Source of the DNA: Escherichia phage JY01
Length of the DNA stretch: 64,000 nucleotides
Direction: 5' to 3' (one strand)
Sequence record: OR995200.1
Part shown: piece by piece, positions 1 through 64,000 of the stretch
How the letters are laid out: every line of letters begins with the position of its first letter
How positions within the stretch are numbered: position 1 is the stretch's first letter
Translations under genes and position numbers: made by a program
The notes under the pieces: generated by a model
The model's input: the letters and a program-made list of their open reading frames with translations, nothing else
What the model was told of the DNA's origin: nothing
Database searches by the model: none

Positions 1-1836
<1,836 letters not shown>

Positions 1837-1864
1837 TATTAAAGCATATTAAAGAGGATTAAAA

Positions 1865-3844
1865 ATGACTTTATTATCTCCGGGCATTGAGCTCAAAGAA
1901 ACTACGGTTCAAAGCACCGTGGTTAATAACTCTACTGGTACAGCAGCTTTGGCCGGTAAATTCCAGTGGGGTCCTGCTTTTCAGATTAAACAGGTTACAA
2001 ATGAAGTAGATTTAGTTAATACTTTTGGTCAACCAACCGCTGAAACTGCTGACTATTTTATGTCTGCGATGAATTTCTTGCAGTACGGAAATGACTTACG
2101 AGTAGTTCGTGCTGTTGATAGAGATACCGCTAAAAACTCATCGCCAATTGCTGGTAATATTGAATACACAATTTCTACCCCAGGTAGTAACTATGCAGTT
2201 GGAGATAAAATCACGGTCAAATATGTTTCAGATGATATTGAAACTGAAGGTAAAATTACTGAAGTAGACGCAGATGGAAAAATTAAGAAAATTAATATTC
2301 CTACTGCAAAAATTATCGCTAAAGCTAAAGAAGTTGGCGAATACCCAACATTAGGTTCTAACTGGACTGCAGAAATTTCTTCATCTTCTTCCGGTTTAGC
2401 TGCAGTAATAACTCTTGGAAAAATTATTACTGATTCCGGTATTTTATTAGCTGAAATCGAGAGCGCTGAAACTGCTATGACAGCAGTTGATTTTCAGGCA
2501 AATCTTGAAAAATATGGAATTCCAGGAGTAGTAGCTCTCTATCCAGGCGAATTAGGCGATAAAATTGAAATTGAAATCGTATCTAAAGCTGACTATGCGA
2601 AAGGCGCTTCTGCATTACTGCCAATTTATCCAGGTGGTGGTACTCGTGCATCTACTGCCAAGGCAGTATTTGGATATGGACCGCAGACTGACTCACAGTA
2701 CGCTATTATAGTTCGTCGAAATGATGCTATTGTTCAAAGCGTTGTTCTTTCAACTAAGCGTGGTGAAAAAGATATTTACGATAGTAACATCTATATCGAT
2801 GACTTTTTCGCAAAAGGTGGTTCAGAATATATTTTTGCAACTGCACAAAACTGGCCAGAAGGATTCTCTGGAATTTTAACTCTTTCTGGTGGATTATCAT
2901 CAAATGCTGAAGTAACAGCAGGAGATTTGATGGAAGCTTGGGACTTCTTTGCTGATCGCGAATCTGTAGATGTTCAGCTTTTTATTGCTGGTTCTTGTGC
3001 CGGTGAATCTCTTGAAACAGCATCTACTGTCCAAAAACACGTCGTTTCAATTGGTGATGCTCGCCAGGATTGCTTAGTATTGTGCTCACCACCGCGTGAA
3101 ACTGTAGTTGGAATTCCTGTAACCCGTGCTGTTGACAACTTAGTCAATTGGAGAACTGCCGCAGGTTCATATACTGATAATAACTTTAATATTAGTTCAA
3201 CCTACGCAGCAATTGATGGTAACTACAAATATCAGTATGACAAATATAATGATGTGAATCGTTGGGTTCCATTAGCAGCTGATATTGCTGGTTTATGCGC
3301 AAGAACTGATAACGTATCTCAGACTTGGATGTCACCAGCTGGTTATAATCGTGGCCAGATTCTTAACGTTATTAAACTTGCTATTGAAACTCGCCAGGCA
3401 CAACGTGACCGCTTATATCAAGAAGCTATCAACCCAGTAACTGGTACAGGTGGTGATGGTTACGTATTGTATGGTGATAAAACAGCTACTTCTGTTCCTT
3501 CTCCATTTGATCGTATTAACGTTCGTCGTCTGTTTAATATGTTGAAAACGAATATCGGACGTAGTTCAAAATATCGTTTGTTCGAATTAAACAACGCGTT
3601 TACTCGTTCTTCATTCCGTACAGAAACTGCTCAGTACTTGCAAGGAATTAAAGCTCTTGGCGGAATTTATGAATATCGTGTAGTTTGCGATACAACAAAT
3701 AACACTCCGTCAGTAATTGATAGAAATGAGTTTGTTGCAACATTCTACATCCAACCGGCTAGAAGCATTAACTACATTACCTTAAACTTCGTAGCAACTG
3801 CTACTGGTGCAGATTTCGATGAGTTAACTGGTCTTGCTGGTTAA
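1865..3844 (+). CDS. 18: contractile tail sheath protein gp18
   Basis: 659 aa, same length and N-terminus as T4 gp18 as I recall it; late promoter TATAAATA 30 bp upstream. Confidence 0.95.
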   Translation: MTLLSPGIELKETTVQSTVVNNSTGTAALAGKFQWGPAFQIKQVTNEVDLVNTFGQPTAETADYFMSAMNFLQYGNDLRVVRAVDRDTAKNSSPIAGNIEYTISTPGSNYAVGDKITVKYVSDDIETEGKITEVDADGKIKKINIPTAKIIAKAKEVGEYPTLGSNWTAEISSSSSGLAAVITLGKIITDSGILLAEIESAETAMTAVDFQANLEKYGIPGVVALYPGELGDKIEIEIVSKADYAKGASALLPIYPGGGTRASTAKAVFGYGPQTDSQYAIIVRRNDAIVQSVVLSTKRGEKDIYDSNIYIDDFFAKGGSEYIFATAQNWPEGFSGILTLSGGLSSNAEVTAGDLMEAWDFFADRESVDVQLFIAGSCAGESLETASTVQKHVVSIGDARQDCLVLCSPPRETVVGIPVTRAVDNLVNWRTAAGSYTDNNFNISSTYAAIDGNYKYQYDKYNDVNRWVPLAADIAGLCARTDNVSQTWMSPAGYNRGQILNVIKLAIETRQAQRDRLYQEAINPVTGTGGDGYVLYGDKTATSVPSPFDRINVRRLFNMLKTNIGRSSKYRLFELNNAFTRSSFRTETAQYLQGIKALGGIYEYRVVCDTTNNTPSVIDRNEFVATFYIQPARSINYITLNFVATATGADFDELTGLAG

Positions 3845-3860
3845 TACGGTGCATTCTAAA

Positions 3861-3878
3861 GGCCTGTTTCGACAGGCC
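3861..3878 (+). terminator. stem-loop after gene 18 (tetraloop TTCG)
   Basis: GGCCTGT-TTCG-ACAGGCC, 7-bp GC-rich stem. Confidence 0.5.
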
Positions 3879-3879
3879 A

Positions 3880-3887
3880 TATAAATA
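3880..3887 (+). promoter_or_regulatory. late promoter (TATAAATA) upstream of gene 19
   Basis: exact TATAAATA directly after the post-gene-18 hairpin. Confidence 0.6.
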
Positions 3888-3938
3888 CACTATATCCTTA
3901 ATTCTTTAATTCTATATGCCCTAGGTTAAACATAGGGA

Positions 3939-3946
3939 TATAAATA
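3939..3946 (+). promoter_or_regulatory. late promoter (TATAAATA) for gene 19
   Basis: exact TATAAATA 15 bp upstream of the gene 19 ATG. Confidence 0.65.
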
Positions 3947-3960
3947 CTACAGAGGCTAAT

Positions 3961-4452
3961 ATGTTTGTAGATGATGTAACACGAGCGTTTGAATCTGGTG
4001 ATTTTGCTCGACCTAACTTATTCCAAGTAGAAATTTCTTATCTTGGACAAAATTTTACGTTTCAATGTAAAGCCACTGCTTTACCAGCTGGTATTGTAGA
4101 AAAAATTCCAGTCGGATTCATGAACCGTAAAATTAACGTAGCAGGCGATCGTACATTCGATGACTGGACTGTTACAGTAATGAACGATGAGGCACATGAT
4201 GCTCGTCAGAAGTTTGTTGATTGGCAAAGCATTGCTGCTGGTCAAGGAAACGAAATTACTGGTGGAAAACCTGCAGAGTATAAAAAGAGCGCTATCGTTC
4301 GTCAATATGCTCGTGACGCTAAAACAGTAACAAAAGAAATTGAAATTAAAGGTCTATGGCCTACTAACGTGGGCGAACTTCAATTAGATTGGGATTCAAA
4401 CAATGAAATCCAAACATTTGAAGTAACTCTTGCTCTCGATTATTGGGAATAA
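3961..4452 (+). CDS. 19: tail tube protein gp19
   Basis: 163 aa, T4 gp19 length; follows gene 18. Confidence 0.93.
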   Translation: MFVDDVTRAFESGDFARPNLFQVEISYLGQNFTFQCKATALPAGIVEKIPVGFMNRKINVAGDRTFDDWTVTVMNDEAHDARQKFVDWQSIAAGQGNEITGGKPAEYKKSAIVRQYARDAKTVTKEIEIKGLWPTNVGELQLDWDSNNEIQTFEVTLALDYWE

Positions 4453-4457
4453 AATGA

Positions 4458-4475
4458 ATGGGGAGAAATCCCCAT
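4458..4475 (+). terminator. stem-loop after gene 19 (GNRA-type loop GAAA)
   Basis: ATGGGGA-GAAA-TCCCCAT, 6 nt after the gene 19 stop. Confidence 0.45.
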
Positions 4476-4484
4476 CCTGCTTAA

Positions 4485-6109
<1,625 letters not shown>

Positions 6110-6110
<1 letters not shown>

Positions 6111-6346
6111 TGGAAGGTTTAATTGAAGCTATTAAATCAAACGACCTCGTAGCCGCTCGTAAATTATTTGCTGAAGCCATGGCTGCAAGAACGACTGATT
6201 TAATCAAAGAAGAAAAAATCACTATCGCTCGTAATTTCTTAATCGAGGGTGAAGAACCTGATGACGAGGATGACGACGAAGATAGCGATGATGATAAAGA
6301 CGACAAAAAAGACAAAGACTCTGACGATGACGAGGATGATGAATAA
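6110..6346 (+). CDS. 67: prohead core protein gp67 (acidic C-terminus)
   Basis: 78 aa with poly-D/E tail, overlapping gene 20 stop (ATGA-type junction); T4 order 20-67-68-21. Confidence 0.85.
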
Positions 6347-6771
6347 TGATTCTAATCCCTGAAACTCATGAATTAGTTCTCGAGAATGTCGAAGCACTTA
6401 TTCCTGAAGCACAGGGTCGCTTTGACGAGTTGTCTTCTGCTTTAAATAAAGACGATATAAATAAAATTATCGAGAATATGCTTGATGATGAAACTGATTT
6501 AGCGGTTGCATTAGCTTCTATTAATGAAAATATGCCGTTAAATGAATTTATCGTTAAACATGTTTCTGCCCGTGGTGAAATTACTCGCACTAAAGATCGC
6601 AAAACCCGCGAACGTAATGCATTTCAAACTACCGGGTTGTCTAAAGCAAAACGTAGACAAATTGCTCGTAAAGCTACCAAAACGAAGATTGCCAATCCAG
6701 CAGGTCAATCTCGTGCTCAGCGTAAGCGTAAAAAAGCTCTTAAACGCCGTAAAGCATTAGGATTAAGCTAA
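6346..6771 (+). CDS. 68: prohead core protein gp68
   Basis: 141 aa, basic C-terminus; position between 67 and 21. Confidence 0.85.
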
Positions 6772-7409
6772 TGAATGAACCCCAATTGCTAATTGAAACT
6801 TGGGGTCAACCTGGCGAAATTATTGATGGTGTGCCAATGCTTGAATCCCATGATGGGAAAGACTTAGGTTTAAAACCTGGTTTATACATCGAAGGAATAT
6901 TCATGCAAGCAGAAGTCGTCAATAGAAATAAACGTCTTTATCCAAAACGTATATTAGAAAAAGCGGTAAAAGACTATATTAATGAGCAAGTTTTAACTAA
7001 ACAAGCTCTCGGAGAATTAAATCATCCTCCACGCGCTAATGTTGACCCGATGCAAGCCGCTATCATTATAGAAGATATGTGGTGGAAAGGAAATGACGTA
7101 TACGGACGAGCTCGTGTTATTGAAGGTGACCATGGTCCTGGAGATAAATTAGCAGCTAATATTCGTGCCGGATGGATTCCAGGAGTTTCTTCTCGTGGAT
7201 TAGGTTCATTGACTGACACAAATAAAGGTTATCGTATCGTAAACGAAGGATTCAAATTAACTGTAGGTGTTGATGCAGTATGGGGTCCAAGTGCTCCAGA
7301 TGCATGGGTAACTCCTAAGGAAATTACCGAATCACAGACGGCGGAAGCCGATACAAGTGCCGATGACGCCTATATGGCTCTCGCAGAGGCCATGAAAAAA
7401 GCGTTATAA
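6771..7409 (+). CDS. 21: prohead core protease gp21
   Basis: 212 aa, T4 gp21 length and position. Confidence 0.92.
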   Translation: MNEPQLLIETWGQPGEIIDGVPMLESHDGKDLGLKPGLYIEGIFMQAEVVNRNKRLYPKRILEKAVKDYINEQVLTKQALGELNHPPRANVDPMQAAIIIEDMWWKGNDVYGRARVIEGDHGPGDKLAANIRAGWIPGVSSRGLGSLTDTNKGYRIVNEGFKLTVGVDAVWGPSAPDAWVTPKEITESQTAEADTSADDAYMALAEAMKKAL

Positions 7410-7412
7410 ATA
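7405..7412 (+). promoter_or_regulatory. late promoter (TATAAATA) for gene 22
   Basis: exact TATAAATA ~28 bp upstream of the gene 22 ATG. Confidence 0.65.
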
Positions 7413-7439
7413 TTATTATCTAAACAACAGGACTACAAA

Positions 7440-8249
7440 ATGCTTAAAGAACAACTGATTGCCGAAGCGCAGAAAATTGATGCTTCCGTTGCTCTTGATA
7501 GTATTTTCGAATCAGTTAATATTTCTCCGGAAGCAAAAGAAACTTTCGGCACTGTATTCGAAGCTACCGTCAAGCAGCACGCCGTTAAATTAGCTGAATC
7601 TCATATCGCTAAAATTGCTGAAAAAGCAGAAGAAGAAGTAGAAAAAAATAAAGAAGAAGCAGAAGAAAAAGCTGAGAAGAAAATCGCTGAGCAAGCTTCT
7701 AAATTCCTTGACCATCTTGCAAAAGAATGGCTCACTGAAAATAAATTAGCAGTAGATAAAGGTATCAAAGCCGAACTGTTTGAATCCATGCTTGGTGGAT
7801 TGAAAGAGCTCTTCGTTGAACACAACGTTGTTGTTCCAGAAGAATCAGTTGATGTTGTAGCTGAAATGGAAGAAGAACTGCAAGAACACAAAGAAGAATC
7901 AGCTCGTCTGTTCGAAGAACTCAATAAGCGTGACGCATATATCAATTATGTGCAGCGTGAAGTGGCATTGAGCGAAAGTACTAAAGATCTGACTGAGTCT
8001 CAAAAAGAAAAAGTCTCTGCTCTGGTCGAAGGTATTGATTATTCAGATGCATTCTCAAGCAAATTGAGTGCCATCGTAGAAATGGTGAAGAAATCTAATA
8101 AAGATGAAAGCACTATTACTGAGAGTATAAATACTCCTGATACTGAAGCAGCCGGACTGAATTTCGTCACTGAAGCTGTAGAAGATAAATCTGCGCAAGG
8201 TGCAGAAGATATTGTAAGTGTATATGCGAAAGTCGCATCTCGTTTCTAA
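7440..8249 (+). CDS. 22: prohead core scaffold protein gp22
   Basis: 269 aa, highly charged, predicted coiled coil; late promoter upstream. Confidence 0.92.
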   Translation: MLKEQLIAEAQKIDASVALDSIFESVNISPEAKETFGTVFEATVKQHAVKLAESHIAKIAEKAEEEVEKNKEEAEEKAEKKIAEQASKFLDHLAKEWLTENKLAVDKGIKAELFESMLGGLKELFVEHNVVVPEESVDVVAEMEEELQEHKEESARLFEELNKRDAYINYVQREVALSESTKDLTESQKEKVSALVEGIDYSDAFSSKLSAIVEMVKKSNKDESTITESINTPDTEAAGLNFVTEAVEDKSAQGAEDIVSVYAKVASRF

Positions 8250-8267
8250 TTTTAAAGGTTAACACAA

Positions 8268-9833
8268 ATGACTATCAAAACTAAAGCTGAACTTTTGAAC
8301 AAATGGAAGCCATTACTGGAAGGTGAAGGTTTACCGGAAATTGCTAATAGCAAACAAGCGATTATCGCTAAAATCTTTGAAAACCAGGAAAAAGATTTCC
8401 AGACAGCTCCGGAATATAAAGACGAAAAAATTGCTCAGGCATTCGGTTCTTTCTTAACAGAAGCTGAAATCGGTGGTGACCACGGTTACAATGCTACCAA
8501 CATCGCTGCAGGTCAGACTTCTGGCGCAGTAACTCAGATTGGCCCAGCTGTTATGGGTATGGTACGTCGTGCTATTCCTAACCTGATTGCTTTCGATATT
8601 TGCGGTGTTCAGCCGATGAACAGCCCGACTGGTCAGGTATTCGCACTTCGTGCGGTATATGGTAAAGACCCAATCGCTTCCGGCGCTAAAGAAGCATTCC
8701 ACCCAATGTATGGTCCAGATGCAATGTTCTCTGGTCAGGGTGCTGCTAAGAAATTCGCTGCTTTGAAAGCAAGTGATACTCTTGAAGTTGGAACTATTTA
8801 CACCCACTTCTTCCAGGACACTGGTACTGTGTATCTGCAAGCTACAGAAGCTAAACAAATTGATTCAGGCGCATCTGACGCAGCTAAATTAGATGCTGAA
8901 ATTAAGAAACAAATGGAAGCAGGTGTACTGGTAGAAATCGCTGAAGGTATGGCTACTTCTATCGCTGAACTCCAGGAAGGTTTTAACGGTTCTACCGATA
9001 ACCCATGGAATGAAATGGGCTTCCGTATCGATAAGCAAGTTATCGAAGCTAAATCTCGTCAGCTGAAAGCTGCTTACTCTATTGAATTAGCACAAGACCT
9101 CCGCGCTGTTCATGGTATGGATGCTGATGCTGAACTGTCTGGTATTCTGGCTACCGAAATTATGCTGGAAATCAACCGCGAAGTTGTTGATTGGATTAAC
9201 TACTCCGCTCAGGTTGGTAAATCTGGTATGACCCTGACTCCGGGTTCTAAAGCTGGTGTATTCGACTTCCAGGACCCAATCGATATTCGTGGTGCTCGCT
9301 GGGCGGGTGAATCCTTTAAAGCTCTGTTGTTCCAGATTGACAAAGAAGCAGTTGAAATTGCTCGTCAAACCGGTCGTGGTGAAGGTAACTTCATTATCGC
9401 TTCCCGTAACGTAGTTAACGTTCTGGCTTCAGTTGATACCGGCATTTCTTATGCTGCACAAGGTCTGGCTACCGGCTTTAACACTGATACTACCAAGTCA
9501 GTATTTGCTGGTGTTCTGGGTGGTAAATACCGTGTATATATCGACCAGTATGCTAAACAGGATTATTTCACTGTAGGTTATAAAGGTCCGAACGAAATGG
9601 ATGCTGGTATTTACTACGCTCCATATGTAGCTCTGACTCCACTGCGTGGTTCTGATCCGAAGAACTTCCAACCGGTAATGGGGTTCAAAACTCGTTACGG
9701 TATCGGTATCAACCCATTTGCAGAATCCGCTGCTCAGGCTCCGGCTTCTCGCATTCAGAGTGGTATGCCTTCTATCCTGAACAGCCTTGGTAAGAACGCT
9801 TACTTCCGCCGTGTATATGTTAAAGGTATCTAA
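8268..9833 (+). CDS. 23: major capsid protein gp23
   Basis: 521 aa, T4 gp23 length; high-expression codon usage; terminator hairpin downstream. Confidence 0.96.
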   Translation: MTIKTKAELLNKWKPLLEGEGLPEIANSKQAIIAKIFENQEKDFQTAPEYKDEKIAQAFGSFLTEAEIGGDHGYNATNIAAGQTSGAVTQIGPAVMGMVRRAIPNLIAFDICGVQPMNSPTGQVFALRAVYGKDPIASGAKEAFHPMYGPDAMFSGQGAAKKFAALKASDTLEVGTIYTHFFQDTGTVYLQATEAKQIDSGASDAAKLDAEIKKQMEAGVLVEIAEGMATSIAELQEGFNGSTDNPWNEMGFRIDKQVIEAKSRQLKAAYSIELAQDLRAVHGMDADAELSGILATEIMLEINREVVDWINYSAQVGKSGMTLTPGSKAGVFDFQDPIDIRGARWAGESFKALLFQIDKEAVEIARQTGRGEGNFIIASRNVVNVLASVDTGISYAAQGLATGFNTDTTKSVFAGVLGGKYRVYIDQYAKQDYFTVGYKGPNEMDAGIYYAPYVALTPLRGSDPKNFQPVMGFKTRYGIGINPFAESAAQAPASRIQSGMPSILNSLGKNAYFRRVYVKGI

Positions 9834-9846
9834 TCTTTGACGATTT

Positions 9847-9866
9847 AAGGGACCTTCGGGTCCCTT
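9847..9866 (+). terminator. terminator hairpin after gene 23
   Basis: GGGACC-TTCG-GGTCCC followed by a T-rich run. Confidence 0.65.
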
Positions 9867-9881
9867 TAGTTGTTTTTATGG

Positions 9882-9889
9882 TATAAATA
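9882..9889 (+). promoter_or_regulatory. late promoter (TATAAATA) for gene 24
   Basis: exact TATAAATA ~28 bp upstream of the gene 24 ATG, after the gene 23 terminator. Confidence 0.65.
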
Positions 9890-9916
9890 AATCATATAAA
9901 CTGAAAGGAAAGCGCA

Positions 9917-11200
9917 ATGGCTAAAATCAACGAACTTCTGCGCGAATCAACCACAACGAATAGCAACTCAATCGGTCGCCCAAATCTCGTTGCTTTGACT
10001 CGCGCTACCACTAAATTAATATATTCTGACATTGTAGCAACGCAAAGAACTAATCAACCTGTTGCTGCTTTTTATGGTATCAAATACCTTAACCCAGACA
10101 ATGAATTTACATTTAAAACTGGTGCTACTTATGCTGGCGAAGCTGGATATGTAGACCGAGAAAAAATCACAGAATTAACAGAAGAGTCTAAATTAACTCT
10201 CAATAAAGGCGATTTATTCAAATATAATAATATCGTTTATAAAGTATTAGAAGATACACCATTTGCTGATATTGAAGAAAGTGATTTAGAATTAGCTCTT
10301 CAGATTGCAATTGTTCTTTTAAAGGTTCGTCTATTTTCTGACGCAGCGTCAACAAGCAAATTTGAAAGCTCTGATAGTGAAATTGCGGATGCTAGATTCC
10401 AGATTAATAAATGGCAAACCGCAGTTAAATCTCGTAAACTTAAAACTGGTATCACGGTTGAATTAGCACAAGATTTAGAAGCAAATGGATTCGATGCTCC
10501 TAATTTCTTAGAAGATTTGCTTGCAACTGAAATGGCAGATGAAATCAATAAAGATATTCTGCAGTCTTTGATTACAGTATCAAAACGTTATAAAGTTACA
10601 GGAATTACTGATACTGGATTCATTGATTTGAGTTATGCATCTGCACCTGAAGCTGGTCGTTCATTATACCGAATGGTATGCGAAATGGTTTCGCATATCC
10701 AAAAAGAATCAACTTATACAGCAACGTTCTGTGTTGCTTCTGCTCGTGCCGCTGCGATTCTTGCTGCATCTGGTTGGTTAAAACATAAACCAGAAGATGA
10801 CAAGTATCTTTCACAAAATGCCTATGGGTTCTTAGCTAATGGTTTACCGCTTTATTGCGATACTAACAGCCCATTAGATTATGTAATCGTTGGCGTAGTA
10901 GAAAATATCGGTGAAAAAGAAATTGTTGGATCAATTTTCTATGCTCCGTATACAGAAGGTCTCGACTTAGATGACCCTGAACATGTAGGTGCATTTAAAG
11001 TTGTGGTTGATCCAGAAAGCTTACAACCGTCTATCGGTTTATTAGTTAGATATGCTTTATCTGCAAATCCTTACACCGTAGCAAAAGATGAAAAAGAAGC
11101 AAGAGTAATTGATGGTGGAGACATGGATAAAATGGCGGGTCGTTCAGATTTGTCTGTTTTATTAGGTGTTAAATTACCAAAAATTATTATCGATGAATAA
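9917..11200 (+). CDS. 24: capsid vertex protein gp24
   Basis: 427 aa, gp23 paralogue fold, T4 gp24 length; late promoter upstream. Confidence 0.93.
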   Translation: MAKINELLRESTTTNSNSIGRPNLVALTRATTKLIYSDIVATQRTNQPVAAFYGIKYLNPDNEFTFKTGATYAGEAGYVDREKITELTEESKLTLNKGDLFKYNNIVYKVLEDTPFADIEESDLELALQIAIVLLKVRLFSDAASTSKFESSDSEIADARFQINKWQTAVKSRKLKTGITVELAQDLEANGFDAPNFLEDLLATEMADEINKDILQSLITVSKRYKVTGITDTGFIDLSYASAPEAGRSLYRMVCEMVSHIQKESTYTATFCVASARAAAILAASGWLKHKPEDDKYLSQNAYGFLANGLPLYCDTNSPLDYVIVGVVENIGEKEIVGSIFYAPYTEGLDLDDPEHVGAFKVVVDPESLQPSIGLLVRYALSANPYTVAKDEKEARVIDGGDMDKMAGRSDLSVLLGVKLPKIIIDE

Positions 11201-11206
11201 AACAAA

Positions 11207-11222
11207 GGGACCTTTCGGTCCC
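11207..11222. terminator. bidirectional terminator between convergent genes 24 and rnlB
   Basis: GGGACC-TTTC-GGTCCC followed by TTTTTATTT. Confidence 0.65.
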
Positions 11223-11229
11223 TTTTTAT

Positions 11230-12234
11230 TTAGCTCACCAACTCAATCCAAGCTGGACGAAGTACATCTTGCGCCATTTTAACTAATTCCTTTTTAATCA
11301 AAGAAGGATTATCTGCTTGAGTTAGAGTAATACCTTCACGAGAAGTTTCTTCCAAAATATCTTGGACAGTTAGCCCCATCACCTTTCCAAAATCCTTTGG
11401 ACCAATTTCGCCAATTTTAGAAATAACGTTATTTACTCGGTTCAGTGTAACGTAACAAGCTAAAATTCCCACCAATTTGTTATCAGCTTCTGACAATTCA
11501 ACTTTAGCTTTAATAGGCTTATCAGACTTTTTCTTTTCACTAAATTTAGAATTCTTGCATTTGATGGCTACACGATTGCGATTAGGCAGCCAAGAAGGAT
11601 AACAAGGTTTCAATACATATCCTTCAGCGGTAAATACTTCGCCTTTGGCTTCGGCATTCCAAACGCATTTATTTGCATCAACTAATCCAGCATGGTCTAC
11701 TGTAAAATTATAATCTTGGACGACAGAATCTAAATCATTTGGCAATTTAATAAGCTCTTCAAATTTACCGCGACCTAAAAGTGGAGCCATTTTAAATTTA
11801 AATGTATTGCAGAATGATTCCATCATATAATCATCGACATAAGTCACGTCACCACTTTCTGTAGTGACAATAATGTCAAATACATAGAAATCTTTATCAC
11901 CATAATCAACATTCTTCTGAATGCCAGGTCCAGCGAATTCGCCAAAAACTTGATAAGTCACAACAGCTGAAGTTTCCATAATATCTTGTACTGCTTTAAT
12001 AGAATCAGCGTAATTCTTCAAAATAATTTCATACCCAAAGAAATCTTCAGCAGGAAGAATCGGTCCAGTACGTTTAGCGCAAGTTACTTTATCACGCTCA
12101 ATAATCAATGAGAAATTTGTGCCGTGAATCTTTTCACGAGCTACCCATTCGCCGCCAGTCAATCCCAAGCTATAAAGTTTTTCAATAAATTTAGAGTTGT
12201 AATGATTTTCAAGACTGCTATACTTTTTAAACAT
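11230..12234 (-). CDS. rnlB: RNA ligase 2 (Rnl2)
   Basis: 334 aa; nucleotidyltransferase motif KIHGTN near N-terminus; T4 Rnl2 length and position after gene 24. Confidence 0.9.
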
Positions 12235-12243
12235 AATTAATCC

Positions 12244-12522
12244 TCAAAATGTAATTTCTAACCAATCACCATCACGCTGATCACTATTGACTTTAAAATT
12301 AAATCCTTCTTTTCTCAGCCAATCACCAATTTCTTCAGTAATCAATTTATCACGAGCAGTACAATAATAACTAAAATATGTTTTACCTTGTTCAGCTGCT
12401 TTATTAGCAAGTTCTGAAAAATCTTTAATAAAACACTCTAGTTTAAACTGTTTACTTTTTAATGCTTTTTCACGTAATTGATTAGCAAAAGATTCATTTT
12501 CATAAAGATCATACTGTTCCAT
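12244..12522 (-). CDS. hypothetical protein (24.2-like)
   Basis: 92-aa ORF between rnlB and hoc, tight spacing. Confidence 0.6.
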   Translation of the reverse strand: MEQYDLYENESFANQLREKALKSKQFKLECFIKDFSELANKAAEQGKTYFSYYCTARDKLITEEIGDWLRKEGFNFKVNSDQRDGDWLEITF

Positions 12523-12724
12523 TTTTCACCTTTTTATTAATGTGTCTTTTTCTATAGACAACTTTTTCTCGAGTCTCAAATTTATTCTTTGCAGTCATAG
12601 CTCGAGCCCATAATACAGCCACTTCTTTCGCCTGTAAGTTTAATTCACGAGCAATTTCAATGAATGACTTTCCAGACTCATGAAGTGTAAACACCACAAC
12701 TTCAGTTCTCATAATCAATCTCAT
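12509..12724 (-). CDS. hypothetical protein (24.3-like)
   Basis: 71-aa ORF overlapping the downstream ORF start. Confidence 0.55.
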   Translation of the reverse strand: MRLIMRTEVVVFTLHESGKSFIEIARELNLQAKEVAVLWARAMTAKNKFETREKVVYRKRHINKKVKNGTV

Positions 12725-12793
12725 GTTATCGAGTTGGTGCCATTATATACATCATTTTCTGATTGTGTTTTGTGTGCTTTCAAAATGAAGAAA

Positions 12794-12807
12794 GGGGCCG
12801 AAGCCCC
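12794..12807 (-). terminator. stem-loop after hoc
   Basis: minus strand GGGGC-TTCG-GCCCC then a U-rich run. Confidence 0.5.
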
Positions 12808-12813
12808 TTTCGA

Positions 12814-14232
12814 TTATGGATAAGTATAGATGATACCAGTTTCTAAAGCAGTTTTATGGATGATGTATCCATTACGTGATTCTTGAACATCAACTTCTGG
12901 ATAATCTTTCATCATCTTCTGAAGCGTATAACGATGCAAGTAGTACTTACTATCTGGATCTTCAGTTTTCCAATCTTTACCTTCTTCAGTCATTTTTTGG
13001 ATTTCATCCATAACCCACCAACCGCACCAGATATAAGCTGAAGTACGATGTGGAAGAGGATGAACATAAGGCAATTCACCTTCTGGTTCCGGAGCAACTT
13101 TATCAGTTACCTGAACTTGACCTGTTGTTTTAACTGTTTTGCTATCATAGTCAGTTGCTGTAACGACAGCAGTAACTTCAATAGTTTGACTTCCAACAGA
13201 TGAGGTATCAACAGTATATACGTTAGTTGACCCTTCTACAGGAGAAGAATCTTTCTTCCATGAATAAGTAATTTGCGCTTCTTCTGGAGCATCAGTGACA
13301 TTAGCAGTAAATGTAGCCGAAGCATCTTGCTGAACGTTAATAGAAGGAGGAGTCAATGTAACCTGTGGATTCATTGTCTTTTTATTAACAGTCAGTGATA
13401 CTTCATTCGAAGTAACTTCCTTTTCATTGTAATTTTCTGCTGTTACTTGGGCTACGCATTTAATTCTTTTTACCCCACTTGTAGTTGGAGTATAGCTAAA
13501 TGTAGAGTTAGTTTCTCCACCAACTTGAGAATCATCTACATACCATTTATATGTAGCAGACGCTCCATCAGGTTGAGAAGCTAAGGTAGCAGTAAATTGA
13601 ACTGGGGTTCCAATTACTCCTGCTGGAGGACTATTAGGAGTTACTGCCAATGTAGTTGTCTGTGTCTTTTTATTAACAGTCAGTGATACTTCATTCGAAG
13701 TAACGGTTTTTTCATCATAATTTGTCGCGGTTACTTGAGCTACACACTTGATTTTTTTAACTCCGCTGGCGGCAGGAGTGTAATTAAATGTAGCAGAAGT
13801 CGCTTCGTCTACAGGAGAATCGTCAACGTACCATTGATACGTAGCAGATGCACCTGATGGCTGCGAAGCTAAGGCAGCAGTAAATTTAACAGCTGTTCCG
13901 ATTACTCCAGCAGCGGGACTATTGGGAGTTACTGCCAATGTAGTTGTCTGAGTTTTGTTTTTTACTGTGATAGTTGTAGTAGCTTCTGCTGTTTCAGCTT
14001 CAGATTCTGGAACTGTATTTGTTGCAACAACTTTAATAGTCTTTTGACCAGCAGGACCTTTTAATACATAATCAAAAGTTGCTTCAGACCCATCTTGTGG
14101 AGCATTATCTACACTCCAAGCATAAGTAATAGTTCCACCTCCAGTTTCACCACTGGGTGCAGCAGTAAACTGCTTGGTTTCATCAATAACCCCTGTCGGT
14201 GTTTTAGGAGTTATATCAACTGTAAAAGCCAT
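12814..14232 (-). CDS. hoc: Hoc, highly immunogenic outer capsid protein with an extra Ig-like domain
   Basis: 472 aa; N- and C-terminal parts match T4 Hoc as I recall it (376 aa); contains two tandem 96-aa Ig-like repeats. Confidence 0.9.
   Translation of the reverse strand: MAFTVDITPKTPTGVIDETKQFTAAPSGETGGGTITYAWSVDNAPQDGSEATFDYVLKGPAGQKTIKVVATNTVPESEAETAEATTTITVKNKTQTTTLAVTPNSPAAGVIGTAVKFTAALASQPSGASATYQWYVDDSPVDEATSATFNYTPAASGVKKIKCVAQVTATNYDEKTVTSNEVSLTVNKKTQTTTLAVTPNSPPAGVIGTPVQFTATLASQPDGASATYKWYVDDSQVGGETNSTFSYTPTTSGVKRIKCVAQVTAENYNEKEVTSNEVSLTVNKKTMNPQVTLTPPSINVQQDASATFTANVTDAPEEAQITYSWKKDSSPVEGSTNVYTVDTSSVGSQTIEVTAVVTATDYDSKTVKTTGQVQVTDKVAPEPEGELPYVHPLPHRTSAYIWCGWWVMDEIQKMTEEGKDWKTEDPDSKYYLHRYTLQKMMKDYPEVDVQESRNGYIIHKTALETGIIYTYP
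13381..13668 (-). repeat. Hoc Ig-like domain repeat unit 2 (residues ~189-284)
   Basis: second copy; shares the string gtctttttattaacagtcagtgatacttcattcgaagtaac with unit 1. Confidence 0.8.
13669..13956 (-). repeat. Hoc Ig-like domain repeat unit 1 (residues ~93-188)
   Basis: 288-bp unit tandemly repeated; protein KTQTTTLAVTPNSPAAGVIGT...SLTVNK. Confidence 0.8.
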
Positions 14233-14241
14233 AAGTTATCC

Positions 14242-14922
14242 TTATTTTAATGTTACGAAAGAAGAATTGCGTGTTTCACGAATTAAAACTGATCCGTCAC
14301 GATTAATGTAATAAATTAAGCTAAACAAAGTTTGGTGTGCTGACGCGTGTTCAAAACTAGTTGGATGAGATTTCCAATCAGGAGTTTCAGCGATCCATTG
14401 ATAAATCCACCAAGGAACCGTACAGAATCCTGGATTTTTCCCCAATAATTGAAGATTCGGGCTAAAGTTTTCCGGAAGAGTAAATACAGACGGCTTTTCA
14501 GATTCAATAATCTCAGCTATAGCTTGTTCAAACTTTTCTTCAACAAAAGGAGTGTCTTCAATCAAAACATCAGTATTTTCAGGAATTTTATCCGTTTCTA
14601 CCACTTCAATTTTAATATCAGATTTAACTGGAGAATCAATCAGAAGTGCTGCTTCTGGATTAACTTCTTCATCGTCATATTTTAATCCCTCTGCAGCATC
14701 AGCAGCATCAATTAAGTCTTTAATAGATAACCCATCAGTCTCTGGCATAGGTTCACTAGCGAGCTTCTGGAGGGCTTCTTCAATATCAGCAACGATATTA
14801 TCAAAAGATTTATTCTTTTTGACCTTTATACCAAACTGTTCAGCATATTCAGCTAATTTAGCTTTAGCTTCTTTATTATCATCAAGAGCCTTCAGCTCTG
14901 CAATATAATCTTTATCTATCAT
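14242..14922 (-). CDS. inh: Inh, inhibitor of prohead protease gp21
   Basis: 226 aa, matches T4 Inh in length and position upstream of hoc. Confidence 0.85.
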   Translation of the reverse strand: MIDKDYIAELKALDDNKEAKAKLAEYAEQFGIKVKKNKSFDNIVADIEEALQKLASEPMPETDGLSIKDLIDAADAAEGLKYDDEEVNPEAALLIDSPVKSDIKIEVVETDKIPENTDVLIEDTPFVEEKFEQAIAEIIESEKPSVFTLPENFSPNLQLLGKNPGFCTVPWWIYQWIAETPDWKSHPTSFEHASAHQTLFSLIYYINRDGSVLIRETRNSSFVTLK

Positions 14923-14935
14923 AATATTTCCTCAG

Positions 14936-14943
14936 TATAAATA
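14936..14943 (+). promoter_or_regulatory. late promoter (TATAAATA) for uvsW
   Basis: exact TATAAATA ~30 bp upstream of the uvsW ATG. Confidence 0.6.
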
Positions 14944-14972
14944 TAGATATATTTATTACATGGTATTTAGAC

Positions 14973-16484
14973 ATGACTGACATTAAAGTACATTTTTATG
15001 ATTTTAGTCACGTGAGAATTGATTGTGAAGAAAGTACATTTCATGAACTCCGTGATTTCTTTAGCTTTGAAGCTGATGGGTATCGTTTTAATCCGAAATA
15101 CAAATATGGCCACTGGGATGGACGAATCCGTCTTTTAGATTATAATCGTCTTCTTCCATTCGGCTTAGTCGGGCAAATTAAAAAGTTCTGTGATAACTTT
15201 GGCTATAAAGCCTGGATTGACCCACAAATTAACGAAAAAGAAGAATTATCAAGAAAAGATTTTGATGAATGGCTTTCTAAATTAGAAATCTATTCAGGAA
15301 ATAAAAGAATTGAACCACACTGGTATCAAAAAGATGCAGTGTTCGAAGGATTAGTTAATCGTCGTAGAATTCTTAATCTTCCAACATCCGCAGGTAAATC
15401 TTTAATTCAAGCTTTGCTTGCACGTTATTATTTGGAAAATTATGAAGGTAAAATTCTTATCATTGTTCCAACAACTGCTCTAACAACTCAGATGGCTGAT
15501 GACTTCGTTGACTATCGTTTATTCAGTCATGCAATGATAAAGAAAATTGGTGGCGGAGCATCAAAAGATGATAAATATAAAAATGATGCACCAGTCATTG
15601 TTGGTACATGGCAAACTGTAGTAAAACAGCCAAAAGAATGGTTCTCACAGTTTGGAATGATGATGAATGATGAATGCCATCTTGCTACAGGAAAAAGTAT
15701 TTCATCTATCATATCAGGTTTAAATAACTGCATGTTCAAATTTGGTCTATCTGGTTCATTACGTGATGGCAAAGCCAATATCATGCAGTATGTTGGAATG
15801 TTCGGTGAAATATTTAAGCCAGTAACGACTTCTAAGTTAATGGAAGATGGACAAGTAACTGAGCTAAAAATTAATAGTATTTTTCTTCGCTATCCCGATG
15901 AGTTCACTACTAAATTAAAGGGAAAAACTTATCAAGAAGAAATAAAAATTATTACGGGGCTTAGTAAAAGAAATAAATGGATCGCTAAATTAGCTATTAA
16001 GCTTGCGCAAAAAGATGAAAACGCTTTTGTCATGTTTAAACATGTATCGCATGGTAAAGCTATTTTCGATTTAATTAAAAATGAATACGATAAAGTTTAT
16101 TACGTATCAGGGGAAGTTGATACCGAAACCCGCAATATAATGAAAACCTTAGCTGAAAATGGTAAAGGAATAATTATAGTAGCTAGTTATGGTGTATTTT
16201 CTACTGGTATTTCAGTTAAAAATCTGCATCACGTTGTTTTAGCGCACGGTGTTAAATCAAAAATCATTGTATTACAAACAATCGGTCGTGTATTACGTAA
16301 GCATGGTTCTAAGACAATAGCAACAGTCTGGGACCTCATAGATGATTGTGGTGTTAAGCCAAAATCTGCTAATACGAAAAAGAAATATGTTCATTTGAAC
16401 TATCTTTTAAAACACGGCATTGATCGTATTCAGCGCTACGCAGATGAAAAATTTAATTACGTAATGAAAACAGTTAATTTATAA
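14973..16484 (+). CDS. uvsW: UvsW DNA/RNA helicase (SF2)
   Basis: 503 aa; Walker A TSAGKS, DECH box (MMNDECH); T4 UvsW length; late promoter upstream. Confidence 0.93.
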   Translation: MTDIKVHFYDFSHVRIDCEESTFHELRDFFSFEADGYRFNPKYKYGHWDGRIRLLDYNRLLPFGLVGQIKKFCDNFGYKAWIDPQINEKEELSRKDFDEWLSKLEIYSGNKRIEPHWYQKDAVFEGLVNRRRILNLPTSAGKSLIQALLARYYLENYEGKILIIVPTTALTTQMADDFVDYRLFSHAMIKKIGGGASKDDKYKNDAPVIVGTWQTVVKQPKEWFSQFGMMMNDECHLATGKSISSIISGLNNCMFKFGLSGSLRDGKANIMQYVGMFGEIFKPVTTSKLMEDGQVTELKINSIFLRYPDEFTTKLKGKTYQEEIKIITGLSKRNKWIAKLAIKLAQKDENAFVMFKHVSHGKAIFDLIKNEYDKVYYVSGEVDTETRNIMKTLAENGKGIIIVASYGVFSTGISVKNLHHVVLAHGVKSKIIVLQTIGRVLRKHGSKTIATVWDLIDDCGVKPKSANTKKKYVHLNYLLKHGIDRIQRYADEKFNYVMKTVNL

Positions 16485-16496
16485 GGGCTTCGGCCC
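16485..16496 (+). terminator. small stem-loop at the uvsW stop
   Basis: GGGC-TTCG-GCCC overlapping the uvsW.1 SD; possible RNA stability or coupling element. Confidence 0.4.
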
Positions 16497-16509
16497 TTTG
16501 GAGAAAAAG

Positions 16510-16740
16510 ATGTTACTAGAATTTAAACAATTTCTTTATGAAGCTTCTATTGATGAATTTATGGGTAAAATTGCCTCTTGCCAAACATTAGAAGGTTTAG
16601 AAGAACTTGAAGCTTATTATAAGAAAAGAGTTAAAGAAACTGAATTAAAAGATACTGATGACATCTCAGTCAGAGATGCTTTGGCAGGAAAAAGAGCTGA
16701 ATTAGAAGATTCAGACGATGAAGTAGAAGAAAGCTTTTAA
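16510..16740 (+). CDS. uvsW.1: UvsW.1 small acidic protein
   Basis: 76 aa from the ATG at 16510 (ORF-track start 16498 is a TTG inside a hairpin). Confidence 0.75.
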   Translation: MLLEFKQFLYEASIDEFMGKIASCQTLEGLEELEAYYKKRVKETELKDTDDISVRDALAGKRAELEDSDDEVEESF

Positions 16741-16796
16741 ATTAAAAAAGGCCCAACCAAAAAAGGAAGGGCCAAAACTATAGACTAAAGGTCACA

Positions 16797-16964
16797 CTAT
16801 AGCAAAAGTTGTGTTTCATTTAATTGTTCTTCCGAACTTTCTGAAACTGGTAGTTCTTTAATGTAATTATAGCAAGGCCCAGGATGTACAGGACCTTTGT
16901 CTGTTTCAACAACCAATGCAGAATCGATTGGAGTTTTACAGACAACACAAATCTTATCTGACAT
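16797..16964 (-). CDS. small Cys-containing protein (uvsY.-2-like), 55 aa
   Basis: ORF below the track cutoff, translated by hand: MSDKICVVCKTPIDSALVVETDKGPVHPGPCYNYIKELPVSESSEEQLNETQLLL; GGAG SD upstream. Confidence 0.55.
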   Translation of the reverse strand: MSDKICVVCKTPIDSALVVETDKGPVHPGPCYNYIKELPVSESSEEQLNETQLLL

Positions 16965-17087
16965 GATTGTCTCCTCTGAATTATATATCTATTTATAACC
17001 CCATCTTAAAGCGCATTTCTTGTACACGCTTTAAACATGCTTCCATTTCTGCTAAAAGTCTAAATACTTCTTTATAATTTGTCATAT

Positions 17088-17315
17088 TTACCCCATATCT
17101 CTCATATGCATATCAATGCCCATATCTTTAGAATAAAAATATTCATCAAGATATCCGGCAAATTTTCCTTTAATATAAAGGACATCTTCACCACACGGGT
17201 GGTCGGCCAGGATACGAATATCCTGACGCTTAAGATTATGCTTTTTCATTAAGAATTGAATCTCAGTTTCAAATTCTTCTTCATAATTAAAAGCATCATC
17301 AATGTTATATCTCAT
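17088..17315 (-). CDS. hypothetical protein (uvsY.-1-like)
   Basis: 75-aa ORF immediately downstream of uvsY, overlapping junction. Confidence 0.65.
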   Translation of the reverse strand: MRYNIDDAFNYEEEFETEIQFLMKKHNLKRQDIRILADHPCGEDVLYIKGKFAGYLDEYFYSKDMGIDMHMRDMG

Positions 17316-17728
17316 TATTTTCCAGCCTCAAATGCCCGCATGTCTTGAATATGCTTAATAGCAAATCCTCGTGATTTGATAGCATCAAGAGCTCCGCTAC
17401 AGAAATCTAATAAAATTCCCCAATATTGTAATGAAGTATCAACCTTTAAAACATCCTTATCAGCTGATAGAACTGTTTTCATTTCTGATTTCTCGTAACG
17501 ATCCATACTAAATTCATCACCATCTCCTCGTCCCGAGTAGTAGTCTAATTTAGCTTTAAGAGCAACTTTTTTCTGTGCATCAATTCTAAGCATTTCCTTT
17601 TTAATACTTGAATGCTTATTAAGCCATTTACTATATAACATCACATTATTAGCTGCTTCATACTGTAATTTAGTCGAATCTATAAACACATCTTTCTTCA
17701 ATTCTTCTTGAAGATCTTCTAATCTCAT
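17315..17728 (-). CDS. uvsY: UvsY recombination mediator protein
   Basis: 137 aa, matches T4 UvsY; MotA-box middle promoter upstream. Confidence 0.93.
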   Translation of the reverse strand: MRLEDLQEELKKDVFIDSTKLQYEAANNVMLYSKWLNKHSSIKKEMLRIDAQKKVALKAKLDYYSGRGDGDEFSMDRYEKSEMKTVLSADKDVLKVDTSLQYWGILLDFCSGALDAIKSRGFAIKHIQDMRAFEAGK

Positions 17729-17768
17729 ATTGTTCTCTATTCAATTGTTATTGGATGGACTTAGATTC

Positions 17769-17794
17769 ATTATACCACGTTTATACGTGAAGCA
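17769..17794 (-). promoter_or_regulatory. middle promoter for uvsY (MotA box + -10)
   Basis: minus strand: ATGCTTCA (MotA box) - 13 nt - TATAAT, ~40 bp upstream of the uvsY ATG. Confidence 0.6.
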
Positions 17795-18193
17795 TTATAC
17801 TCTATTACTGGAAGCCAGTTGTAGTTTTATCTGCTCAATATCATCAGGGTTATCGATGACTGAAAAGCGTATTTCTACTATCAAAGTATAATCATCATAA
17901 ACCGGTATTACATTAACTGCTAATTTATCAATACGTGGCTCATAGTTTCTTACTGCGCTTTCGATATTACGCTCAACCGTGTCAGCAGTAAGAGGAGTCA
18001 TATTCTCAAAAAGTTGGTCAGATAAATCGCATCCAAATTCAGGGTCAAACGGTCTTGAACCTTTTCTTGTTGTAATAATTCCTAAAAGACTATTTTTAAT
18101 TGACCTTAATCCAAGTGATCTTGAAACGTCTTTGTTCCAATCCATTTTCATCTCTGGGTCAATATCAGAATAAAGCTTATTAATATTTGCCAT
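17795..18193 (-). CDS. 25: baseplate wedge protein gp25
   Basis: 132 aa, T4 gp25 length and sequence. Confidence 0.92.
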   Translation of the reverse strand: MANINKLYSDIDPEMKMDWNKDVSRSLGLRSIKNSLLGIITTRKGSRPFDPEFGCDLSDQLFENMTPLTADTVERNIESAVRNYEPRIDKLAVNVIPVYDDYTLIVEIRFSVIDNPDDIEQIKLQLASSNRV

Positions 18194-18819
18194 TACAATA
18201 GCTCAAAGAATTCTTTGAGTCCTCTTATTACATGAGCGCGAGTTTTTCCACACTCTGGACATTTAATTGGAACAGCCAAATAAACAGTAGGCTTTAAAAG
18301 CATATCTTTTATAGCTACAATATCTGGCTCTGTGATGATAGAATATAAATCTTCCAATTCTTTTTCATTTAAGTCTTCAACTGGAATGCTTTCCCCGTTA
18401 GCGTGAATCGTTTCTATACATGATACTATCATGTGGGCTATATTTTTATCATCAAAAATTTTAGGGTAATGGAATTTAATTTTAATGTCACCCAGTGTAT
18501 ACCAGAGGTCTTCTGGTGCATCTATTTGTGTATGTAATAGATTTATATGGGTTGGTATTTCAGTTCCGCAGGTGCACTTCCAGGAGTTTTCGTGATTAAC
18601 TTCGCCAAGAGAATGTGCCCATAAATGAATCAACAATAGTTCTGATTCTTGACGATTTAAATCTTTTGCATTTGTGCAGTCTTTGATTAGCTTTTTAACA
18701 ATTACTTCTACGGAACCATTATTTTTGGCAGTAATAAGTTCTAGATATTCTTTAAGCGTGAATGCGCGACAATTGATTATTTTAGAACCAACTCTCACAT
18801 CAAATTTGTATTCATACAT
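18193..18819 (-). CDS. 26: baseplate hub protein gp26
   Basis: 208 aa, position upstream of 25, divergent from 51. Confidence 0.88.
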
Positions 18820-18840
18820 ATTTAGCTCCTTTATTTATCA

Positions 18841-18852
18841 TATTTATAAATA
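18841..18852. promoter_or_regulatory. overlapping divergent late promoters (TATTTATA on minus for 26-25; TATAAATA on plus for 51)
   Basis: sequence TATTTATAAATA in the 50-bp gap between divergent genes 26 and 51. Confidence 0.65.
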
Positions 18853-18869
18853 GAATAAAAGGAGCATCT

Positions 18870-19622
18870 ATGGCAAACATTATTCGTTGTAAATTACCAG
18901 ATGGTGTTCATCGTTTTAAACCATTTACGGTAGAAGATTATCGAGATTTTTTGTTAGTTCGAAACGATATAGAACATCGGTCACCGCAAGAACAAAAAGA
19001 AGTAATTGCTGATTTAATTGCTGATTATTTTGGAGACTATCCAAAGACTTGGCAACCATTTATATTTTTGCAGGTATTTGTAGGTTCAATAGGTAAAACT
19101 AAAGTACCAGTCACATTTGTATGTCCAAAATGTAAAAAAGAAAAGACAGTTCCATTTGAAATATATCAAAAAGAATTAAAGGAACCTATTTTTGATGTAG
19201 CTAATGTTAAAATTAAATTAAATTTTCCTTCTGAGTTTTATGAAAATAAAGCAAAGATGATTACTGAAAATATTCATTCTGTTCAAGTAGATGAAATGTG
19301 GTATGATTGGAAGGAAATTAGTGAATCAAGTCAAATAGAACTTGTTGACGCCATCGAGATAGAAACATTAGAAAAAATTCTCGATGCAATGAATCCTATT
19401 AATTTAACATTGCACATGTCGTGTTGTGATAAGTACATTAAAAAATACACTGATATAGTAGATGTGTTTAAGCTATTAGTTAATCCAGATGAGATATTTA
19501 CTTTTTATCAAATTAATCACACGCTTGTAAAAAGTAATTATAGCTTAAATTCAATAATGAAAATGATTCCTGCCGAGCGCGGATTCGTATTAAAACTGAT
19601 TGAGAAGGATAAACATCAATGA
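18870..19622 (+). CDS. 51: baseplate hub assembly protein gp51
   Basis: 250 aa; late promoter upstream; precedes 27. Confidence 0.88.
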
Positions 19623-20791
19623 GTATGTTACAACGTCCTGGATATCCAAATCTCAGCGTTAAATTATTTGAGAGTTATGACGCTTGGAGTAATAATAGAT
19701 TTGTTGAATTAGCTGCTACTATTACCACATTAACTATGCGTGACTCTCTTTATGGTCGAAATGAAGGAATGCTGCAGTTTTATGATTCTAAAAACATCCA
19801 TACAAAAATGGATGGAAATGAAATAATTCAGATTTCTGTAGCTAATGCAAACGATATTAATAATGTTAAAACACGAATTTATGGATGCAAGCATTTTTCC
19901 GTGTCAGTAGATTCAAAAGGCGATAACATCATTGCTATTGAATTGGGAACTATTCATTCTATAGAAAATCTTAAATTTGGTAGACCATTTTTCCCTGATG
20001 CCGGTGAATCTATAAAGGAAATGCTTGGCGTAATTTATCAAGATCGTACATTATTAACTCCAGCGATAAATGCTATTAATGCTTATGTTCCTGATATTCC
20101 ATGGACTAGCACATTTGAAAACTATTTGTCATATGTAAGAGAAGTTGCTCTAGCGGTAGGAAGCGATAAGTTCGTATTTGTATGGCAAGACATCATGGGA
20201 GTTAACATGATGGACTATGATATGATGATAAATCAAGAACCATATCCAATGATTGTAGGTGAGCCAACTTTAATAGGTCAATTCGTCCAAGAATTGAAAT
20301 ATCCATTAGCATATGATTTTGTTTGGTTGACTAAATCAAACCCGCATAAACGCGATCCAATGAAAAATGCTACTATCTATGCTCATTCATTTTTAGATTC
20401 TTCATTACCAATGATTACTACAGGAAAGGGTGAAAACTCTATTGTAGTGTCAAGGTCAGGTGCTTATTCTGAAATGACTTATAGAAATGGATATGAAGAA
20501 GCTATTCGTCTTCAGACTATGGCGCAGTATGATGGTTACGCTAAATGTTCTACTGTCGGTAATTTTAACTTGACTCCCGGCGTTAAAATTATTTTTAATG
20601 ATAGTAAAAACCAATTTAAAACAGAATTTTACGTTGATGAAGTTATTCACGAATTATCAAATAATAATTCCGTAACTCATCTTTATATGTTCACTAATGC
20701 AACGAAACTGGAAACAATCGACCCAGTTAAGGTTAAAAATGAATTTAAAACTGATACTACCACTGAAGAAAGTAGTTCTTCCGATAAGTAA
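19619..20791 (+). CDS. 27: baseplate hub subunit gp27
   Basis: 390 aa, T4 gp27 length and position. Confidence 0.92.
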
Positions 20792-21272
20792 TAAAGAAGT
20801 TTCTATTCCTAAGATGGGTCTTAAACATTATAACATTTTAAAAGATGTTAAAGGTCCTGATGAAAATTTAAAGCTTCTTATTGATTCTATTTGTCCAAAT
20901 TTATCACCGGCAGAAGTTGATTTCGTTTCTATTCATTTGCTAGAATTTAATGGAAAGATTAAATCTCGTAAAGAAATAGATGGTTATACTTATGATATTA
21001 ATGACGTTTATGTATGCCAAAGATTGGAATTTCAATACCAAGGAAATACATTTTATTTTAGACCTCCTGGAAAATTTGAACAATTTTTAACTGTAAGCGA
21101 TATGTTATCCAAATGCTTGCTTAAGGTCAATGATGAAGTTAAAGAAATTAATTTTCTTGAGATGCCAGCATTTGTTTTAAAATGGGCAAATGATATTTCT
21201 ACAACTTTAGCAATTCCTGGCCCTAATGGTCCAATAACCGGAATTGGCAATATTATTGGATTATTTGAATGA
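20739..21272 (+). CDS. 28: baseplate hub distal subunit gp28
   Basis: start chosen at the internal ATG (MNLKLILPL...) to give the 177 aa I recall for T4 gp28; overlaps end of gene 27. Confidence 0.8.
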
Positions 21273-23041
21273 AAAAGCCACAAGAAATGCAAACGATGCG
21301 TAGAAAAGTTATTTCAGATAATAAACCAACACAGGAAGCGGCTAAATCCGCTTCTAACACTTTATCTGGACTTAATGACATATCTACGAAATTGGATGAT
21401 GCTCAAGCTGCCTCTGAATTAATAGCTCAAACTGTCGAAGAAAAATCGAATGAAATAGTTGGAGCAATTGATAACGTTGAAAGCGCAGTAAGTGATACTA
21501 CTGCCGGTTCTGAGTTAATTGCTGAAACTGTTGAAATTGGCAACAATATTAATAAAGAAATCGGTGAATCGCTCGGAAGCAAATTAGATAAATTAACAAG
21601 TTTACTGGAACAAAAAATTCAGACAGCTGGAATTCAGCAAACTGGAACGAGTTTAGCAGTAGTCGAAAATGCTATTCCTGTTAAAGTCGTCGAGGATGAT
21701 ACAGCTGAATCTGTGGGTCCTTTATTACCGGCTCCTGAAGCAGTTAATAATGATCCTGATGCTGATTTTTTCCCTACTCCTCAGCCAATTGAACCAAAAC
21801 AAGAGTCTCCAGAAGAGAAGCAAAAAAGAGACGCATTTAACTTAAAAATATCTAATGCATTAGATAAATTAACAAAGACAGTTGATTTCGGATTTAAGAA
21901 ATCTATTTCAATTACTGATAAAATATCTAGTATGCTATTTAAGTATACCGTCAGTGCTGCTATTGAAGCTGCTAAAATGGTTGCATTGATAATGGCTGTT
22001 GTTATTGGAATAGACCTGCTGATGGTTCATTTTAAATACTGGTCAGATAAATTTTCAAAAGCCTGGGATTTATTTGGTACTGATTTTACTAAATTCTCTA
22101 GCGAAACCGGAACATGGGGTCCTTTATTACAGAGCATCTTTGATTCTATTGATAAAATTAAACAACTTTGGGAAGCTGGAGATTGGGGCGGATTAACAGC
22201 AGCTATTGTTGAAGGGCTTGGAAGTGTTCTTTATAATTTAGGAGAGCTTATTCAATTAGGTATGGCTAAATTATCTGCAGCAATTCTTCGAGTTATTCCT
22301 GGCATGAAGGATACTGCTGATGAAGTAGAAGGAAGAGCATTAGAAAATTTTCAAAATTCTACTGGAGCATCTCTTAATAAAGAAGACCAAGAAAAAGTAG
22401 CAAATTATCAAGATAAACGAATGAATGATGATCTTGGCCCAATAGCAAAAGGATTAGACAAAATTGCGAATTGGAAAACTCGTGCATCTAACTGGATTCG
22501 TGGTGTAGATAATAAAGAAGCATTGACTACTGACGAAGAACGTGCAGCAGAAGAAGAAAAATTAAAACAACTTTCACCGGAAGAAAGAAAAAATGCTTTA
22601 ATGAAAGCTAATGAAGCTCGTGCTGCGATGATTCGTTTTGAAAAATACGCTGATTCAGCTGATATGAGCAAAGACTCGACAGTTAAATCAATTGAAGCCG
22701 CTCATGAAGACCTTAAAAAACGAATGAATGATCCGGATTTAAATAATTCACCAGCGGTTAAAAAAGAACTTGCTTCTAGATTTGCTAAAATTGATGCCAC
22801 TTATCAAGAGCTCAAGAAAAATCAACCTGAAGCAAAACCTGAAACTTCTGCTAAATCACCAGAAGCAAAACAGGTCCAGGTGATTGAAAAGAACAAAGCG
22901 CAACAAGCTCCTGTTCAACAAGCATCTCCTTCAATCAATAATACTAATAATGTTATTAAGAAAAATACTGTCGTTCATAATATGACACCTGTCACAAGCA
23001 CAACTGCTCCTGGTGTATTTGGTGCGACGGGAGTTAATTAA
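21269..23041 (+). CDS. 29: baseplate hub / tail length tape-measure protein gp29
   Basis: 590 aa, T4 gp29 length. Confidence 0.92.
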   Translation: MKKPQEMQTMRRKVISDNKPTQEAAKSASNTLSGLNDISTKLDDAQAASELIAQTVEEKSNEIVGAIDNVESAVSDTTAGSELIAETVEIGNNINKEIGESLGSKLDKLTSLLEQKIQTAGIQQTGTSLAVVENAIPVKVVEDDTAESVGPLLPAPEAVNNDPDADFFPTPQPIEPKQESPEEKQKRDAFNLKISNALDKLTKTVDFGFKKSISITDKISSMLFKYTVSAAIEAAKMVALIMAVVIGIDLLMVHFKYWSDKFSKAWDLFGTDFTKFSSETGTWGPLLQSIFDSIDKIKQLWEAGDWGGLTAAIVEGLGSVLYNLGELIQLGMAKLSAAILRVIPGMKDTADEVEGRALENFQNSTGASLNKEDQEKVANYQDKRMNDDLGPIAKGLDKIANWKTRASNWIRGVDNKEALTTDEERAAEEEKLKQLSPEERKNALMKANEARAAMIRFEKYADSADMSKDSTVKSIEAAHEDLKKRMNDPDLNNSPAVKKELASRFAKIDATYQELKKNQPEAKPETSAKSPEAKQVQVIEKNKAQQAPVQQASPSINNTNNVIKKNTVVHNMTPVTSTTAPGVFGATGVN

Positions 23042-23049
23042 GGAATAAT

Positions 23050-24144
23050 ATGGCAATTGTTAAAGAAATAACTGCTGATTTAATTAAAAAGTCCGGTGAA
23101 ACAATTTCAGCCGGACAGAGTACTAAATCAGAAGTAGGAACTAAAACATACACAGCCCAGTTTCCAACTGGGCGTGCTAGTGGTAATGACACTACAGGGG
23201 ACTTCCAGGTAACAGATCTATATAAGAATGGATTATTATTTACTGCATACAATATGTCATCTAGGGATTCTGGAAGTCTTAGAACGATGAGATCTAACTA
23301 CTCTTCTTCATCTTCGAGTATTTTACGTACAGCCAGAAACACTATCAGTAATACAGTATCAAAACTATCAAATGGACTAATATCAGATAATAATTCAGGA
23401 ACAATAAGTAAAGTTCCTGTTGCAAATATTCTTTTACCTAGATCTAAATCTGACGTCGATACGTCATCACATAGATTTAATGATGTTCAAGATAGTCTTA
23501 TTACAAAAGGCGGAGGTACTGCTACTGGTGTTCTAAGCAATATGGCTTCAACCGCAGTATTTGGAGCGTTGGAAAGTATAACACAAGGTATAATGGCTGA
23601 TAATAATGAACAGATCTATACAACAGCCAGAAGCATGTACGGCGGTGCTGAAAATAGAACTAAAGTGTTCACTTGGGATTTGACTCCACGCTCAACAGAA
23701 GATTTAATGGCTATTATTAATATCTATCAGTATTTTAACTATTTTTCTTACGGTGAAACTGGTAAATCTCAATATGCTGCTGAAATAAAAGGATATTTAG
23801 ATGAGTGGTATCGTTCTACATTTATTGAACCATTAACGCCAGAAGACGCGATTAAAAACAAGACGTTATTTGAAAAAATGACATCGAGTTTAACGAACGT
23901 TCTTGTAGTTTCAAACCCGACAATTTGGATGGTGAAAAACTTTGGTGCAACTTCTAAATTTGATGGAAAGACTGAAGTATTCGGTCCATGCCAAATACAG
24001 AGTATTAGATTTGATAAAACACCAAATGGCAACTTTAATGGATTAGCTATTGCTCCTAACCTTCCAAGTTCTTTTACACTCGAGATTACTATGAGAGAGA
24101 TTATTACGTTAAACCGTGCTTCTTTATATACGGGGACTTTCTAA
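23050..24144 (+). CDS. 48: baseplate tail tube cap gp48
   Basis: 364 aa, T4 gp48 length and position. Confidence 0.92.
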   Translation: MAIVKEITADLIKKSGETISAGQSTKSEVGTKTYTAQFPTGRASGNDTTGDFQVTDLYKNGLLFTAYNMSSRDSGSLRTMRSNYSSSSSSILRTARNTISNTVSKLSNGLISDNNSGTISKVPVANILLPRSKSDVDTSSHRFNDVQDSLITKGGGTATGVLSNMASTAVFGALESITQGIMADNNEQIYTTARSMYGGAENRTKVFTWDLTPRSTEDLMAIINIYQYFNYFSYGETGKSQYAAEIKGYLDEWYRSTFIEPLTPEDAIKNKTLFEKMTSSLTNVLVVSNPTIWMVKNFGATSKFDGKTEVFGPCQIQSIRFDKTPNGNFNGLAIAPNLPSSFTLEITMREIITLNRASLYTGTF

Positions 24145-25109
24145 TGTATTCTTTAGAGGAATTTAATAATCAAGCAATAAACGCAGACTTCCAACGTAAT
24201 AATATGTTCAGCTGTGTTTTTGCTACAACTCCATCAACTAAAAGCTCATCGTTAATAAGCTCAATTAGTAACTTTGCTTATAATAACTTGGGTCTAAATT
24301 CAGATTGGTTGGGATTAACTCAAGGTGATATTAATCAGGGAATTACCACGCTAATTACCGCTGGAACACAAAAACTAATAAGAAAATCGGGAGTCAGTAA
24401 ATATCTTATTGGCGCTATGAGTCAGCGTACTGTCCAGAGTTTATTAGGCTCATTTACAGTTGGTACATATTTAATTGACTTCTTTAACATGGCATATAAC
24501 TCATCTGGATTGATGATATATTCTGTAAAAATGCCAGAAAATAGATTATCTTATGAAACTGACTGGAACTATAACTCTCCTAATATTCGTATAACTGGAA
24601 GAGAATTAGACCCTTTGGTTATTTCATTCAGAATGGATTCAGAAGCTTGTAACTATCGTGCAATGCAAGACTGGGTTAACGCTGTTCAAGACCCAGTAAC
24701 TGGATTGCGTGCTTTACCGCAAGATGTTGAGGCAGATATTCAGGTTAATCTTCATTCTCGCAATGGATTGCCTCATACTGCGGTGATGTTCACCGGATGC
24801 ATTCCAGTGTCAGTGAGCGCTCCTGAGTTATCATATGATGGAGATAACCAAATAACTACATTTGATGTTACTTTCGCTTATAGAGTCATGCAGGCTGGAG
24901 CAGTTGATAGACAAGCTGCCCTTGAATGGCTTGAATCTGCTACTATAAATGGTATTCAAAGCGTTCTCGGAAATAGTGGAGGTGTTACTGGACTATCTAA
25001 TTCGCTTTCACGACTTAGTAGATTAGGGGGAACTGCAGGAAGCATTTCAAATATTAATACTATGACAGGAATTGTCAATTCGCAAAGTAAAATATTAGGA
25101 GCAATATAA
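24144..25109 (+). CDS. 54: baseplate tail tube initiator gp54
   Basis: 321 aa; gp19-like C-terminal region; terminator hairpin downstream. Confidence 0.92.
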   Translation: MYSLEEFNNQAINADFQRNNMFSCVFATTPSTKSSSLISSISNFAYNNLGLNSDWLGLTQGDINQGITTLITAGTQKLIRKSGVSKYLIGAMSQRTVQSLLGSFTVGTYLIDFFNMAYNSSGLMIYSVKMPENRLSYETDWNYNSPNIRITGRELDPLVISFRMDSEACNYRAMQDWVNAVQDPVTGLRALPQDVEADIQVNLHSRNGLPHTAVMFTGCIPVSVSAPELSYDGDNQITTFDVTFAYRVMQAGAVDRQAALEWLESATINGIQSVLGNSGGVTGLSNSLSRLSRLGGTAGSISNINTMTGIVNSQSKILGAI

Positions 25110-25113
25110 CAAT

Positions 25114-25131
25114 GGGGACCGAAAGGTCCCC
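25114..25131. terminator. bidirectional terminator between convergent gene 54 and the alt.-3-like ORF
   Basis: GGGGACC-GAAA-GGTCCCC followed by ATATTTTTATTT. Confidence 0.65.
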
Positions 25132-25137
25132 ATATTT

Positions 25138-25428
25138 TTATTTACGGAATGAAATAAAAGCAGCAACTGAAGCAACAGAGGTTTCTTCAATATAAACCTC
25201 AATTTTTACCGGAGCTTCTGACTCAAATTTACCTGTTACTACACCCTGAAAAATACTTTCAGTCTGTTCTGGCTTTGAAAAATTTTCAGAAGGAAAAATT
25301 CCGAACTTTTTATCTGTTCCAAAAATTTTGATAAATTCATCATAAACTGCTTCATTGAAAGCGTTATCAGCGGGAATAACGCCTTCAACGACGAGTTCTT
25401 GACCTAAAAAGCGCAAAGAAGATTTCAT
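25138..25428 (-). CDS. hypothetical protein (alt.-3-like)
   Basis: 96-aa ORF with GAGGA SD, preceded by an early-type promoter. Confidence 0.6.
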   Translation of the reverse strand: MKSSLRFLGQELVVEGVIPADNAFNEAVYDEFIKIFGTDKKFGIFPSENFSKPEQTESIFQGVVTGKFESEAPVKIEVYIEETSVASVAAFISFRK

Positions 25429-25432
25429 TTTG

Positions 25433-25486
25433 TGTTCCTCATGTTATGTCAGTAAGACTACTATAACACAACATGAGGGACTTGTA
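25433..25486 (-). repeat. 54-bp promoter-leader cassette, copy 1
   Basis: tcctcatgttatgtcagtaaGactactataacacaacaTgagGgacttgtaaac; 51/54 identical to copy 2. Confidence 0.8.
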
Positions 25487-25489
25487 AAC
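25460..25489 (-). promoter_or_regulatory. early (sigma70-type) promoter for the alt.-3-like ORF
   Basis: minus strand: GTTTAC - 18 nt - TATAGT; part of the 54-bp repeat. Confidence 0.55.
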
Positions 25490-27546
25490 TACATTTTGAA
25501 CTTTTTAGACATTCCGTTGATGTTAACCAAAGAAGCTAAGATTTGAGAAACTTCGTTTTCCTCTTCTTTTGATTCTTCTACAAGGAATTGATTAAATCCA
25601 GCCATTGGACGAACTTCACCAGTTTCCATTAGATGGTCGCCATCATATACTGATTCTTCTAATTGTTCAGAAGGAGGAACGATTGTACCTTCGATTAGAT
25701 ACTTGTTATAAGCAGTTTCTTTCATAAAGTAAGTACTTACTTTATTAATCTTCAGTAAAATTCCACGTGGTAGAATAACTTCAGCTTCTGATGGAAATCC
25801 TGACAAATGACCTGGAACGATAACTTTAACTCGTTCAGCTCCTTTAATTACCATACCCACGCTAGTTTCAGCATCTTCATTAGCATATGTAGAATGACTA
25901 CCCATATGCATCAAATCTTCTGCATCAACGGAACCTTCTCCTTCACCAGAAAATACTGCTCCGGAATTATCTAAGGCCATATAATTTTTACCATACTCAC
26001 CAAAGATATTTGGTTTAAGTGATGTCGATACGAAGTTCTTGAAATAGAACATTTTATTTTCAATGTTATGACGCAAAGTTTTAAAAGTAACTTCTTGTCC
26101 ACGGTAAAGTGTAGTTCCTGGAGGAAGAACTGAACCTTTAGCAAACGCAGAATCTAACGTCTCAATATGTTTAATAGCTCGTTCCATATATTCTTCACGG
26201 GTAGAATCTGGTTTACCTAAAAGGAATGAGTTCATTTCAACATATGAATCTGCACAATAATCTTCAATTACATCAGATTCAGCCTGAGTCAATCCTTTTG
26301 GAGTTACTTCAGTGCTTGCATATTCATACGCCTGAGCAGCGGATTCATCAATTAATTTATAAATGCCATTCATGACAAATTGAATAATAGCTGTCTTTTC
26401 ATCTGGCGTAGCTTTAGAACCTTTAACTAAATCATTGACAATTTTCTTAATAACATCAAAGCTATTAGAAATATTAATGTCAGCAAGATCGCTTAAAATT
26501 TTATCAGTTTTATAATCAAAAAATTCTTTATTCTTTAAATATTCTTGAGAACTTTGATATGTTATATCGCTCTGCAACTTGATAGATGGATCACGTAAAC
26601 GTGCATGGGCTAATGCAATATGATTTCGGAAGCTTTCTAGTTCATAATCACTAGATTTAAAACGAGAAGCACTCCTCATACCACCGATAGCTCCTTTGCT
26701 GAAGTTTGAACCAACCTGAATAACGCCAGAGTTCATTGGTCCTTCTGCTTTATATACCGGAACTTTAGATTCAAACTCTTGATATTTCTTAGCAGCAAAG
26801 CTATCACCCTGAAGTGAAGCATCAACAGTAGAATATTGAGCTTGTGCTGCTAATCGACGACTAATTTTAGTTTTCTGAATAACAGCTTGATCCGTACGCT
26901 TATCATTTTCTAAAGCAATAGAAGCAGCAACTGCGACAGCTTTAGGAACAGCATTACCTGTTTTAACGTCTACATAAACATCACCAACCTTTGATTCAAC
27001 TTTTGTGAATAACTCAGTTGAAATAGGAGGTACACCTGGAATGTCTTCTAAATTGGCATTTTTACGGTAAACCATAATATATGCATATTTCTTATCATAG
27101 TCCCAGATTTCCTTTAAAAGAACATATCGACCTGCTCCTTTAGTACGTACTAAACGGTCAGCAATAACTTGCATTTGACGAGCAGCGCCGTTTGTTTTAC
27201 TTTTTAGTACGCGGAATAGGCATGCATCAATTTTATACTGTTTCATTGTTTGAAGAGCAGTATCAAAAACCGCATTAATGACGCCAATTGGATTTCCACC
27301 CAAGTTTTTAAGCTTAACTAACGATAATTTCTCGTTGACGCCTATCATTACGATATGCATCATTTTGTCGCCTGGCTTAACGTTTTTATTCGTATCACCG
27401 CCAGAGGTGTATGTACAAAATCTAAATCCAGGAAGCACGCTTTCTTCACCGGCTTGAATAGCAAAAATTTGTGGTATTTTATGCTTAGGATTTAAGTTAA
27501 CAACCGGCGCCGAAGCGCCGTCAAATAATTCTGTAATAAGTTCCAT
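25489..27546 (-). CDS. Alt-family ADP-ribosyltransferase paralogue (685 aa)
   Basis: N-terminal MELITELFD targeting sequence; C-terminal R / STS / E-x-E triad (YRGQ, FVSTSL, EAEVILPRG); paralogue of the adjacent gene. Confidence 0.8.
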   Translation of the reverse strand: MELITELFDGASAPVVNLNPKHKIPQIFAIQAGEESVLPGFRFCTYTSGGDTNKNVKPGDKMMHIVMIGVNEKLSLVKLKNLGGNPIGVINAVFDTALQTMKQYKIDACLFRVLKSKTNGAARQMQVIADRLVRTKGAGRYVLLKEIWDYDKKYAYIMVYRKNANLEDIPGVPPISTELFTKVESKVGDVYVDVKTGNAVPKAVAVAASIALENDKRTDQAVIQKTKISRRLAAQAQYSTVDASLQGDSFAAKKYQEFESKVPVYKAEGPMNSGVIQVGSNFSKGAIGGMRSASRFKSSDYELESFRNHIALAHARLRDPSIKLQSDITYQSSQEYLKNKEFFDYKTDKILSDLADINISNSFDVIKKIVNDLVKGSKATPDEKTAIIQFVMNGIYKLIDESAAQAYEYASTEVTPKGLTQAESDVIEDYCADSYVEMNSFLLGKPDSTREEYMERAIKHIETLDSAFAKGSVLPPGTTLYRGQEVTFKTLRHNIENKMFYFKNFVSTSLKPNIFGEYGKNYMALDNSGAVFSGEGEGSVDAEDLMHMGSHSTYANEDAETSVGMVIKGAERVKVIVPGHLSGFPSEAEVILPRGILLKINKVSTYFMKETAYNKYLIEGTIVPPSEQLEESVYDGDHLMETGEVRPMAGFNQFLVEESKEEENEVSQILASLVNINGMSKKFKM

Positions 27547-27549
27547 GAT

Positions 27550-29643
27550 TTATCCTTGAACGAACTTGTAAGGCATGTTTGTAATATCTATGCAAGACGC
27601 AATAATTCCAAGAGATGATTCTACTTTCTGTTTAACGTTTGATGAAACAAATGATGCAAAGTCAACTCTGTCTTCTATTTCAATATCACCTGTCATTGCA
27701 ACTACTTCACCGGTTTCCATTAAATGGTCTCCGTCATAGATTACCGATTCGGTGAGCTCTTCCGTGGTCATAACTTCAGCTTGAATGAGTTTTGTATTAT
27801 TAAATGTTGTTCCGTCATTATTAGAAGCATCAGTTATTTTATTAACTTTGACCATCAATCCACGCGGTAGAATAACTTCAGCTTCTGTTGCTATTCCGAG
27901 ACTTCCTGGATATACAACATTAACTTTATGAGCTCCATCAATTGCCCATCCTATTTGAACTTTAACGTATTCAGGATTTTCTTTATACGCTCTTATTTCG
28001 TTTGGATTAATAGTTATTCCTTCTTCATTTTTATCAACTGTTAATTCATTGCGAGCTTCTGGTTCTAAAAGACCAATACCAGCATGTGTGATTCCAAAAC
28101 GTCCAAAAATGATAGGAGTTAAAGAAGTAGATACAAAATTTCTGAAATAGAACACTTTATTTTTAACTAACGCTTCATATATAGGAGCAGTCATACTTTG
28201 AGCACGATAAACTGTAATGCCTTCTGGTATACGGTCACCATTTTCAAAAGCTGAATCTAAGTTATTTATAGCAGATTCAATTTCTTTTTCACTCATTACA
28301 TCATATCGTTCTGGATTGTAACGACCTAAAAGAAGATTATTGATGTCAGTATATCCTGAACCGCAATATTCTCTAATGCCACGCTTTTGTGATGGAGTAT
28401 ATTTAGAACCATCGCGGGCAATAGTAATATCAATCATTGGACCAGCACCAATTCCAGAAAAACTGTAAATCATTCGTTTGAGGAATTTAGTTTTTGCTGC
28501 GTTCCAGGAATTTTTAGTTATTTCTTCCCAGACTTCATCTGGTTGTCCTTTACGATTTTTATTATGATTAGCAAGCCATTTATCTTTATAATCTTCAAAG
28601 AATTGATTTACAGCTGCTGCGTATTTCTCTAAACATTTTATTGAAGTAGTTGGTTCATTTTTAATTGCATTAAAAATTACTTCTTTAATTTTTTCTGAAA
28701 CTTCACCGACTTGACTCATTGGAAAGAATTTATAATCATAGTGAAGTTCATCTGCCGTTCCTTCAGCAATAATTTTTGCTGCCTTTGTTTTAGAAGCTAA
28801 TGAATTAATTCCAATTTTCATTTCTTCTGCTTCGGGAATTAAAGGTGCAGTAGCTGGTTTATTAAAATTAGCTGCTGTAGATTCATACTTCTGGAATAAT
28901 TCACTTTCAAATCTAGAAGATTCCAATGACTGACTTTGTGCAATTGCTCTACGGGAAATTTTAACTTTAACGATTACGGCTTGGTCAGAACGTTTATCAT
29001 TTTCTTGTGCAATAGATGCAGCAATTGCCTCATTTTTGGTTACTTGAGCTCCAGTATCTTTATTGATATAAACATCACCGACCTTCGATTCAACTTTAGT
29101 AAAGAGTTCAGTGCTAATTTCTGGAACTCCTGGAATGTCTTCTAATGATACATTTTTGCGATGTATAAGAATATATGCATACTTTTTATCGTAATCCCAG
29201 AGTTCCTTAAGAAGGACGTATCTGCCACCTGAACGACTGCGGATGAGTCTATCAGCAATAAGTTGAATTTGTCGAGCTTGACCGGCGGTTTTAGACTTAA
29301 GAATACGAAGCATGCAGGCATCAATTTTATATTGACGCATTGTTTGCATTGCAACAGTAAAAACTGAATTGATATAATTAATCGGGCTTGGACCAAGACC
29401 TTTTAATTTAGCAATTGAACCTTTAGCAGTTAATGTAAAAGGAACAATGTGCATCATTTTATCGCCCATCTTTAAATCACGATTAGTATCACCTTCAGAT
29501 GTATAGGTACATAAACGAAAGCCTGGTTGTTCAATTGCATCATCAACATGAACTGAAAAAATTTGTGGTATTTTCTTCTTTGGATTTAAGTTTGTAATCG
29601 GAAGAGTAGTATCTTCGTCAAATAATTCTGTAATAAGTTCCAT
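27550..29643 (-). CDS. alt: Alt ADP-ribosyltransferase (capsid-packaged, injected)
   Basis: 697 aa; MELITELFD N-terminus; YRAQ, FVSTSL, EAEVILPRG motifs; late promoter TATAAATA (minus) upstream; adjacent to DNA ligase as in T4. Confidence 0.85.
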   Translation of the reverse strand: MELITELFDEDTTLPITNLNPKKKIPQIFSVHVDDAIEQPGFRLCTYTSEGDTNRDLKMGDKMMHIVPFTLTAKGSIAKLKGLGPSPINYINSVFTVAMQTMRQYKIDACMLRILKSKTAGQARQIQLIADRLIRSRSGGRYVLLKELWDYDKKYAYILIHRKNVSLEDIPGVPEISTELFTKVESKVGDVYINKDTGAQVTKNEAIAASIAQENDKRSDQAVIVKVKISRRAIAQSQSLESSRFESELFQKYESTAANFNKPATAPLIPEAEEMKIGINSLASKTKAAKIIAEGTADELHYDYKFFPMSQVGEVSEKIKEVIFNAIKNEPTTSIKCLEKYAAAVNQFFEDYKDKWLANHNKNRKGQPDEVWEEITKNSWNAAKTKFLKRMIYSFSGIGAGPMIDITIARDGSKYTPSQKRGIREYCGSGYTDINNLLLGRYNPERYDVMSEKEIESAINNLDSAFENGDRIPEGITVYRAQSMTAPIYEALVKNKVFYFRNFVSTSLTPIIFGRFGITHAGIGLLEPEARNELTVDKNEEGITINPNEIRAYKENPEYVKVQIGWAIDGAHKVNVVYPGSLGIATEAEVILPRGLMVKVNKITDASNNDGTTFNNTKLIQAEVMTTEELTESVIYDGDHLMETGEVVAMTGDIEIEDRVDFASFVSSNVKQKVESSLGIIASCIDITNMPYKFVQG

Positions 29644-29666
29644 GTTATCCTCTCTAGTGTTTATTC

Positions 29667-29674
29667 TATTTATA
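29667..29674 (-). promoter_or_regulatory. late promoter (TATAAATA on minus) for alt
   Basis: plus-strand TATTTATA ~24 bp upstream of the alt start. Confidence 0.6.
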
Positions 29675-29680
29675 AAATTA

Positions 29681-29697
29681 AAGGCCCGAAGGCCTTT
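29681..29697 (-). terminator. stem-loop upstream of the alt late promoter
   Basis: minus strand AAAGGCC-TTCG-GGCCTTT. Confidence 0.5.
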
Positions 29698-29699
29698 AA

Positions 29700-29885
29700 T
29701 TAATAGAGAGCTAAAAGAGTACGATATACTTCAAACTTTGGACCTTTTTCATATGGATCAAATCTTTCCGTGAATTCATCATATGCTAGTTTATCTGGGA
29801 ATTCAAGAATAACCTGCGATACCGCAGTGGAAACATCTCCACCTTCTTTTTGAGCCACGACAATTGTTTCTAAGTAAGCTTTCAT
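29700..29885 (-). CDS. hypothetical protein
   Basis: 61-aa ORF between ligase and alt, overlapping the ligase stop. Confidence 0.5.
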   Translation of the reverse strand: MKAYLETIVVAQKEGGDVSTAVSQVILEFPDKLAYDEFTERFDPYEKGPKFEVYRTLLALY

Positions 29886-31345
29886 AAACCAGTTACCTCA
29901 TGAAAATCGCCAAATACATCTTCGAACGTATTAGCTTTAGTTTTATCTTCACGTAAACGAATTGCAATTGGAAGAAATAGCTTAACGTAATCAGTACGTC
30001 CATCTAATTTTACCCAGCCGTTGCATTCGCACTCTAGAATTTTTCCAATATAATAATTTTGGTTTTCCATAATGCGAGTACGATCAAGTTCATGCGATTT
30101 TATACCGGCTTTATCTTTTAAGCCTGAACCAGCATTTACTTTAATTTTTCCACACTCTGATTCAAGAATGAAACCACCTGCTTTAGTAGGGTCTTTACGG
30201 TGAGGATAAATTCCTACAATTTTTAAATCAACATCAATTACTTCTTTAAATTTATAAAGATTTTTTGAACGAGCATTTTCCCATAATCCATCGATATTTT
30301 TGAGAATAATACCTTCAAGACCTTGGTCAATATACTTTTTATAAATTACCTTAGCTTCATCTAGGTTATTTACTATCTGGTTTTCAATTAAAATTACTTT
30401 ATCATAGCCTGATGTCATTTGTTCTAGTTTAGAAAAACGTACATCATATTTTAAACGAAATGCTGGAAGACCATATATTTCTACTAATGGAACATAGTCC
30501 CAGACCTGAAACTTCATGCAGTGTGCTTCTTTTTCAGAAATGGTTCCCTTTAAAGATTTATTAGCGATTCCATTAGAAGTAGTACGTGATTCAGCTACTT
30601 CGGCGAATTCTTTAGCTTTACTAATTTCAGGATAAGCATCAAAAAGAAAATCTAGGCCTTCTGGTTCCTTTTCAACTTGCTCATGGTATACCAATTCGCC
30701 ATCAATTAACACACCTTCTGGATGAATCTGGCGAGCTTCTGCAGTCATTTTGATTAACTCTTCCTTGAGAAGATCTAATCCTAGATATTCATTACCAGCT
30801 CGTGATAAAAGACGAACATCATCTAATTCATCACCTCTGACTTCAGCAAAGCACCGAGCTCCATCAGCTTTTAACTGGGCAAAAGCTGGAAATTTGATAT
30901 TCTTATTAATGCCTTTTTCATCATAAGAACTTGCCAGCATTTGAGGTTGTTCAGGAATTAAACCTGGCCAAACTTTGTTTGCAATAGATACTGATGCACC
31001 ACATTCAAGGTCTCGCATCATCACCCGACGCAAAACTTCAACATCATCTTTTTTACCGTCAGCAATATATCCAGTTAATTCCTCAATTGCCGCATTTCCG
31101 GTCAATTTCCGAGTAGCTAACGTGAATTCAATGAAGTCAAGCATATCGGTAAGAGTCAACATTCCAAAACTCTGGGTAGTAATACCCGGTTTAGGCCATT
31201 TCTTGATATAATACTGTAACCCACGAGAATAAGTCAGACGATATACTCGTTTAAGCAATTCATTATCTTTATTCTTTTCAAGAATTGCTTGCTTCTGCTT
31301 AGTTGAACCAATAGATGCTATTTCGTTCAGAATTTTAAGAATCAT
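29882..31345 (-). CDS. 30: ATP-dependent DNA ligase gp30
   Basis: 487 aa; adenylation motif KADGAR; T4 ligase length. Confidence 0.95.
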   Translation of the reverse strand: MILKILNEIASIGSTKQKQAILEKNKDNELLKRVYRLTYSRGLQYYIKKWPKPGITTQSFGMLTLTDMLDFIEFTLATRKLTGNAAIEELTGYIADGKKDDVEVLRRVMMRDLECGASVSIANKVWPGLIPEQPQMLASSYDEKGINKNIKFPAFAQLKADGARCFAEVRGDELDDVRLLSRAGNEYLGLDLLKEELIKMTAEARQIHPEGVLIDGELVYHEQVEKEPEGLDFLFDAYPEISKAKEFAEVAESRTTSNGIANKSLKGTISEKEAHCMKFQVWDYVPLVEIYGLPAFRLKYDVRFSKLEQMTSGYDKVILIENQIVNNLDEAKVIYKKYIDQGLEGIILKNIDGLWENARSKNLYKFKEVIDVDLKIVGIYPHRKDPTKAGGFILESECGKIKVNAGSGLKDKAGIKSHELDRTRIMENQNYYIGKILECECNGWVKLDGRTDYVKLFLPIAIRLREDKTKANTFEDVFGDFHEVTGL

Positions 31346-31611
31346 TGTTCATCCTTTAGAGTTTGGTTTACAGCTCTATTATAAATCAATTCATCATTAA
31401 GCTCAGGCAAAGACTTATGATATGTAGTTCTAACTTTATTTCCTTGCATCCAGTGCTTAACGTAAATGAAACCTTGCTCTACACATTTTTTAAAAATTCG
31501 TTCGTCTTTTTGAGCTCGGAATTCTGGATTACATCTAAAAAATTGATTTACGTGACCGTAATCACGTGTAGTATTACCTTCATTTTCATAAATAGTGTGA
31601 ACAACAAACAT
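31342..31611 (-). CDS. hypothetical protein (30.1-like)
   Basis: 89-aa ORF, overlapping junctions. Confidence 0.6.
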   Translation of the reverse strand: MFVVHTIYENEGNTTRDYGHVNQFFRCNPEFRAQKDERIFKKCVEQGFIYVKHWMQGNKVRTTYHKSLPELNDELIYNRAVNQTLKDEQ

Positions 31612-32447
31612 TAGAATGCTCCTTGGAAAATATTATCACCACAAGTAGGTCTATTATACAAATACTCTATGCCACCGGGTTTAATATAGTTCCATGTCTG
31701 AAAAGGATGCGTCTGATATGGATGATATAGATTATAAGGATTAAATCCAGGAGTTCTCCAGGTAGTGTTCCAAGGAAAAGAATCGTTTTTAATCATCTTC
31801 TCAATTACATCTTTTATAACTTTTTCACTATCAAAACTTTCTTTATTTTCCTTCGATGGAAAAAGCTTATTCTCTACATCATTCCATGTATAAACTCGCT
31901 GTGCAGTTTTTGGAATACTGTCACGTTCCCCTCGAGCCATCCAATAAACAGGAACATTTAATATTTCACTCGCGTGGTCGCAGTGGTGAGCAAGATCGTC
32001 AATATAACAAATTACGTTATATTTTTCTTTTGCCTTTTTGAACAACTCTTCTTTTGAAGAATCATGACCACACATTAATATTTCTGAGAAGGCACCAGGA
32101 AAAAGAGCATTCAAATTAAATTGACGATTCAGCAGAGCGTCAATAGAATCACCCAGTGCTGTAACAGCTACAAAATTATAATCTTCTTTTAATTTGTTAA
32201 TTACACACAGGGCATCTTTATACGGAGACAAGTAACGAATAAAATCTGAACGATTGTATTTTTCAATTAACTTGACACCAAGTTCTTCATCGCAATTAAA
32301 GAGCTTACCAGGAGAAATAAATTTTTCGTCCTGAATCATTTTTAAAATATGTTCTAATGGAAGATTATATTTTTGGGCAAAATAAGGAAGACCTGATTGC
32401 CAGCTTAAACATACACCATCAATATCAGTCAAAATAGTAGGCTTCAT
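31611..32447 (-). CDS. HAD-superfamily hydrolase-like protein (30.2-like)
   Basis: 278 aa; N-terminal ILTDIDGV (HAD motif I, DxDG) and later YIDD (motif IV-like). Confidence 0.6.
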   Translation of the reverse strand: MKPTILTDIDGVCLSWQSGLPYFAQKYNLPLEHILKMIQDEKFISPGKLFNCDEELGVKLIEKYNRSDFIRYLSPYKDALCVINKLKEDYNFVAVTALGDSIDALLNRQFNLNALFPGAFSEILMCGHDSSKEELFKKAKEKYNVICYIDDLAHHCDHASEILNVPVYWMARGERDSIPKTAQRVYTWNDVENKLFPSKENKESFDSEKVIKDVIEKMIKNDSFPWNTTWRTPGFNPYNLYHPYQTHPFQTWNYIKPGGIEYLYNRPTCGDNIFQGAF

Positions 32448-32908
32448 AGAGAGTCTCTTAATAGGTTTAACACATCAATAAATTCAGCTTCGGTTAGTAT
32501 TGTATCATCTTTTGTTAGACCACTAGCCATGCTGTGCTTCAAAACTTTTCCTTTCGAGGCTTGTAATGCATCACGAAAGCCCTTGTTTTGGATCGCTGCT
32601 TCAAAATATGCATTTGTGTATAATTCTTTCCACGCTGAGGAGTATCTTGAAAACGGAACTCCAAGCCAAAAGAGGGTCCCACGGTCCTGAGCTCTTGCAT
32701 AAGACCTTCCAGCTTGTTGGGCGGCAAGCCCGGATAACCCAAATATACGACGTTGTTGTTCAACATTTTTCACCTTGCATCCTTGGAGGAATCCTTCAAG
32801 ACCTCCAAATTGGATACCATCCATAACAAAAGGCCATTGGGCGAAATTACTTAATGCACATGATGGCCACCTAAAATTGCTTCTAATCTCTAACTCAGAC
32901 ATTTTCAA
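32444..32908 (-). CDS. NADAR/YbiA-like domain protein (30.3-like)
   Basis: 154 aa; LSNFAQWPFVMDG...EGFLQGCK and C-terminal VLNLLRDSL resemble the YbiA/NADAR (DUF1768) signature as I recall it. Confidence 0.55.
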   Translation of the reverse strand: MKMSELEIRSNFRWPSCALSNFAQWPFVMDGIQFGGLEGFLQGCKVKNVEQQRRIFGLSGLAAQQAGRSYARAQDRGTLFWLGVPFSRYSSAWKELYTNAYFEAAIQNKGFRDALQASKGKVLKHSMASGLTKDDTILTEAEFIDVLNLLRDSL

Positions 32909-33101
32909 TGCTTATAATTTCAACATCAGCCCAATGACCATAGCAAGGAAGACGAAATTCAACTGGCCAGTTAGGGTCCTTTTCTAATATAATAGACTCA
33001 ACTCGTGGTTCTTCATGTTCATCAGTATATGGATTTTTATCTGTTACTTTATATGTGACTTTAATGTATTGAATTCCAAAAATCTTATTAATTATATTCA
33101 T
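32895..33101 (-). CDS. hypothetical protein
   Basis: 68-aa ORF in the tightly packed 30.x early block. Confidence 0.5.
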   Translation of the reverse strand: MNIINKIFGIQYIKVTYKVTDKNPYTDEHEEPRVESIILEKDPNWPVEFRLPCYGHWADVEIISIENV

Positions 33102-33295
33102 ACTAATTCCTTTAATCCGTAAATAGGAGATAATTCATCACCCATACGAAGGTCTTCATTTCCATCTACCCAGGAAACAATATAAGCTTCTTTTATTTGA
33201 ATACCACTCCATTTAAATGGAGGTAGAACCTTAGAAATTAATCCAGGTATACCAACTCCCTTTAATTCAACAGTTTGACCTAAAAAGAATTTCAT
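33098..33295 (-). CDS. hypothetical protein
   Basis: 65-aa ORF, overlapping junctions. Confidence 0.5.
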   Translation of the reverse strand: MKFFLGQTVELKGVGIPGLISKVLPPFKWSGIQIKEAYIVSWVDGNEDLRMGDELSPIYGLKELV

Positions 33296-33582
33296 TAGAA
33301 CCTCATCTGAAAACCGTGCGATTTAACATTACCGCCGCCAATATCAGAAATATTAATTTCACGCGCAATTGAAGGGTCAATGTCAATTTCACGATTGAGT
33401 TTAGTGATAGCTAAAGTATCGCACCCATTTACAATACGGAACTCCAAAGGGCAGACTATATTAACGTAGTTTTTAATTGATTCACTGGTAGGTTGCAAAT
33501 GAGCAGGAAGGTCTTTAGGCGCCTTAGAGAAAACCACTTCACAGAAATTTTTGCGGGTGTCAAAATAAGTAGTCATAAACAT
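33295..33582 (-). CDS. hypothetical protein
   Basis: 95-aa ORF with GGAAAA SD after a hairpin. Confidence 0.55.
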   Translation of the reverse strand: MFMTTYFDTRKNFCEVVFSKAPKDLPAHLQPTSESIKNYVNIVCPLEFRIVNGCDTLAITKLNREIDIDPSIAREINISDIGGGNVKSHGFQMRF

Positions 33583-33599
33583 AGTATTTTCCTTAGTAA

Positions 33600-33613
33600 G
33601 GGGCCGAAGCCCC
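33600..33613 (-). terminator. stem-loop between two 30.x ORFs
   Basis: minus strand GGGGC-TTCG-GCCCC directly upstream of the next SD. Confidence 0.45.
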
Positions 33614-33623
33614 TCATTTTATT

Positions 33624-33989
33624 TTAAATATCAAATTCGTTAAGAACTACATCAAAGATTGCTTCAAGATGCTCAGGTTTAGCTCTGTTACTCAGAATAT
33701 GACGAATCCAAGTTTTAACCAGAAGCTTGCGATTAACACCATTCCAGCAAGGATGAGTCCCTAAATCGCGTTGACGAAAATCATCATCCAAAGCGATTTT
33801 GAAGTTGGAACCTTCCATTGTGATTGAAACCGTGATGCCATTTTCAAATCGCATATAAACGTAGTTAGGAGTCATATACTGTTCAATTTCGCATACTGAT
33901 CCATTTTGATGTTTCCAAAGGCAGATAGTATCAATAGAACCTGCAATACCGTTAGAAACATATTTACGTTCAAAGTTGATGTAGTTCAT
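33624..33989 (-). CDS. hypothetical protein
   Basis: 121-aa ORF downstream of an early promoter. Confidence 0.55.
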   Translation of the reverse strand: MNYINFERKYVSNGIAGSIDTICLWKHQNGSVCEIEQYMTPNYVYMRFENGITVSITMEGSNFKIALDDDFRQRDLGTHPCWNGVNRKLLVKTWIRHILSNRAKPEHLEAIFDVVLNEFDI

Positions 33990-34026
33990 TTTTATTCTCC
34001 AAGATGTTTAATTGCGGTACAGGTAT

Positions 34027-34055
34027 ATAATATCATATCCTGTACCAAAGTAAAC
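34027..34055 (-). promoter_or_regulatory. early promoter inside an inverted repeat
   Basis: minus strand: GTTTAC - 17 nt - TATTAT; 8-bp inverted repeat GGTACAGG/CCTGTACC (34016-34046) brackets the -10. Confidence 0.5.
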
Positions 34056-34057
34056 AA

Positions 34058-34390
34058 TTATTTTACTACTTTCCAATGCTGCATGTCAAGTTTACCAACT
34101 TTTTTCATCTTCTCAATCAAACGTTCGGCACGTTGGCGAGCTGTAACATAATACCATTCACCTAATTCATTTTGTTCAATTTTTCCAACGATTACTGTAT
34201 TCAATTCATAAATCCAACCAGTAAAGAAATTATGAACTTGAATTGTAAAGGTGAAATCTGTTCCCATACCTTCTGTTGTTTCTACTTCAATAATATCACC
34301 TTCAACTGCCATTAAGAACCACATAGTTTCATCATATTTACCATTGAAGCATTTAGTTTTAACTGCAGCGTTCAGATTAATCGTTTTCAT
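34058..34390 (-). CDS. hypothetical protein
   Basis: 110-aa ORF with AAGGAGAA SD; early promoter upstream. Confidence 0.55.
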   Translation of the reverse strand: MKTINLNAAVKTKCFNGKYDETMWFLMAVEGDIIEVETTEGMGTDFTFTIQVHNFFTGWIYELNTVIVGKIEQNELGEWYYVTARQRAERLIEKMKKVGKLDMQHWKVVK

Positions 34391-34418
34391 TTTATTCTCC
34401 TTTGTTTGTGTAAGATAA

Positions 34419-34448
34419 TACTATCACAAAGGAACCATACTGTAAACA
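34419..34448 (-). promoter_or_regulatory. early promoter candidate
   Basis: minus strand: GTTTAC - 18 nt - TAGTAT, upstream of the 110-aa ORF. Confidence 0.4.
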
Positions 34449-34477
34449 ACTTTATGCAATCTTTGGAAAATAAAAAA

Positions 34478-34495
34478 GGACTCCCGAAGGAGTCC
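34478..34495 (-). terminator. rho-independent terminator after the 58-aa basic ORF
   Basis: minus strand GGACTCC-TTCG-GGAGTCC followed by TTTTTTATTTTCC. Confidence 0.65.
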
Positions 34496-34500
34496 TCAAC

Positions 34501-34677
34501 TTATGCTTTCTGCTTACCAAAACGAGAAGCATCATCTCGAAGAACCGCACGTGCTCGGCGCATGATCTTCTCAACAGTTTGATTGATACGAGAGTTCGAC
34601 CCACGCTTGTAGCCAGCGCGTTTAGAATCACCAACTTTCTTTTCAACTGCTTTCTTTGCTTTAGCTTGTTTTGCCAT
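34501..34677 (-). CDS. small highly basic protein (58 aa)
   Basis: MAKQAKAKKAVEKK...; start at the internal ATG with an AAGAG SD; followed by a strong terminator. Confidence 0.5.
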   Translation of the reverse strand: MAKQAKAKKAVEKKVGDSKRAGYKRGSNSRINQTVEKIMRRARAVLRDDASRFGKQKA

Positions 34678-34921
34678 TATAAATTCTCTTTTAAATGAAA
34701 ATGCAGGACTTATTGGCATTGCCTGCGCAAGCCCTCAAGGGGAACGTAGGTTTTTGGATATTTAACGACCAGGATAACCATAAACCCGTCATCATTCACA
34801 TTCAAGAGGTACACCGTAAAACTGCCGGGGTCTTAAAACTATAATGATTCGCAAATCATTAATCAGACAGTTCGACGGCTCCTCGATTTAGCTCACACTA
34901 AGGCAGTGAATCTCCAATAAA

Positions 34922-35170
34922 TTACTTCAATGTTACCACAAAGTGACGAACTGCTTTTCGCGCAGCAGAAGCCAAAGGCTTAGCATATTTAAGTTCATCT
35001 TTTTCCTGAAGCTCAGCAGCTAATGCAGTTTGAGTAGGATTCAGATGTTTGAAATAACGCAGGATTTCAAGAGCTTCGGCTTCAACATCAATAGATGCGC
35101 CATAGTTTTCGTGACCATTATTCCATGCGTTTCGTTGCAGTTCAAGAGCGTGTTGTAATTGTTTAATCAT
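34922..35170 (-). CDS. rIII: rIII lysis-inhibition accessory protein
   Basis: 82 aa, position between gene 31 and the 30.x block as in T4. Confidence 0.8.
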   Translation of the reverse strand: MIKQLQHALELQRNAWNNGHENYGASIDVEAEALEILRYFKHLNPTQTALAAELQEKDELKYAKPLASAARKAVRHFVVTLK

Positions 35171-35309
35171 TTAAAAATTCTCGTTAGAGATTAAAACTCG
35201 GTAGTCACGTTCTTCTGAATTTCATCTTCTTTCGACAGATCTCTCAGTTGTAGACTACCACATAGAATTGTTCGGTTAACTTATTATTCCGACACCCAAT
35301 TCATATTAT

Positions 35310-35317
35310 TATTTATA
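35310..35317 (-). promoter_or_regulatory. late promoter (TATAAATA on minus) downstream of gene 31, upstream of rIII
   Basis: plus-strand TATTTATA immediately after the gene 31 stop. Confidence 0.5.
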
Positions 35318-35653
35318 TCACTTATAAAGACACGGAATAGCTTTATAGTGACAAGTAACGAATTTTTGTTTAATTTCTTTTGGCTGCTTAAGACCCAGAG
35401 CTACAAAAGGATGCGGAACATTTCGAATTTGACCAACTGGAAGAGAAGTCAAATCACCAACTTCGCAGAAACCTTCAGGAACATCAGGACCGACAGAGTG
35501 AACTACACACAGTTCAGGAACTTCACCTTGAACACGTTTACCGATAATAAGTCCTGATTCTGTAACTTCTTCATCACCGGCTTGTGCAGGTTCAGAAACT
35601 AAAATAACATATTCACCGACAGCACGAATTGGTAGCTGTTGTACTTCAGACAT
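35318..35653 (-). CDS. 31: co-chaperonin gp31 (GroES analogue for gp23 folding)
   Basis: 111 aa; matches T4 gp31 sequence as I recall it ([22 protein letters not shown]...). Confidence 0.93.
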
Positions 35654-35682
35654 CGTTTTTCCTTTTTGTTAACAGATGAATT

Positions 35683-35707
35683 AATAATAACAAATAATTC
35701 TTAAAGC
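35683..35707 (-). promoter_or_regulatory. candidate middle promoter for gene 31
   Basis: minus strand: TGCTTTA - 12 nt - TATTAT. Confidence 0.4.
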
Positions 35708-35709
35708 AT

Positions 35710-36018
35710 TTATTTACCAATAAATTGGAGCAAATGCTCAACTTTCATACCATTAACGGAAATCAATTTGTCAATAGAAAAACCTCGCCATGCACCAAGC
35801 TCAACATCAAATACCGGAATCATGTCAGTAGATTCTTTCCGAGTAGATTCAGTCAATTTGCCAGTTTGCATGGTTGGCATAAAGTCCGCGTCGCGAGTAC
35901 CTTTCATAACACGAATAGTACCGTCAGACTTTTCAAAAACTACGTTTGAAACACCCATGGACAATTTAGTTTTCAAAATTTCACGAATTGCTACTTTCTG
36001 CTCAGTTGTCAGTTTCAT
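35710..36018 (-). CDS. hypothetical protein (31.1-like)
   Basis: 102-aa ORF upstream of gene 31. Confidence 0.6.
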   Translation of the reverse strand: MKLTTEQKVAIREILKTKLSMGVSNVVFEKSDGTIRVMKGTRDADFMPTMQTGKLTESTRKESTDMIPVFDVELGAWRGFSIDKLISVNGMKVEHLLQFIGK

Positions 36019-36255
36019 TTATTTACCTATTACAGTTTTAATATGAGTTGTTCCACGTTCTTTAAGGGTGGAAAGTAATTTTTGGCATTTTTCTAAATCA
36101 GATTTCCAACTATATGGTCTATCAATACAAACCCATTCTGACTTATAATACTGCTTCCATTTAGAGAAAAAATATTTCTTATACTCTACAGCAAATGAAA
36201 TGTTCTCGTTGGAATAAGAACTAATTGCTGTGAGTTGTACCAAACGAAATTTCAT
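36019..36255 (-). CDS. hypothetical protein (31.2-like)
   Basis: 78-aa ORF. Confidence 0.55.
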   Translation of the reverse strand: MKFRLVQLTAISSYSNENISFAVEYKKYFFSKWKQYYKSEWVCIDRPYSWKSDLEKCQKLLSTLKERGTTHIKTVIGK

Positions 36256-36836
36256 TATTCACCACAGAATTCGTTGATATTTTCCCAGTTTAACTTATTC
36301 AAGTTTTTCTTAGGAACATTAAACACTTCAATACCTGCATTTCGCAGAATATCATCCCAGCCAGGTTTATTTTTATCATATGTTTCGCAATAAACCAGCT
36401 TTTTAATACCAGATTGAGCTATCGCTTTTGCACAATCTGGACAAGGAGAAAGTGTTACATACATAGTAGCACCTTCAATAGAAGAGCCATTTCGTGCAGC
36501 AAACAAAATCGCATTTAGTTCAGCATGAATTTCATTTTTAGACGACCATTCCGAGTGAGCGCTACGATGTTCTTTCGCCAAAACAAAACGATCAGTTGAA
36601 CCAAATGATACGCATTCAGGCTTATGGCCTTGAATGATAGTATGTTTAGGTTTATTCAGCAACCAACCTTGCTCAGCGGCATAATCACAACAGTTCACAC
36701 CACCAGCAGGGGAACCATTATATCCGGTAGAAATAATACGTCCATTCTTTTCAATTACTGCTCCTACCTTCCAGGAGCAACATTTTGATTCCTGCGATAC
36801 TAAATATGCAATTTGAAGTACTGTACTCGCTTTCAT
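36255..36836 (-). CDS. cd: dCMP deaminase
   Basis: 193 aa; zinc-binding HAE...PCxxC motifs (HAELNAI, SPCPDCAKAI). Confidence 0.93.
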   Translation of the reverse strand: MKASTVLQIAYLVSQESKCCSWKVGAVIEKNGRIISTGYNGSPAGGVNCCDYAAEQGWLLNKPKHTIIQGHKPECVSFGSTDRFVLAKEHRSAHSEWSSKNEIHAELNAILFAARNGSSIEGATMYVTLSPCPDCAKAIAQSGIKKLVYCETYDKNKPGWDDILRNAGIEVFNVPKKNLNKLNWENINEFCGE

Positions 36837-37171
36837 TTCATAATCACCAGATAAGCAGATTTAACAGTTTCAACACGATAAATTTCGTGACGAAGTTTAG
36901 TTATACTTTTAATAACAGAACTAATTATATTCTGCCCATCTTTAAAGCGGTTTTTCTTATCAATGAAAATTGCACCAGCCATCTTTTTGTGAAGCTCAAC
37001 TGGATACTTCGTCACAATAATAGCATCATACACAGAAGGATGAATACTATTCACTAGAGTATCGTTCATTAAAGTTATTCTAATGAACTGTGCTGTTTCA
37101 GAGTCAAGCGCTCTATGATCGCCAGTATCATTTTCAAGACAATTATCAATTATATCAGTTAAATTCATCAT
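36833..37171 (-). CDS. hypothetical protein (cd.1-like)
   Basis: 112-aa ORF. Confidence 0.55.
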   Translation of the reverse strand: MMNLTDIIDNCLENDTGDHRALDSETAQFIRITLMNDTLVNSIHPSVYDAIIVTKYPVELHKKMAGAIFIDKKNRFKDGQNIISSVIKSITKLRHEIYRVETVKSAYLVIMK

Positions 37172-37404
37172 AGTACGCCATACACCCTTTGTGCTTCAAC
37201 TAATCCATCAAAATCCAATTTGAGATGTGTTATTTGGTCACCATCACCTGGATTCACAATTACTAATACCGAACGAGGAGTTTCGGTAATAACACGAACC
37301 GACGTTTCAGGAAATCGTTCAGAAACCTTATTTACCAATTCTTGAGCAAATAGTTTAACTTTTTCTTGGAATTCTTTAACAGTAATTGGTTTTTCGCTTA
37401 GCAT
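37168..37404 (-). CDS. hypothetical protein (cd.2-like)
   Basis: 78-aa ORF. Confidence 0.55.
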   Translation of the reverse strand: MLSEKPITVKEFQEKVKLFAQELVNKVSERFPETSVRVITETPRSVLVIVNPGDGDQITHLKLDFDGLVEAQRVYGVL

Positions 37405-37925
37405 GTTGATCCTAGCTCCTTACTTTCAACATTTTTAACTAATTTGACAGAAACTAATTCAGCATCTTGGGTAATCATTACCGGACCTTCTTCATGCTCT
37501 TCAAGATATTCTAGAGCTTTCTTTTTAGCTTCTTCCTTCGTATCAGTTTGAGCATAGATATAGAACATACAACCAGTAATACCTACTACTTTCCACTTAA
37601 TTTCTTTACCAGTTTTAATTTCAAATTTACTTACAGAATCATCTTTTTGAACTTCTTCGAAAAAAGAATATTCTAACATATAAGCAATTGAAAATAACGG
37701 GCTAACTTTATAGGATTCACCCATTACATCAACAGCTTTATACCAACAATCATCAATTTCACGTTTAATGCTAATAACATTTTTCGCAGGATCTATTTTT
37801 ACTTTAAATGAATTTTCCCCAATAAACTGGGCAATTCGTTTATTAGCCCCGCAAGTTTCATTAAAAATATCTTTATATCCAGCTTTAAAGCGATAAACCT
37901 TATCTTCTTCAAACCATTCGCTCAT
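37398..37925 (-). CDS. hypothetical protein (cd.3-like)
   Basis: 175-aa ORF; early promoter upstream. Confidence 0.6.
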   Translation of the reverse strand: MSEWFEEDKVYRFKAGYKDIFNETCGANKRIAQFIGENSFKVKIDPAKNVISIKREIDDCWYKAVDVMGESYKVSPLFSIAYMLEYSFFEEVQKDDSVSKFEIKTGKEIKWKVVGITGCMFYIYAQTDTKEEAKKKALEYLEEHEEGPVMITQDAELVSVKLVKNVESKELGSTC

Positions 37926-37955
37926 TTCAATTTCCTCATTTGTTTTGGTAGAGCT

Positions 37956-37985
37956 ATAATATCACAACTCTACCGTAAAGTAAAC
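37956..37985 (-). promoter_or_regulatory. early promoter inside an inverted repeat
   Basis: minus strand: GTTTAC - 18 nt - TATTAT; 7-bp inverted repeat GGTAGAG/CTCTACC (37947-37974) brackets the -10. Confidence 0.5.
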
Positions 37986-37987
37986 TA

Positions 37988-38263
37988 TTAAATTGCTTTG
38001 AATTCTGATGTCTGTGATTCAAAGCGAATGTCGCCTTTGATAACTAGCTCAGCATCAAGACCAAATACAACAATGATATGCGCGGAACCTGGATACAACG
38101 TAATGGCAATAGAATCCACCTGGTCTGGAAGCAAAGCGTTCAATACATGAGTCACTTGAGCGTGGATTCGAAGTTCAGCTGCATTATCAAGCTTTTCAAA
38201 CATGTTATTAGCGATAATTTGGCTAAACACTACTTCTACGATTTTAGAGTAAGTCGGAAACAT
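37988..38263 (-). CDS. hypothetical protein (cd.4-like)
   Basis: 91-aa ORF. Confidence 0.55.
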   Translation of the reverse strand: MFPTYSKIVEVVFSQIIANNMFEKLDNAAELRIHAQVTHVLNALLPDQVDSIAITLYPGSAHIIVVFGLDAELVIKGDIRFESQTSEFKAI

Positions 38264-38265
38264 AT

Positions 38266-38458
38266 TTACCTCACATAATTTTCTTCAAGCCAATCAATAA
38301 CATCTAAAGCGTTATCAAAAGTTGAACCATCTACTCTGTCTTCTGTTTCATAATCAAGAACATCTAAGCCTACTCTTCCATCAACAATAGGCCATAAACA
38401 AAATAGATATTTCTTTTCTTTTTCAATTTTATCACAAAGATGATAAATCTTTTCTAGG

Positions 38459-38466
<8 letters not shown>
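38266..38466 (-). CDS. hypothetical protein
   Basis: 66-aa ORF. Confidence 0.5.
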
Positions 38467-39874
<1,408 letters not shown>

Positions 39875-39878
<4 letters not shown>

Positions 39879-40111
39879 TTATTTTTCTCAACTAATGATT
39901 GAATATAATCATGCAGATCTTTAGACGCCTTAGCCCAATTATTTTGATATTCATTTTTAAGATTAGCACGAGATTGAGCTAATAAAACATCATTAGTTGG
40001 AGGTAAAGATTCTAACCGCTGAATCTGGCGTCCGTAAATCATTGCAGCCATCTCGGATTCATAAATCAATCCTTTGAGATGTTCAAATTGATGCCATGAA
40101 ATCATTTGCAT
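39875..40111 (-). CDS. hypothetical protein
   Basis: 78-aa ORF. Confidence 0.5.
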
Positions 40112-40401
40112 TTATCCTCTTTTAACTCTTGACGATAATAACATATCATAGTTTTCTGATCATGTACATATCGTTTTACATCATTAAGCCAAATGCGAAA
40201 TTCCTGGGAATCTTCAAATGGCATACCGACCCAAGCTTTACCATCAATAACTTTAACTTGCCAAGATAGTTTAGCTTCGTCATATGACTTTATTTGTACA
40301 GGCCAATTAGGATGAACTGTTTCTTTCTTTACTTCTAGAGGCTTTGTAGAACAACCAACTAGAAGACCAATAGATAATATTACTGCTGATAGTTTAATCA
40401 T
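40102..40401 (-). CDS. outer-membrane spanin (lipoprotein; PseT.2-type o-spanin)
   Basis: 99 aa; signal peptide with lipobox LVGC (MIKLSAVILSIGLLVGCS); immediately downstream of the i-spanin. Confidence 0.75.
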   Translation of the reverse strand: MIKLSAVILSIGLLVGCSTKPLEVKKETVHPNWPVQIKSYDEAKLSWQVKVIDGKAWVGMPFEDSQEFRIWLNDVKRYVHDQKTMICYYRQELKEDKCK

Positions 40402-40751
40402 TTAGAAAGGTCCTGGATGTCTTCTGCGAACTTATTGAAGGAGTTGTTGATTTGTTTTTCAACCAATCCTGGCTTACGAGCCACCACATCCGCCTTCTTT
40501 GCGTCTTTGCGCAGCTTTTCATTTTCACGCTCAATAGCAGCAATTGCCTCACGATTTTTATTATTCATTGCATCAATATAATTATATTGATTTTTTAAAT
40601 CATTTAATGCTAAAGCGTTTTCATTGGCCGTTTTTGTAATTTCAGTAACTGATGTTTCTAATCTTTCTACCTTATTTTTTAAAATAATAGATGTTCCGCC
40701 AAATGCTATTACAAGTAATAGCAATCCAGCTGTAAAATTACTTACATGCAT
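40398..40751 (-). CDS. inner-membrane spanin (PseT.3-type i-spanin)
   Basis: 117 aa; N-terminal transmembrane segment (GLLLLVIAFGGTSIIL) then coiled coil; paired with the lipoprotein gene. Confidence 0.75.
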   Translation of the reverse strand: MHVSNFTAGLLLLVIAFGGTSIILKNKVERLETSVTEITKTANENALALNDLKNQYNYIDAMNNKNREAIAAIERENEKLRKDAKKADVVARKPGLVEKQINNSFNKFAEDIQDLSK

Positions 40752-41248
40752 AAAGTTTTAATAACCTCTATAATATCGTCTTGAGAAAGACCATTAATTA
40801 AAATATGATGTTCAGCTGGAGATTTAGAAATTTTAAAGCATGCCTCAACATCTTCTGCCATATCCGATGCACTACGATTTGGATTACTAATTCCAAGACG
40901 ATGTTTTCCCGTCAAAGGATTAACGATGATATAGCATTTGCAGCTATTGATATGAACATTAGGCTGAGTCTGATTAATGAATACTTCGCACTCATACTTA
41001 GCGAGTTGATTTTCTAAAAAGACTTTCATCTCCTCAACCGCATCAGGAAGCATATCACGGGCTTGCTCAAGACGACGATTTCGATATTCTTTAATGGTCG
41101 TTTTCCGTTTGACTTGCTTAGCTAAATCTTTCTTAAGATCGGTGATATATCCAACTCGACGATTTCCTTTAAATACAGAAATCCCATCCGTAGTATCACC
41201 GTATGCTTCAACAACCATTTCAGTAGTAATAAGCTGCAAATCCATCAT
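40742..41248 (-). CDS. alc: Alc, inhibitor of host transcription on cytosine-containing DNA
   Basis: 168-aa ORF (Alc is 167 aa in T4 as I recall, so the second Met may be the start); early promoter upstream. Confidence 0.85.
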   Translation of the reverse strand: MMDLQLITTEMVVEAYGDTTDGISVFKGNRRVGYITDLKKDLAKQVKRKTTIKEYRNRRLEQARDMLPDAVEEMKVFLENQLAKYECEVFINQTQPNVHINSCKCYIIVNPLTGKHRLGISNPNRSASDMAEDVEACFKISKSPAEHHILINGLSQDDIIEVIKTLCM

Positions 41249-41252
41249 AAAG

Positions 41253-41306
41253 TCCTCATGTTATGTCAGTAAAACTACTATAACACAACACGAGAGACTT
41301 GTAAAC
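41253..41306 (-). repeat. 54-bp promoter-leader cassette, copy 2
   Basis: tcctcatgttatgtcagtaaAactactataacacaacaCgagAgacttgtaaac upstream of alc. Confidence 0.8.
41277..41306 (-). promoter_or_regulatory. early (sigma70-type) promoter for alc
   Basis: minus strand: GTTTAC - 18 nt - TATAGT; second copy of the 54-bp repeat. Confidence 0.55.
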
Positions 41307-41309
41307 AGC

Positions 41310-42897
<1,588 letters not shown>

Positions 42898-42905
42898 AAT
42901 AAAAT

Positions 42906-42919
42906 GGGCCTTGCGGCCC
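42906..42919 (-). terminator. stem-loop between nrdB and denA
   Basis: minus strand GGGCC-GCAA-GGCCC. Confidence 0.4.
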
Positions 42920-42924
42920 ACTCC

Positions 42925-44103
42925 TTAAAAGTATTTTTTAAAACTCATCATAACTTTATCATCAACATCATTATCAATCTGTGCAACAAGATAAGATGAC
43001 AGTTCTACTTCTTGTGGCGCGGATTGAACATTATCAGAATTAAGGTATTCACGAATCCAAGGATATGGATGTTTAACCGGAGCATCGGTAATTGGGCATG
43101 GAAGACCACACTGTTTCATACGAGATACAGTTAAATAATCAATAAAGCTCCACATGCTATTTGTATTTAATCCAGGAACATCGCCATCTTTAAATAAATG
43201 AACTGCCCAATCTTTTTCTTGGCGGTTAACTTCCATGAAAATATCAACTGCTTCTTGTTCACACTCTTGAGCAATTTTAACCCATTCATCACCATCAGTG
43301 CCAAGTTGGAGCTGACGAATAATATACTGGGTGCCTTTAAGGTGGAGTTGTTCGTCTCGAGCAATGAATTTCATAATCTTCGCATTACCTTCCATGATTT
43401 CCATATTTTTATGGAAGTTGAAAGTACATGCAAAGGATACATAAAAACGAATAGCTTCCAGGGCATTGATAACATGAAGGCAGAGATAAAGCGACTTCAT
43501 CAATGCATATTTACATTCTTCCACATGCATAAGACTATTTGAATATGCATCTAAATCATATTCATTTTCGGAAAAACATTTAAAAATTTCTTTTGCATTT
43601 TCCCATTCGCGCGTCTTAACCAGAACATCATCATAATAATGACCAATAGATTCAGCACGTTTCATGATAGCTTTATCTAATACAATCTCATCAAATACCT
43701 TTGACGGATCAGTATAAAGATTTCGCATAATATGAGTGTATGAACGACTGTGAATAGTTTCACTAAAAGTCCATGTAGCAACCCATGTATCAAGACTTGG
43801 GTCTGAAATTAACGACATAAGTACAGCAGACGGTGCACGACCCTGAATGCTATCTAGAAGTGATTGATACTTCAGGTTATTAGTAAAAATATCTTGCTGA
43901 TATTGAGGAAGCTTGTTAAATTGCGCAGCATCCATCATTAAGTTTACTTCTTCAGGACGCCAGAAAAATGATAATTGCTTTTCGGTTAAATCTTCAAAAA
44001 CTTTATGGCGTTGAATATCATAACGCGCAATACCAAGACCTGAACCAAAAAACATAGGTTCTTTTAAAACATCAACTGGATTTGTATTAAAAACTGTGCT
44101 CAT
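42925..44103 (-). CDS. nrdB: ribonucleotide reductase small subunit NrdB
   Basis: 392-aa uninterrupted ORF; di-iron/tyrosyl-radical family; no intron. Confidence 0.93.
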   Translation of the reverse strand: MSTVFNTNPVDVLKEPMFFGSGLGIARYDIQRHKVFEDLTEKQLSFFWRPEEVNLMMDAAQFNKLPQYQQDIFTNNLKYQSLLDSIQGRAPSAVLMSLISDPSLDTWVATWTFSETIHSRSYTHIMRNLYTDPSKVFDEIVLDKAIMKRAESIGHYYDDVLVKTREWENAKEIFKCFSENEYDLDAYSNSLMHVEECKYALMKSLYLCLHVINALEAIRFYVSFACTFNFHKNMEIMEGNAKIMKFIARDEQLHLKGTQYIIRQLQLGTDGDEWVKIAQECEQEAVDIFMEVNRQEKDWAVHLFKDGDVPGLNTNSMWSFIDYLTVSRMKQCGLPCPITDAPVKHPYPWIREYLNSDNVQSAPQEVELSSYLVAQIDNDVDDKVMMSFKKYF

Positions 44104-44154
44104 AAATTTTCCACTTAGTTAATAGACAGTGACTCGTCCATGAGTCAAATTATA

Positions 44155-46419
44155 TCATAATTTACAGGATGAACAATCTTCAGCTTTTGGAGTTTCTATT
44201 TCATAATCATCAGTACCAGAACCATCACGGGTATTATGATAATAGAAATTTTTTCCGCCAAAATACCAAAAATACAAAAGGTCATCAATCATTATTGACA
44301 TTGGAACCTTTCCTTTTGGAAAAATCTGTGGGTCATAGTATGTATTCGCCGAAGCTGATTGACAAACCCATTTCAGCATAATAGCTACCTGCGTGAGATA
44401 AGGTTTATTACCTTTCTTAGCTAATTTCCATGTATAATCATAGAGGTCTATGTTATGCTCAATATTGGGCACGACTTGATTAAAGGAGCCCTCTTTTGAT
44501 TCTTTAACAGAGACTGGTCCACGTGGAGGCTCGATACCGTTTGTACTGTTAGAAACTTGGGAAGATGACTCACATGGCATAAGTGCTGATAATGTGCTAT
44601 TACGGATGCCAAAGAGCTTAAGGTCTTCCCGCAGCGACGACCAGTCACAAACGTATTTTGGAGCTGCGATTTGGTCAATCTTTTTATTGTACCAGTCGAT
44701 AGGTAATTCGCCTCGAGACCAACGAGTGTCTGAATAATATTCGCAAGGTCCTTTTTCTTTGGCGAGCTTAATGGATGCTTTAATGAGTCCATACTGTAAT
44801 CTCTCAAATAGTTCATGTGTTAAATCGTTAGCATCTTCATAAGAAGCAAAGTTACTTGCCAGCCAAGCTGCATAGTTGGTAACACCTACACCGAGGTTAC
44901 GACGCTTTTTAGCTTTTTCTGCTTCAGGAACTGGATATCCTTGGTAATCCAAAAGATTATCAAGAGCACGAACTTGGACTTCTGCCAATTCATTAATTTT
45001 ATCTTGGTCTTGCCAGTCAAAATTATCCAGTACGAATGCAGAGAGAGTACACAATCCAATTTCAGCATCGGGGCTATTCACATCATTTGTTGGAATAGCA
45101 ATTTCACAGCACAAGTTACTCTGACGAATAGGTGCTTTTTCACGAATAAACGGAGTATAGTTATTCGTATTATCAATGAACTGTACATAAATCCTTGCTG
45201 TTCCTGAACGTTCAGTCATGAGCAATTCAAATAGTTCACGGGCTTTAATACGTTTTTTACGAATATTAGGGTCTTTTTCTGCTGCTTCGTATAATTCACG
45301 GAAACGGTCTTGGTCTTTAAAATAAGAATAATAAAGCTCGCCACCCATTTCATGCGGACTGAACAAAGTAATGTAATCGTTCTTTCCGAATCGTTCCATC
45401 ATCAAATCATTCAGCTGAACACCATAATCCATATGACGAATACGGTTTTCTTCAACACCTTTGTTATTTTTTAGAACGAGAAGATTTTCAACTTCCAAAT
45501 GCCAAATAGGATAATAAGCAGTAGCAGCGCCGCCACGAATTCCACCCTGTGAGCATGATTTAACAGCAGTCTGAAAATGTTTCCAAAAAGGAATAACACC
45601 AGTATGGCGGACTTCACCCATGCCAATCTTAGAACCTTCGGCACGAATCATACCAACGTTAATACCAATTCCAGCGCGTTTAGAGATATATTCAACAATT
45701 GAAGCTGAAGCCTTATTAATAGACTTCAGCGAATCACCTGCCTCAATAACAACACATGAACTAAACTGTCGAGTCGGAGTACGACAACCAGCCATAATAG
45801 GAGTTGGTAATGAAATCTGTCGAGTAGATACTGCTTCATAAAAACGAATAACATGTTTTAATCTATCAACAGGTTCATCTTGATGCAGTGCCATTCCAAT
45901 AGTCATAAATGCAAACTGCGGAGTTTCATAAATTTGACCAGTGGTTTTATCTTTAACTAGATATTTTTCTTTTAATTGCATCGCACCGGAATAAGTAAAT
46001 TCCATATCCCGCTCGTGCTTAATTTTTGATTCTAAAAATGTAATTTCTTCTGCTGAATATTTTGACAATAATTCAGGGTCATATTTACCTTCATTTACAC
46101 AGTAAGAAATATGGTCAATAAATGAACGTGGTTCATACTGCCCATAAACATGCTTACGAAGAGCAAACATTAAACAGCGTGCAGCTACATATTGATAATC
46201 AGGTTCTTCAACCGAAATAGAATTCGCAGCGGCCTTAATGACAATAGTCTGAATATCATCAGTTGTCATTCCATCACGGAGATAAGATTTAATATTTTCA
46301 TATAATTCATAAGGATCTACTGATGTTCCTTCAGCTGCCCAAGATAAAACTTTAATAATTTTTTGTGGGTCAAAGCTCTGAGAAACACCACTACTTTTGA
46401 TAACATTAATTAATTGCAT
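44155..46419 (-). CDS. nrdA: ribonucleotide reductase large subunit NrdA
   Basis: 754 aa; class Ia RNR; T4 NrdA length. Confidence 0.95.
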   Translation of the reverse strand: MQLINVIKSSGVSQSFDPQKIIKVLSWAAEGTSVDPYELYENIKSYLRDGMTTDDIQTIVIKAAANSISVEEPDYQYVAARCLMFALRKHVYGQYEPRSFIDHISYCVNEGKYDPELLSKYSAEEITFLESKIKHERDMEFTYSGAMQLKEKYLVKDKTTGQIYETPQFAFMTIGMALHQDEPVDRLKHVIRFYEAVSTRQISLPTPIMAGCRTPTRQFSSCVVIEAGDSLKSINKASASIVEYISKRAGIGINVGMIRAEGSKIGMGEVRHTGVIPFWKHFQTAVKSCSQGGIRGGAATAYYPIWHLEVENLLVLKNNKGVEENRIRHMDYGVQLNDLMMERFGKNDYITLFSPHEMGGELYYSYFKDQDRFRELYEAAEKDPNIRKKRIKARELFELLMTERSGTARIYVQFIDNTNNYTPFIREKAPIRQSNLCCEIAIPTNDVNSPDAEIGLCTLSAFVLDNFDWQDQDKINELAEVQVRALDNLLDYQGYPVPEAEKAKKRRNLGVGVTNYAAWLASNFASYEDANDLTHELFERLQYGLIKASIKLAKEKGPCEYYSDTRWSRGELPIDWYNKKIDQIAAPKYVCDWSSLREDLKLFGIRNSTLSALMPCESSSQVSNSTNGIEPPRGPVSVKESKEGSFNQVVPNIEHNIDLYDYTWKLAKKGNKPYLTQVAIMLKWVCQSASANTYYDPQIFPKGKVPMSIMIDDLLYFWYFGGKNFYYHNTRDGSGTDDYEIETPKAEDCSSCKL

Positions 46420-46736
46420 AAGTCCTCAACTTGAAAATCGTCTTTAAACAATCGGTTAACTATATGAGCTATTATATCACCATGACACGGCTTTGGTTTA
46501 CATGTGCATCCTAGCCTCATTCCACGTAAAGGCTCTAAATGTGCTTTAGTTATTTCTCCGGATTTAATTCGACGTATAAAATCTTTTTTGAATAATTCAA
46601 TGGCAGCCTCCCGGCTGCCAGCATCTTTACCGACGTAATTTCCCCAAAATGTACCACGGTGAATATTAACATCAAAGTCGGATTTATATTTATTCACTAC
46701 TCGGCATATACGGCCTGCGCGGTTGTAAGTGTTCAT
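46410..46736 (-). CDS. hypothetical protein (nrdA.1-like; Cys/His motif [11 protein letters not shown])
   Basis: 108-aa ORF overlapping the nrdA start. Confidence 0.55.
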
Positions 46737-46965
46737 ATTGTTCTTCCGTTAAAACAGTAATATCGTAGTAACAGTCAGAAGAAGTTTTAACTGTAGAAAT
46801 TTTATTATCAAAATACTCACGAGTCATTTTATGAGTATAATATTTTTTGCCATAAATGATAATAGGCTGATTTGGTCCTGGAACTTCTAACTCGCTTGGA
46901 TTAGGAAGTGTAAAAAGAACTACACCAGAAGTATCTTTAAATCGTAAAATCATATATCCTCGCAA
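46690..46965 (-). CDS. hypothetical protein (nrdA.2-like)
   Basis: 91-aa ORF; 47-nt overlap with the downstream ORF. Confidence 0.5.
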
Positions 46966-46973
46966 TAATAAAA

Positions 46974-47834
46974 TTACACCGCCATCTTTCCTTTAATAGG
47001 AGGATGTGATTCATAGTTGTTAAGAACAAAATTATGAGGCTTTGCAAATTGACTCAACCAAAATACCTGCGATTCTGTGTCCCATTCATCAAATTCATCT
47101 GGAAATTTTAATTGTAATTCGCATAAATCCATAGGTTCACGACATAAAATTTCTTTACATTGTTCTACGTGATTCATATAGATATGAGTATTACCACCAG
47201 AAAATATCAAATCTCCCGGAATAAGATTACACATCTTAGCTACAATATGAACTAACGTAGCATATGATGCAATATTAAATGGAAGACCGAGGAAAACATC
47301 TACCGAACGTTGATACCATTGAAGGTCAAGGTATCCATTACGCACATTAAACTGATAGAACATATGACAAGGCGGTAATGCCATATATTTAAGTTCAGCT
47401 GGATTCCACGCAGAAACAATTTGACGCCTATCATTTGGCAGTTTTTTAATACGATCAATAACTTCTATAATTTGATCTACACCGCCAAAATCACGCCACT
47501 GTTTTCCATAAATTGGACCAAGTTCACCGCTATGGTATCCTAAATCTTTTGCTTGATTTTCGTAATTTTCATCCCAGACTGTTTTGCCTTGAATTAATGA
47601 ATCATGTTGAATTAATCGCAAATCATTGACATTTGTGCTTCCTGATAAAAACCATATTAGCTCAGCAATGCATGCATTCCAGGCGAGCTTTTTAGTTGTT
47701 ACTGCAGGAAAACCTTTGGTTAAATCCCAACGCAATTTAGTACCGAACAAAGCAATTGTTCCTGTGCCCGTTCGGTCATCGGTTTCATAGCCATTTTCAA
47801 AAATGTCTTTAATTAAATCTTGGTATTGTTTCAT
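46974..47834 (-). CDS. td: thymidylate synthase
   Basis: 286-aa uninterrupted ORF; active-site region PPCH; no intron. Confidence 0.95.
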
Positions 47835-47879
47835 TTAGTACCTTATATAAATTATAATACATTTTATGAAGCTAAATAA

Positions 47880-48239
47880 TCAATACGGTTTAGCATCAAA
47901 TTTTCTCTCAATTTCAGGCGTGAAATATAATTCTTTACCGCGTTTGGAAAAGCGACCAATAATATGATAATTATTCTCATCAAACGTGATATTACCAATA
48001 TCCATAGCTTTCAACCAAATATCGATATTTCTATCCAGCTTTATGTCAAAATTCCAATACGGAGAACTATTACCGAAAATACTACAAGCGGATTCAGTGA
48101 AACAACTGCTATAAATCTTGTCTTTAGGAACTACTAATTGATAAACACCTTTAATAAACTGAGGACCTTGCCATTTTGGCTGTTTCGCGTCTTCTTCTAA
48201 TAGAATAGGGTAATAATTAAAATTCATATTTTCCGCCAC
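47880..48239 (-). CDS. hypothetical protein, 119 aa, between frd and td
   Basis: ORF fills a ~0.4 kb gap where, from memory, T4 frd and td overlap directly. Confidence 0.55.
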   Translation of the reverse strand: MAENMNFNYYPILLEEDAKQPKWQGPQFIKGVYQLVVPKDKIYSSCFTESACSIFGNSSPYWNFDIKLDRNIDIWLKAMDIGNITFDENNYHIIGRFSKRGKELYFTPEIERKFDAKPY

Positions 48240-48247
48240 GCGTTATT

Positions 48248-49070
<823 letters not shown>

Positions 49071-49086
<16 letters not shown>

Positions 49087-49430
49087 TGAAAGGGGCCAGA
49101 AGCAAATCCGCTATCTTTAATCATTTTAACTAAAGTTACCATTCCTCTGTTAACTGCTTGCGAGATTTCATCAAAAACTTCATCACTATCACCATAAAGA
49201 TCGCTAAAAAGTTCTAACACGTTCTTCTGAACTTTTAATTTACAGCCAACAAATTCGCCTACAGTAAATTCGTTTCCGCCAACTCCAGCGTAAAACGTAA
49301 TTACACCAGTTAATGGTCTTTCACTAGAACATAGGTCGTGTGATAAATTAATATAAGCCGTCCCGGGTGCAGTTTTAAGTTGGCAACGAATACTTACTCG
49401 AGCAATTCCAGCTACACGAATGTCAGACAT
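49071..49430 (-). CDS. hypothetical protein (frd.2-like)
   Basis: 119-aa ORF. Confidence 0.55.
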
Positions 49431-49440
49431 AATATTTTCC

Positions 49441-49683
49441 TCAAATAGACTTTTTCACAATTTTCCAATCAGCTTTAAACTGATCAACGTCAGAATGATA
49501 AATCCAGAATCCTGCGCTTTCTCCATCCTCATAAAGAGGGCATCTATCACATTCATCTTCCCATCCCATATCACGTAAAAGATGTTCAGCTTTTTCAACA
49601 AGTTCAGAATCTTTACCGATGATATTAAAATACCATTTACCTCTAACTTCCGAATCTTTGATGCTCTGACGTTGTAATCTCAT
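49441..49683 (-). CDS. hypothetical protein (frd.3-like)
   Basis: 80-aa ORF with GGAGAA SD. Confidence 0.55.
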   Translation of the reverse strand: MRLQRQSIKDSEVRGKWYFNIIGKDSELVEKAEHLLRDMGWEDECDRCPLYEDGESAGFWIYHSDVDQFKADWKIVKKSI

Positions 49684-49792
49684 TTTATTCTCCTTAGCAA
49701 GCTTTAATCAAAAGATATAAACAAACTAACATAACTGCTGCCATAATATAAGGTGCGAACATTTTCTTTTCTCCATTAGTTTTGATAGGGTA

Positions 49793-49822
49793 ATAGTATC
49801 ACACTACTACCCTGCTGTAAAC
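49793..49822 (-). promoter_or_regulatory. early promoter candidate with bulged inverted repeat
   Basis: minus strand: GTTTAC - 18 nt - TACTAT; inverted repeat AGGGTA...TACCCT at 49787-49813. Confidence 0.45.
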
Positions 49823-50199
49823 TACTTTTTGAAAGTTTTTCGCAAAAGTTCAATGATTCGATCTACATTGTTTTCGTCAACGATGCAGTGAATTTTTGTT
49901 ACGCCAGAAATCGTGTCTTCGCCTTCATCTTCAGAAATCGGTTCTTTATACTCGCGAAAGCAATAAAATTCGTCTTCGCAAATTTCTGAAAGTCTATCAC
50001 AAAAGTAAAAATGTTTTCCATTGGCGCATTCAATATGTTTTACTGCTTTAAATCCATTATTAAAGAAAACTTCTTTAACTTCAAACCATCCACCATTTTC
50101 TTTGATAATTTTAACTATCGATCCATTAGAACGTGGGCTATGACTAATAAATGCGTCAATGAGACTTGGAACAAGTTCATACTTTTTACCGATATACAT
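49822..50199 (-). CDS. hypothetical Cys-rich protein
   Basis: ORF-track 144 aa; start placed at the internal ATG with GAGGAAAAG SD (125 aa); several Cys (HIECANGKHFYFCD...EFYCF). Confidence 0.5.
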   Translation of the reverse strand: MYIGKKYELVPSLIDAFISHSPRSNGSIVKIIKENGGWFEVKEVFFNNGFKAVKHIECANGKHFYFCDRLSEICEDEFYCFREYKEPISEDEGEDTISGVTKIHCIVDENNVDRIIELLRKTFKK

Positions 50200-50245
50200 T
50201 TTCTTTTCCTCATTTTTAACGGGGTTATTGATAGCCCCTTGATAA

Positions 50246-50473
50246 TTATTGTTCAATCAGTCCCATGTAAAACTCTGCGTCTTCGGCATCCATACCATCA
50301 CAGTATTCATTAGCCATAAAGCGTTCAAGAACTTCTAAAGGACCTTCAACAACAATTTGAATACTCCAAAATTTAGAATCTTGCACACTTGCGATGCTAA
50401 GTTCAGGATAACGATTACGAATAATCTCTTCAATATATTCAAAATCAACGATGTCAATATCAACTTTAGCCAT
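50246..50473 (-). CDS. hypothetical acidic protein (75 aa)
   Basis: start placed at the internal ATG with GAGGAAAA SD; the upstream in-frame extension contains the gene 32 terminator hairpin. Confidence 0.5.
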
Positions 50474-50516
50474 ATTATTTTCCTCTTTGATCATCAGCAG
50501 TATTGCCGATAGTTGT

Positions 50517-50546
50517 ATAGTACCATGGAAGGACAAGGATGTAAAC
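50517..50546 (-). promoter_or_regulatory. early promoter candidate downstream of the gene 32 terminator
   Basis: minus strand: GTTTAC - 18 nt - TACTAT. Confidence 0.45.
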
Positions 50547-50578
50547 CGTTTTGTGAAAAAATTTTTTGAAATAAAAAA

Positions 50579-50597
50579 GGGGACCTCTAGGGTCCCC
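50579..50597 (-). terminator. rho-independent terminator after gene 32
   Basis: minus strand GGGGACC-CTAGA-GGTCCCC followed by TTTTTTATTTC. Confidence 0.7.
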
Positions 50598-50619
50598 AAT
50601 TAATTAGTAATATAATCTA

Positions 50620-51528
50620 TTAAAGGTCATTCAAAAGGTCATCCAGGTCCGTGTCATCAGCACTAGATGAACTGCCAGAGCTTGAGCTCATAAAATCATC
50701 TTCAGTTTTTGTATTGAAGTCATCAACATTGAATGCATCCAAATCATCAGCAACTTTATCAGCTTTCTTAGCAGCAGTTGCAGCGGCACCGCCCATCACA
50801 GCAGTTCCCATAACTTGACCGAATTTAGTGCTCAGTTCTTCAAACGATTTGAATTTATCTTTAGAAGTCATTTCAGAAAGGTCAACCATTTGTTCGAACA
50901 GTTCTTTCTGGAAAGATTCATCGTCAATGTTTGGAATCGCAGATTGATTCAGGAATTTAGATTCATCGTAGTTACTAAATCCAGAAACCTGTTTAACTTT
51001 CAGTACAAAGTTAGCACCTTCCCACGGACAAGTTACATCAACTGGAGTTTCACCCATTTCAACATCAACTGCAATCATTGCATTGATTTTATCCCAGATT
51101 TTCTTACCGAAACGATATTTAAATACTTTACCTTCGTTTTCTGGAGCAGCTGGGTCTTTTACAACAAGAATGTTAGCCCAGTAAGAAGTTTTGCGTTTAA
51201 CAAGACTGTACTCTTTATTATCAGTGTTGTACAAATCATTTTTACTGATGTACTGACATACTGGACAAGAATCGTAATCACCGTGGGTAGATGAACACGT
51301 TTCAATATACCATTTGCCATTTTTCTTGAAACCATGATTTACAAGAATTGCGAATGGTGCTTGTTCATCATTTTTAGACGGAAGAAAACGAATTACTGCT
51401 TGACCGTTACCCGCATTGTCGAGTTTCAGTTTCCACTCGCCTTTATCTTCAGAAGAAAAACCACCTTTATTTCCAGCCAGTTTAGCCATTTGCGCGGCGA
51501 GTTCAGCAGTAGATTTACGTTTAAACAT
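50620..51528 (-). CDS. 32: single-stranded DNA-binding protein gp32
   Basis: 302 aa; matches T4 gp32 including the acidic Ser/Asp-rich C-terminus. Confidence 0.96.
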
Positions 51529-51600
51529 TTTTATTTCCTTTTTAATTTAATTAACAGTTGGTGCTATGACGATGTATGACCTCATAGCTGGTCAGTGAGA
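51529..51600 (-). promoter_or_regulatory. gene 32 translational operator (autoregulatory A/U-rich leader with upstream pseudoknot)
   Basis: minus strand reads ...GCTATGAGGTCATACATCGTCATAGCACC...TTAATTAAATTAAAAAGGAAATAAAAATG, matching the T4 gene 32 leader as I recall it. Confidence 0.65.
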
Positions 51601-51611
51601 TAATTATAATC

Positions 51612-51619
51612 TATTTATA
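51612..51619 (-). promoter_or_regulatory. late promoter (TATAAATA on minus) for gene 32
   Basis: plus-strand TATTTATA in the 59-32 intergenic region. Confidence 0.6.
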
Positions 51620-51627
51620 ATAAGCAA

Positions 51628-52281
51628 TTAATACTTGCAAGATTTCACAGTTTCAATAAAAACTTTTTTAGCTTCCTGTGAATCGATATTTAAAATTTTT
51701 CTATAAGCTTTTAACTTTATAGAATAATTATTCCAGACTAAATTATCAGTCTGTTCATCATGTTTATCAATTATATTTAAAAACGAATCAAGCAAGATAA
51801 ACGTCTCAAACGAAATTATGTTCGATTGCAGAAGTTTAAAAATATAACTTGATTGAACTTTTGGATTATATTCAAAAATTTCTTTAAAAGCAGAAACTTC
51901 AACTTTTTTACTAAAATAATAAATGTTGCGAATATCTTCTTCAAACTTAAATTTAATTTGCTTTAAGCGTCCGATATATTCACGATAAAACACAAGTGCA
52001 TCAGCGTCAGAGATGTCACCAATCCAAGCATCTTGGTTAGCAACCAAATTACTTATAAAGATTAAAGCAAGTTCCTTTAATTTATATTTTTCTGATAACT
52101 TCTGAAAAAAATACTTATCCCTTCGCTTTTGATAAGCGGCATCAGACACCCGCATGCACCAATTATACTTAATAACATCATACTTTCCATTCATATGTTG
52201 TTTTATCATTAAGTATAATTTATAAACTGATTTACCATCAATGTATCTTTCACCACCAGCAGGCATGCGGAGTTTAATCAT
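51628..52281 (-). CDS. 59: gp59 helicase loader
   Basis: 217 aa, T4 gp59 length and position. Confidence 0.92.
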   Translation of the reverse strand: MIKLRMPAGGERYIDGKSVYKLYLMIKQHMNGKYDVIKYNWCMRVSDAAYQKRRDKYFFQKLSEKYKLKELALIFISNLVANQDAWIGDISDADALVFYREYIGRLKQIKFKFEEDIRNIYYFSKKVEVSAFKEIFEYNPKVQSSYIFKLLQSNIISFETFILLDSFLNIIDKHDEQTDNLVWNNYSIKLKAYRKILNIDSQEAKKVFIETVKSCKY

Positions 52282-52616
52282 AGCAGAAAATCTAATGTAT
52301 TAGTTTTTTCACAACGAACAACAGAAGGACGTAAAAGATTTTCGTCAATAGCTTCTGACTGAATTTTTTCAATTATACCCGAAGGAATAAATTTAGCAAA
52401 TTGAGTTTCAGGAATAGAATTTTCTTCTAAGAATGCTGTTGTAGCTTCAAGATAACTCATTCCAAACTCTTCTACCATTTTTTCAATAATAAATCCATTT
52501 TCTTGGCGGTCAAGAAGCTTTGCAATTTCATCCTTTTCTTTCTTAATTGAAAGTTCTTTTTCTGAAAGCCCGGCCTCATCGACCGGGCGAATATCATTTA
52601 GAGAAAACTGTGTCAT
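52278..52616 (-). CDS. 33: gp33 late transcription accessory protein
   Basis: 112 aa from MTQFSLNDI. Confidence 0.88.
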   Translation of the reverse strand: MTQFSLNDIRPVDEAGLSEKELSIKKEKDEIAKLLDRQENGFIIEKMVEEFGMSYLEATTAFLEENSIPETQFAKFIPSGIIEKIQSEAIDENLLRPSVVRCEKTNTLDFLL

Positions 52617-52863
52617 AAAGTTCAACTACCTCTTCAGTTTCAGCTTCAAACACATCACGATTATCTTTATGATACAAAGCTAATAGACGATTAAACATCT
52701 TGCCATCAACACCAAGTTCATCTTTGGCACGAATTCGAATATCTTTAATCAATTCATTATAACCGGAAATTTTCAGTTTATGATCAGATGCTTCTTTAAT
52801 AAATTTAGCCAAGTCTTCGCCATGGATAGCTTCATCAAATTCAACCATTTCTTTTTTAGCCAT
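52594..52863 (-). CDS. dsbA: DsbA double-stranded DNA-binding protein
   Basis: 89 aa, position between rnh and 33. Confidence 0.85.
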   Translation of the reverse strand: MAKKEMVEFDEAIHGEDLAKFIKEASDHKLKISGYNELIKDIRIRAKDELGVDGKMFNRLLALYHKDNRDVFEAETEEVVELYDTVFSK

Positions 52864-52871
52864 TATTCACC

Positions 52872-53789
52872 TCAAAATTCATTAATGCTATTAGTTAATT
52901 TAGAAAGACCCGCTTTTACAAAATATGAATAAATTTTGCCACGCGGTGGTAATTTATATGAATTATAGTAATTCACAATGTTTGAAGCAATATTATCAGG
53001 AATATAATCAAAATCAATTAGAACTAAATTTTCTTTATAACGATTATATTCAGATTCTGTGAGAAGCACCTTAGCTTGCTCACGGTCATTAGCAATAGCT
53101 TCAATGATTGAAGTTTTCATTGAAGGAGTTCGTTCACCTTCAACTTTGGTAAACCAAAAGTCAGATCGTACTTTAACTGAAGCAACGTTATCCTTTTTGT
53201 CGCCTTTAAGGATTTTAGTCATACAGTCAATTTCAGCAGAACCGCTTTTAATTTTAACCCATTTCTTGTGCATCGGTGACCATTGCTTAACATTTGGATA
53301 TTTGTGAAGTTGAGTAAAGTCACCATCAGATGAAATGATTAAAATCTTGTGTCCTTCTAAAGAGAACTTTTTAACAAGAACAGCAATGTGGTCATCTGCT
53401 TCATACTTATCGATATCCATAACAATGTATGGCATATAAGCTTTCAATTCATCTATAACTTTATGACTGGATTCAAAATAACCTTCCCAGTCCCAAGTAG
53501 ATTCTTCTCGTGCTTTTCCACGGTTTTTCTTATAATAATACGCGAAATCACGACGCCAATATCCAGATTTCGCATTATCAATACACAGTACAATTTTAGT
53601 GTATCCAAGAGTTTTTGCTTTTTTGACATTAAACTTAATTGAGTTCAATATCAAATGACGAACCATTGATAAATTAATTTTTTCTTTATCTGGAAAGTTT
53701 ACCAAAGCAGTTGAAAGCGCAATTTGACTAAAGTCAATAAAGCAAATTCCTTCTTTGTAATCTTCATCCAGCATCATTTCTAAATCCAT
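52872..53789 (-). CDS. rnh: RNase H (5'-3' exonuclease, FEN family)
   Basis: 305 aa from MDLEMML; sigma70-type promoter upstream. Confidence 0.92.
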   Translation of the reverse strand: MDLEMMLDEDYKEGICFIDFSQIALSTALVNFPDKEKINLSMVRHLILNSIKFNVKKAKTLGYTKIVLCIDNAKSGYWRRDFAYYYKKNRGKAREESTWDWEGYFESSHKVIDELKAYMPYIVMDIDKYEADDHIAVLVKKFSLEGHKILIISSDGDFTQLHKYPNVKQWSPMHKKWVKIKSGSAEIDCMTKILKGDKKDNVASVKVRSDFWFTKVEGERTPSMKTSIIEAIANDREQAKVLLTESEYNRYKENLVLIDFDYIPDNIASNIVNYYNSYKLPPRGKIYSYFVKAGLSKLTNSINEF

Positions 53790-53818
53790 ATGAACCTCGT
53801 TCAATTAGTGAGATTTCT

Positions 53819-53848
53819 ATTATATACCATCCAAATCTTAAAGTAAAC
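53819..53848 (-). promoter_or_regulatory. early sigma70-type promoter for rnh
   Basis: minus strand: GTTTAC - 18 nt - TATAAT (TATATAAT), ~25 bp upstream of the rnh ATG. Confidence 0.6.
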
Positions 53849-53851
53849 AAG

Positions 53852-53859
53852 TATAAATA
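53852..53859 (+). promoter_or_regulatory. late promoter (TATAAATA) for gene 34
   Basis: exact TATAAATA ~35 bp upstream of the gene 34 ATG. Confidence 0.65.
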
Positions 53860-53893
53860 CTTATTATTGAAAACACAATAGGAGCCCGGGAGA

Positions 53894-56800
53894 ATGGCCG
53901 AGATTAAAAGAAAGTTCAGAGCAGAAGACGGTCTGGACGCAGGTGGTGATAAAATAATCAACGTAGCTTTAGCTGATCGTACCGTAGGAACTGACGGTGT
54001 AAACGTTGATTACTTAATTCAAGAAAACACAGTTCAACAATATGATCCAACTCGTGGATATTTAAAAGATTTTGTAATCATTTATGATAACCGCTTTTGG
54101 GCTGCTATAAATGATATTCCAAAACCAGCAGGAGCTTTTAATAGCGTACGATGGAGAGCGTTACGCACTGATGCAAACTGGACAACTGTTTCGTCAGGAC
54201 CTTATCAATTAAAATCAGGCGAATCGATTTCAGTTAACACCGCAGCGGGTAATGACATTACATTTACTTTGCCATCTTCTCCAATTGATGGTGATACTAT
54301 CGTTCTCCAAGATATTGGAGGAAAACCTGGAGTTAACCAGGTTTTAATTACAGCTCCGGTACAAAGCATTGTAAACTTTAGAGGTCAACAAGTACGCTCA
54401 GTACTAATGACTCATCCAAAATCACAGATAGTTTTAATTTTTAGTAATCGTCTGTGGCAAATGTATGTTGCTGATTATAGCAGAGAAGCGGCAGTTGTAA
54501 CACCGGCAAGTCTTTATCAAGCGCAATCAAACGATTTTATCGTGCGTAGATTTACTTCTGCTTCAGCAATTAATATTAAACTTCCAAGATTTGCTAATCA
54601 TGGCGATATTATTAATTTCGTTGATTTGGATAAATTAAATCCACTTTATCACACAATTGTTACCACATACGACGAAACGACTTCAGTACAAGAAGTTGGA
54701 ACTCATTCCATTGAAGGTCGTACATCTATTGATGGTTTCTTGATGTTTGATGATAATGAGAAATTGTGGAGATTGTTTGACGGGGATAGTAAAGCACGTT
54801 TACGCATTATAACGACTAATTCTAATATTCGTCCAAATGAAGAAGTCATGGTATTTGGCGCAAATAATGGAACAACCCAAACAATTGAACTTCAGCTTCC
54901 AACTGATATTTCTATCGGTGATACTGTTAAGATTTCCATGAATTATATGAGAAAAGGACAAACAGTTAAAATCAAAGCTGCCGGTGAAGATAAAATTGCT
55001 TCTTCAGTTCAATTGCTGCAATTTCCAAAACGTTCAGAATACCCACCTGAAACTAAATGGGTGACTGTTCAAGAATTAGTTTTTAATGGCGAAACCAATT
55101 ATGTTCCAGTTTTACAGCTTGCTTATATCGAAGATTCCGATGGAAAATATTGGGTTGTACAGCAAAACGTTCCAACTGTAGAAAGAGTAGACTCTTTAAA
55201 TAATTCTACTAGAGCAAGATTAGGCGTAATTGCTTTAGCTACACAGGCTCAAGCTAATGCTGATCTAGAAAATTCTCCACAAAAAGAATTGGCAATTACT
55301 CCAGAAACGTTAGCTAATCGTACTGCTACAGAAACTCGTAGAGGTATTGCAAGAATAGCAACAACTGCGCAAGTAAACCAGGATACCACATTCTCTTTTG
55401 CTGATGATATTATCATCACTCCTAAAAAGCTGAATGAAAGAACAGCTACTGAAACTCGCAGAGGTGTTGCTGAAATTGCTACGCAGCAAGAAACTAATGC
55501 AGGAACCGATGATACTACAATCATCACTCCTAAAAAGCTTCAAGCCCGCCAGGGTTCTGAGTCATTATCTGGTATTGTAACTTTTGTATCTACTGCAGGT
55601 GCTACTCCAGCTTCTAGCCGTGAATTAAATGGTACGAATGTTTATAATAAAAACACTAATAATTTAGTTGTTTCGCCAAAAGCTTTGGACCAGTATAAAG
55701 CTACGCCTACTCAACAGGGTGCAGTAATTTTAGCAGTTGAAAGTGAAGTAATTGCTGGTCAAAGTCAAGAAGGATGGGCAAATGCTGTTGTAACGCCAGA
55801 AACGTTACACAAAAAGACATCAACTGATGGAAGAATTGGATTAATTGAAATTGCTACGCAAAGTGAAGTTAATACAGGAACTGATTATACTCGTGCAGTC
55901 ACTCCTAAAACTTTAAATGACCGTAGAGCAACTGAAAGTTTAAGTGGTATAGCTGAAATTGCTACACAAGTTGAATTCGACGCAGGCGTCGACGATACTC
56001 GTATCTCTACACCATTAAAAATTAAAACTAGATTTAATAGTACTGATCGTACTTCTGTTGTTGCTCTATCTGGATTAGTTGAATCAGGAACTCTCTGGGA
56101 CCATTATACCCTTAATATTCTTGAAGCAAATGAGACACAACGTGGTACACTTCGTGTAGCTACACAAGTTGAAGCTGCTGCAGGAACATTAGATAATGTT
56201 TTAATAACTCCTAAAAAGCTTTTAGGTACTAAATCTACTGAAGCGCAAGAAGGTGTTATTAAAGTTGCAACACAAACCGAAACTGTTGCTGGAACATCGG
56301 CAAATACTGCTGTATCTCCAAAAAATTTAAAATGGATTGTGCAGAGTGAACCTACTTGGGCAGCTACTACTGCAGTAAGAGGCTTTGTTAAAACTTCATC
56401 TGGTTCAATTACATTCGTTGGTAATGATACAGCCGGTTCTACTCAGGACTTAGAGCTATACGAGAAAAATAGCTATGCAGTATCACCATACGAATTAAAC
56501 CGTGTATTAGCAAATTATTTGCCATTAAAAGCAAAAGCTGCAGATAGTAATTTATTGGATGGTCTAGATTCATCTCAGTTCATTCGTAGGGATATTGCGC
56601 AGACGGTTAATGGTTCACTAACCTTAACTCAACAAACGAATCTGAGTGCCCCTCTTGTATCATCTAGTACTGCTACGTTCGGTGGATCAGTTTCAGCAAA
56701 TAGTACATTAACTATTTCTAATACTGGAACAGCAACTCGATTGATTTTTGAGAAAGGACCTCAAACTGGAACAAACCCAGCCCAAACGATGACTGTTAGA

Positions 56801-57763
56801 GTGTGGGGAAATCAATTTAGTGGGGAATTAGATACAACACGTTCTACCGTATTTGAAGTTAGTGATGAAACATCTAGTCATTTTTATTCTCAGCGCAATA
56901 AAGCCGGAAATATAACATTTAATATCAACGGTACAGTAACACCGATAAATGTTAATGCTTCAGGAACATTGAATGCAAATGGCGTAGCAACATTTGGTAA
57001 TTCAGTCACTGCAACTGGTGAAATTATTTCTCGAAGCGCAAATGCTTTCCGTGCTATTAACGGAAATTACGGTTTCATTGTTCGCAATGATGGATCAGTA
57101 ACGAATTTTATGCTTACTGCATCGGGTGATCAGACTGGTGGATTTAATGGATTACGCCCATTAGCTATTAATAATGCATCTGGCCAAGTAACGATTGGTG
57201 AAAGCTTAATCATTGCCAAAGGTGCTACTATAAATTCAGGTGGTTTGACTGTTAACTCGAGAATTCGTTCTCAAGGTACTAAAACATCTGACTTATATAC
57301 ACGTGCGCCAACATCTGATACTGTAGGATTCTGGTCAATTGATATTAACGATTCAGCTACTTATAACCAGTTCCCAGGTTATTTTAAAATGGTTGAAAAA
57401 ACTAATGAAGTGACTGGTCTTCCATATTTAGAACGTGGCGAAGAAGTTAAATCTCCTGGTACACTGACTCAGTTTGGTAACACACTTGATTCGCTTTACC
57501 AAGATTGGATTACTTATCCAACAACGCCAGAAGCGCGTACCACTCGCTGGACACGTACATGGCAGAAAACCAAAAATTCTTGGTCAAGTTTTGTTCAGGT
57601 ATTTGATGGAGGTAACCCTCCTCAACCGTCTGATATCGGTGCTTTACCATCTGATAATGCTACAATGGGTAATCTTACTATTCGTGATTTCTTACGAATT
57701 GGTAATGTTCGCATTATTCCTGACCCAGTGAATAAAACTGTTAAATTTGAATGGGTTGAATAA
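53894..57763 (+). CDS. 34: long tail fibre proximal subunit gp34
   Basis: 1289 aa; internal repeats (ITPKKL...ATETRRG...IAT); late promoter upstream. Confidence 0.95.
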   Translation: MAEIKRKFRAEDGLDAGGDKIINVALADRTVGTDGVNVDYLIQENTVQQYDPTRGYLKDFVIIYDNRFWAAINDIPKPAGAFNSVRWRALRTDANWTTVSSGPYQLKSGESISVNTAAGNDITFTLPSSPIDGDTIVLQDIGGKPGVNQVLITAPVQSIVNFRGQQVRSVLMTHPKSQIVLIFSNRLWQMYVADYSREAAVVTPASLYQAQSNDFIVRRFTSASAINIKLPRFANHGDIINFVDLDKLNPLYHTIVTTYDETTSVQEVGTHSIEGRTSIDGFLMFDDNEKLWRLFDGDSKARLRIITTNSNIRPNEEVMVFGANNGTTQTIELQLPTDISIGDTVKISMNYMRKGQTVKIKAAGEDKIASSVQLLQFPKRSEYPPETKWVTVQELVFNGETNYVPVLQLAYIEDSDGKYWVVQQNVPTVERVDSLNNSTRARLGVIALATQAQANADLENSPQKELAITPETLANRTATETRRGIARIATTAQVNQDTTFSFADDIIITPKKLNERTATETRRGVAEIATQQETNAGTDDTTIITPKKLQARQGSESLSGIVTFVSTAGATPASSRELNGTNVYNKNTNNLVVSPKALDQYKATPTQQGAVILAVESEVIAGQSQEGWANAVVTPETLHKKTSTDGRIGLIEIATQSEVNTGTDYTRAVTPKTLNDRRATESLSGIAEIATQVEFDAGVDDTRISTPLKIKTRFNSTDRTSVVALSGLVESGTLWDHYTLNILEANETQRGTLRVATQVEAAAGTLDNVLITPKKLLGTKSTEAQEGVIKVATQTETVAGTSANTAVSPKNLKWIVQSEPTWAATTAVRGFVKTSSGSITFVGNDTAGSTQDLELYEKNSYAVSPYELNRVLANYLPLKAKAADSNLLDGLDSSQFIRRDIAQTVNGSLTLTQQTNLSAPLVSSSTATFGGSVSANSTLTISNTGTATRLIFEKGPQTGTNPAQTMTVRVWGNQFSGELDTTRSTVFEVSDETSSHFYSQRNKAGNITFNINGTVTPINVNASGTLNANGVATFGNSVTATGEIISRSANAFRAINGNYGFIVRNDGSVTNFMLTASGDQTGGFNGLRPLAINNASGQVTIGESLIIAKGATINSGGLTVNSRIRSQGTKTSDLYTRAPTSDTVGFWSIDINDSATYNQFPGYFKMVEKTNEVTGLPYLERGEEVKSPGTLTQFGNTLDSLYQDWITYPTTPEARTTRWTRTWQKTKNSWSSFVQVFDGGNPPQPSDIGALPSDNATMGNLTIRDFLRIGNVRIIPDPVNKTVKFEWVE

Positions 57764-57771
57764 GAGGTATT

Positions 57772-58887
57772 ATGGAAAAATTTATGGCAGAGTTTGGACA
57801 AGGATATGTCCAAACGCCATTTTTATCGGAAAGCAATTCAGTAAGATATAAAATAAGTATAGCGGGTTCTTGCCCGCTTTCTACCGCAGGACCATACGTT
57901 AAATTTCAAGATAATCCTGTAGGAAGTCAAACATTTAGTGCAGGTCTTCATTTAAGAGTTTTTGACCCTTCTACAGGAGCATTGGTTGATAGTAAGTCAT
58001 ATGTTTTTTCTACTTCAAATGATACAACATCTGCTGCCTTTGTTAGTTTCATGAATTCTTTTTCAAGCAATAGACTTGTTGCCATATTAACTAGCGGAAA
58101 GGTTAATTTTCCTCCTGAAGTAGTATCTTGGTTAAGAACGGCAGGAACATCTGCTTTTCCATCTGATTCTTTATTGTCAAGATTTGACGTATCATATGCT
58201 GCCTTTTACACTTCTTCTAAAAGAGCTATCGCACTAGAGCATGTTAAACTGAGTAACAGAAAAAGCACAGATGACTATCAAACTATATTAGATGTAGTAT
58301 TTGATAGTTTAGAAGATGTTGGAGCGACAGGATTTCCTAAAAGAACATATGAAAGCGTTGAGCAATTTATGTCAGCTGTTGGTGGAACTAATAACGAAAT
58401 TGCCCGTCTACCTACAGCATCTGCAATAAGTAAACTTTCTGACTATAATTTAATTCCTGGAGATGTTCTTTATCTTAAAGCACAACTATATGCTGACGCT
58501 GATTTATTAGCGTTGGGAACTACTAATATTTCAATTCGTTTTTATAATGCGTCGAATGGATATATTTCCTCGACACAAGCTGAGTTTACTGGACAGGCTG
58601 GGTCTTGGGAATTAAAGGAAGACTATGTAGTTGTTCCAGAAAATGCAGTTGGATTTACGATATATGCACAGAGAACTGCACAAGCGGGTCAAGGCGGTAT
58701 GAGAAATTTAAGCTTTTCTGAAGTGTCAAGAAATGGTGGCATTTCAAAACCTGCTGAGTTTGGCGTCAATGGTATTCGAGTTAATTATATCTGTGAATCT
58801 GCTTCACCTCCGGATATAATGGTACTTCCTACGCAAGCATCGTCTAAAACTGGTAAAGTGTTTGGACAGGAATTTAGAGAAGTTTAA
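57772..58887 (+). CDS. 35: long tail fibre hinge connector gp35
   Basis: 371 aa, position. Confidence 0.9.
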   Translation: MEKFMAEFGQGYVQTPFLSESNSVRYKISIAGSCPLSTAGPYVKFQDNPVGSQTFSAGLHLRVFDPSTGALVDSKSYVFSTSNDTTSAAFVSFMNSFSSNRLVAILTSGKVNFPPEVVSWLRTAGTSAFPSDSLLSRFDVSYAAFYTSSKRAIALEHVKLSNRKSTDDYQTILDVVFDSLEDVGATGFPKRTYESVEQFMSAVGGTNNEIARLPTASAISKLSDYNLIPGDVLYLKAQLYADADLLALGTTNISIRFYNASNGYISSTQAEFTGQAGSWELKEDYVVVPENAVGFTIYAQRTAQAGQGGMRNLSFSEVSRNGGISKPAEFGVNGIRVNYICESASPPDIMVLPTQASSKTGKVFGQEFREV

Positions 58888-58892
58888 ATTGA

Positions 58893-58910
58893 GGGAGCCT
58901 TCGGGTTCCC
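58893..58910 (+). terminator. terminator hairpin after gene 35
   Basis: GGGAGCC-TTCG-GGTTCCC followed by TTTTTCTTT. Confidence 0.6.
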
Positions 58911-58918
58911 TTTTTCTT

Positions 58919-58926
58919 TATAAATA
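58919..58926 (+). promoter_or_regulatory. late promoter (TATAAATA) for gene 36
   Basis: exact TATAAATA ~25 bp upstream of the gene 36 ATG, after the gene 35 terminator. Confidence 0.65.
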
Positions 58927-58949
58927 CTATTAAAATAAAGGGGCATACA

Positions 58950-59606
58950 ATGGCTGATTTAAAAGTAGGTTCAACAACTGGAGGCTCTGTCATTTGGCAT
59001 CAAGGAAATTTTCCATTGAATCCAGCCGGTGACGATGTACTCTATAAATCATTTAAAATATATTCAGAATACAATAAACCGCAAGCGGCTGATAACGATT
59101 TCGTTTCTAAAGCTAATGGTGGTACTTATTTAAATAAAGTAATTTTTAATAAAGGAATGACTGTTCCTGGTGCTGGGTCAGGTGACAACGGTATTTTTGC
59201 CGGTCCTGGTGATAATGCCACATATGATACTACAAATATGGATATTGTTTCATGGTATGGTATCGGCTTTAAATCATCACAAGGGGCAGCAGGTAGAACT
59301 GTAGTAATTAACACACGAAACGGAGATATTAGCTCAAAGGGTGTAATTGAAGCATCACAAATACGCGCAACTTCGTTATCACCAGTAAATAATTATGACC
59401 TTACGAGAAAAGATTATGTTGATGGGGCAATAAATATTGTTACAACAAATGCAAACTCTAGAGTATTACGCTCTGGAGACACTATGACAGGAAATTTAAC
59501 TGCGCCAAACCTTTTTTCACAGAATCCTGCATCTCAACCCTCGCATGTTCCGCGATTTGACCAAATCGTAATTAAGGATTCTGTTCAAGATTTCGGCTAT
59601 TATTAA
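58950..59606 (+). CDS. 36: long tail fibre distal subunit connector gp36
   Basis: 218 aa; late promoter upstream. Confidence 0.9.
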   Translation: MADLKVGSTTGGSVIWHQGNFPLNPAGDDVLYKSFKIYSEYNKPQAADNDFVSKANGGTYLNKVIFNKGMTVPGAGSGDNGIFAGPGDNATYDTTNMDIVSWYGIGFKSSQGAAGRTVVINTRNGDISSKGVIEASQIRATSLSPVNNYDLTRKDYVDGAINIVTTNANSRVLRSGDTMTGNLTAPNLFSQNPASQPSHVPRFDQIVIKDSVQDFGYY

Positions 59607-59614
59607 GAGGACTT

Positions 59615-63737
<4,123 letters not shown>

Positions 63738-63767
63738 TTTGAATAAATATCCTTAAAAGGAGGGTCT

Positions 63768-64000
63768 ATGTCAGCACCTAGAATATCATTTTCGCCCTCT
63801 GATATTCTATTTGGTGTTCTAGATCGCTTGTTCAAAGATAACGCTACCGGGAAAGTTCTTGCTTCCCGGATAGCTGTCGTAATTCTTTTGTTTATGATGG
63901 CGATTGTTTGGTATAGGGGAGATAGTTTCTTTGAGTACTATAAGCAATCAAAGTATGAAACATACAGTGAAATTATTGAAAAGGAAAGAAATGCACGCTT
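63768..64000 (+). CDS. t: holin t (5' partial, runs off the window)
   Basis: ATG at 63768 with GGAGGG SD; translation MSAPRISFSPSDILFGVLDRLFKDNATGKVLASRIAVVILLFMMAIVWY... matches T4 holin; truncated by the window end. Confidence 0.85.
   Translation, partial: MSAPRISFSPSDILFGVLDRLFKDNATGKVLASRIAVVILLFMMAIVWYRGDSFFEYYKQSKYETYSEIIEKERNAR

Follow-up and report, generated by a model that had tools for sequence, protein, structure and literature searches.

Folded RNA modules in the spacer between rIII and gene 30.9 of T4-like phages

Extent and origin of the gap

What occupies the 244 bp that separate the lysis-inhibition gene rIII from its neighbour in Escherichia phage JY01? The window analysed here, a stretch of 64 kb (64,000 nt of record OR995200.1), contains a spacer which a sequence-only reading had marked as unusually long, between rIII and an ORF for a basic protein of 58 aa. 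Its extent is exact (34678-34921), and the ORF is gene 30.9 of T4. A comparison with the T4 junction (NC_000866) bears out the unusual length: the rIII-30.9 gap also has 244 bp there (130541-130784) and is the largest within the surrounding 6 kb, where neighbouring gaps measure 41, 68, 110, 147, and 56 bp. The spacer is flanked by these features:

34922-35170, minus strand: rIII, 82 aa, the upstream gene, with the spacer as its 3′ flank (ORF and translation)
34501-34677, minus strand: gene 30.9, 58 aa, coding for a very basic, two-helix protein (ORF)
34476-34497, minus strand: strong intrinsic terminator 3′ of 30.9, GGACUCC-UUCG-GGAGUCC followed by a U run (terminator scan)

The upstream gene is a T4-type rIII: it matches PHROG 1457 ("lysis inhibition accessory protein", E = 9e-44) and has the same position as in T4. 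Ribosomal protein S1 is bound by RIII, which also inhibits the activation of RegB, an RNase (PMC9409239). gp30.9 belongs to PHROG 1427, a group of unknown function. No Pfam family and no PDB sequence match were found for it, and its AlphaFold2 model (two helices, pLDDT 79) gave no Foldseek match. The terminator behind 30.9 closes the transcription unit.

The spacer had also been described as richer in GC than its surroundings, which holds only marginally. Its GC content is 0.406, the mean for the window being 0.362 with an sd of 0.041 among 244-bp windows; 13.5% of all 244-bp windows in the 64-kb stretch equal or exceed this value, and 200-bp windows close by reach 0.45. Since this argument is weak and the modules are ancestral to T4-like phages, the proposal of a horizontally acquired remnant is not supported in the form given. 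Searches of 5,426 complete E. coli genomes and 72,556 plasmids found nothing similar, and a host or plasmid origin was rejected. A repeated element was rejected as well, as spacer segments have no further copies in the 64-kb window beyond 13-mers. The locus itself is a hot spot of cassette gain and loss, and a donor of DNA to other phage families.

Known RNAs do not account for the spacer. ARAGORN found no tRNA or tmRNA gene in the 64-kb window, in agreement with the earlier impression that tRNA-like elements are lacking, and none at the slur14 and G9062 loci. A cmscan check against Rfam 15 at E up to 10 (34300-35300) gave no match for the spacer's sense strand, and the longer spacers of slur14 and G9062 had no Rfam match at E up to 1. 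Weak matches to Atu_C8 (31 bits, with a gathering score of 50) and to Phe-leader represent just the terminator hairpin after 30.9. In the literature searched, an RNA at the rIII-30.9 locus is undescribed, and GenBank records of T4 have no regulatory features annotated in the spacer. A type III toxin-antitoxin RNA was rejected: this requires tandem pseudoknots and an endoribonuclease of about 170 aa, but the pseudoknot described below (K) is single-copy and the downstream protein has 58 aa and belongs to no family.

Six modules on the minus strand

The sequence-only reading had offered a structured 5′ leader or a small RNA, and in this general form the idea stands: the whole gap is conserved RNA structure on the sense strand, with compensatory changes. 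Six modules, arranged as X-L-K-G-H-S, take up nearly all of 34684-34910, and each of them is conserved across T4-like genera. They fold independently and their folds are under selection. As the best explanation we consider it on balance probable that the gap is a densely structured RNA of the minus strand, which is at once the 3′UTR of rIII and the 5′ leader of 30.9. The annotated elements are:

34909-34921, minus strand: UUUAUUGGAGAUU, the 13 nt that directly follow the rIII stop (alignments of the window, phi92, and inny)
34892-34910, minus strand: module X, UCAC-UGCCUUAGU-GUGA with a conserved 9-nt loop; its stem varies in step (MFE -3.1 kcal/mol)
34802-34886, minus strand: module L, 85-nt compound hairpin with helices P1-P4 (covariation, RNAfold)
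34842-34861, minus strand: P4, the UNCG-capped tip of L (sequence, compensatory variants)
34797-34798, minus strand: L/K junction, an indel hot spot (alignment of the window, T4, slur14, G9062, and phi92; module architectures)
34741-34797, minus strand: module K, H-type pseudoknot (covariance model R1, covariation)
34728-34745, minus strand: module G, hairpin GUUCCCCUUGAGGGCUUG (stem variants across genera)
34703-34726, minus strand: module H, GCAGG...CCUGC followed by AUUUUCAUUU, terminator-like, though not called by the terminator scan
34684-34701, minus strand: module S, a weak hairpin AUUUUC/GAGAAU over the 30.9 Shine-Dalgarno sequence (three co-varying types), tentative

The structures are assigned to the minus strand because they contain invariant G.U pairs (alignment pairs 6-95 and 9-92 of L, alignment pair 16-57 of K). 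UNCG and GNRA loops are confined to this strand, and its predicted fold energy is -66.4 kcal/mol (z = -2.45) as compared to -54.1 kcal/mol (z = -1.45) for the antisense strand. The spacer is also more conserved than the coding sequence of rIII, with identities of 97.6% versus 85.1% in RB69, 93.4% versus 86.3% in HX01, 88.7% versus 83.9% in VR7, and 86.0% versus 72.8% in STML-198.

The pseudoknot K is previously undescribed. Its first stem (S1) is GAC(G)GG / CC(UG)GUC, and its second stem (S2) starts from the loop of S1 and pairs downstream; in T4 it is just GGUU/AACC (4 bp). GUUAUCC, CGUUAAAUAUCCAAAAAC, and 5′ (G/U)AUGAUG are conserved single strands. In the alignment, 85.1% of cells are paired versus 70.4% when shuffled, and covariation is 0.388 versus 0.162 (0/500; slid controls at most 0.128), measures which are inflated both by fitting the alignments to a model and by the phylogenetic relatedness of the sequences. 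Four of six pairs in S1 and four of nine in S2 have changed on both sides. Covariance model R1 matches the 64-kb window just once (61.3 bits, E = 7e-15) and likewise gives a single match at each related locus. K occurs once in every complete rIII-30.9 spacer, whatever the module order, a count based on 50 unique spacers (IMG/VR, metagenome, and GenBank loci) and five more GenBank phages, and 30.9 is found downstream of K in the Tevenvirinae spacers sampled. Looser K patterns in IMG/VR gave mostly chance matches; for a second pattern, the model identified a true K in 3 of 82 loci.

Module L consists of the helices P1 (UCGAGG/UCUUGA), P2 (CCGU/ACGG), P3 (CUGUC/GGCAG), and P4 (UAAUGAUU-UGCG-AAUCAUUA). 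P4 is the perfect 8-bp hairpin that had already been picked out on the plus strand (TAATGATT-CGCA-AATCATTA, 34842-34861); read on the sense strand, it carries an UNCG-type tetraloop. It occurs in the compensatory variants UAGUGAUU-UACG-GAUCACUA (phage A7_1) and UAUCGAUU-UGCG-AAUCGGUA (HX01). Compensation is seen even among near-identical T4 relatives, where P2 reads CCGU/ACGG, CCGU/AUGG, or CCAU/AUGG. Overall, 98.5% of cells are paired, seven pairs have changed on both sides, and covariation is 0.193 versus 0.111 shuffled (0/500; slid controls at most 0.075). Unconstrained RNAfold recovers P2-P4 as well as P1, the latter displaced by about two bases (GAGG/CCUC).

For X and G the support comes from stem variants compared by inspection. 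The stem of X is UGC/GCA, CAC/GUG, CGC/GCG, or AGC/GCU in different genera, around a loop UACCAAAGU or UGCCUUAGU. That of G is CCC/GGG, CCUC/GAGG, GCC/GGC, or GCU/AGC; the hairpin lies 3′ of K in T4 and straight after the rIII stop in some genera. A hairpin is found at the position of H in every genus, always before the start of 30.9, but with unrelated stem sequences (GGGAGC/GCUCCC, GAGAG/CUCUC, AACUGG/CCAGUU, and others). A long-range pairing of X with H, predicted by RNAfold, was rejected as X of the VR7 type cannot pair with the same H. S has the co-varying types UUUUC/GAGAA, UCUCC/GGA(A)GA, and CCUC/GAGG, with predicted energies of just -0.7 to -6.5 kcal/mol. It was downgraded to tentative because a folding test of Shine-Dalgarno sequestration gave 19 of 32 sequences at a control fraction of 0.6, so that the shuffle control does not separate S from chance.

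Readings of the locus

We infer the working of the locus from these folds. If the spacer is a leader, transcripts begun upstream of rIII would read through it. L, with its UNCG-capped tip, and H may be hairpin barriers or partial terminators that set the amount of transcript reaching 30.9, and they might also protect processed RNA ends. K could be a specific protein-binding site, possibly for gp30.9 itself or for a translation or RNA-decay factor, and together with the weak Shine-Dalgarno hairpin it would tune the translation of 30.9. This would resemble the pseudoknot of T4 gene 32, which nucleates autoregulation. At the DNA level, the 3′ arm of L may be a degraded promoter-terminator cassette of the PeSL (promoter-early stem-loop) type.

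The likeness to the gene 32 operator is one of architecture. In both cases an H-type pseudoknot lies in an mRNA leader of a T4-type phage, 67 nt from the start codon in gene 32 (PMC3014915) and 63 nt from that of 30.9 (end of K at 34741, AUG at 34677), and the downstream gene codes for a protein that looks nucleic-acid-binding; gp30.9 is basic and helical. The gene 32 pseudoknot may be the sole viral example used for translational autoregulation (PMC3014915). There is no sequence relation, and the K model finds one site in the window. While the tract between pseudoknot and ribosome-binding site is unstructured and A+U-rich in gene 32 (PMC3014915), the corresponding tract behind K is folded (G, H). 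Unlike the gene 32 pseudoknot, K also varies greatly in its distance to the start codon: between genera, its distance to H and the start of 30.9 ranges from about 5 to about 230 nt. Such variation, together with the shuffled order of the modules, is unusual for an operator. The leader reading is further weakened by the low stability of the Shine-Dalgarno hairpin, which the control could not tell from chance, by H not being a canonical terminator, and by the S2 of T4 with its mere 4 bp. Finally, K also occurs without any downstream gene, and without 30.9, in the tRNA arrays of unrelated phages.

These arrays belong to three phage groups that are unrelated to the T4-like phages and have K in or near them. 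In an uncultivated 55-kb low-GC phage (L098), tRNA-Asp (6855-6929) and tRNA-Pro (6720-6796) are separated by a 58-nt gap, into which K fits nearly exactly; tRNA processing would therefore release an RNA of about 55 nt. K is located upstream of tRNA-Met in six Vequintavirinae and between tRNA-Gly and tRNA-Gln in 17 Justusliebigvirus records, and in L141 it follows a tRNA-Ile after 222 nt. The copy in A7_1 is only about 87% identical to that of T4-type phages, and yet all helices are kept or improved; the K core of L098 is 91% identical to K of the CC31 type.

This occurrence among the tRNA genes of phages unrelated to T4 speaks for K as an autonomous RNA. It is possible, though we rather doubt it, that K, with or without L (and, in sister phages, B, described below), is a stable small RNA in its own right, cut from the rIII-30.9 transcript or from tRNA precursors. 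It would serve in trans as decoy or sponge of a host or phage protein of translation, RNA decay, or defence, with 30.9 as a mere neighbour. Besides the arrangement among tRNAs, the preservation of folds while the module order is shuffled and the separate co-varying closing stem of B argue in this direction. T4 already makes stable RNAs beside tRNAs: rnaC and rnaD (species 1 and 2), whose role is unknown, are co-transcribed and processed with tRNAs (PMC3014915). They are small structured phage RNAs like K, which adjoins or lies within tRNA arrays in phages of the L098, A7_1, and phi92 types. They differ from the pseudoknotted K in size (139 and 119 nt versus about 57 nt), and a similarity was rejected, as the K model has no match in the T4 tRNA region that holds rnaC and rnaD (best E = 0.31). 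Unlike rnaC/rnaD, K is never found in the tRNA cluster of Tevenvirinae, which counts against a stand-alone RNA. Also, the tRNA arrays are the largest insertion-tolerant non-coding regions of the genomes concerned, the A7_1 and L098 copies could stem from unsampled T4-like donors rather than from maintenance by selection, and the copy in phi92 is recent and came with a piece of rIII, so that it may be a passenger.

Going one step further, we tentatively suggest, as a less probable and more far-reaching proposal, that K is the founder of a class, so far undescribed, of small phage RNAs with a pseudoknot, which are released by processing of mRNA or tRNA precursors and act in trans. Horizontal transfer would have brought K into at least four lineages that are unrelated (Tevenvirinae, Vequintavirinae, Justusliebigvirus, and the uncultivated low-GC phage), and its targets would be the host machinery of translation or RNA decay, or a defence system.

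The locus is also mobile at the DNA level. Exactly at 34797/34798, sister phages carry B, a multi-helix RNA of about 135-154 nt which has its own co-varying closing stem, or M (about 45 nt); the window and T4 are the deletion form. Phage phi92 contains a T4-derived insert of 332 bp, which is circularly permuted and has UUUAUUGGAGAUU at both ends, while phage inny represents the empty site. The same UUUAUUGGAGAUU is identical to the leader and first 8 nt of tRNA-Gln in Justusliebigvirus phages. The phi92 copy, with 97% identity, is a recent transfer that carried along a piece of rIII. A putative 332-bp circle would join ATAATGG to AAAAAGATG at its junction.

Such footprints are expected of PeSL mini-circles, which have been reported for PeSL regions (PMC2839356). 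The PeSL consensus in T4 and PST is a -35 box TTTACW, 17 nt, and a -10 box TAYWAT (PMC2839356, PMC4122927). Since its 3′ arm holds the T4-early-type -35 box TTTACG, L can also be read as half a PeSL cassette, and the P4 hairpin is located 24 nt upstream of this box as a PeSL stem-loop would be. In the window, the box is followed at 17 nt by GAATGA, and the promoter scan called none in the spacer. In G9062, a relative of the M type, a promoter-like TTTACA-17-TACTAT spans the L/K junction. As the -10 box is present there and absent in the window, the latter has at most a degraded half PeSL. A class with stem-loop and intact -35 box but without a -10 box is known from the vicinity of indels (PMC4122927). 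A degraded cassette in L would explain why B and M occur precisely at 34797/34798, as do the deletions, and why T4 is a deleted form.

From these features it could be argued that the spacer is mainly a DNA-level relic, a degraded PeSL with insertion and deletion debris in a hyperplastic region, in which the folds are incidental or ordinary terminators. The stem-loop with TTTACG and no -10 box fits the published "half PeSL" class (PMC4122927), the promoter-like site is intact in M-type relatives, B, M, and deletions make the locus polymorphic, and the permuted phi92 copy resembles an integrated mini-circle. We nevertheless consider this improbable. Debris would not surpass an adjacent coding gene in conservation, and each of the -35 box variants TTTACG, TTTATG, and TTTGTG is matched by a compensatory change on the other arm. 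L differs from a PeSL in having 85 nt and four helices; the outer ones include the -35 box and show covariation. K, G, and X are neither promoter nor terminator elements and are still conserved across genera. PeSLs lead straight to a Shine-Dalgarno sequence and start codon, but here about 120 nt of conserved RNA modules (K, G, H, S) intervene before the ATG of 30.9. Apart from the terminator behind 30.9, the terminator scan calls just one site, which is within the coding sequence of 30.9; it calls neither P4, which has an A+U-rich stem, nor H, which is followed by an interrupted U tract. No spacer segment is repeated elsewhere in the window at the sequence level (none beyond 13-mers), although what defines a PeSL is its motif and not identity in sequence. 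In phi92, the putative circle would have closed from the start of 30.9 to the interior of rIII, unlike PeSL-to-PeSL circles.

It is very unlikely that K (or B in sister phages) is the aptamer of a small-molecule riboswitch which controls 30.9 via H and the Shine-Dalgarno hairpin. The aptamers of preQ1-I/II, SAM-II, and fluoride riboswitches are small two-helix H-type pseudoknots with an A-rich loop that crosses the first helix. K shares their size class and topology, including the A-rich third loop over the first helix, its single strands are highly conserved, and a hairpin and an occluded ribosome-binding site follow downstream. However, there is no match to an Rfam family even at E = 10, and a fixed expression platform is missing: K is not consistently beside H or the ribosome-binding site, and between tRNA genes there is nothing to regulate. 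The regulated gene would code for a tiny basic protein without a metabolic link.

That the spacer codes for small proteins deserves practically no credence. The initial judgement that there is no plausible sense-strand ORF was essentially right. Two ORFs of 34 codons exist (34691-34795, starting with ATG, and 34710-34814, starting with GTG), and ORFs of 55-62 codons are annotated in some relatives, where GenBank records have a "hypothetical protein" or even a "glycogen branching enzyme" at this place. No reading frame is kept, as indels of 1 nt inside these ORFs separate the window from near-identical relatives (CCTGGTCG versus CCTGTCG; AAAAACC versus AAAACC), shifting frames between phages with 98-99% identical rIII. 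Frame and length of the ORFs disagree among slur14, G9062, and T4, and variation falls on paired sites, not on third codon positions. A protein-coding remnant is thereby ruled out, and the annotators' labels for the rIII-30.9 gap are wrong.

Significance for T4-like phages

T4 is the most thoroughly studied lytic phage, and still a conserved pseudoknot and an 85-nt compound hairpin adjoin rIII without annotation. Downstream of K and L follows the universally linked gene for a tiny basic protein whose function is unknown. The phi92 copy looks like a natural transfer of small circular DNA between phage families, a process that has been proposed from PCR evidence only (PMC2839356). According to a 2010 review, no riboswitch or trans-acting small RNA of T4 had been functionally characterised (PMC3014915). 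If K does represent a class of trans-acting RNAs then, together with B, the rIII-30.9 spacer would be a locus for small non-coding RNAs in the T4 family.

The gap between rIII and gene 30.9

The window is from a T4-type (Tequatrovirus) genome whose genes lie on the minus strand. The long spacer noted between rIII and a 58-aa basic ORF (34678-34921) is exactly 244 bp, as is the corresponding gap in T4 itself (NC_000866), where it is the largest within the surrounding 6 kb. The 8-bp hairpin seen at 34842-34861 is present. The spacer had also been described as GC-rich, which holds only weakly (0.406 against a window mean of 0.362; 13.5% of 244-bp windows equal or exceed it).

The lack of a plausible sense ORF could be upheld. 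Two 34-codon sense ORFs exist, but single-base indels relative to the window fall within the region of both ORFs in phages with 98-99% identical rIII. Thus the gap is non-coding, and a protein-coding function is ruled out. In GenBank records the gap is blank or carries spurious protein annotations; several deposited genomes label it 'hypothetical protein' or '1,4-alpha-glucan (glycogen) branching enzyme, GH-13-type', which appears to be propagated mis-annotation.

Two GGAG motifs, the recognition sequence of the RegB endoribonuclease, occur on the minus strand of the spacer: UUGGAGAUU (34909-34914) follows the rIII stop immediately, and CGAGGAGCC (34880-34883) is at the base of module L. The RIII protein has been reported to inhibit S1-dependent RegB activation (PMC9409239).

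RNA modules of the spacer

The spacer is a conserved, sense-strand, multi-module RNA structure. Its modules recur across genera and cover nearly the whole gap in the window.

Genes and spacer modules in the window (all on the minus strand, which is the sense strand)
34922-35170, rIII
34892-34910, X, hairpin
34802-34886, L, four-helix compound hairpin
34741-34797, K, H-type pseudoknot
34728-34745, G, hairpin
34703-34726, H, hairpin, then AUUUUCAUUU
34684-34701, S, weak, tentative hairpin covering the 30.9 Shine-Dalgarno sequence
34501-34677, T4 gene 30.9, the 58-aa basic ORF

The hairpin of the sequence-only reading is helix P4, the tip of L, and has a UGCG tetraloop. Folding and covariance analysis, which had been suggested as a check, bore out the RNA structure: for both L and K, covariation exceeds shuffled and slid controls (0 of 500 shuffles each). 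For L (15 distinct sequences), the paired fraction of cells is 98.5%, both partners have changed in 7 of 23 pairs, and the score is 0.193, compared to 0.111 for shuffles and at most 0.075 for slid partners. Even very close T4 relatives form a series (CCGU/ACGG, CCGU/AUGG, CCAU/AUGG); phage VR7 has CCAC/GUGG and UUAUC/GAUAA, and P4 stems are compensated in phages A7_1 and HX01.

A covariance model of K, built here and searched against the comparison loci and the 64-kb window, gave exactly one match per locus and one in the window (61.3 bits, E = 7e-15). Across 31 distinct sequences, 85.1% of cells are paired, compared to 70.4% when shuffled. In this alignment, whose fitting to the model and related sequences both raise such scores, covariation is 0.388 versus 0.162 (slid at most 0.128), and both sides changed in 4 of 6 pairs of helix S1 and 4 of 9 of S2; T4's own S2 is just GGUU/AACC. 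Stem variants of X, G and H also alter in step across genera. For the weak hairpin S, the folding test came out close to its control (19 of 32 sequences; control fraction 0.6).

Three observations assign the structures to the minus-strand RNA and not to DNA or an antisense transcript: G.U pairs that never vary, loops of the UNCG and GNRA types, and a better sense fold (-66.4 kcal/mol, z = -2.45; antisense -54.1, z = -1.45). The proposed Rfam comparison returned no family matching the spacer, and we found no description of an RNA at this locus in the literature searched.

By Megablast, the spacer region was matched in 956 phage records. Wherever it can be aligned to the T4-type window, its identity exceeds that of the rIII coding region (RB69, 97.6% versus 85.1%; HX01, 93.4% versus 86.3%; VR7, 88.7% versus 83.9%; STML-198, 86.0% versus 72.8%). 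The neighbouring gp30.9 (window 34501-34677; loci L006, L015, L016) is far more conserved between genera than rIII, with amino-acid identities between T4 and Kosakonia-type phages of 96.6% and 66.7%, respectively. These sequences suggest strong constraint on gp30.9 or exchange of a K-H-30.9 block.

Module shuffling and copies in other phages

We collected 76 rIII-to-30.9 spacers (50 unique, 120-416 nt) from IMG/VR, metagenomes and GenBank, and then added five GenBank phages. At one and the same point, window 34797/34798, some Tequatroviruses (e.g. slur14) have about 154 extra bases, with module B, and others (e.g. G9062) about 45, module M. Of 993 records, 180 span 80% or more of slur14's 398-nt form, a coverage that can be reached only with some of the inserted sequence. 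K is the only module common to all orders found.

Module order
T4: X-L-K-G-H
slur14: X-L-B-K-G-H
Kosakonia and Cronus types: B-K-G-H
Klebsiella Jiaodavirus: K-X-B-G-H
elsewhere: G-B-K-H, G-K-H, K-H

Sites in comparison loci
L002 (phage slur14), ~906-1040, minus, B, multi-helix RNA, ~135 nt, closed by a stem of its own
L003 (phage G9062), 937-965, minus, good match to an early promoter, with TG, TTTACA-17-TACTAT, spanning the L/M junction
L001 (phage phi92), 3009-3348, 332-bp insert at the 5′ end of tRNA-Gln
L086 (phage inny), ~345-375, empty site for this insert
L008 (phage A7_1), ~1493-1640, minus, L+K copy, ~87% identical
L098 (IMGVR_UViG_3300020045_002265, uncultivated 55-kb low-GC phage), 6797-6851, minus, K copy

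Of everything at this locus, B may be the most novel. Nothing in Rfam matches it. T4-like phages of E. coli and Klebsiella share it at 91-96% identity, and depending on the genus it is placed either 5′ or 3′ of K. Of 44 pairs predicted from its alignment, 23 show compensatory changes. A conserved 3′ 20-mer with two degenerate positions matches every collected B variant; in IMG/VR, all contigs that contain it are assigned to T4-like genomes, and 19 of these 20 are 165-178 kb long. B is absent from T4 and the window, where it would sit at 34797/34798; both are a deletion form.

T4-type phages are known to carry PeSL cassettes, in which an early promoter (T4/PST consensus TTTACW-N17-TAYWAT) lies downstream of a stem-loop. 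These cassettes lie at indel hot spots and generate small circular DNAs; degraded forms have an 'intact -35 and stem-loop, no -10' (PMC2839356, PMC4122927). L resembles such a degraded form, P4 being followed by TTTACG, and on this reading the degraded PeSL accounts for the indel hot spot. The site is intact at the L/M junction of G9062-type relatives, in which M-K-G-H-30.9 may have its own promoter; no intact site was found at the L junction in the window's spacer, where the -10 is lost. The PeSL reading leaves unexplained the covariation of the L helices that contain the -35 box, as well as K, G and X.

Copies also occur outside T4-like phages. In phi92 and 16 other Justusliebigvirus records (17 in total; further records lack it), a T4-derived insert, 97% identical, lies between tRNA-Gly and tRNA-Gln. 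It is circularly permuted: after the spacer comes the start codon of 30.9, joined in frame to the final 27 codons of rIII. A 13-bp direct repeat, TTTATTGGAGATT, flanks the insert; this 13-mer also occurs behind the stop codon of rIII in T4 and at the site that is empty in inny. This footprint would be expected if a small circle had integrated via recombination at the 13-bp identity, and the insert looks like a T4 'mini-circle' integrated into a different phage family. The 'Campylobacter phages' A150, A145, C3 and A110a (~146 kb) are 97% identical to the E. coli phage phi92 here, insert included, and their host label looks doubtful.

In six Vequintavirinae (A7_1 group), the L+K copy lies in a non-coding stretch upstream of tRNA-Met, with every helix kept via compensatory changes. 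In L098, an unrelated phage that has no close relative among cultured phages, K takes up almost exactly the space that separates tRNA-Asp from tRNA-Pro in an array of 12 tRNAs (50.6 bits; core 91% identical to CC31-type K). Just upstream of this array lies a 473-aa DUF2828/DUF7788 protein (PHROG 850, labelled 'RNA-binding protein'). Non-coding regions elsewhere hold two weaker K-like matches, L141 and L159, at 33-35 bits.

Possible function

K is single-copy and linked to 30.9 in every complete Tevenvirinae spacer sampled, and a hairpin precedes the 30.9 start in every sampled spacer. We propose that the spacer would be transcribed as rIII 3′UTR and 30.9 leader, with L and H as possible barriers or partial terminators. 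K, a putative specific protein-binding element, would tune 30.9 expression together with the putatively occluded ribosome-binding site. Among known systems, this comes closest to the pseudoknot operator of gene 32 (PMC3014915), but the operator's defining unstructured tract is absent here. For gp30.9, neither searches nor structure prediction pointed to a function. In the principal alternative reading, K would be an autonomous small RNA that acts in trans, for which module shuffling and the copies in tRNA arrays speak.

We class the spacer as a structured intercistronic RNA of a phage, containing a pseudoknot. We consider it of moderate to high interest: it belongs to T4, it is both mobile and strongly conserved, and it would be simple to study experimentally.

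Follow-up and report, generated by a model that had tools for sequence, protein, structure and literature searches.

The td-nrdB Cluster and Its Empty Intron Sites

The stretch of Escherichia phage JY01 analysed here (64,000 nt of record OR995200.1; hereafter the window) contains the gene cluster td - nrdA.2 - nrdA.1 - nrdA - nrdB - denA, in an order that agrees with those of T4 and RB51. td (46974–47834, minus strand) encodes a thymidylate synthase of 286 aa that PF00303 (Thymidylat_synt) matches as a full-length domain, over positions 1–266 of 266 (E = 3.9e-94). nrdB (42925–44103, minus strand) encodes the ribonucleotide reductase small subunit, 392 aa in length, with the class Ia RNR beta domain PF00268 (Ribonuc_red_sm) spanning positions 9–271 of 281 (E = 9.3e-36). 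A preliminary description, made from the letters alone, had called both genes uninterrupted, and the ORF listing, Pfam and the alignment to the T4 exons all agree. Between them lie nrdA (44155–46419, minus strand), which at 754 aa has the same length as in T4 and contains neither an intein nor an inserted endonuclease gene (ORF listing, blastn), and the small conserved ORFs nrdA.1 (DUF4326) and nrdA.2 (DUF5496) (46410–46965, minus strand), also as in T4 (ORF listing, Pfam).

The breakpoints against T4 (NC_000866) were located to the base by blastn. In td, T4 positions 143546 and 144564 meet at window positions 47285 and 47286 (minus strand), where CTCGGT abuts CTTCCA on the coding strand and the td intron (1017 bp, with I-TevI) is absent. 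In nrdB, T4 positions 138457 and 139056 meet at window positions 43427 and 43428 (minus strand), where TTTGCAT abuts GTACT on the coding strand and the 598-bp nrdB intron with its defective I-TevIII is missing. The exon-exon junction is continuous and in frame at both sites.

Published target features of two T4 endonucleases are retained around these genes. The I-TevI cleavage motif is 5′-CNNNG-3′, of which C1 and G5 are required, and the enzyme is tolerant of sequence variation (PMC5009752). The window td keeps CAACG at −27 to −23 from its uninterrupted insertion site (47308–47312, minus strand), and thereby has the features of an I-TevI recipient allele. Seven differences from the T4 exon sequence fall in the target from −22 to +18, all of them synonymous, and over the longer interval of nt 480–570 td has 15 differences from T4, whereas the rest of exon 1 has approximately 1–2 per 30 nt. 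The published MobE target region of nrdB lies at 43948–43980 (minus strand). Codons 42–52 read AAG CAA TTA TCA TTT TTC TGG CGT CCT GAA GAA, placing AAG at codon 42 (43978–43980) ahead of the conserved FFWRPEE block (43948–43968); this is the allele type of mobE-less phages and has been published as MobE-sensitive (PMC2790892). NrdB has 392 aa vs. 388 aa in T4 because of a non-homologous replacement patch at aa 171–200, which involves no mobile element. The identity of nrdB exon 1 to T4 is low (82.7%), for which an element remnant was considered and rejected; it results from this non-homologous 30-aa patch together with the mobE-associated polymorphic region.

Intergenic Sites and Collinearity With T4

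Three seg genes of T4 occupy intergenic sites in this interval: 23-24 (segD), inh-uvsW (segE), and 32-59 (segG) (PMC2988022, Table 1). The preliminary description had given these positions, along with the td and nrdB introns, correctly, as the T4 annotation also confirms. The corresponding gaps in the window are short. That between genes 23 and 24 (9834–9916; 83 bp) holds a GC-rich hairpin with a T-run and the late-promoter consensus TATAAATA at 9882–9889, that between inh and uvsW (14923–14972; 50 bp) holds TATAAATA at 14936–14943, and that between genes 32 and 59 (51529–51627; 99 bp) holds TATAAATA on the minus strand at 51612–51619. The 51-bp gap between nrdA and nrdB (44104–44154), the site of mobE and nrdB.1 in T4, contains only a weak 6-bp hairpin (44130–44147). 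mobE and nrdB.1, which the preliminary description had not named, are thus also missing from the window. The ORF listing shows no ORF in any of these four gaps, in keeping with what had been said of the three seg sites.

The collinear counterpart of the whole window is T4 positions 96,672–160,453, with block identities of 90–97% (blastn, NC_000866). This alignment, which the preliminary description had put forward as the check on its reading, reveals no intron or endonuclease sequence at the six T4 sites. Missing are the introns of td (with I-TevI) and nrdB (with I-TevIII), together with mobE (and nrdB.1), segD, segE, and segG. The statement of absence covers these six sites in the 64-kb window, T4 having nine further element sites elsewhere, and it is an observation of presence or absence, to which a chance test does not apply.

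Searches for Divergent Endonucleases and Introns

Scans with Pfam, PHROG, and NCBIfam found no GIY-YIG or HNH domain in the ORFs of any window segment without T4 homology. The non-T4 ORFs match families of unknown function only (phrog_1928, 3183, 3566/DUF7247, 3710, and 2364), and five such ORFs of unknown function are located at 37398–37925, 39558–39878, 47880–48239, 48829–49086, and 49071–49430. tblastn of T4 SegD, SegE, SegG, MobE, I-TevI, I-TevIII, and NrdB.1 against the window returned noise (best E = 0.3), and HMMs of T4 Seg and Mob proteins had zero hits among its 870 six-frame segments (best E = 0.049 for GIY-YIG and 0.88 for HNH). The best GIY-YIG score falls on the gene 68 orthologue, and T4 gene 68 scores equally. 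denA has a weak GIY-YIG match (TIGR01453, E = 2e-4); it is the orthologue of T4 EndoII and not a homing gene. Hence, domain scans, tblastn, and six-frame HMMs bear out the earlier suggestion that the 64-kb window is free of selfish nucleases. T4 served as the positive control of the HMM search, with the same profiles giving 1e-54 to 1e-73 on T4 elements, while leave-out controls recovered SegD, SegE, and MobE and missed I-TevI and SegG (GIY-YIG 2/4), indicating partial sensitivity to divergent members. Given this 2/4 recovery, a very divergent nuclease may, as a residual possibility, be encoded among the five ORFs of unknown function.

No T4 intron DNA was matched in the window by blastn, and Rfam gave no Intron_gpI match there, either at the gathering threshold or at E ≤ 1. 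The Rfam control was weak: in T4 itself nothing was detected at gathering, and at E ≤ 1 the nrdB intron alone appeared (35.7 bits vs. a gathering score of 50), with the td intron undetected. Rfam was rejected as a decisive intron test after this failure, and base-level collinearity with T4 was used instead, so that collinearity carries the weight of the intron absence. As gathering-threshold Rfam misses both the td and the nrdB intron of T4, a null Rfam result alone cannot declare a phage intron-free.

Comparison With Related Phages

RB51 (NC_012635) has the gene order of the window from gene 23 to gene 59, and its td and nrdB (392 aa) are intron-free. Like the window it is without segD, segE, mobE, and segG, with identical gaps of 83, 50, 51, and 99 bp, and its td matches that of the window at 860 of 861 nt. 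Common to both are a td-frd ORF cassette, a second alt paralog, and a T6-like gp37 (1103 aa). They are not the same phage, however: the window has a 175-aa ORF in cd.2-cd.3, its Hoc is 472 aa rather than 376 aa, the small ORFs in frd-frd.1 differ, and overall identity is approximately 96–97%. T4 differs in having six mobile elements in the interval where the window has zero, T4-type gp38, and different patches at td aa 241–268 and nrdB aa 171–200; the td-frd cassette and a second alt of full length are present in the window but not in T4.

In T4 × T2 crosses, whether for homing or for marker exclusion, T2 is the classical recipient free of elements. It is cleaved as a recipient by T4 endonucleases, is without mobE and the nrdB intron, and has AAG at nrdB codon 42 (PMC2790892; PMC2988022), a codon that the window shares together with the FFWRPEE block. 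The T2H td junction is also uninterrupted and is 92.6% identical to that of the window over 68 nt, in a comparison confined to the junction. Two other phages combine a window-like backbone with an element. vB_Eco_F25 (OP870144) has a backbone like that of the window, down to the td-frd ORF and the 3′ patch of td, which is window-type, but its td is interrupted by an intron of 1016 bp that contains an endonuclease ORF. Its td is T4-type at sites in nt 504–546, upstream of the insertion site, and window-type at nt 552–567 and in the 3′ patch. In REP2, by contrast with the window, nrdA is split by an endonuclease gene. The preliminary description had held that the absence of elements helps to place the phage outside T4 proper. 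The phage does lie outside T4 proper, a placement that rests on the 90–97% block identity and on RB51/wV7/Sf23-like indels; absence itself is a weak taxonomic marker because the elements are sporadic among close relatives, as the F25 td intron and the REP2 endonuclease gene illustrate. T4-like genomes are, as a separate observation, highly mosaic.

That T-even phages vary in their td and nrdB introns and in their seg and mob genes has been on record since the late 1980s, and a 2004 article by Sandegren and Sjoberg in J Biol Chem reportedly deals with how introns are distributed in T-even-like phages. No record in the phage collection is identical to the window, the best match being at approximately 96–98% identity, while many Tequatrovirus records have 95–98% identity to the td-nrdB cluster region. 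Records that match this region at a query coverage of ≥80% number 565, of which 516 have ≥90% identity, and they form the comparable set. Record counts for the elements are 197 (td intron), 118 (nrdB intron), 53 (segD), 159 (segE), 142 (segG), and 143 (mobE, by any match). RefSeq/GenBank duplicates and laboratory derivatives of T4 are counted in all these figures. Each T4 element therefore occurs in only about 10–35% of the approximately 520–565 comparable records, and partial td and nrdB introns (32–52% coverage) are found in some phages. The element-free state does not distinguish the window, since it is the majority state of the genus. It is usual in T4 relatives because T4 itself is the exception, a phage with 15 homing endonucleases that a review calls “an oddity”; the element-free configuration was already documented and T4 a recognized outlier (PMC2988022).

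Probable Recipient Alleles and Alternative Explanations

We consider it very probable (roughly 90%) that the window comes from an ordinary Tequatrovirus member, an RB51/wV7/Sf23-like mosaic with unoccupied alleles at all six T4 element positions of the interval. The elements are absent, the junctions are exact, and the published target features are retained. Within the homing framework, such empty sites would be recipient (homing-site) alleles. The six sites themselves hold nothing active: td and nrdB are plain continuous genes, and the four intergenic sites are compact regulatory junctions (hairpin, late-promoter consensus, ribosome-binding region). If an element-bearing phage infected the same cell, I-TevI would cut td at 23–25 nt upstream of its insertion site, MobE would nick at about nrdB codon 42 (predicted nick at nt 122–126 of nrdB), and donor-templated repair would then convert the recipient sites plus flanking exon sequence. 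On this reading the sites would be cleavable. The predicted I-TevI recipient status has indirect support, at the level of sequence, from natural phages, F25 among them, that carry the intron beside an exon-2 flank of window type. Among the matches listed, records matching only the exon-2 half of the window td junction do so at 100% identity and start exactly at the insertion site.

The empty sites could instead be secondary: some of the introns or endonuclease genes would have been present in an ancestor and then precisely lost, e.g., through recombination with relatives free of them. The accepted model is a cycle of gain, degeneration, and loss (PMC2988022), degenerate elements such as the defective I-TevIII of T4 and partial td and nrdB introns are known, and high mosaicism of T4-like genomes is also in accordance with such a history. 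Nevertheless, we infer that the sites were probably never occupied and regard precise loss as unlikely, though deserving of some weight. blastn, tblastn, and HMMs detect zero remnant sequence of any element, the gap lengths equal those of RB51, and the flanks are mobE-minus and not donor-type (nrdB codon 42 AAG; td flanks unlike T4-type). The flanks count against loss because co-converted donor-type flanks would often persist after recombinational loss. An origin in assembly, with reads of intron-containing and intron-free variants collapsed into the shorter path, is scarcely credible: we found no point in support of it, six independent sites are all empty, their junctions and gap lengths equal those of the independently sequenced RB51, wV7, and KMB42, and the uninterrupted window-type td junction is present in 137 phage-collection records.

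The clustering of td differences from T4 around the insertion site, including the synonymous changes in the I-TevI target, raises the further idea that the td and nrdB alleles are homing-resistant, with synonymous target changes selected to block invasion and the sites empty as a consequence. However, the critical CAACG is intact and at the correct distance, I-TevI is sequence-tolerant (PMC5009752), natural phages have the td intron directly abutting window-type exon-2 sequence, and the nrdB of the window is the published MobE-sensitive allele. Furthermore, the T4-type tract upstream of the F25 intron is what co-conversion from a cut at −23/−25 predicts, and the clustered td differences are therefore better explained as donor flanks in T4. 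Selection for resistance thus appears highly improbable for the window, and there is similarly only a slim chance that the RB51-type td allele is no naive recipient but one made homing-resistant by natural selection, which might then hold for window-type flanks elsewhere. If true, this would help to explain why most Tequatroviruses stay without T4 elements despite very efficient laboratory homing.

For unoccupied recipient alleles, the reading that we prefer, importance beyond annotation is small. The window can be annotated with confidence as an element-free, RB51-like Tequatrovirus backbone, and its td, nrdB, uvsW, and gene 32 regions are expected to be recipients in T4 crosses.

Uninterrupted td and nrdB Genes

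Both td (46974..47834, minus strand, 286 aa) and nrdB (42925..44103, minus strand, 392 aa) appear as single entries in the ORF list, as the preliminary description had reported from the sequence alone, and have full-length Pfam matches. In T4 (NC_000866) the two genes are annotated as two-piece joins holding I-TevI and a defective I-TevIII, respectively, in agreement with the introns that the preliminary description placed in both. In blastn alignment the window follows T4 96,672-160,453 (gene 17 through gene t) collinearly, with blocks that are 90-97% identical, and the breaks in td and nrdB coincide exactly with the intron boundaries. In td, positions 47285/47286 correspond to T4 143546/144564, with 1017 bp absent from the window, while in nrdB positions 43427/43428 correspond to T4 138457/139056, with 598 bp absent. 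Both junctions are in frame and uninterrupted, reading ...TTCCTCGGT/CTTCCATTT... in td and ...TTTGCAT/GTACT... in nrdB. Rfam gave no group I intron match in the window. Applied to T4 (Intron_gpI, L002 9000-18000), the same scan had no match at the gathering threshold. Relaxing it to E ≤ 1 brought up the nrdB intron, with 35.7 bits where the cut-off is 50, but the td intron was missed at both settings. It is thus collinearity, together with the unbroken reading frames, and not Rfam that supports the absence of introns. More generally, standard Rfam scans can miss ORF-containing phage group I introns.

Each gene also contains a patch of about 28-30 aa with sharp edges and a sequence unrelated to T4, at aa 241-268 of td (about 47031-47114) and aa 171-200 of nrdB (about 43504-43593). 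About 75% of nucleotides in the patches differ from T4, while the rest of both proteins is 95-100% identical. The nrdB patch accounts for the length of NrdB (392 aa vs. 388 aa in T4), and it starts where a recombination point (nt 505-515) has been reported for progeny of T4 x T2 crosses (PMC2790892).

Intergenic Sites and Search for Homing Endonucleases

The positions given for the T4 seg genes in the preliminary description, namely segD between 23 and 24, segE between inh and uvsW, and segG between 32 and 59, agree with the T4 annotation and with Table 1 of PMC2988022. The corresponding gaps in the window are indeed short and ORF-free (83, 50, and 99 bp, respectively). Each contains the T4 late-promoter consensus TATAAATA, and in the 23/24 gap a T-run follows a GC-rich hairpin. 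A sixth T4 element of the interval, mobE with nrdB.1, had been overlooked; it lies between nrdA and nrdB in T4, where the window has a 51-bp gap. RB51 (NC_012635) has the same four gap lengths (83, 50, 51, and 99 bp) and a NrdB of 392 aa, and its td differs from that of the window at 1 of 861 nt.

Outside the listed breakpoints, block lengths in the T4 alignment never differ by more than 33 bp, which leaves room for new genes only where the window has no T4 alignment. The segments in question are 25509-28836 (a full-length second alt paralog, 685 aa, which RB51 also has), 37398-37925 (a 175-aa ORF), 39558-39878 (a 106-aa ORF), 47838-48242 (a 119-aa ORF lying between td and frd), 48829-49430 (two ORFs of 85 and 119 aa), and 59782-63742 (the C-terminus of gp37, and a T6-like gp38). 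Pfam, PHROGs, and NCBIfam assign none of the ORFs in these segments to a nuclease family, GIY-YIG and HNH included; their PHROGs are of unknown function, one being DUF7247. In tblastn searches of the window with the interval's six T4 endonuclease proteins and NrdB.1, the best match had an E-value of only 0.3. Profile HMMs of seven T4 GIY-YIG and three T4 HNH homing endonucleases were run against all 870 six-frame segments; on T4 the same models reach 1e-54 to 1e-73, and leave-out versions recovered SegD, SegE, and MobE and missed I-TevI and SegG. In the window, the best GIY-YIG match (E = 0.049) was to the gene 68 orthologue, whose T4 counterpart scores equally, and the best HNH match had an E-value of 0.88. 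The only GIY-YIG-like protein of the window is DenA (EndoII), which has a T4 orthologue and is not a homing gene. By all three approaches, then, the 64 kb appear to be free of selfish nucleases, as had been proposed.

Empty Sites as Probable Homing Recipients

The I-TevI target in the window td has seven differences from the T4 exon between -22 and +18, all synonymous, and the CAACG cleavage motif is present at -27..-23. C1 and G5 of this motif are critical, the enzyme being otherwise tolerant of sequence (PMC5009752). Codon 42 of nrdB is AAG, followed by FFWRPEE, the allele type published for phages without mobE (PMC2790892). We infer that the window alleles are probably ordinary homing recipients, i.e., unoccupied sites that an element-bearing phage could convert by homing. 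Resistance of these alleles to homing is unlikely, given that the motifs are intact and that natural relatives have been invaded. Escherichia phage vB_Eco_F25 (OP870144) carries a 1016-bp td intron on a window-like backbone; its td agrees with T4 at the informative sites of nt 504-546, which span the cleavage site and reach the insertion site, and agrees with the window at nt 552-567 and in the 3' patch. Co-conversion following a cut upstream of the insertion site predicts just such tracts. Differences between the window and T4 td genes concentrate near this site, with 15 in nt 480-570, a clustering that the F25 pattern accounts for. Among the matches listed, records that cover only the exon-2 half of the window td junction are 100% identical to it and start exactly at the insertion site; the uninterrupted junction occurs in 137 records.

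Alternatively, the elements could once have occupied these sites and been lost precisely, a history that we consider improbable since the window holds neither remnants nor donor-type flanks. An assembly artefact is very unlikely, as many independent genomes have identical junctions.

Distribution Among T4-Type Phages

By megablast, more than 500 Tequatrovirus records are at least 90% identical to the interval under study, led by vB-Eco-KMB42 (98.0%) and followed by wV7, RB51, and NBEco003 types. A 25-kb query best matched Sf23, REP2, and CAM-21 at 96-97%, none being identical. In the phage collection, 565 records contain the td-nrdB region with at least 80% coverage, and identity is 90% or higher in 516 of these. 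The td intron was found in 197 records of this collection, the nrdB intron in 118, segD in 53, segE in 159, segG in 142, and any match to the mobE region in 143 (20 with nrdB.1). Laboratory T4 derivatives and RefSeq/GenBank duplicates raise these counts. Each of these elements is thus confined to a minority of the records, roughly 10-35%. T4, which has 15 homing endonucleases, is termed "an oddity" in a review (PMC2988022). Uneven distribution of these introns was reported in 1987-1989 (papers cited in PMC2988022), and the element-free condition is the default, previously documented state in T4's relatives. The preliminary observation is real and its interpretation essentially right. Absence of the elements serves poorly as a taxonomic marker, since it varies between close relatives (F25, REP2); the window phage is set apart from T4 proper by its sequence identity and RB51-type indels. 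In Escherichia phage REP2 (L005, OQ174501; 1831-4999), nrdA is split into two ORFs with a homing endonuclease gene inserted between them, a genes-in-pieces arrangement, whereas nrdA is intact in the window.

Other Differences From T4 and RB51

The td-frd cassette (417 bp, 47838-48242) holds a 119-aa ORF (47880-48239, minus strand; phrog_1928, no Pfam match). It lies exactly where the frd stop codon overlaps the td start codon in T4, is flanked by a 9-bp direct repeat, TAAATGAAA, and includes a match to a sigma-70-like promoter immediately upstream of td. The RB51 annotation already states "flanked by 9 bp repeat" here. The cassette occurs in 362 phage records, and T4, which lacks it, therefore represents the minority state. 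Between cd.2 and cd.3, a 175-aa ORF (37398-37925, minus strand; phrog_3710, no Pfam family) has no counterpart at that position in T4 or RB51. Tandem full-length Alt-like ADP-ribosyltransferase paralogs of 685 and 697 aa (25489-27546 and 27550-29643, both minus strand) are arranged as in RB51, in contrast to the single alt and remnant ORFs alt.-1 and alt.-2 of T4. Hoc (12814-14232, minus strand) has 472 aa, whereas the T4 and RB51 proteins have 376 aa; the additional 96 aa or so result from a 288-bp tandem duplication at 13375-13950 (two copies, 79% matching), and may form an extra Ig-like domain on this capsid decoration protein. Finally, the C-terminal part of gp37 and gp38 (269 aa) cannot be aligned to T4 (59615-63737, plus strand). 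gp37 has 1103 aa in both the window and RB51, whose record notes similarity to T6, and the sequences suggest a receptor-recognition module different from that of T4.

Follow-up and report, generated by a model that had tools for sequence, protein, structure and literature searches.

A 22-codon reading frame upstream of frd.1 as a candidate accessory gene for a small membrane peptide in T-even-like coliphages

The locus between frd.2 and frd.1 of T4-like phages raises the question whether a reading frame of 22 codons, located in the gap between these two genes, codes for a peptide with a role of its own, or whether its translation merely adjusts the expression of the gene that follows. The reading frame (here called the mini-ORF) lies on the minus strand of a 64,000-nt stretch of DNA from Escherichia phage JY01 (OR995200.1), which is referred to as the window. 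It had been pointed out from the sequence alone, with the proposal that it codes either for a small membrane peptide or for a leader peptide coupling the translation of the next gene. The window was identified as part of a Tequatrovirus genome with Shigella phage Sf23 as the best match (98.4%); for the region, matches were obtained in 573 phage records. Along the minus strand, the genes are arranged in the order 59, 32, frd.3, frd.2, the gap, frd.1, two extra small ORFs, frd and td, and the gene content between frd.1 and frd differs among close relatives. The 80-aa gene downstream of the gap is T4 frd.1, and the mini-ORF is contained within the frd.2-frd.1 gap of 138 nt. The features of the region are listed in Table 1.

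Table 1. Features of the frd.2-frd.1 region of the window, in the order of transcription on the minus strand
Feature	Position	Strand	Basis
frd.2, 126 aa, FRD2 family, upstream gene; stop abuts the promoter	49822..50202	-	Pfam PF03197, E 8.5e-31; annotations of relatives
T4-type early promoter of the PeSL: -35 TTTACA (49821-49816), 17-nt spacer with TG extension, -10 TACTAT (49798-49793)	49793..49821	-	promoter scan
PeSL stem-loop, GGGTAGTAGT / loop / ACTATTACCC, overlapping the -10 box	49788..49812	-	-16.3 kcal/mol, z = -2.9 versus shuffles
Cassette span, including the bounding direct repeats CTAATGGAGAA (49779-49769) and CTAAGGAGAA (49697-49688)	49688..49779	-	alignments, gap lengths
Mini-ORF ribosome-binding site, GGAGAAAAGAA	49764..49774	-	sequence; predicted P(unpaired) 0.70; RegB/S1 consensus match 10/11
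Mini-ORF, 22 codons + TAA, MFAPYIMAAVMLVCLYLLIKAC	49694..49762	-	sequence, ORF list
frd.1 SD and spacer, GGAGAATAAAA; last A is the A of the frd.1 ATG	49683..49693	-	predicted P(unpaired) 0.76; exact RegB/S1 consensus
frd.1, 80 aa, DUF5417, downstream cistron	49441..49683	-	Pfam PF17438, E 3e-33; PHROG 1254; Frd.1 in the annotations of T4, T2 and Sf23

The sequence and the ORF list agree on the minus-strand frame that had been predicted, with its ATG at 49762 and a hydrophobic product of 22 amino acids. Read on the minus strand, the region has the sequence ...CTAATGGAGAAAAGAAA ATG TTC GCA ... AAA GCT TGC TAA GGAGAATAAA ATG AGA.... The Shine-Dalgarno (SD) sequence claimed for the mini-ORF was located as GGAG at 49774-49771, 8 nt upstream of the ATG (49762-49760), and from the upstream in-frame TGA to this ATG the sequence contains no in-frame alternative start. 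The overlap of the stop codon with the SD of the 80-aa gene takes the form of a direct junction, in which TAA (49696-49694) abuts GGAG (49693-49690), followed by a spacer of 6 nt and the ATG of frd.1 at 49683; the motif TAAGGAG combines the stop codon of the mini-ORF with the extended SD of the downstream gene. An overlapping frame of 22 codons starting from the ATG at 49776 (MEKRKCSHLILWQQLCWSVYIF) was rejected, being devoid of an SD and interrupted by stops in the Dhakavirus copies. The mini-ORF was likewise rejected as a remnant of a longer gene, since a longer homolog was found nowhere and all copies terminate with KAC and the stop codon.

By tblastn, the peptide was found to be encoded in 200 phage records at a single place per genome, by which the existence of paralogs was rejected, and a blastn search with the 147-nt region likewise gave full-length matches in 200 records. 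The 22-codon frame is intact in all 200 of the records carrying the DNA, so that the comparison with close relatives revealed neither indels nor stops. T4 itself carries the same ORF (AF158101.6, 146018-146083, complement), and further carriers are T6, RB27, RB32, AR1 and PST. As had been stated for JY01, the mini-ORF is unannotated: in none of the about 90 records listed of the 200, T4 included, is it covered by a CDS, some of the listed records being without any annotation. Among these about 90 records, the exception is that of phage Lutter, in which a predicted promoter is annotated over the 3' end of the mini-ORF. The omission from the annotations of T4 and the other phages is attributed to a size below the length limits of gene callers.

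About 330 of about 530 related records do not contain the mini-ORF; in blastn they match just the first 60-70 nt, which correspond to the promoter. The mini-ORF would thus appear to be dispensable, as most relatives are without the DNA. Degenerate-pattern scans were performed on IMG/VR with the whole ORF and with each half, and on metagenomes with the C-terminal half. They yielded four extra copies, all identical to the T4 type, and no copy outside the Tevenvirinae coliphages; the remaining pattern matches in IMG/VR and the metagenomes were chance matches within unrelated frames, and deeper homologs were not among them. Judged by these searches, the mini-ORF family appears to be confined to T-even-like coliphages. 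The 22-aa peptide showed no similarity to entries of Pfam, PHROGs, NCBIfam and PDB, among which a PHROG match with E 0.5 ranked highest, and no match to the mini-ORF was obtained in plasmids by tblastn or in E. coli genomes by blastn. In the literature searched, no report of the peptide, of frd.1/frd.2 or of ribosome profiling of T4 was found.

Ten distinct nucleotide haplotypes of the mini-ORF were recovered. Within the Tequatroviruses, the copies differ mostly by silent changes, as exemplified by SA21RB and T4, between which four synonymous and no nonsynonymous differences are present. Relative to the window, the copies of the Dhakaviruses MN04, UP19 and Esco_phi_B-01 have substitutions at 13-14 of 66 positions and zero indels, whereas the 24-nt leader just upstream of the mini-ORF contains indels of 6 nt, 2 nt and 2 nt between lineages. 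For the window and MN04, the method of Nei and Gojobori gave 7.5 synonymous differences on 13.8 sites and 6.5 nonsynonymous differences on 49.2 sites, corresponding to a dN/dS of 0.15 (one-sided binomial p 0.0045). With UP19 the ratio is 0.13, the range against the Dhakavirus copies is 0.13-0.20, and the synonymous bias has p values of 0.002-0.045 in several pairs. The 18 variable sites are distributed over the codon positions 1, 2 and 3 in a ratio of 5:2:11, and both second-position changes convert Ala to Val or Ile. All five other frames contain stops.

On the protein level, the segments MFAPYIM and CLYLLIKAC are invariant among the copies, and the replacements seen (F2L, A8T/V/I, A9V/T, M11I, L12V and V13I) all retain the apolar segment. 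In NTN codons, changes at the first and third positions stay hydrophobic by the genetic code, and T-rich codons favour hydrophobic residues. Because the genetic code keeps NTN changes hydrophobic, the restriction to conservative replacements is weaker evidence than it appears. The substitution pattern looks like that expected of a protein under purifying selection, with small counts: the selection statistics are based on 22 codons, on essentially two deep lineages (T4-type and Dhakavirus-type) and on about 14 differences.

Further information came from the single sequence. When the 138-nt gap was shuffled 20,000 times with preservation of dinucleotides, an SD+ATG ORF with 18 or more codons that also ended within the gap was present in 208 shuffles, and in 6 of the shuffles such an ORF had a hydrophobicity as high as that of the mini-ORF. 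In the 64-kb window, it is the sole strongly hydrophobic intergenic SD+ATG ORF of 12-50 codons. The single-sequence evidence for coding is suggestive only, and the comparative evidence carries the case; on this evidence, the mini-ORF very probably represents a coding gene, conserved where present although optional, which was missed by all annotations.

The mini-ORF is preceded by a promoter of the type described for the PeSLs (promoter-early stem-loops; Arbiol et al. 2010, PMC2839356; Comeau et al. 2014, PMC4122927). These have been described as cassettes of a promoter and a terminator by which modules are shuffled in hyperplastic parts of T4-type genomes (PMC2839356). The PeSL promoter consensus of the PST/T4 pair, TTTACW-N17-TAYWAT (PMC4122927), has five matches in the window compared to 0.36 expected, and the promoter of the mini-ORF is an exact match. 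At the homologous site of phage SA21RB, a T4 early promoter and a rho-independent terminator are annotated. On the sequence level, the features of a PeSL are present, namely the consensus promoter, the associated stem-loop and the location in a hyperplastic region beside ORFs that vary between relatives. From the spacing to the -10 box, transcription is expected to start at about 49786, giving a leader of 24 nt. The hairpin would form solely on transcripts reading through from frd.2. Behind this early promoter and hairpin of the PeSL type, the mini-ORF appears to be the first cistron.

A second type of signal was identified at both ribosome-binding sites. The consensus of the sites in T4 early mRNAs cleaved by RegB with S1 is GGAGRAYARAA, with GGAGAAUAAAA as the optimum in T4 (PMC1702504). 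Directly after the stop of the mini-ORF, GGAGAATAAAA is a perfect copy of this optimum, and it represents one of three exact matches in the window, for which 0.40 were expected. The SD of the mini-ORF itself, GGAGAAAAGAA, agrees with the consensus at 10 of 11 positions. In the main text of PMC1702504, frd.1 is not mentioned. The 11-mer in front of frd.1 is situated in an intergenic part of the putative early transcript and is predicted to be single-stranded, with a mean P(unpaired) of 0.76 for the frd.1 SD; the values predicted for the SD of the mini-ORF and for the frd.1 ATG are 0.70 and 0.64, respectively.

The comparison of relatives revealed the mini-ORF as part of an optional cassette. 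The frd.2-frd.1 gap comprises 138 nt in the window versus 54 nt in T2 (54-57 nt in T2 and MLF4), and in the alignment the T2-like phages show a clean absence of 84 nt relative to the window, the T2 sequence being ...CCCTATCAA|CTAAGGAGAATAAAATG. Most frd.1 loci of Mosigviruses and Dhakaviruses consist of promoter, SD and frd.1 with nothing between. In MLF4, the T2-like phages and most Mosigvirus and Dhakavirus phages, frd.1 keeps TAAGGAGAATAAAATG or a close variant of it behind the promoter without the mini-ORF being present. For the three Dhakaviruses MN04, UP19 and Esco_phi_B-01, the mini-ORF was not found at frd.1, but between motB and cef, and cef is unrelated to frd.1. Here the motB-cef gap has a length of 161 nt in MN04 versus 73 nt in JS98; the flanks of these two phages are 98% identical, 88 nt are absent from JS98, and cef follows directly behind the leader.

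Since JS98 uses GAGAGGAAAATAAAATG, the TAAGGAGA which now serves cef in MN04, UP19 and Esco_phi_B-01 is concluded to have arrived with the cassette, and the mobile unit would therefore consist of the SD, the 22 codons, TAAGGAG and the A-rich spacer. At both loci, the cassette is always placed such that it leads the early transcript as its first cistron. Because the ORF is kept in front of the unrelated genes frd.1 and cef, the conserved entity is taken to be the ORF and not a gene-specific leader. The near-identical initiation regions may represent the repeats at which the cassette was seemingly gained and lost.

A conserved and optional block of this kind could also be explained without a peptide. 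The ORF might be fortuitous, the block of ~85 nt being a by-product of recombination between initiation regions which spread recently and hitch-hiked with the promoter. This would be in line with the finding that about 1% of the gap shuffles contain an SD+ATG ORF with 18 or more codons, with the narrow family, of which the IMG/VR and metagenome scan gave no copy outside Tevenvirinae coliphages, and with the dispensability in most relatives. In addition, by alignment count the T4-type and MN04 sequences diverge by ~21% in the ORF and by ~23% in the promoter. However, a neutral frame of 22 codons at 21% divergence would usually have been broken by a stop or an indel or have acquired a polar residue. 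The synonymous bias, the presence of only 2 of the 18 variable sites at second positions and the absence of indels compared to three in the adjacent leader argue against neutrality, as does the finding that only 6 of the 20,000 shuffles gave so hydrophobic an ORF; a fortuitous origin is considered quite improbable. As a different explanation, the block could be conserved as a nucleic-acid element, such as a structured RNA, a small RNA, an antisense promoter or a protein-binding DNA site, and not as a coding sequence. A weak sigma-70-like match within the ORF on the complementary strand (49718-49747, 9/12 positions) and the promoter predicted over the 3' end of the ORF in the Lutter record point in this direction, but 9/12 promoter-like matches are common in AT-rich DNA, with 6.1 expected in shuffles of the region. 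From its presumed start into frd.1, the transcript has less predicted structure than its shuffled counterparts (z +2.26), Rfam gave no match above chance (best E 0.61), and the substitutions follow the codon positions of one frame, which makes a non-coding element very improbable.

The proposal of a leader coupling the next gene leads to a different reading, in which the mini-ORF acts in cis as an upstream ORF, its translation tuning the first gene of the early transcript and the peptide being without a role after release. This could occur by re-initiation on frd.1 or cef at a UAA located 0 nt from the GGAG, by shielding of the RegB/S1 site, or by a pause of the nascent chain which occludes the downstream ribosome-binding site. 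The anatomy expected of such a leader is present, since all copies, at frd.1 as well as at cef, retain TAAGGAG with its overlap of stop codon and SD. The downstream site is moreover an exact RegB/S1 consensus, so that ribosome occupancy could matter, and the invariant nine C-terminal residues are what an arrest peptide acting in the tunnel would conserve, leaders of the TnaC/ErmCL type being the comparison for such C-terminal conservation. A requirement for coupling was, however, not supported. In the natural deletion variants, a strong SD is still present before frd.1 or cef, which there follows the promoter directly, and judged by the comparison of the T2, MLF4, JS98 and most Mosigvirus/Dhakavirus loci the downstream gene would not depend on the ORF. 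The SD of frd.1 is predicted to be open with or without translation of the mini-ORF, and since it is predicted to be mostly unpaired, nothing needs unmasking at this site. The motif TAAGGAG is borne by the cassette, so its conservation needs no selection for coupling, and T2 keeps CTAAGGAG without the ORF. Pure coupling would leave the amino acids free, yet the dN/dS is about 0.15; the two downstream genes are unrelated; and the uniform hydrophobicity of the peptide is atypical of the known arrest peptides. A role limited to cis is on balance regarded as unlikely. Monitoring of membrane insertion as by SecM or MifM was rejected, since a chain of 22 residues is still within the ribosomal exit tunnel when termination occurs.

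The peptide itself, presumably little more than one hydrophobic helix, contains a core of 18 residues, F2-I19, without a charged residue, followed by Lys-Ala-Cys at the chain end; Cys14 and Cys22 are invariant, and the mean Kyte-Doolittle hydropathy is 2.05. With 18-19 residues, the apolar core is at the short end for a helix spanning the bilayer. On the biological hydrophobicity scale of Hessa, a rough sum for the peptide that ignores position is presumably slightly negative, which would be compatible with membrane insertion. By the positive-inside rule, the single Lys after the core suggests an orientation with the N-terminus outside and the C-terminus inside. A lipoprotein signal peptide was rejected: the lipobox rule demands a basic n-region, the motif [LVI][ASTVI][GAS]C and, beyond the Cys, a mature domain, while in the mini-ORF product no basic residue precedes the core, a Lys is present at -2, and the Cys is the last residue, leaving no mature protein. 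The proposal of a small membrane peptide holds at the level of the sequence, where it is supported by the 200 intact frames in 200 records, the dN/dS of about 0.15, the hydrophobic-conservative replacements and the 18-residue apolar core.

The explanation that we prefer, and hold to be slightly more probable than all others combined, is that the mini-ORF is a real accessory immediate-early gene for a small membrane peptide acting in trans, the message of which is then inactivated by RegB. Host RNA polymerase would initiate at the PeSL early promoter at about 49786, and ribosomes would load on the unstructured 24-nt leader at GGAG-N8-AUG, so that the peptide would be present within the first minutes of infection. 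After release, it would enter the inner membrane and act in trans on a component of the host membrane; host takeover, exclusion or anti-defence, being the usual role of variable early genes in such regions, would be the expected purpose. The two GGAG sites would make the message a likely substrate of RegB/S1, leading to a shut-off after the early period. The ~85-nt cassette would be gained and lost by recombination between the near-identical initiation regions of early genes behind PeSL promoters (CTAA(T)GGAGAA...AAAATG), and this recombination would explain its location before frd.1 in Tequatroviruses and before cef in three Dhakaviruses. We infer the transcription start, translation, membrane insertion, RegB cleavage and trans action from the features described above, and for the membrane target and the action in trans the inference is a pure one.

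A more far-reaching model, to be regarded as possible though doubtful, is that the ~85-nt block represents the smallest self-contained, mobile mini-gene of the T-even phages, composed of the SD, the 22 codons and a RegB-type SD for the gene that follows, and hopping between early transcription units, with a transmembrane peptide that acts in trans and disables or hijacks a specific inner-membrane protein of the host. In that case, the peptide would be the smallest functional protein of T4. Such hopping would involve recombination at PeSL promoters on one side and at early-gene initiation/RegB sites on the other side. The target in this model could be, for example, a transporter, a protease or a defence effector anchored in the membrane.

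Although T4 serves as the reference for a very large group of phages and its annotation has been curated manually over decades, the mini-ORF is missing from it. If translated, the mini-ORF would add an immediate-early membrane peptide to the host-takeover repertoire of T4 and would be the shortest T4 protein. A natural experiment is provided by the T2-type and T4-type phages and by JS98 and MN04, which differ by the cassette alone; these pairs are suited for tests of the action of the micro-gene and of initiation regions as recombination joints. By itself, the mini-ORF opens no long-standing question, and it represents a tidy example of a micro-gene cassette common to two loci.

Among the known systems, the PeSL cassettes (PMC2839356, PMC4122927) are similar in that the mini-ORF is located behind a consensus promoter with an overlapping hairpin in a hyperplastic region, is present or absent between very close relatives, and also occurs at a second PeSL-headed locus, motB-cef. 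Different from these cassettes, the cargo has a size of 22 codons, far below that of the ORFans described for PeSL shuffling, and in place of a second PeSL the downstream junction is formed by a conserved early-gene initiation region consisting of TAAGGAGA, the A-rich spacer and the ATG. With regulatory leader peptides and coupled upstream ORFs like TnaC and ErmCL, the mini-ORF shares the position of a short ORF immediately upstream with its stop in the downstream ribosome-binding site; unlike in these leaders, the downstream SD is predicted to be unsequestered, deletions keep the SD, two unrelated genes follow, and the sequence is uniformly hydrophobic.

Toxin peptides of type I systems include Ibs with 18-19 aa, ShoB with 26 aa, TisB with 29 aa and Hok with about 50 aa, and are controlled by a repressing antisense RNA and a structured leader that blocks translation. 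The mini-ORF product resembles them in being very short and almost wholly hydrophobic, with the inner membrane as the predicted site of action, and it is conceivable that phages damage or depolarise the membrane of the host by means of such an early gene. In contrast to type I toxins, the leader of the mini-ORF is predicted to be open and bears a strong SD; the open leader argues against membership in the group. A conserved antisense feature was not found: the opposite strand has the 9/12 promoter match, which is at chance level, and Rfam gave no match. A precedent for a T4 early peptide of about the same size with a specific role in phage-host conflict is Stp, a peptide of 26 residues acting on the host EcoprrI/PrrC system. 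Stp is polar, soluble and unrelated in sequence, whereas the mini-ORF product is smaller and predicted to be directed to the membrane.

In bacteria, inner-membrane proteins of less than 50 aa with their own ribosome-binding site are represented by AcrZ, MgtS, MgrB, KdpF and CydX. The mini-ORF is like these in its size class, in the single hydrophobic helix predicted for its product with a basic residue behind it, in having an SD of its own and in having been missed by annotation pipelines. Unlike them, the mini-ORF product has no similarity to a known family, is encoded by a phage and presumably expressed early, and is shorter than nearly all characterised examples. By analogy, the mini-ORF may work most like these bacterial small single-helix membrane proteins, and it could resemble the type I toxin peptides, although by sequence it belongs to neither group. 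As to its kind, it would belong to one already known, the small hydrophobic early proteins of phages that are borne behind a PeSL as accessory cargo.

The leader preceding the mini-ORF, a hydrophobic ORF of 22 codons, in the ESh15 locus (L007, 870-900), CAAAACAAATGAGAGGAAATCAAAATG, is near-identical to the leader which precedes cef in JS98 (L066, 465-493), CAACAAATGAGAGGAAAATAAAATG. The early-gene leaders are themselves common to different loci and genera, and this sharing agrees with recombination at early-gene leader sites. Two starts of Cef were identified among four Dhakaviruses: the N-terminus reads MTTKITANST in MN04 (L004, 981-1010) and UP19 (L022), and MAKV(T/A)VNST in JS98 (L066, 494-520) and Esco_phi_B-01 (L023). 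The differing starts reflect either a recombination joint reaching into the first cef codons in one lineage or the capture of a different cef allele.

Besides the promoter of the mini-ORF, four matches to the PeSL early promoter consensus TTTACW-N17-TAYWAT were identified in the window, and the scan revealed no SD-led hydrophobic mini-ORF behind any of these four. Exact copies of the 11-nt RegB/S1 optimum, reported to be the best cleavage sequence in T4 early mRNAs (PMC1702504), occur three times in the window compared to 0.40 expected by chance, all three being located on the minus strand. Two minus-strand ORFs, of 121 and 110 amino acids, are arranged in tandem, each led by its own copy of GGAGAATAAAA, in addition to the copy that directly follows the mini-ORF.

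Features identified in the window
Feature	Position	Strand	Basis or remark
PeSL consensus match	37956-37984	minus	consensus scan
PeSL consensus match	50517-50545	minus	upstream of frd.3, directly past the gene 32 hairpin
PeSL consensus match	53819-53847	minus	consensus scan
PeSL consensus match	59729-59757	plus	consensus scan
Terminator-like hairpin of gene 32	50597-50579		
RegB/S1 optimum GGAGAATAAAA	33990-34000	minus	exact sequence match
RegB/S1 optimum GGAGAATAAAA	34390-34400	minus	exact sequence match
121-aa ORF	33624-33989	minus	ribosome-binding site is an exact GGAGAATAAAA copy
110-aa ORF	34058-34390	minus	ribosome-binding site is an exact GGAGAATAAAA copy
119-aa ORF	49071-49430	minus	DUF7247
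~81-85-aa ORF	48829-49074/49086	minus	PHROG 3183

A second 22-codon frame, MEKRKCSHLILWQQLCWSVYIF (49776-49708, minus strand), with its ATG within CTAATGGAG, overlaps the mini-ORF out of frame. As a gene it was rejected as noise, since it lacks an SD and the Dhakavirus copies carry stops within it.

The frd.1-frd interval (48829-49430, minus strand) contains two ORFs, DUF7247 and PHROG 3183. Both are absent from T4, where frd directly follows frd.1, and their presence varies across Sf23, AR1, OES_C-1 and ESh30, which shows that this region is plastic. The td gene for thymidylate synthase (46974-47834, minus strand) is a single unbroken ORF of 286 amino acids. By contrast, T4 td is interrupted by a group I intron that carries I-TevI, so that td of JY01 appears to be intron-less.
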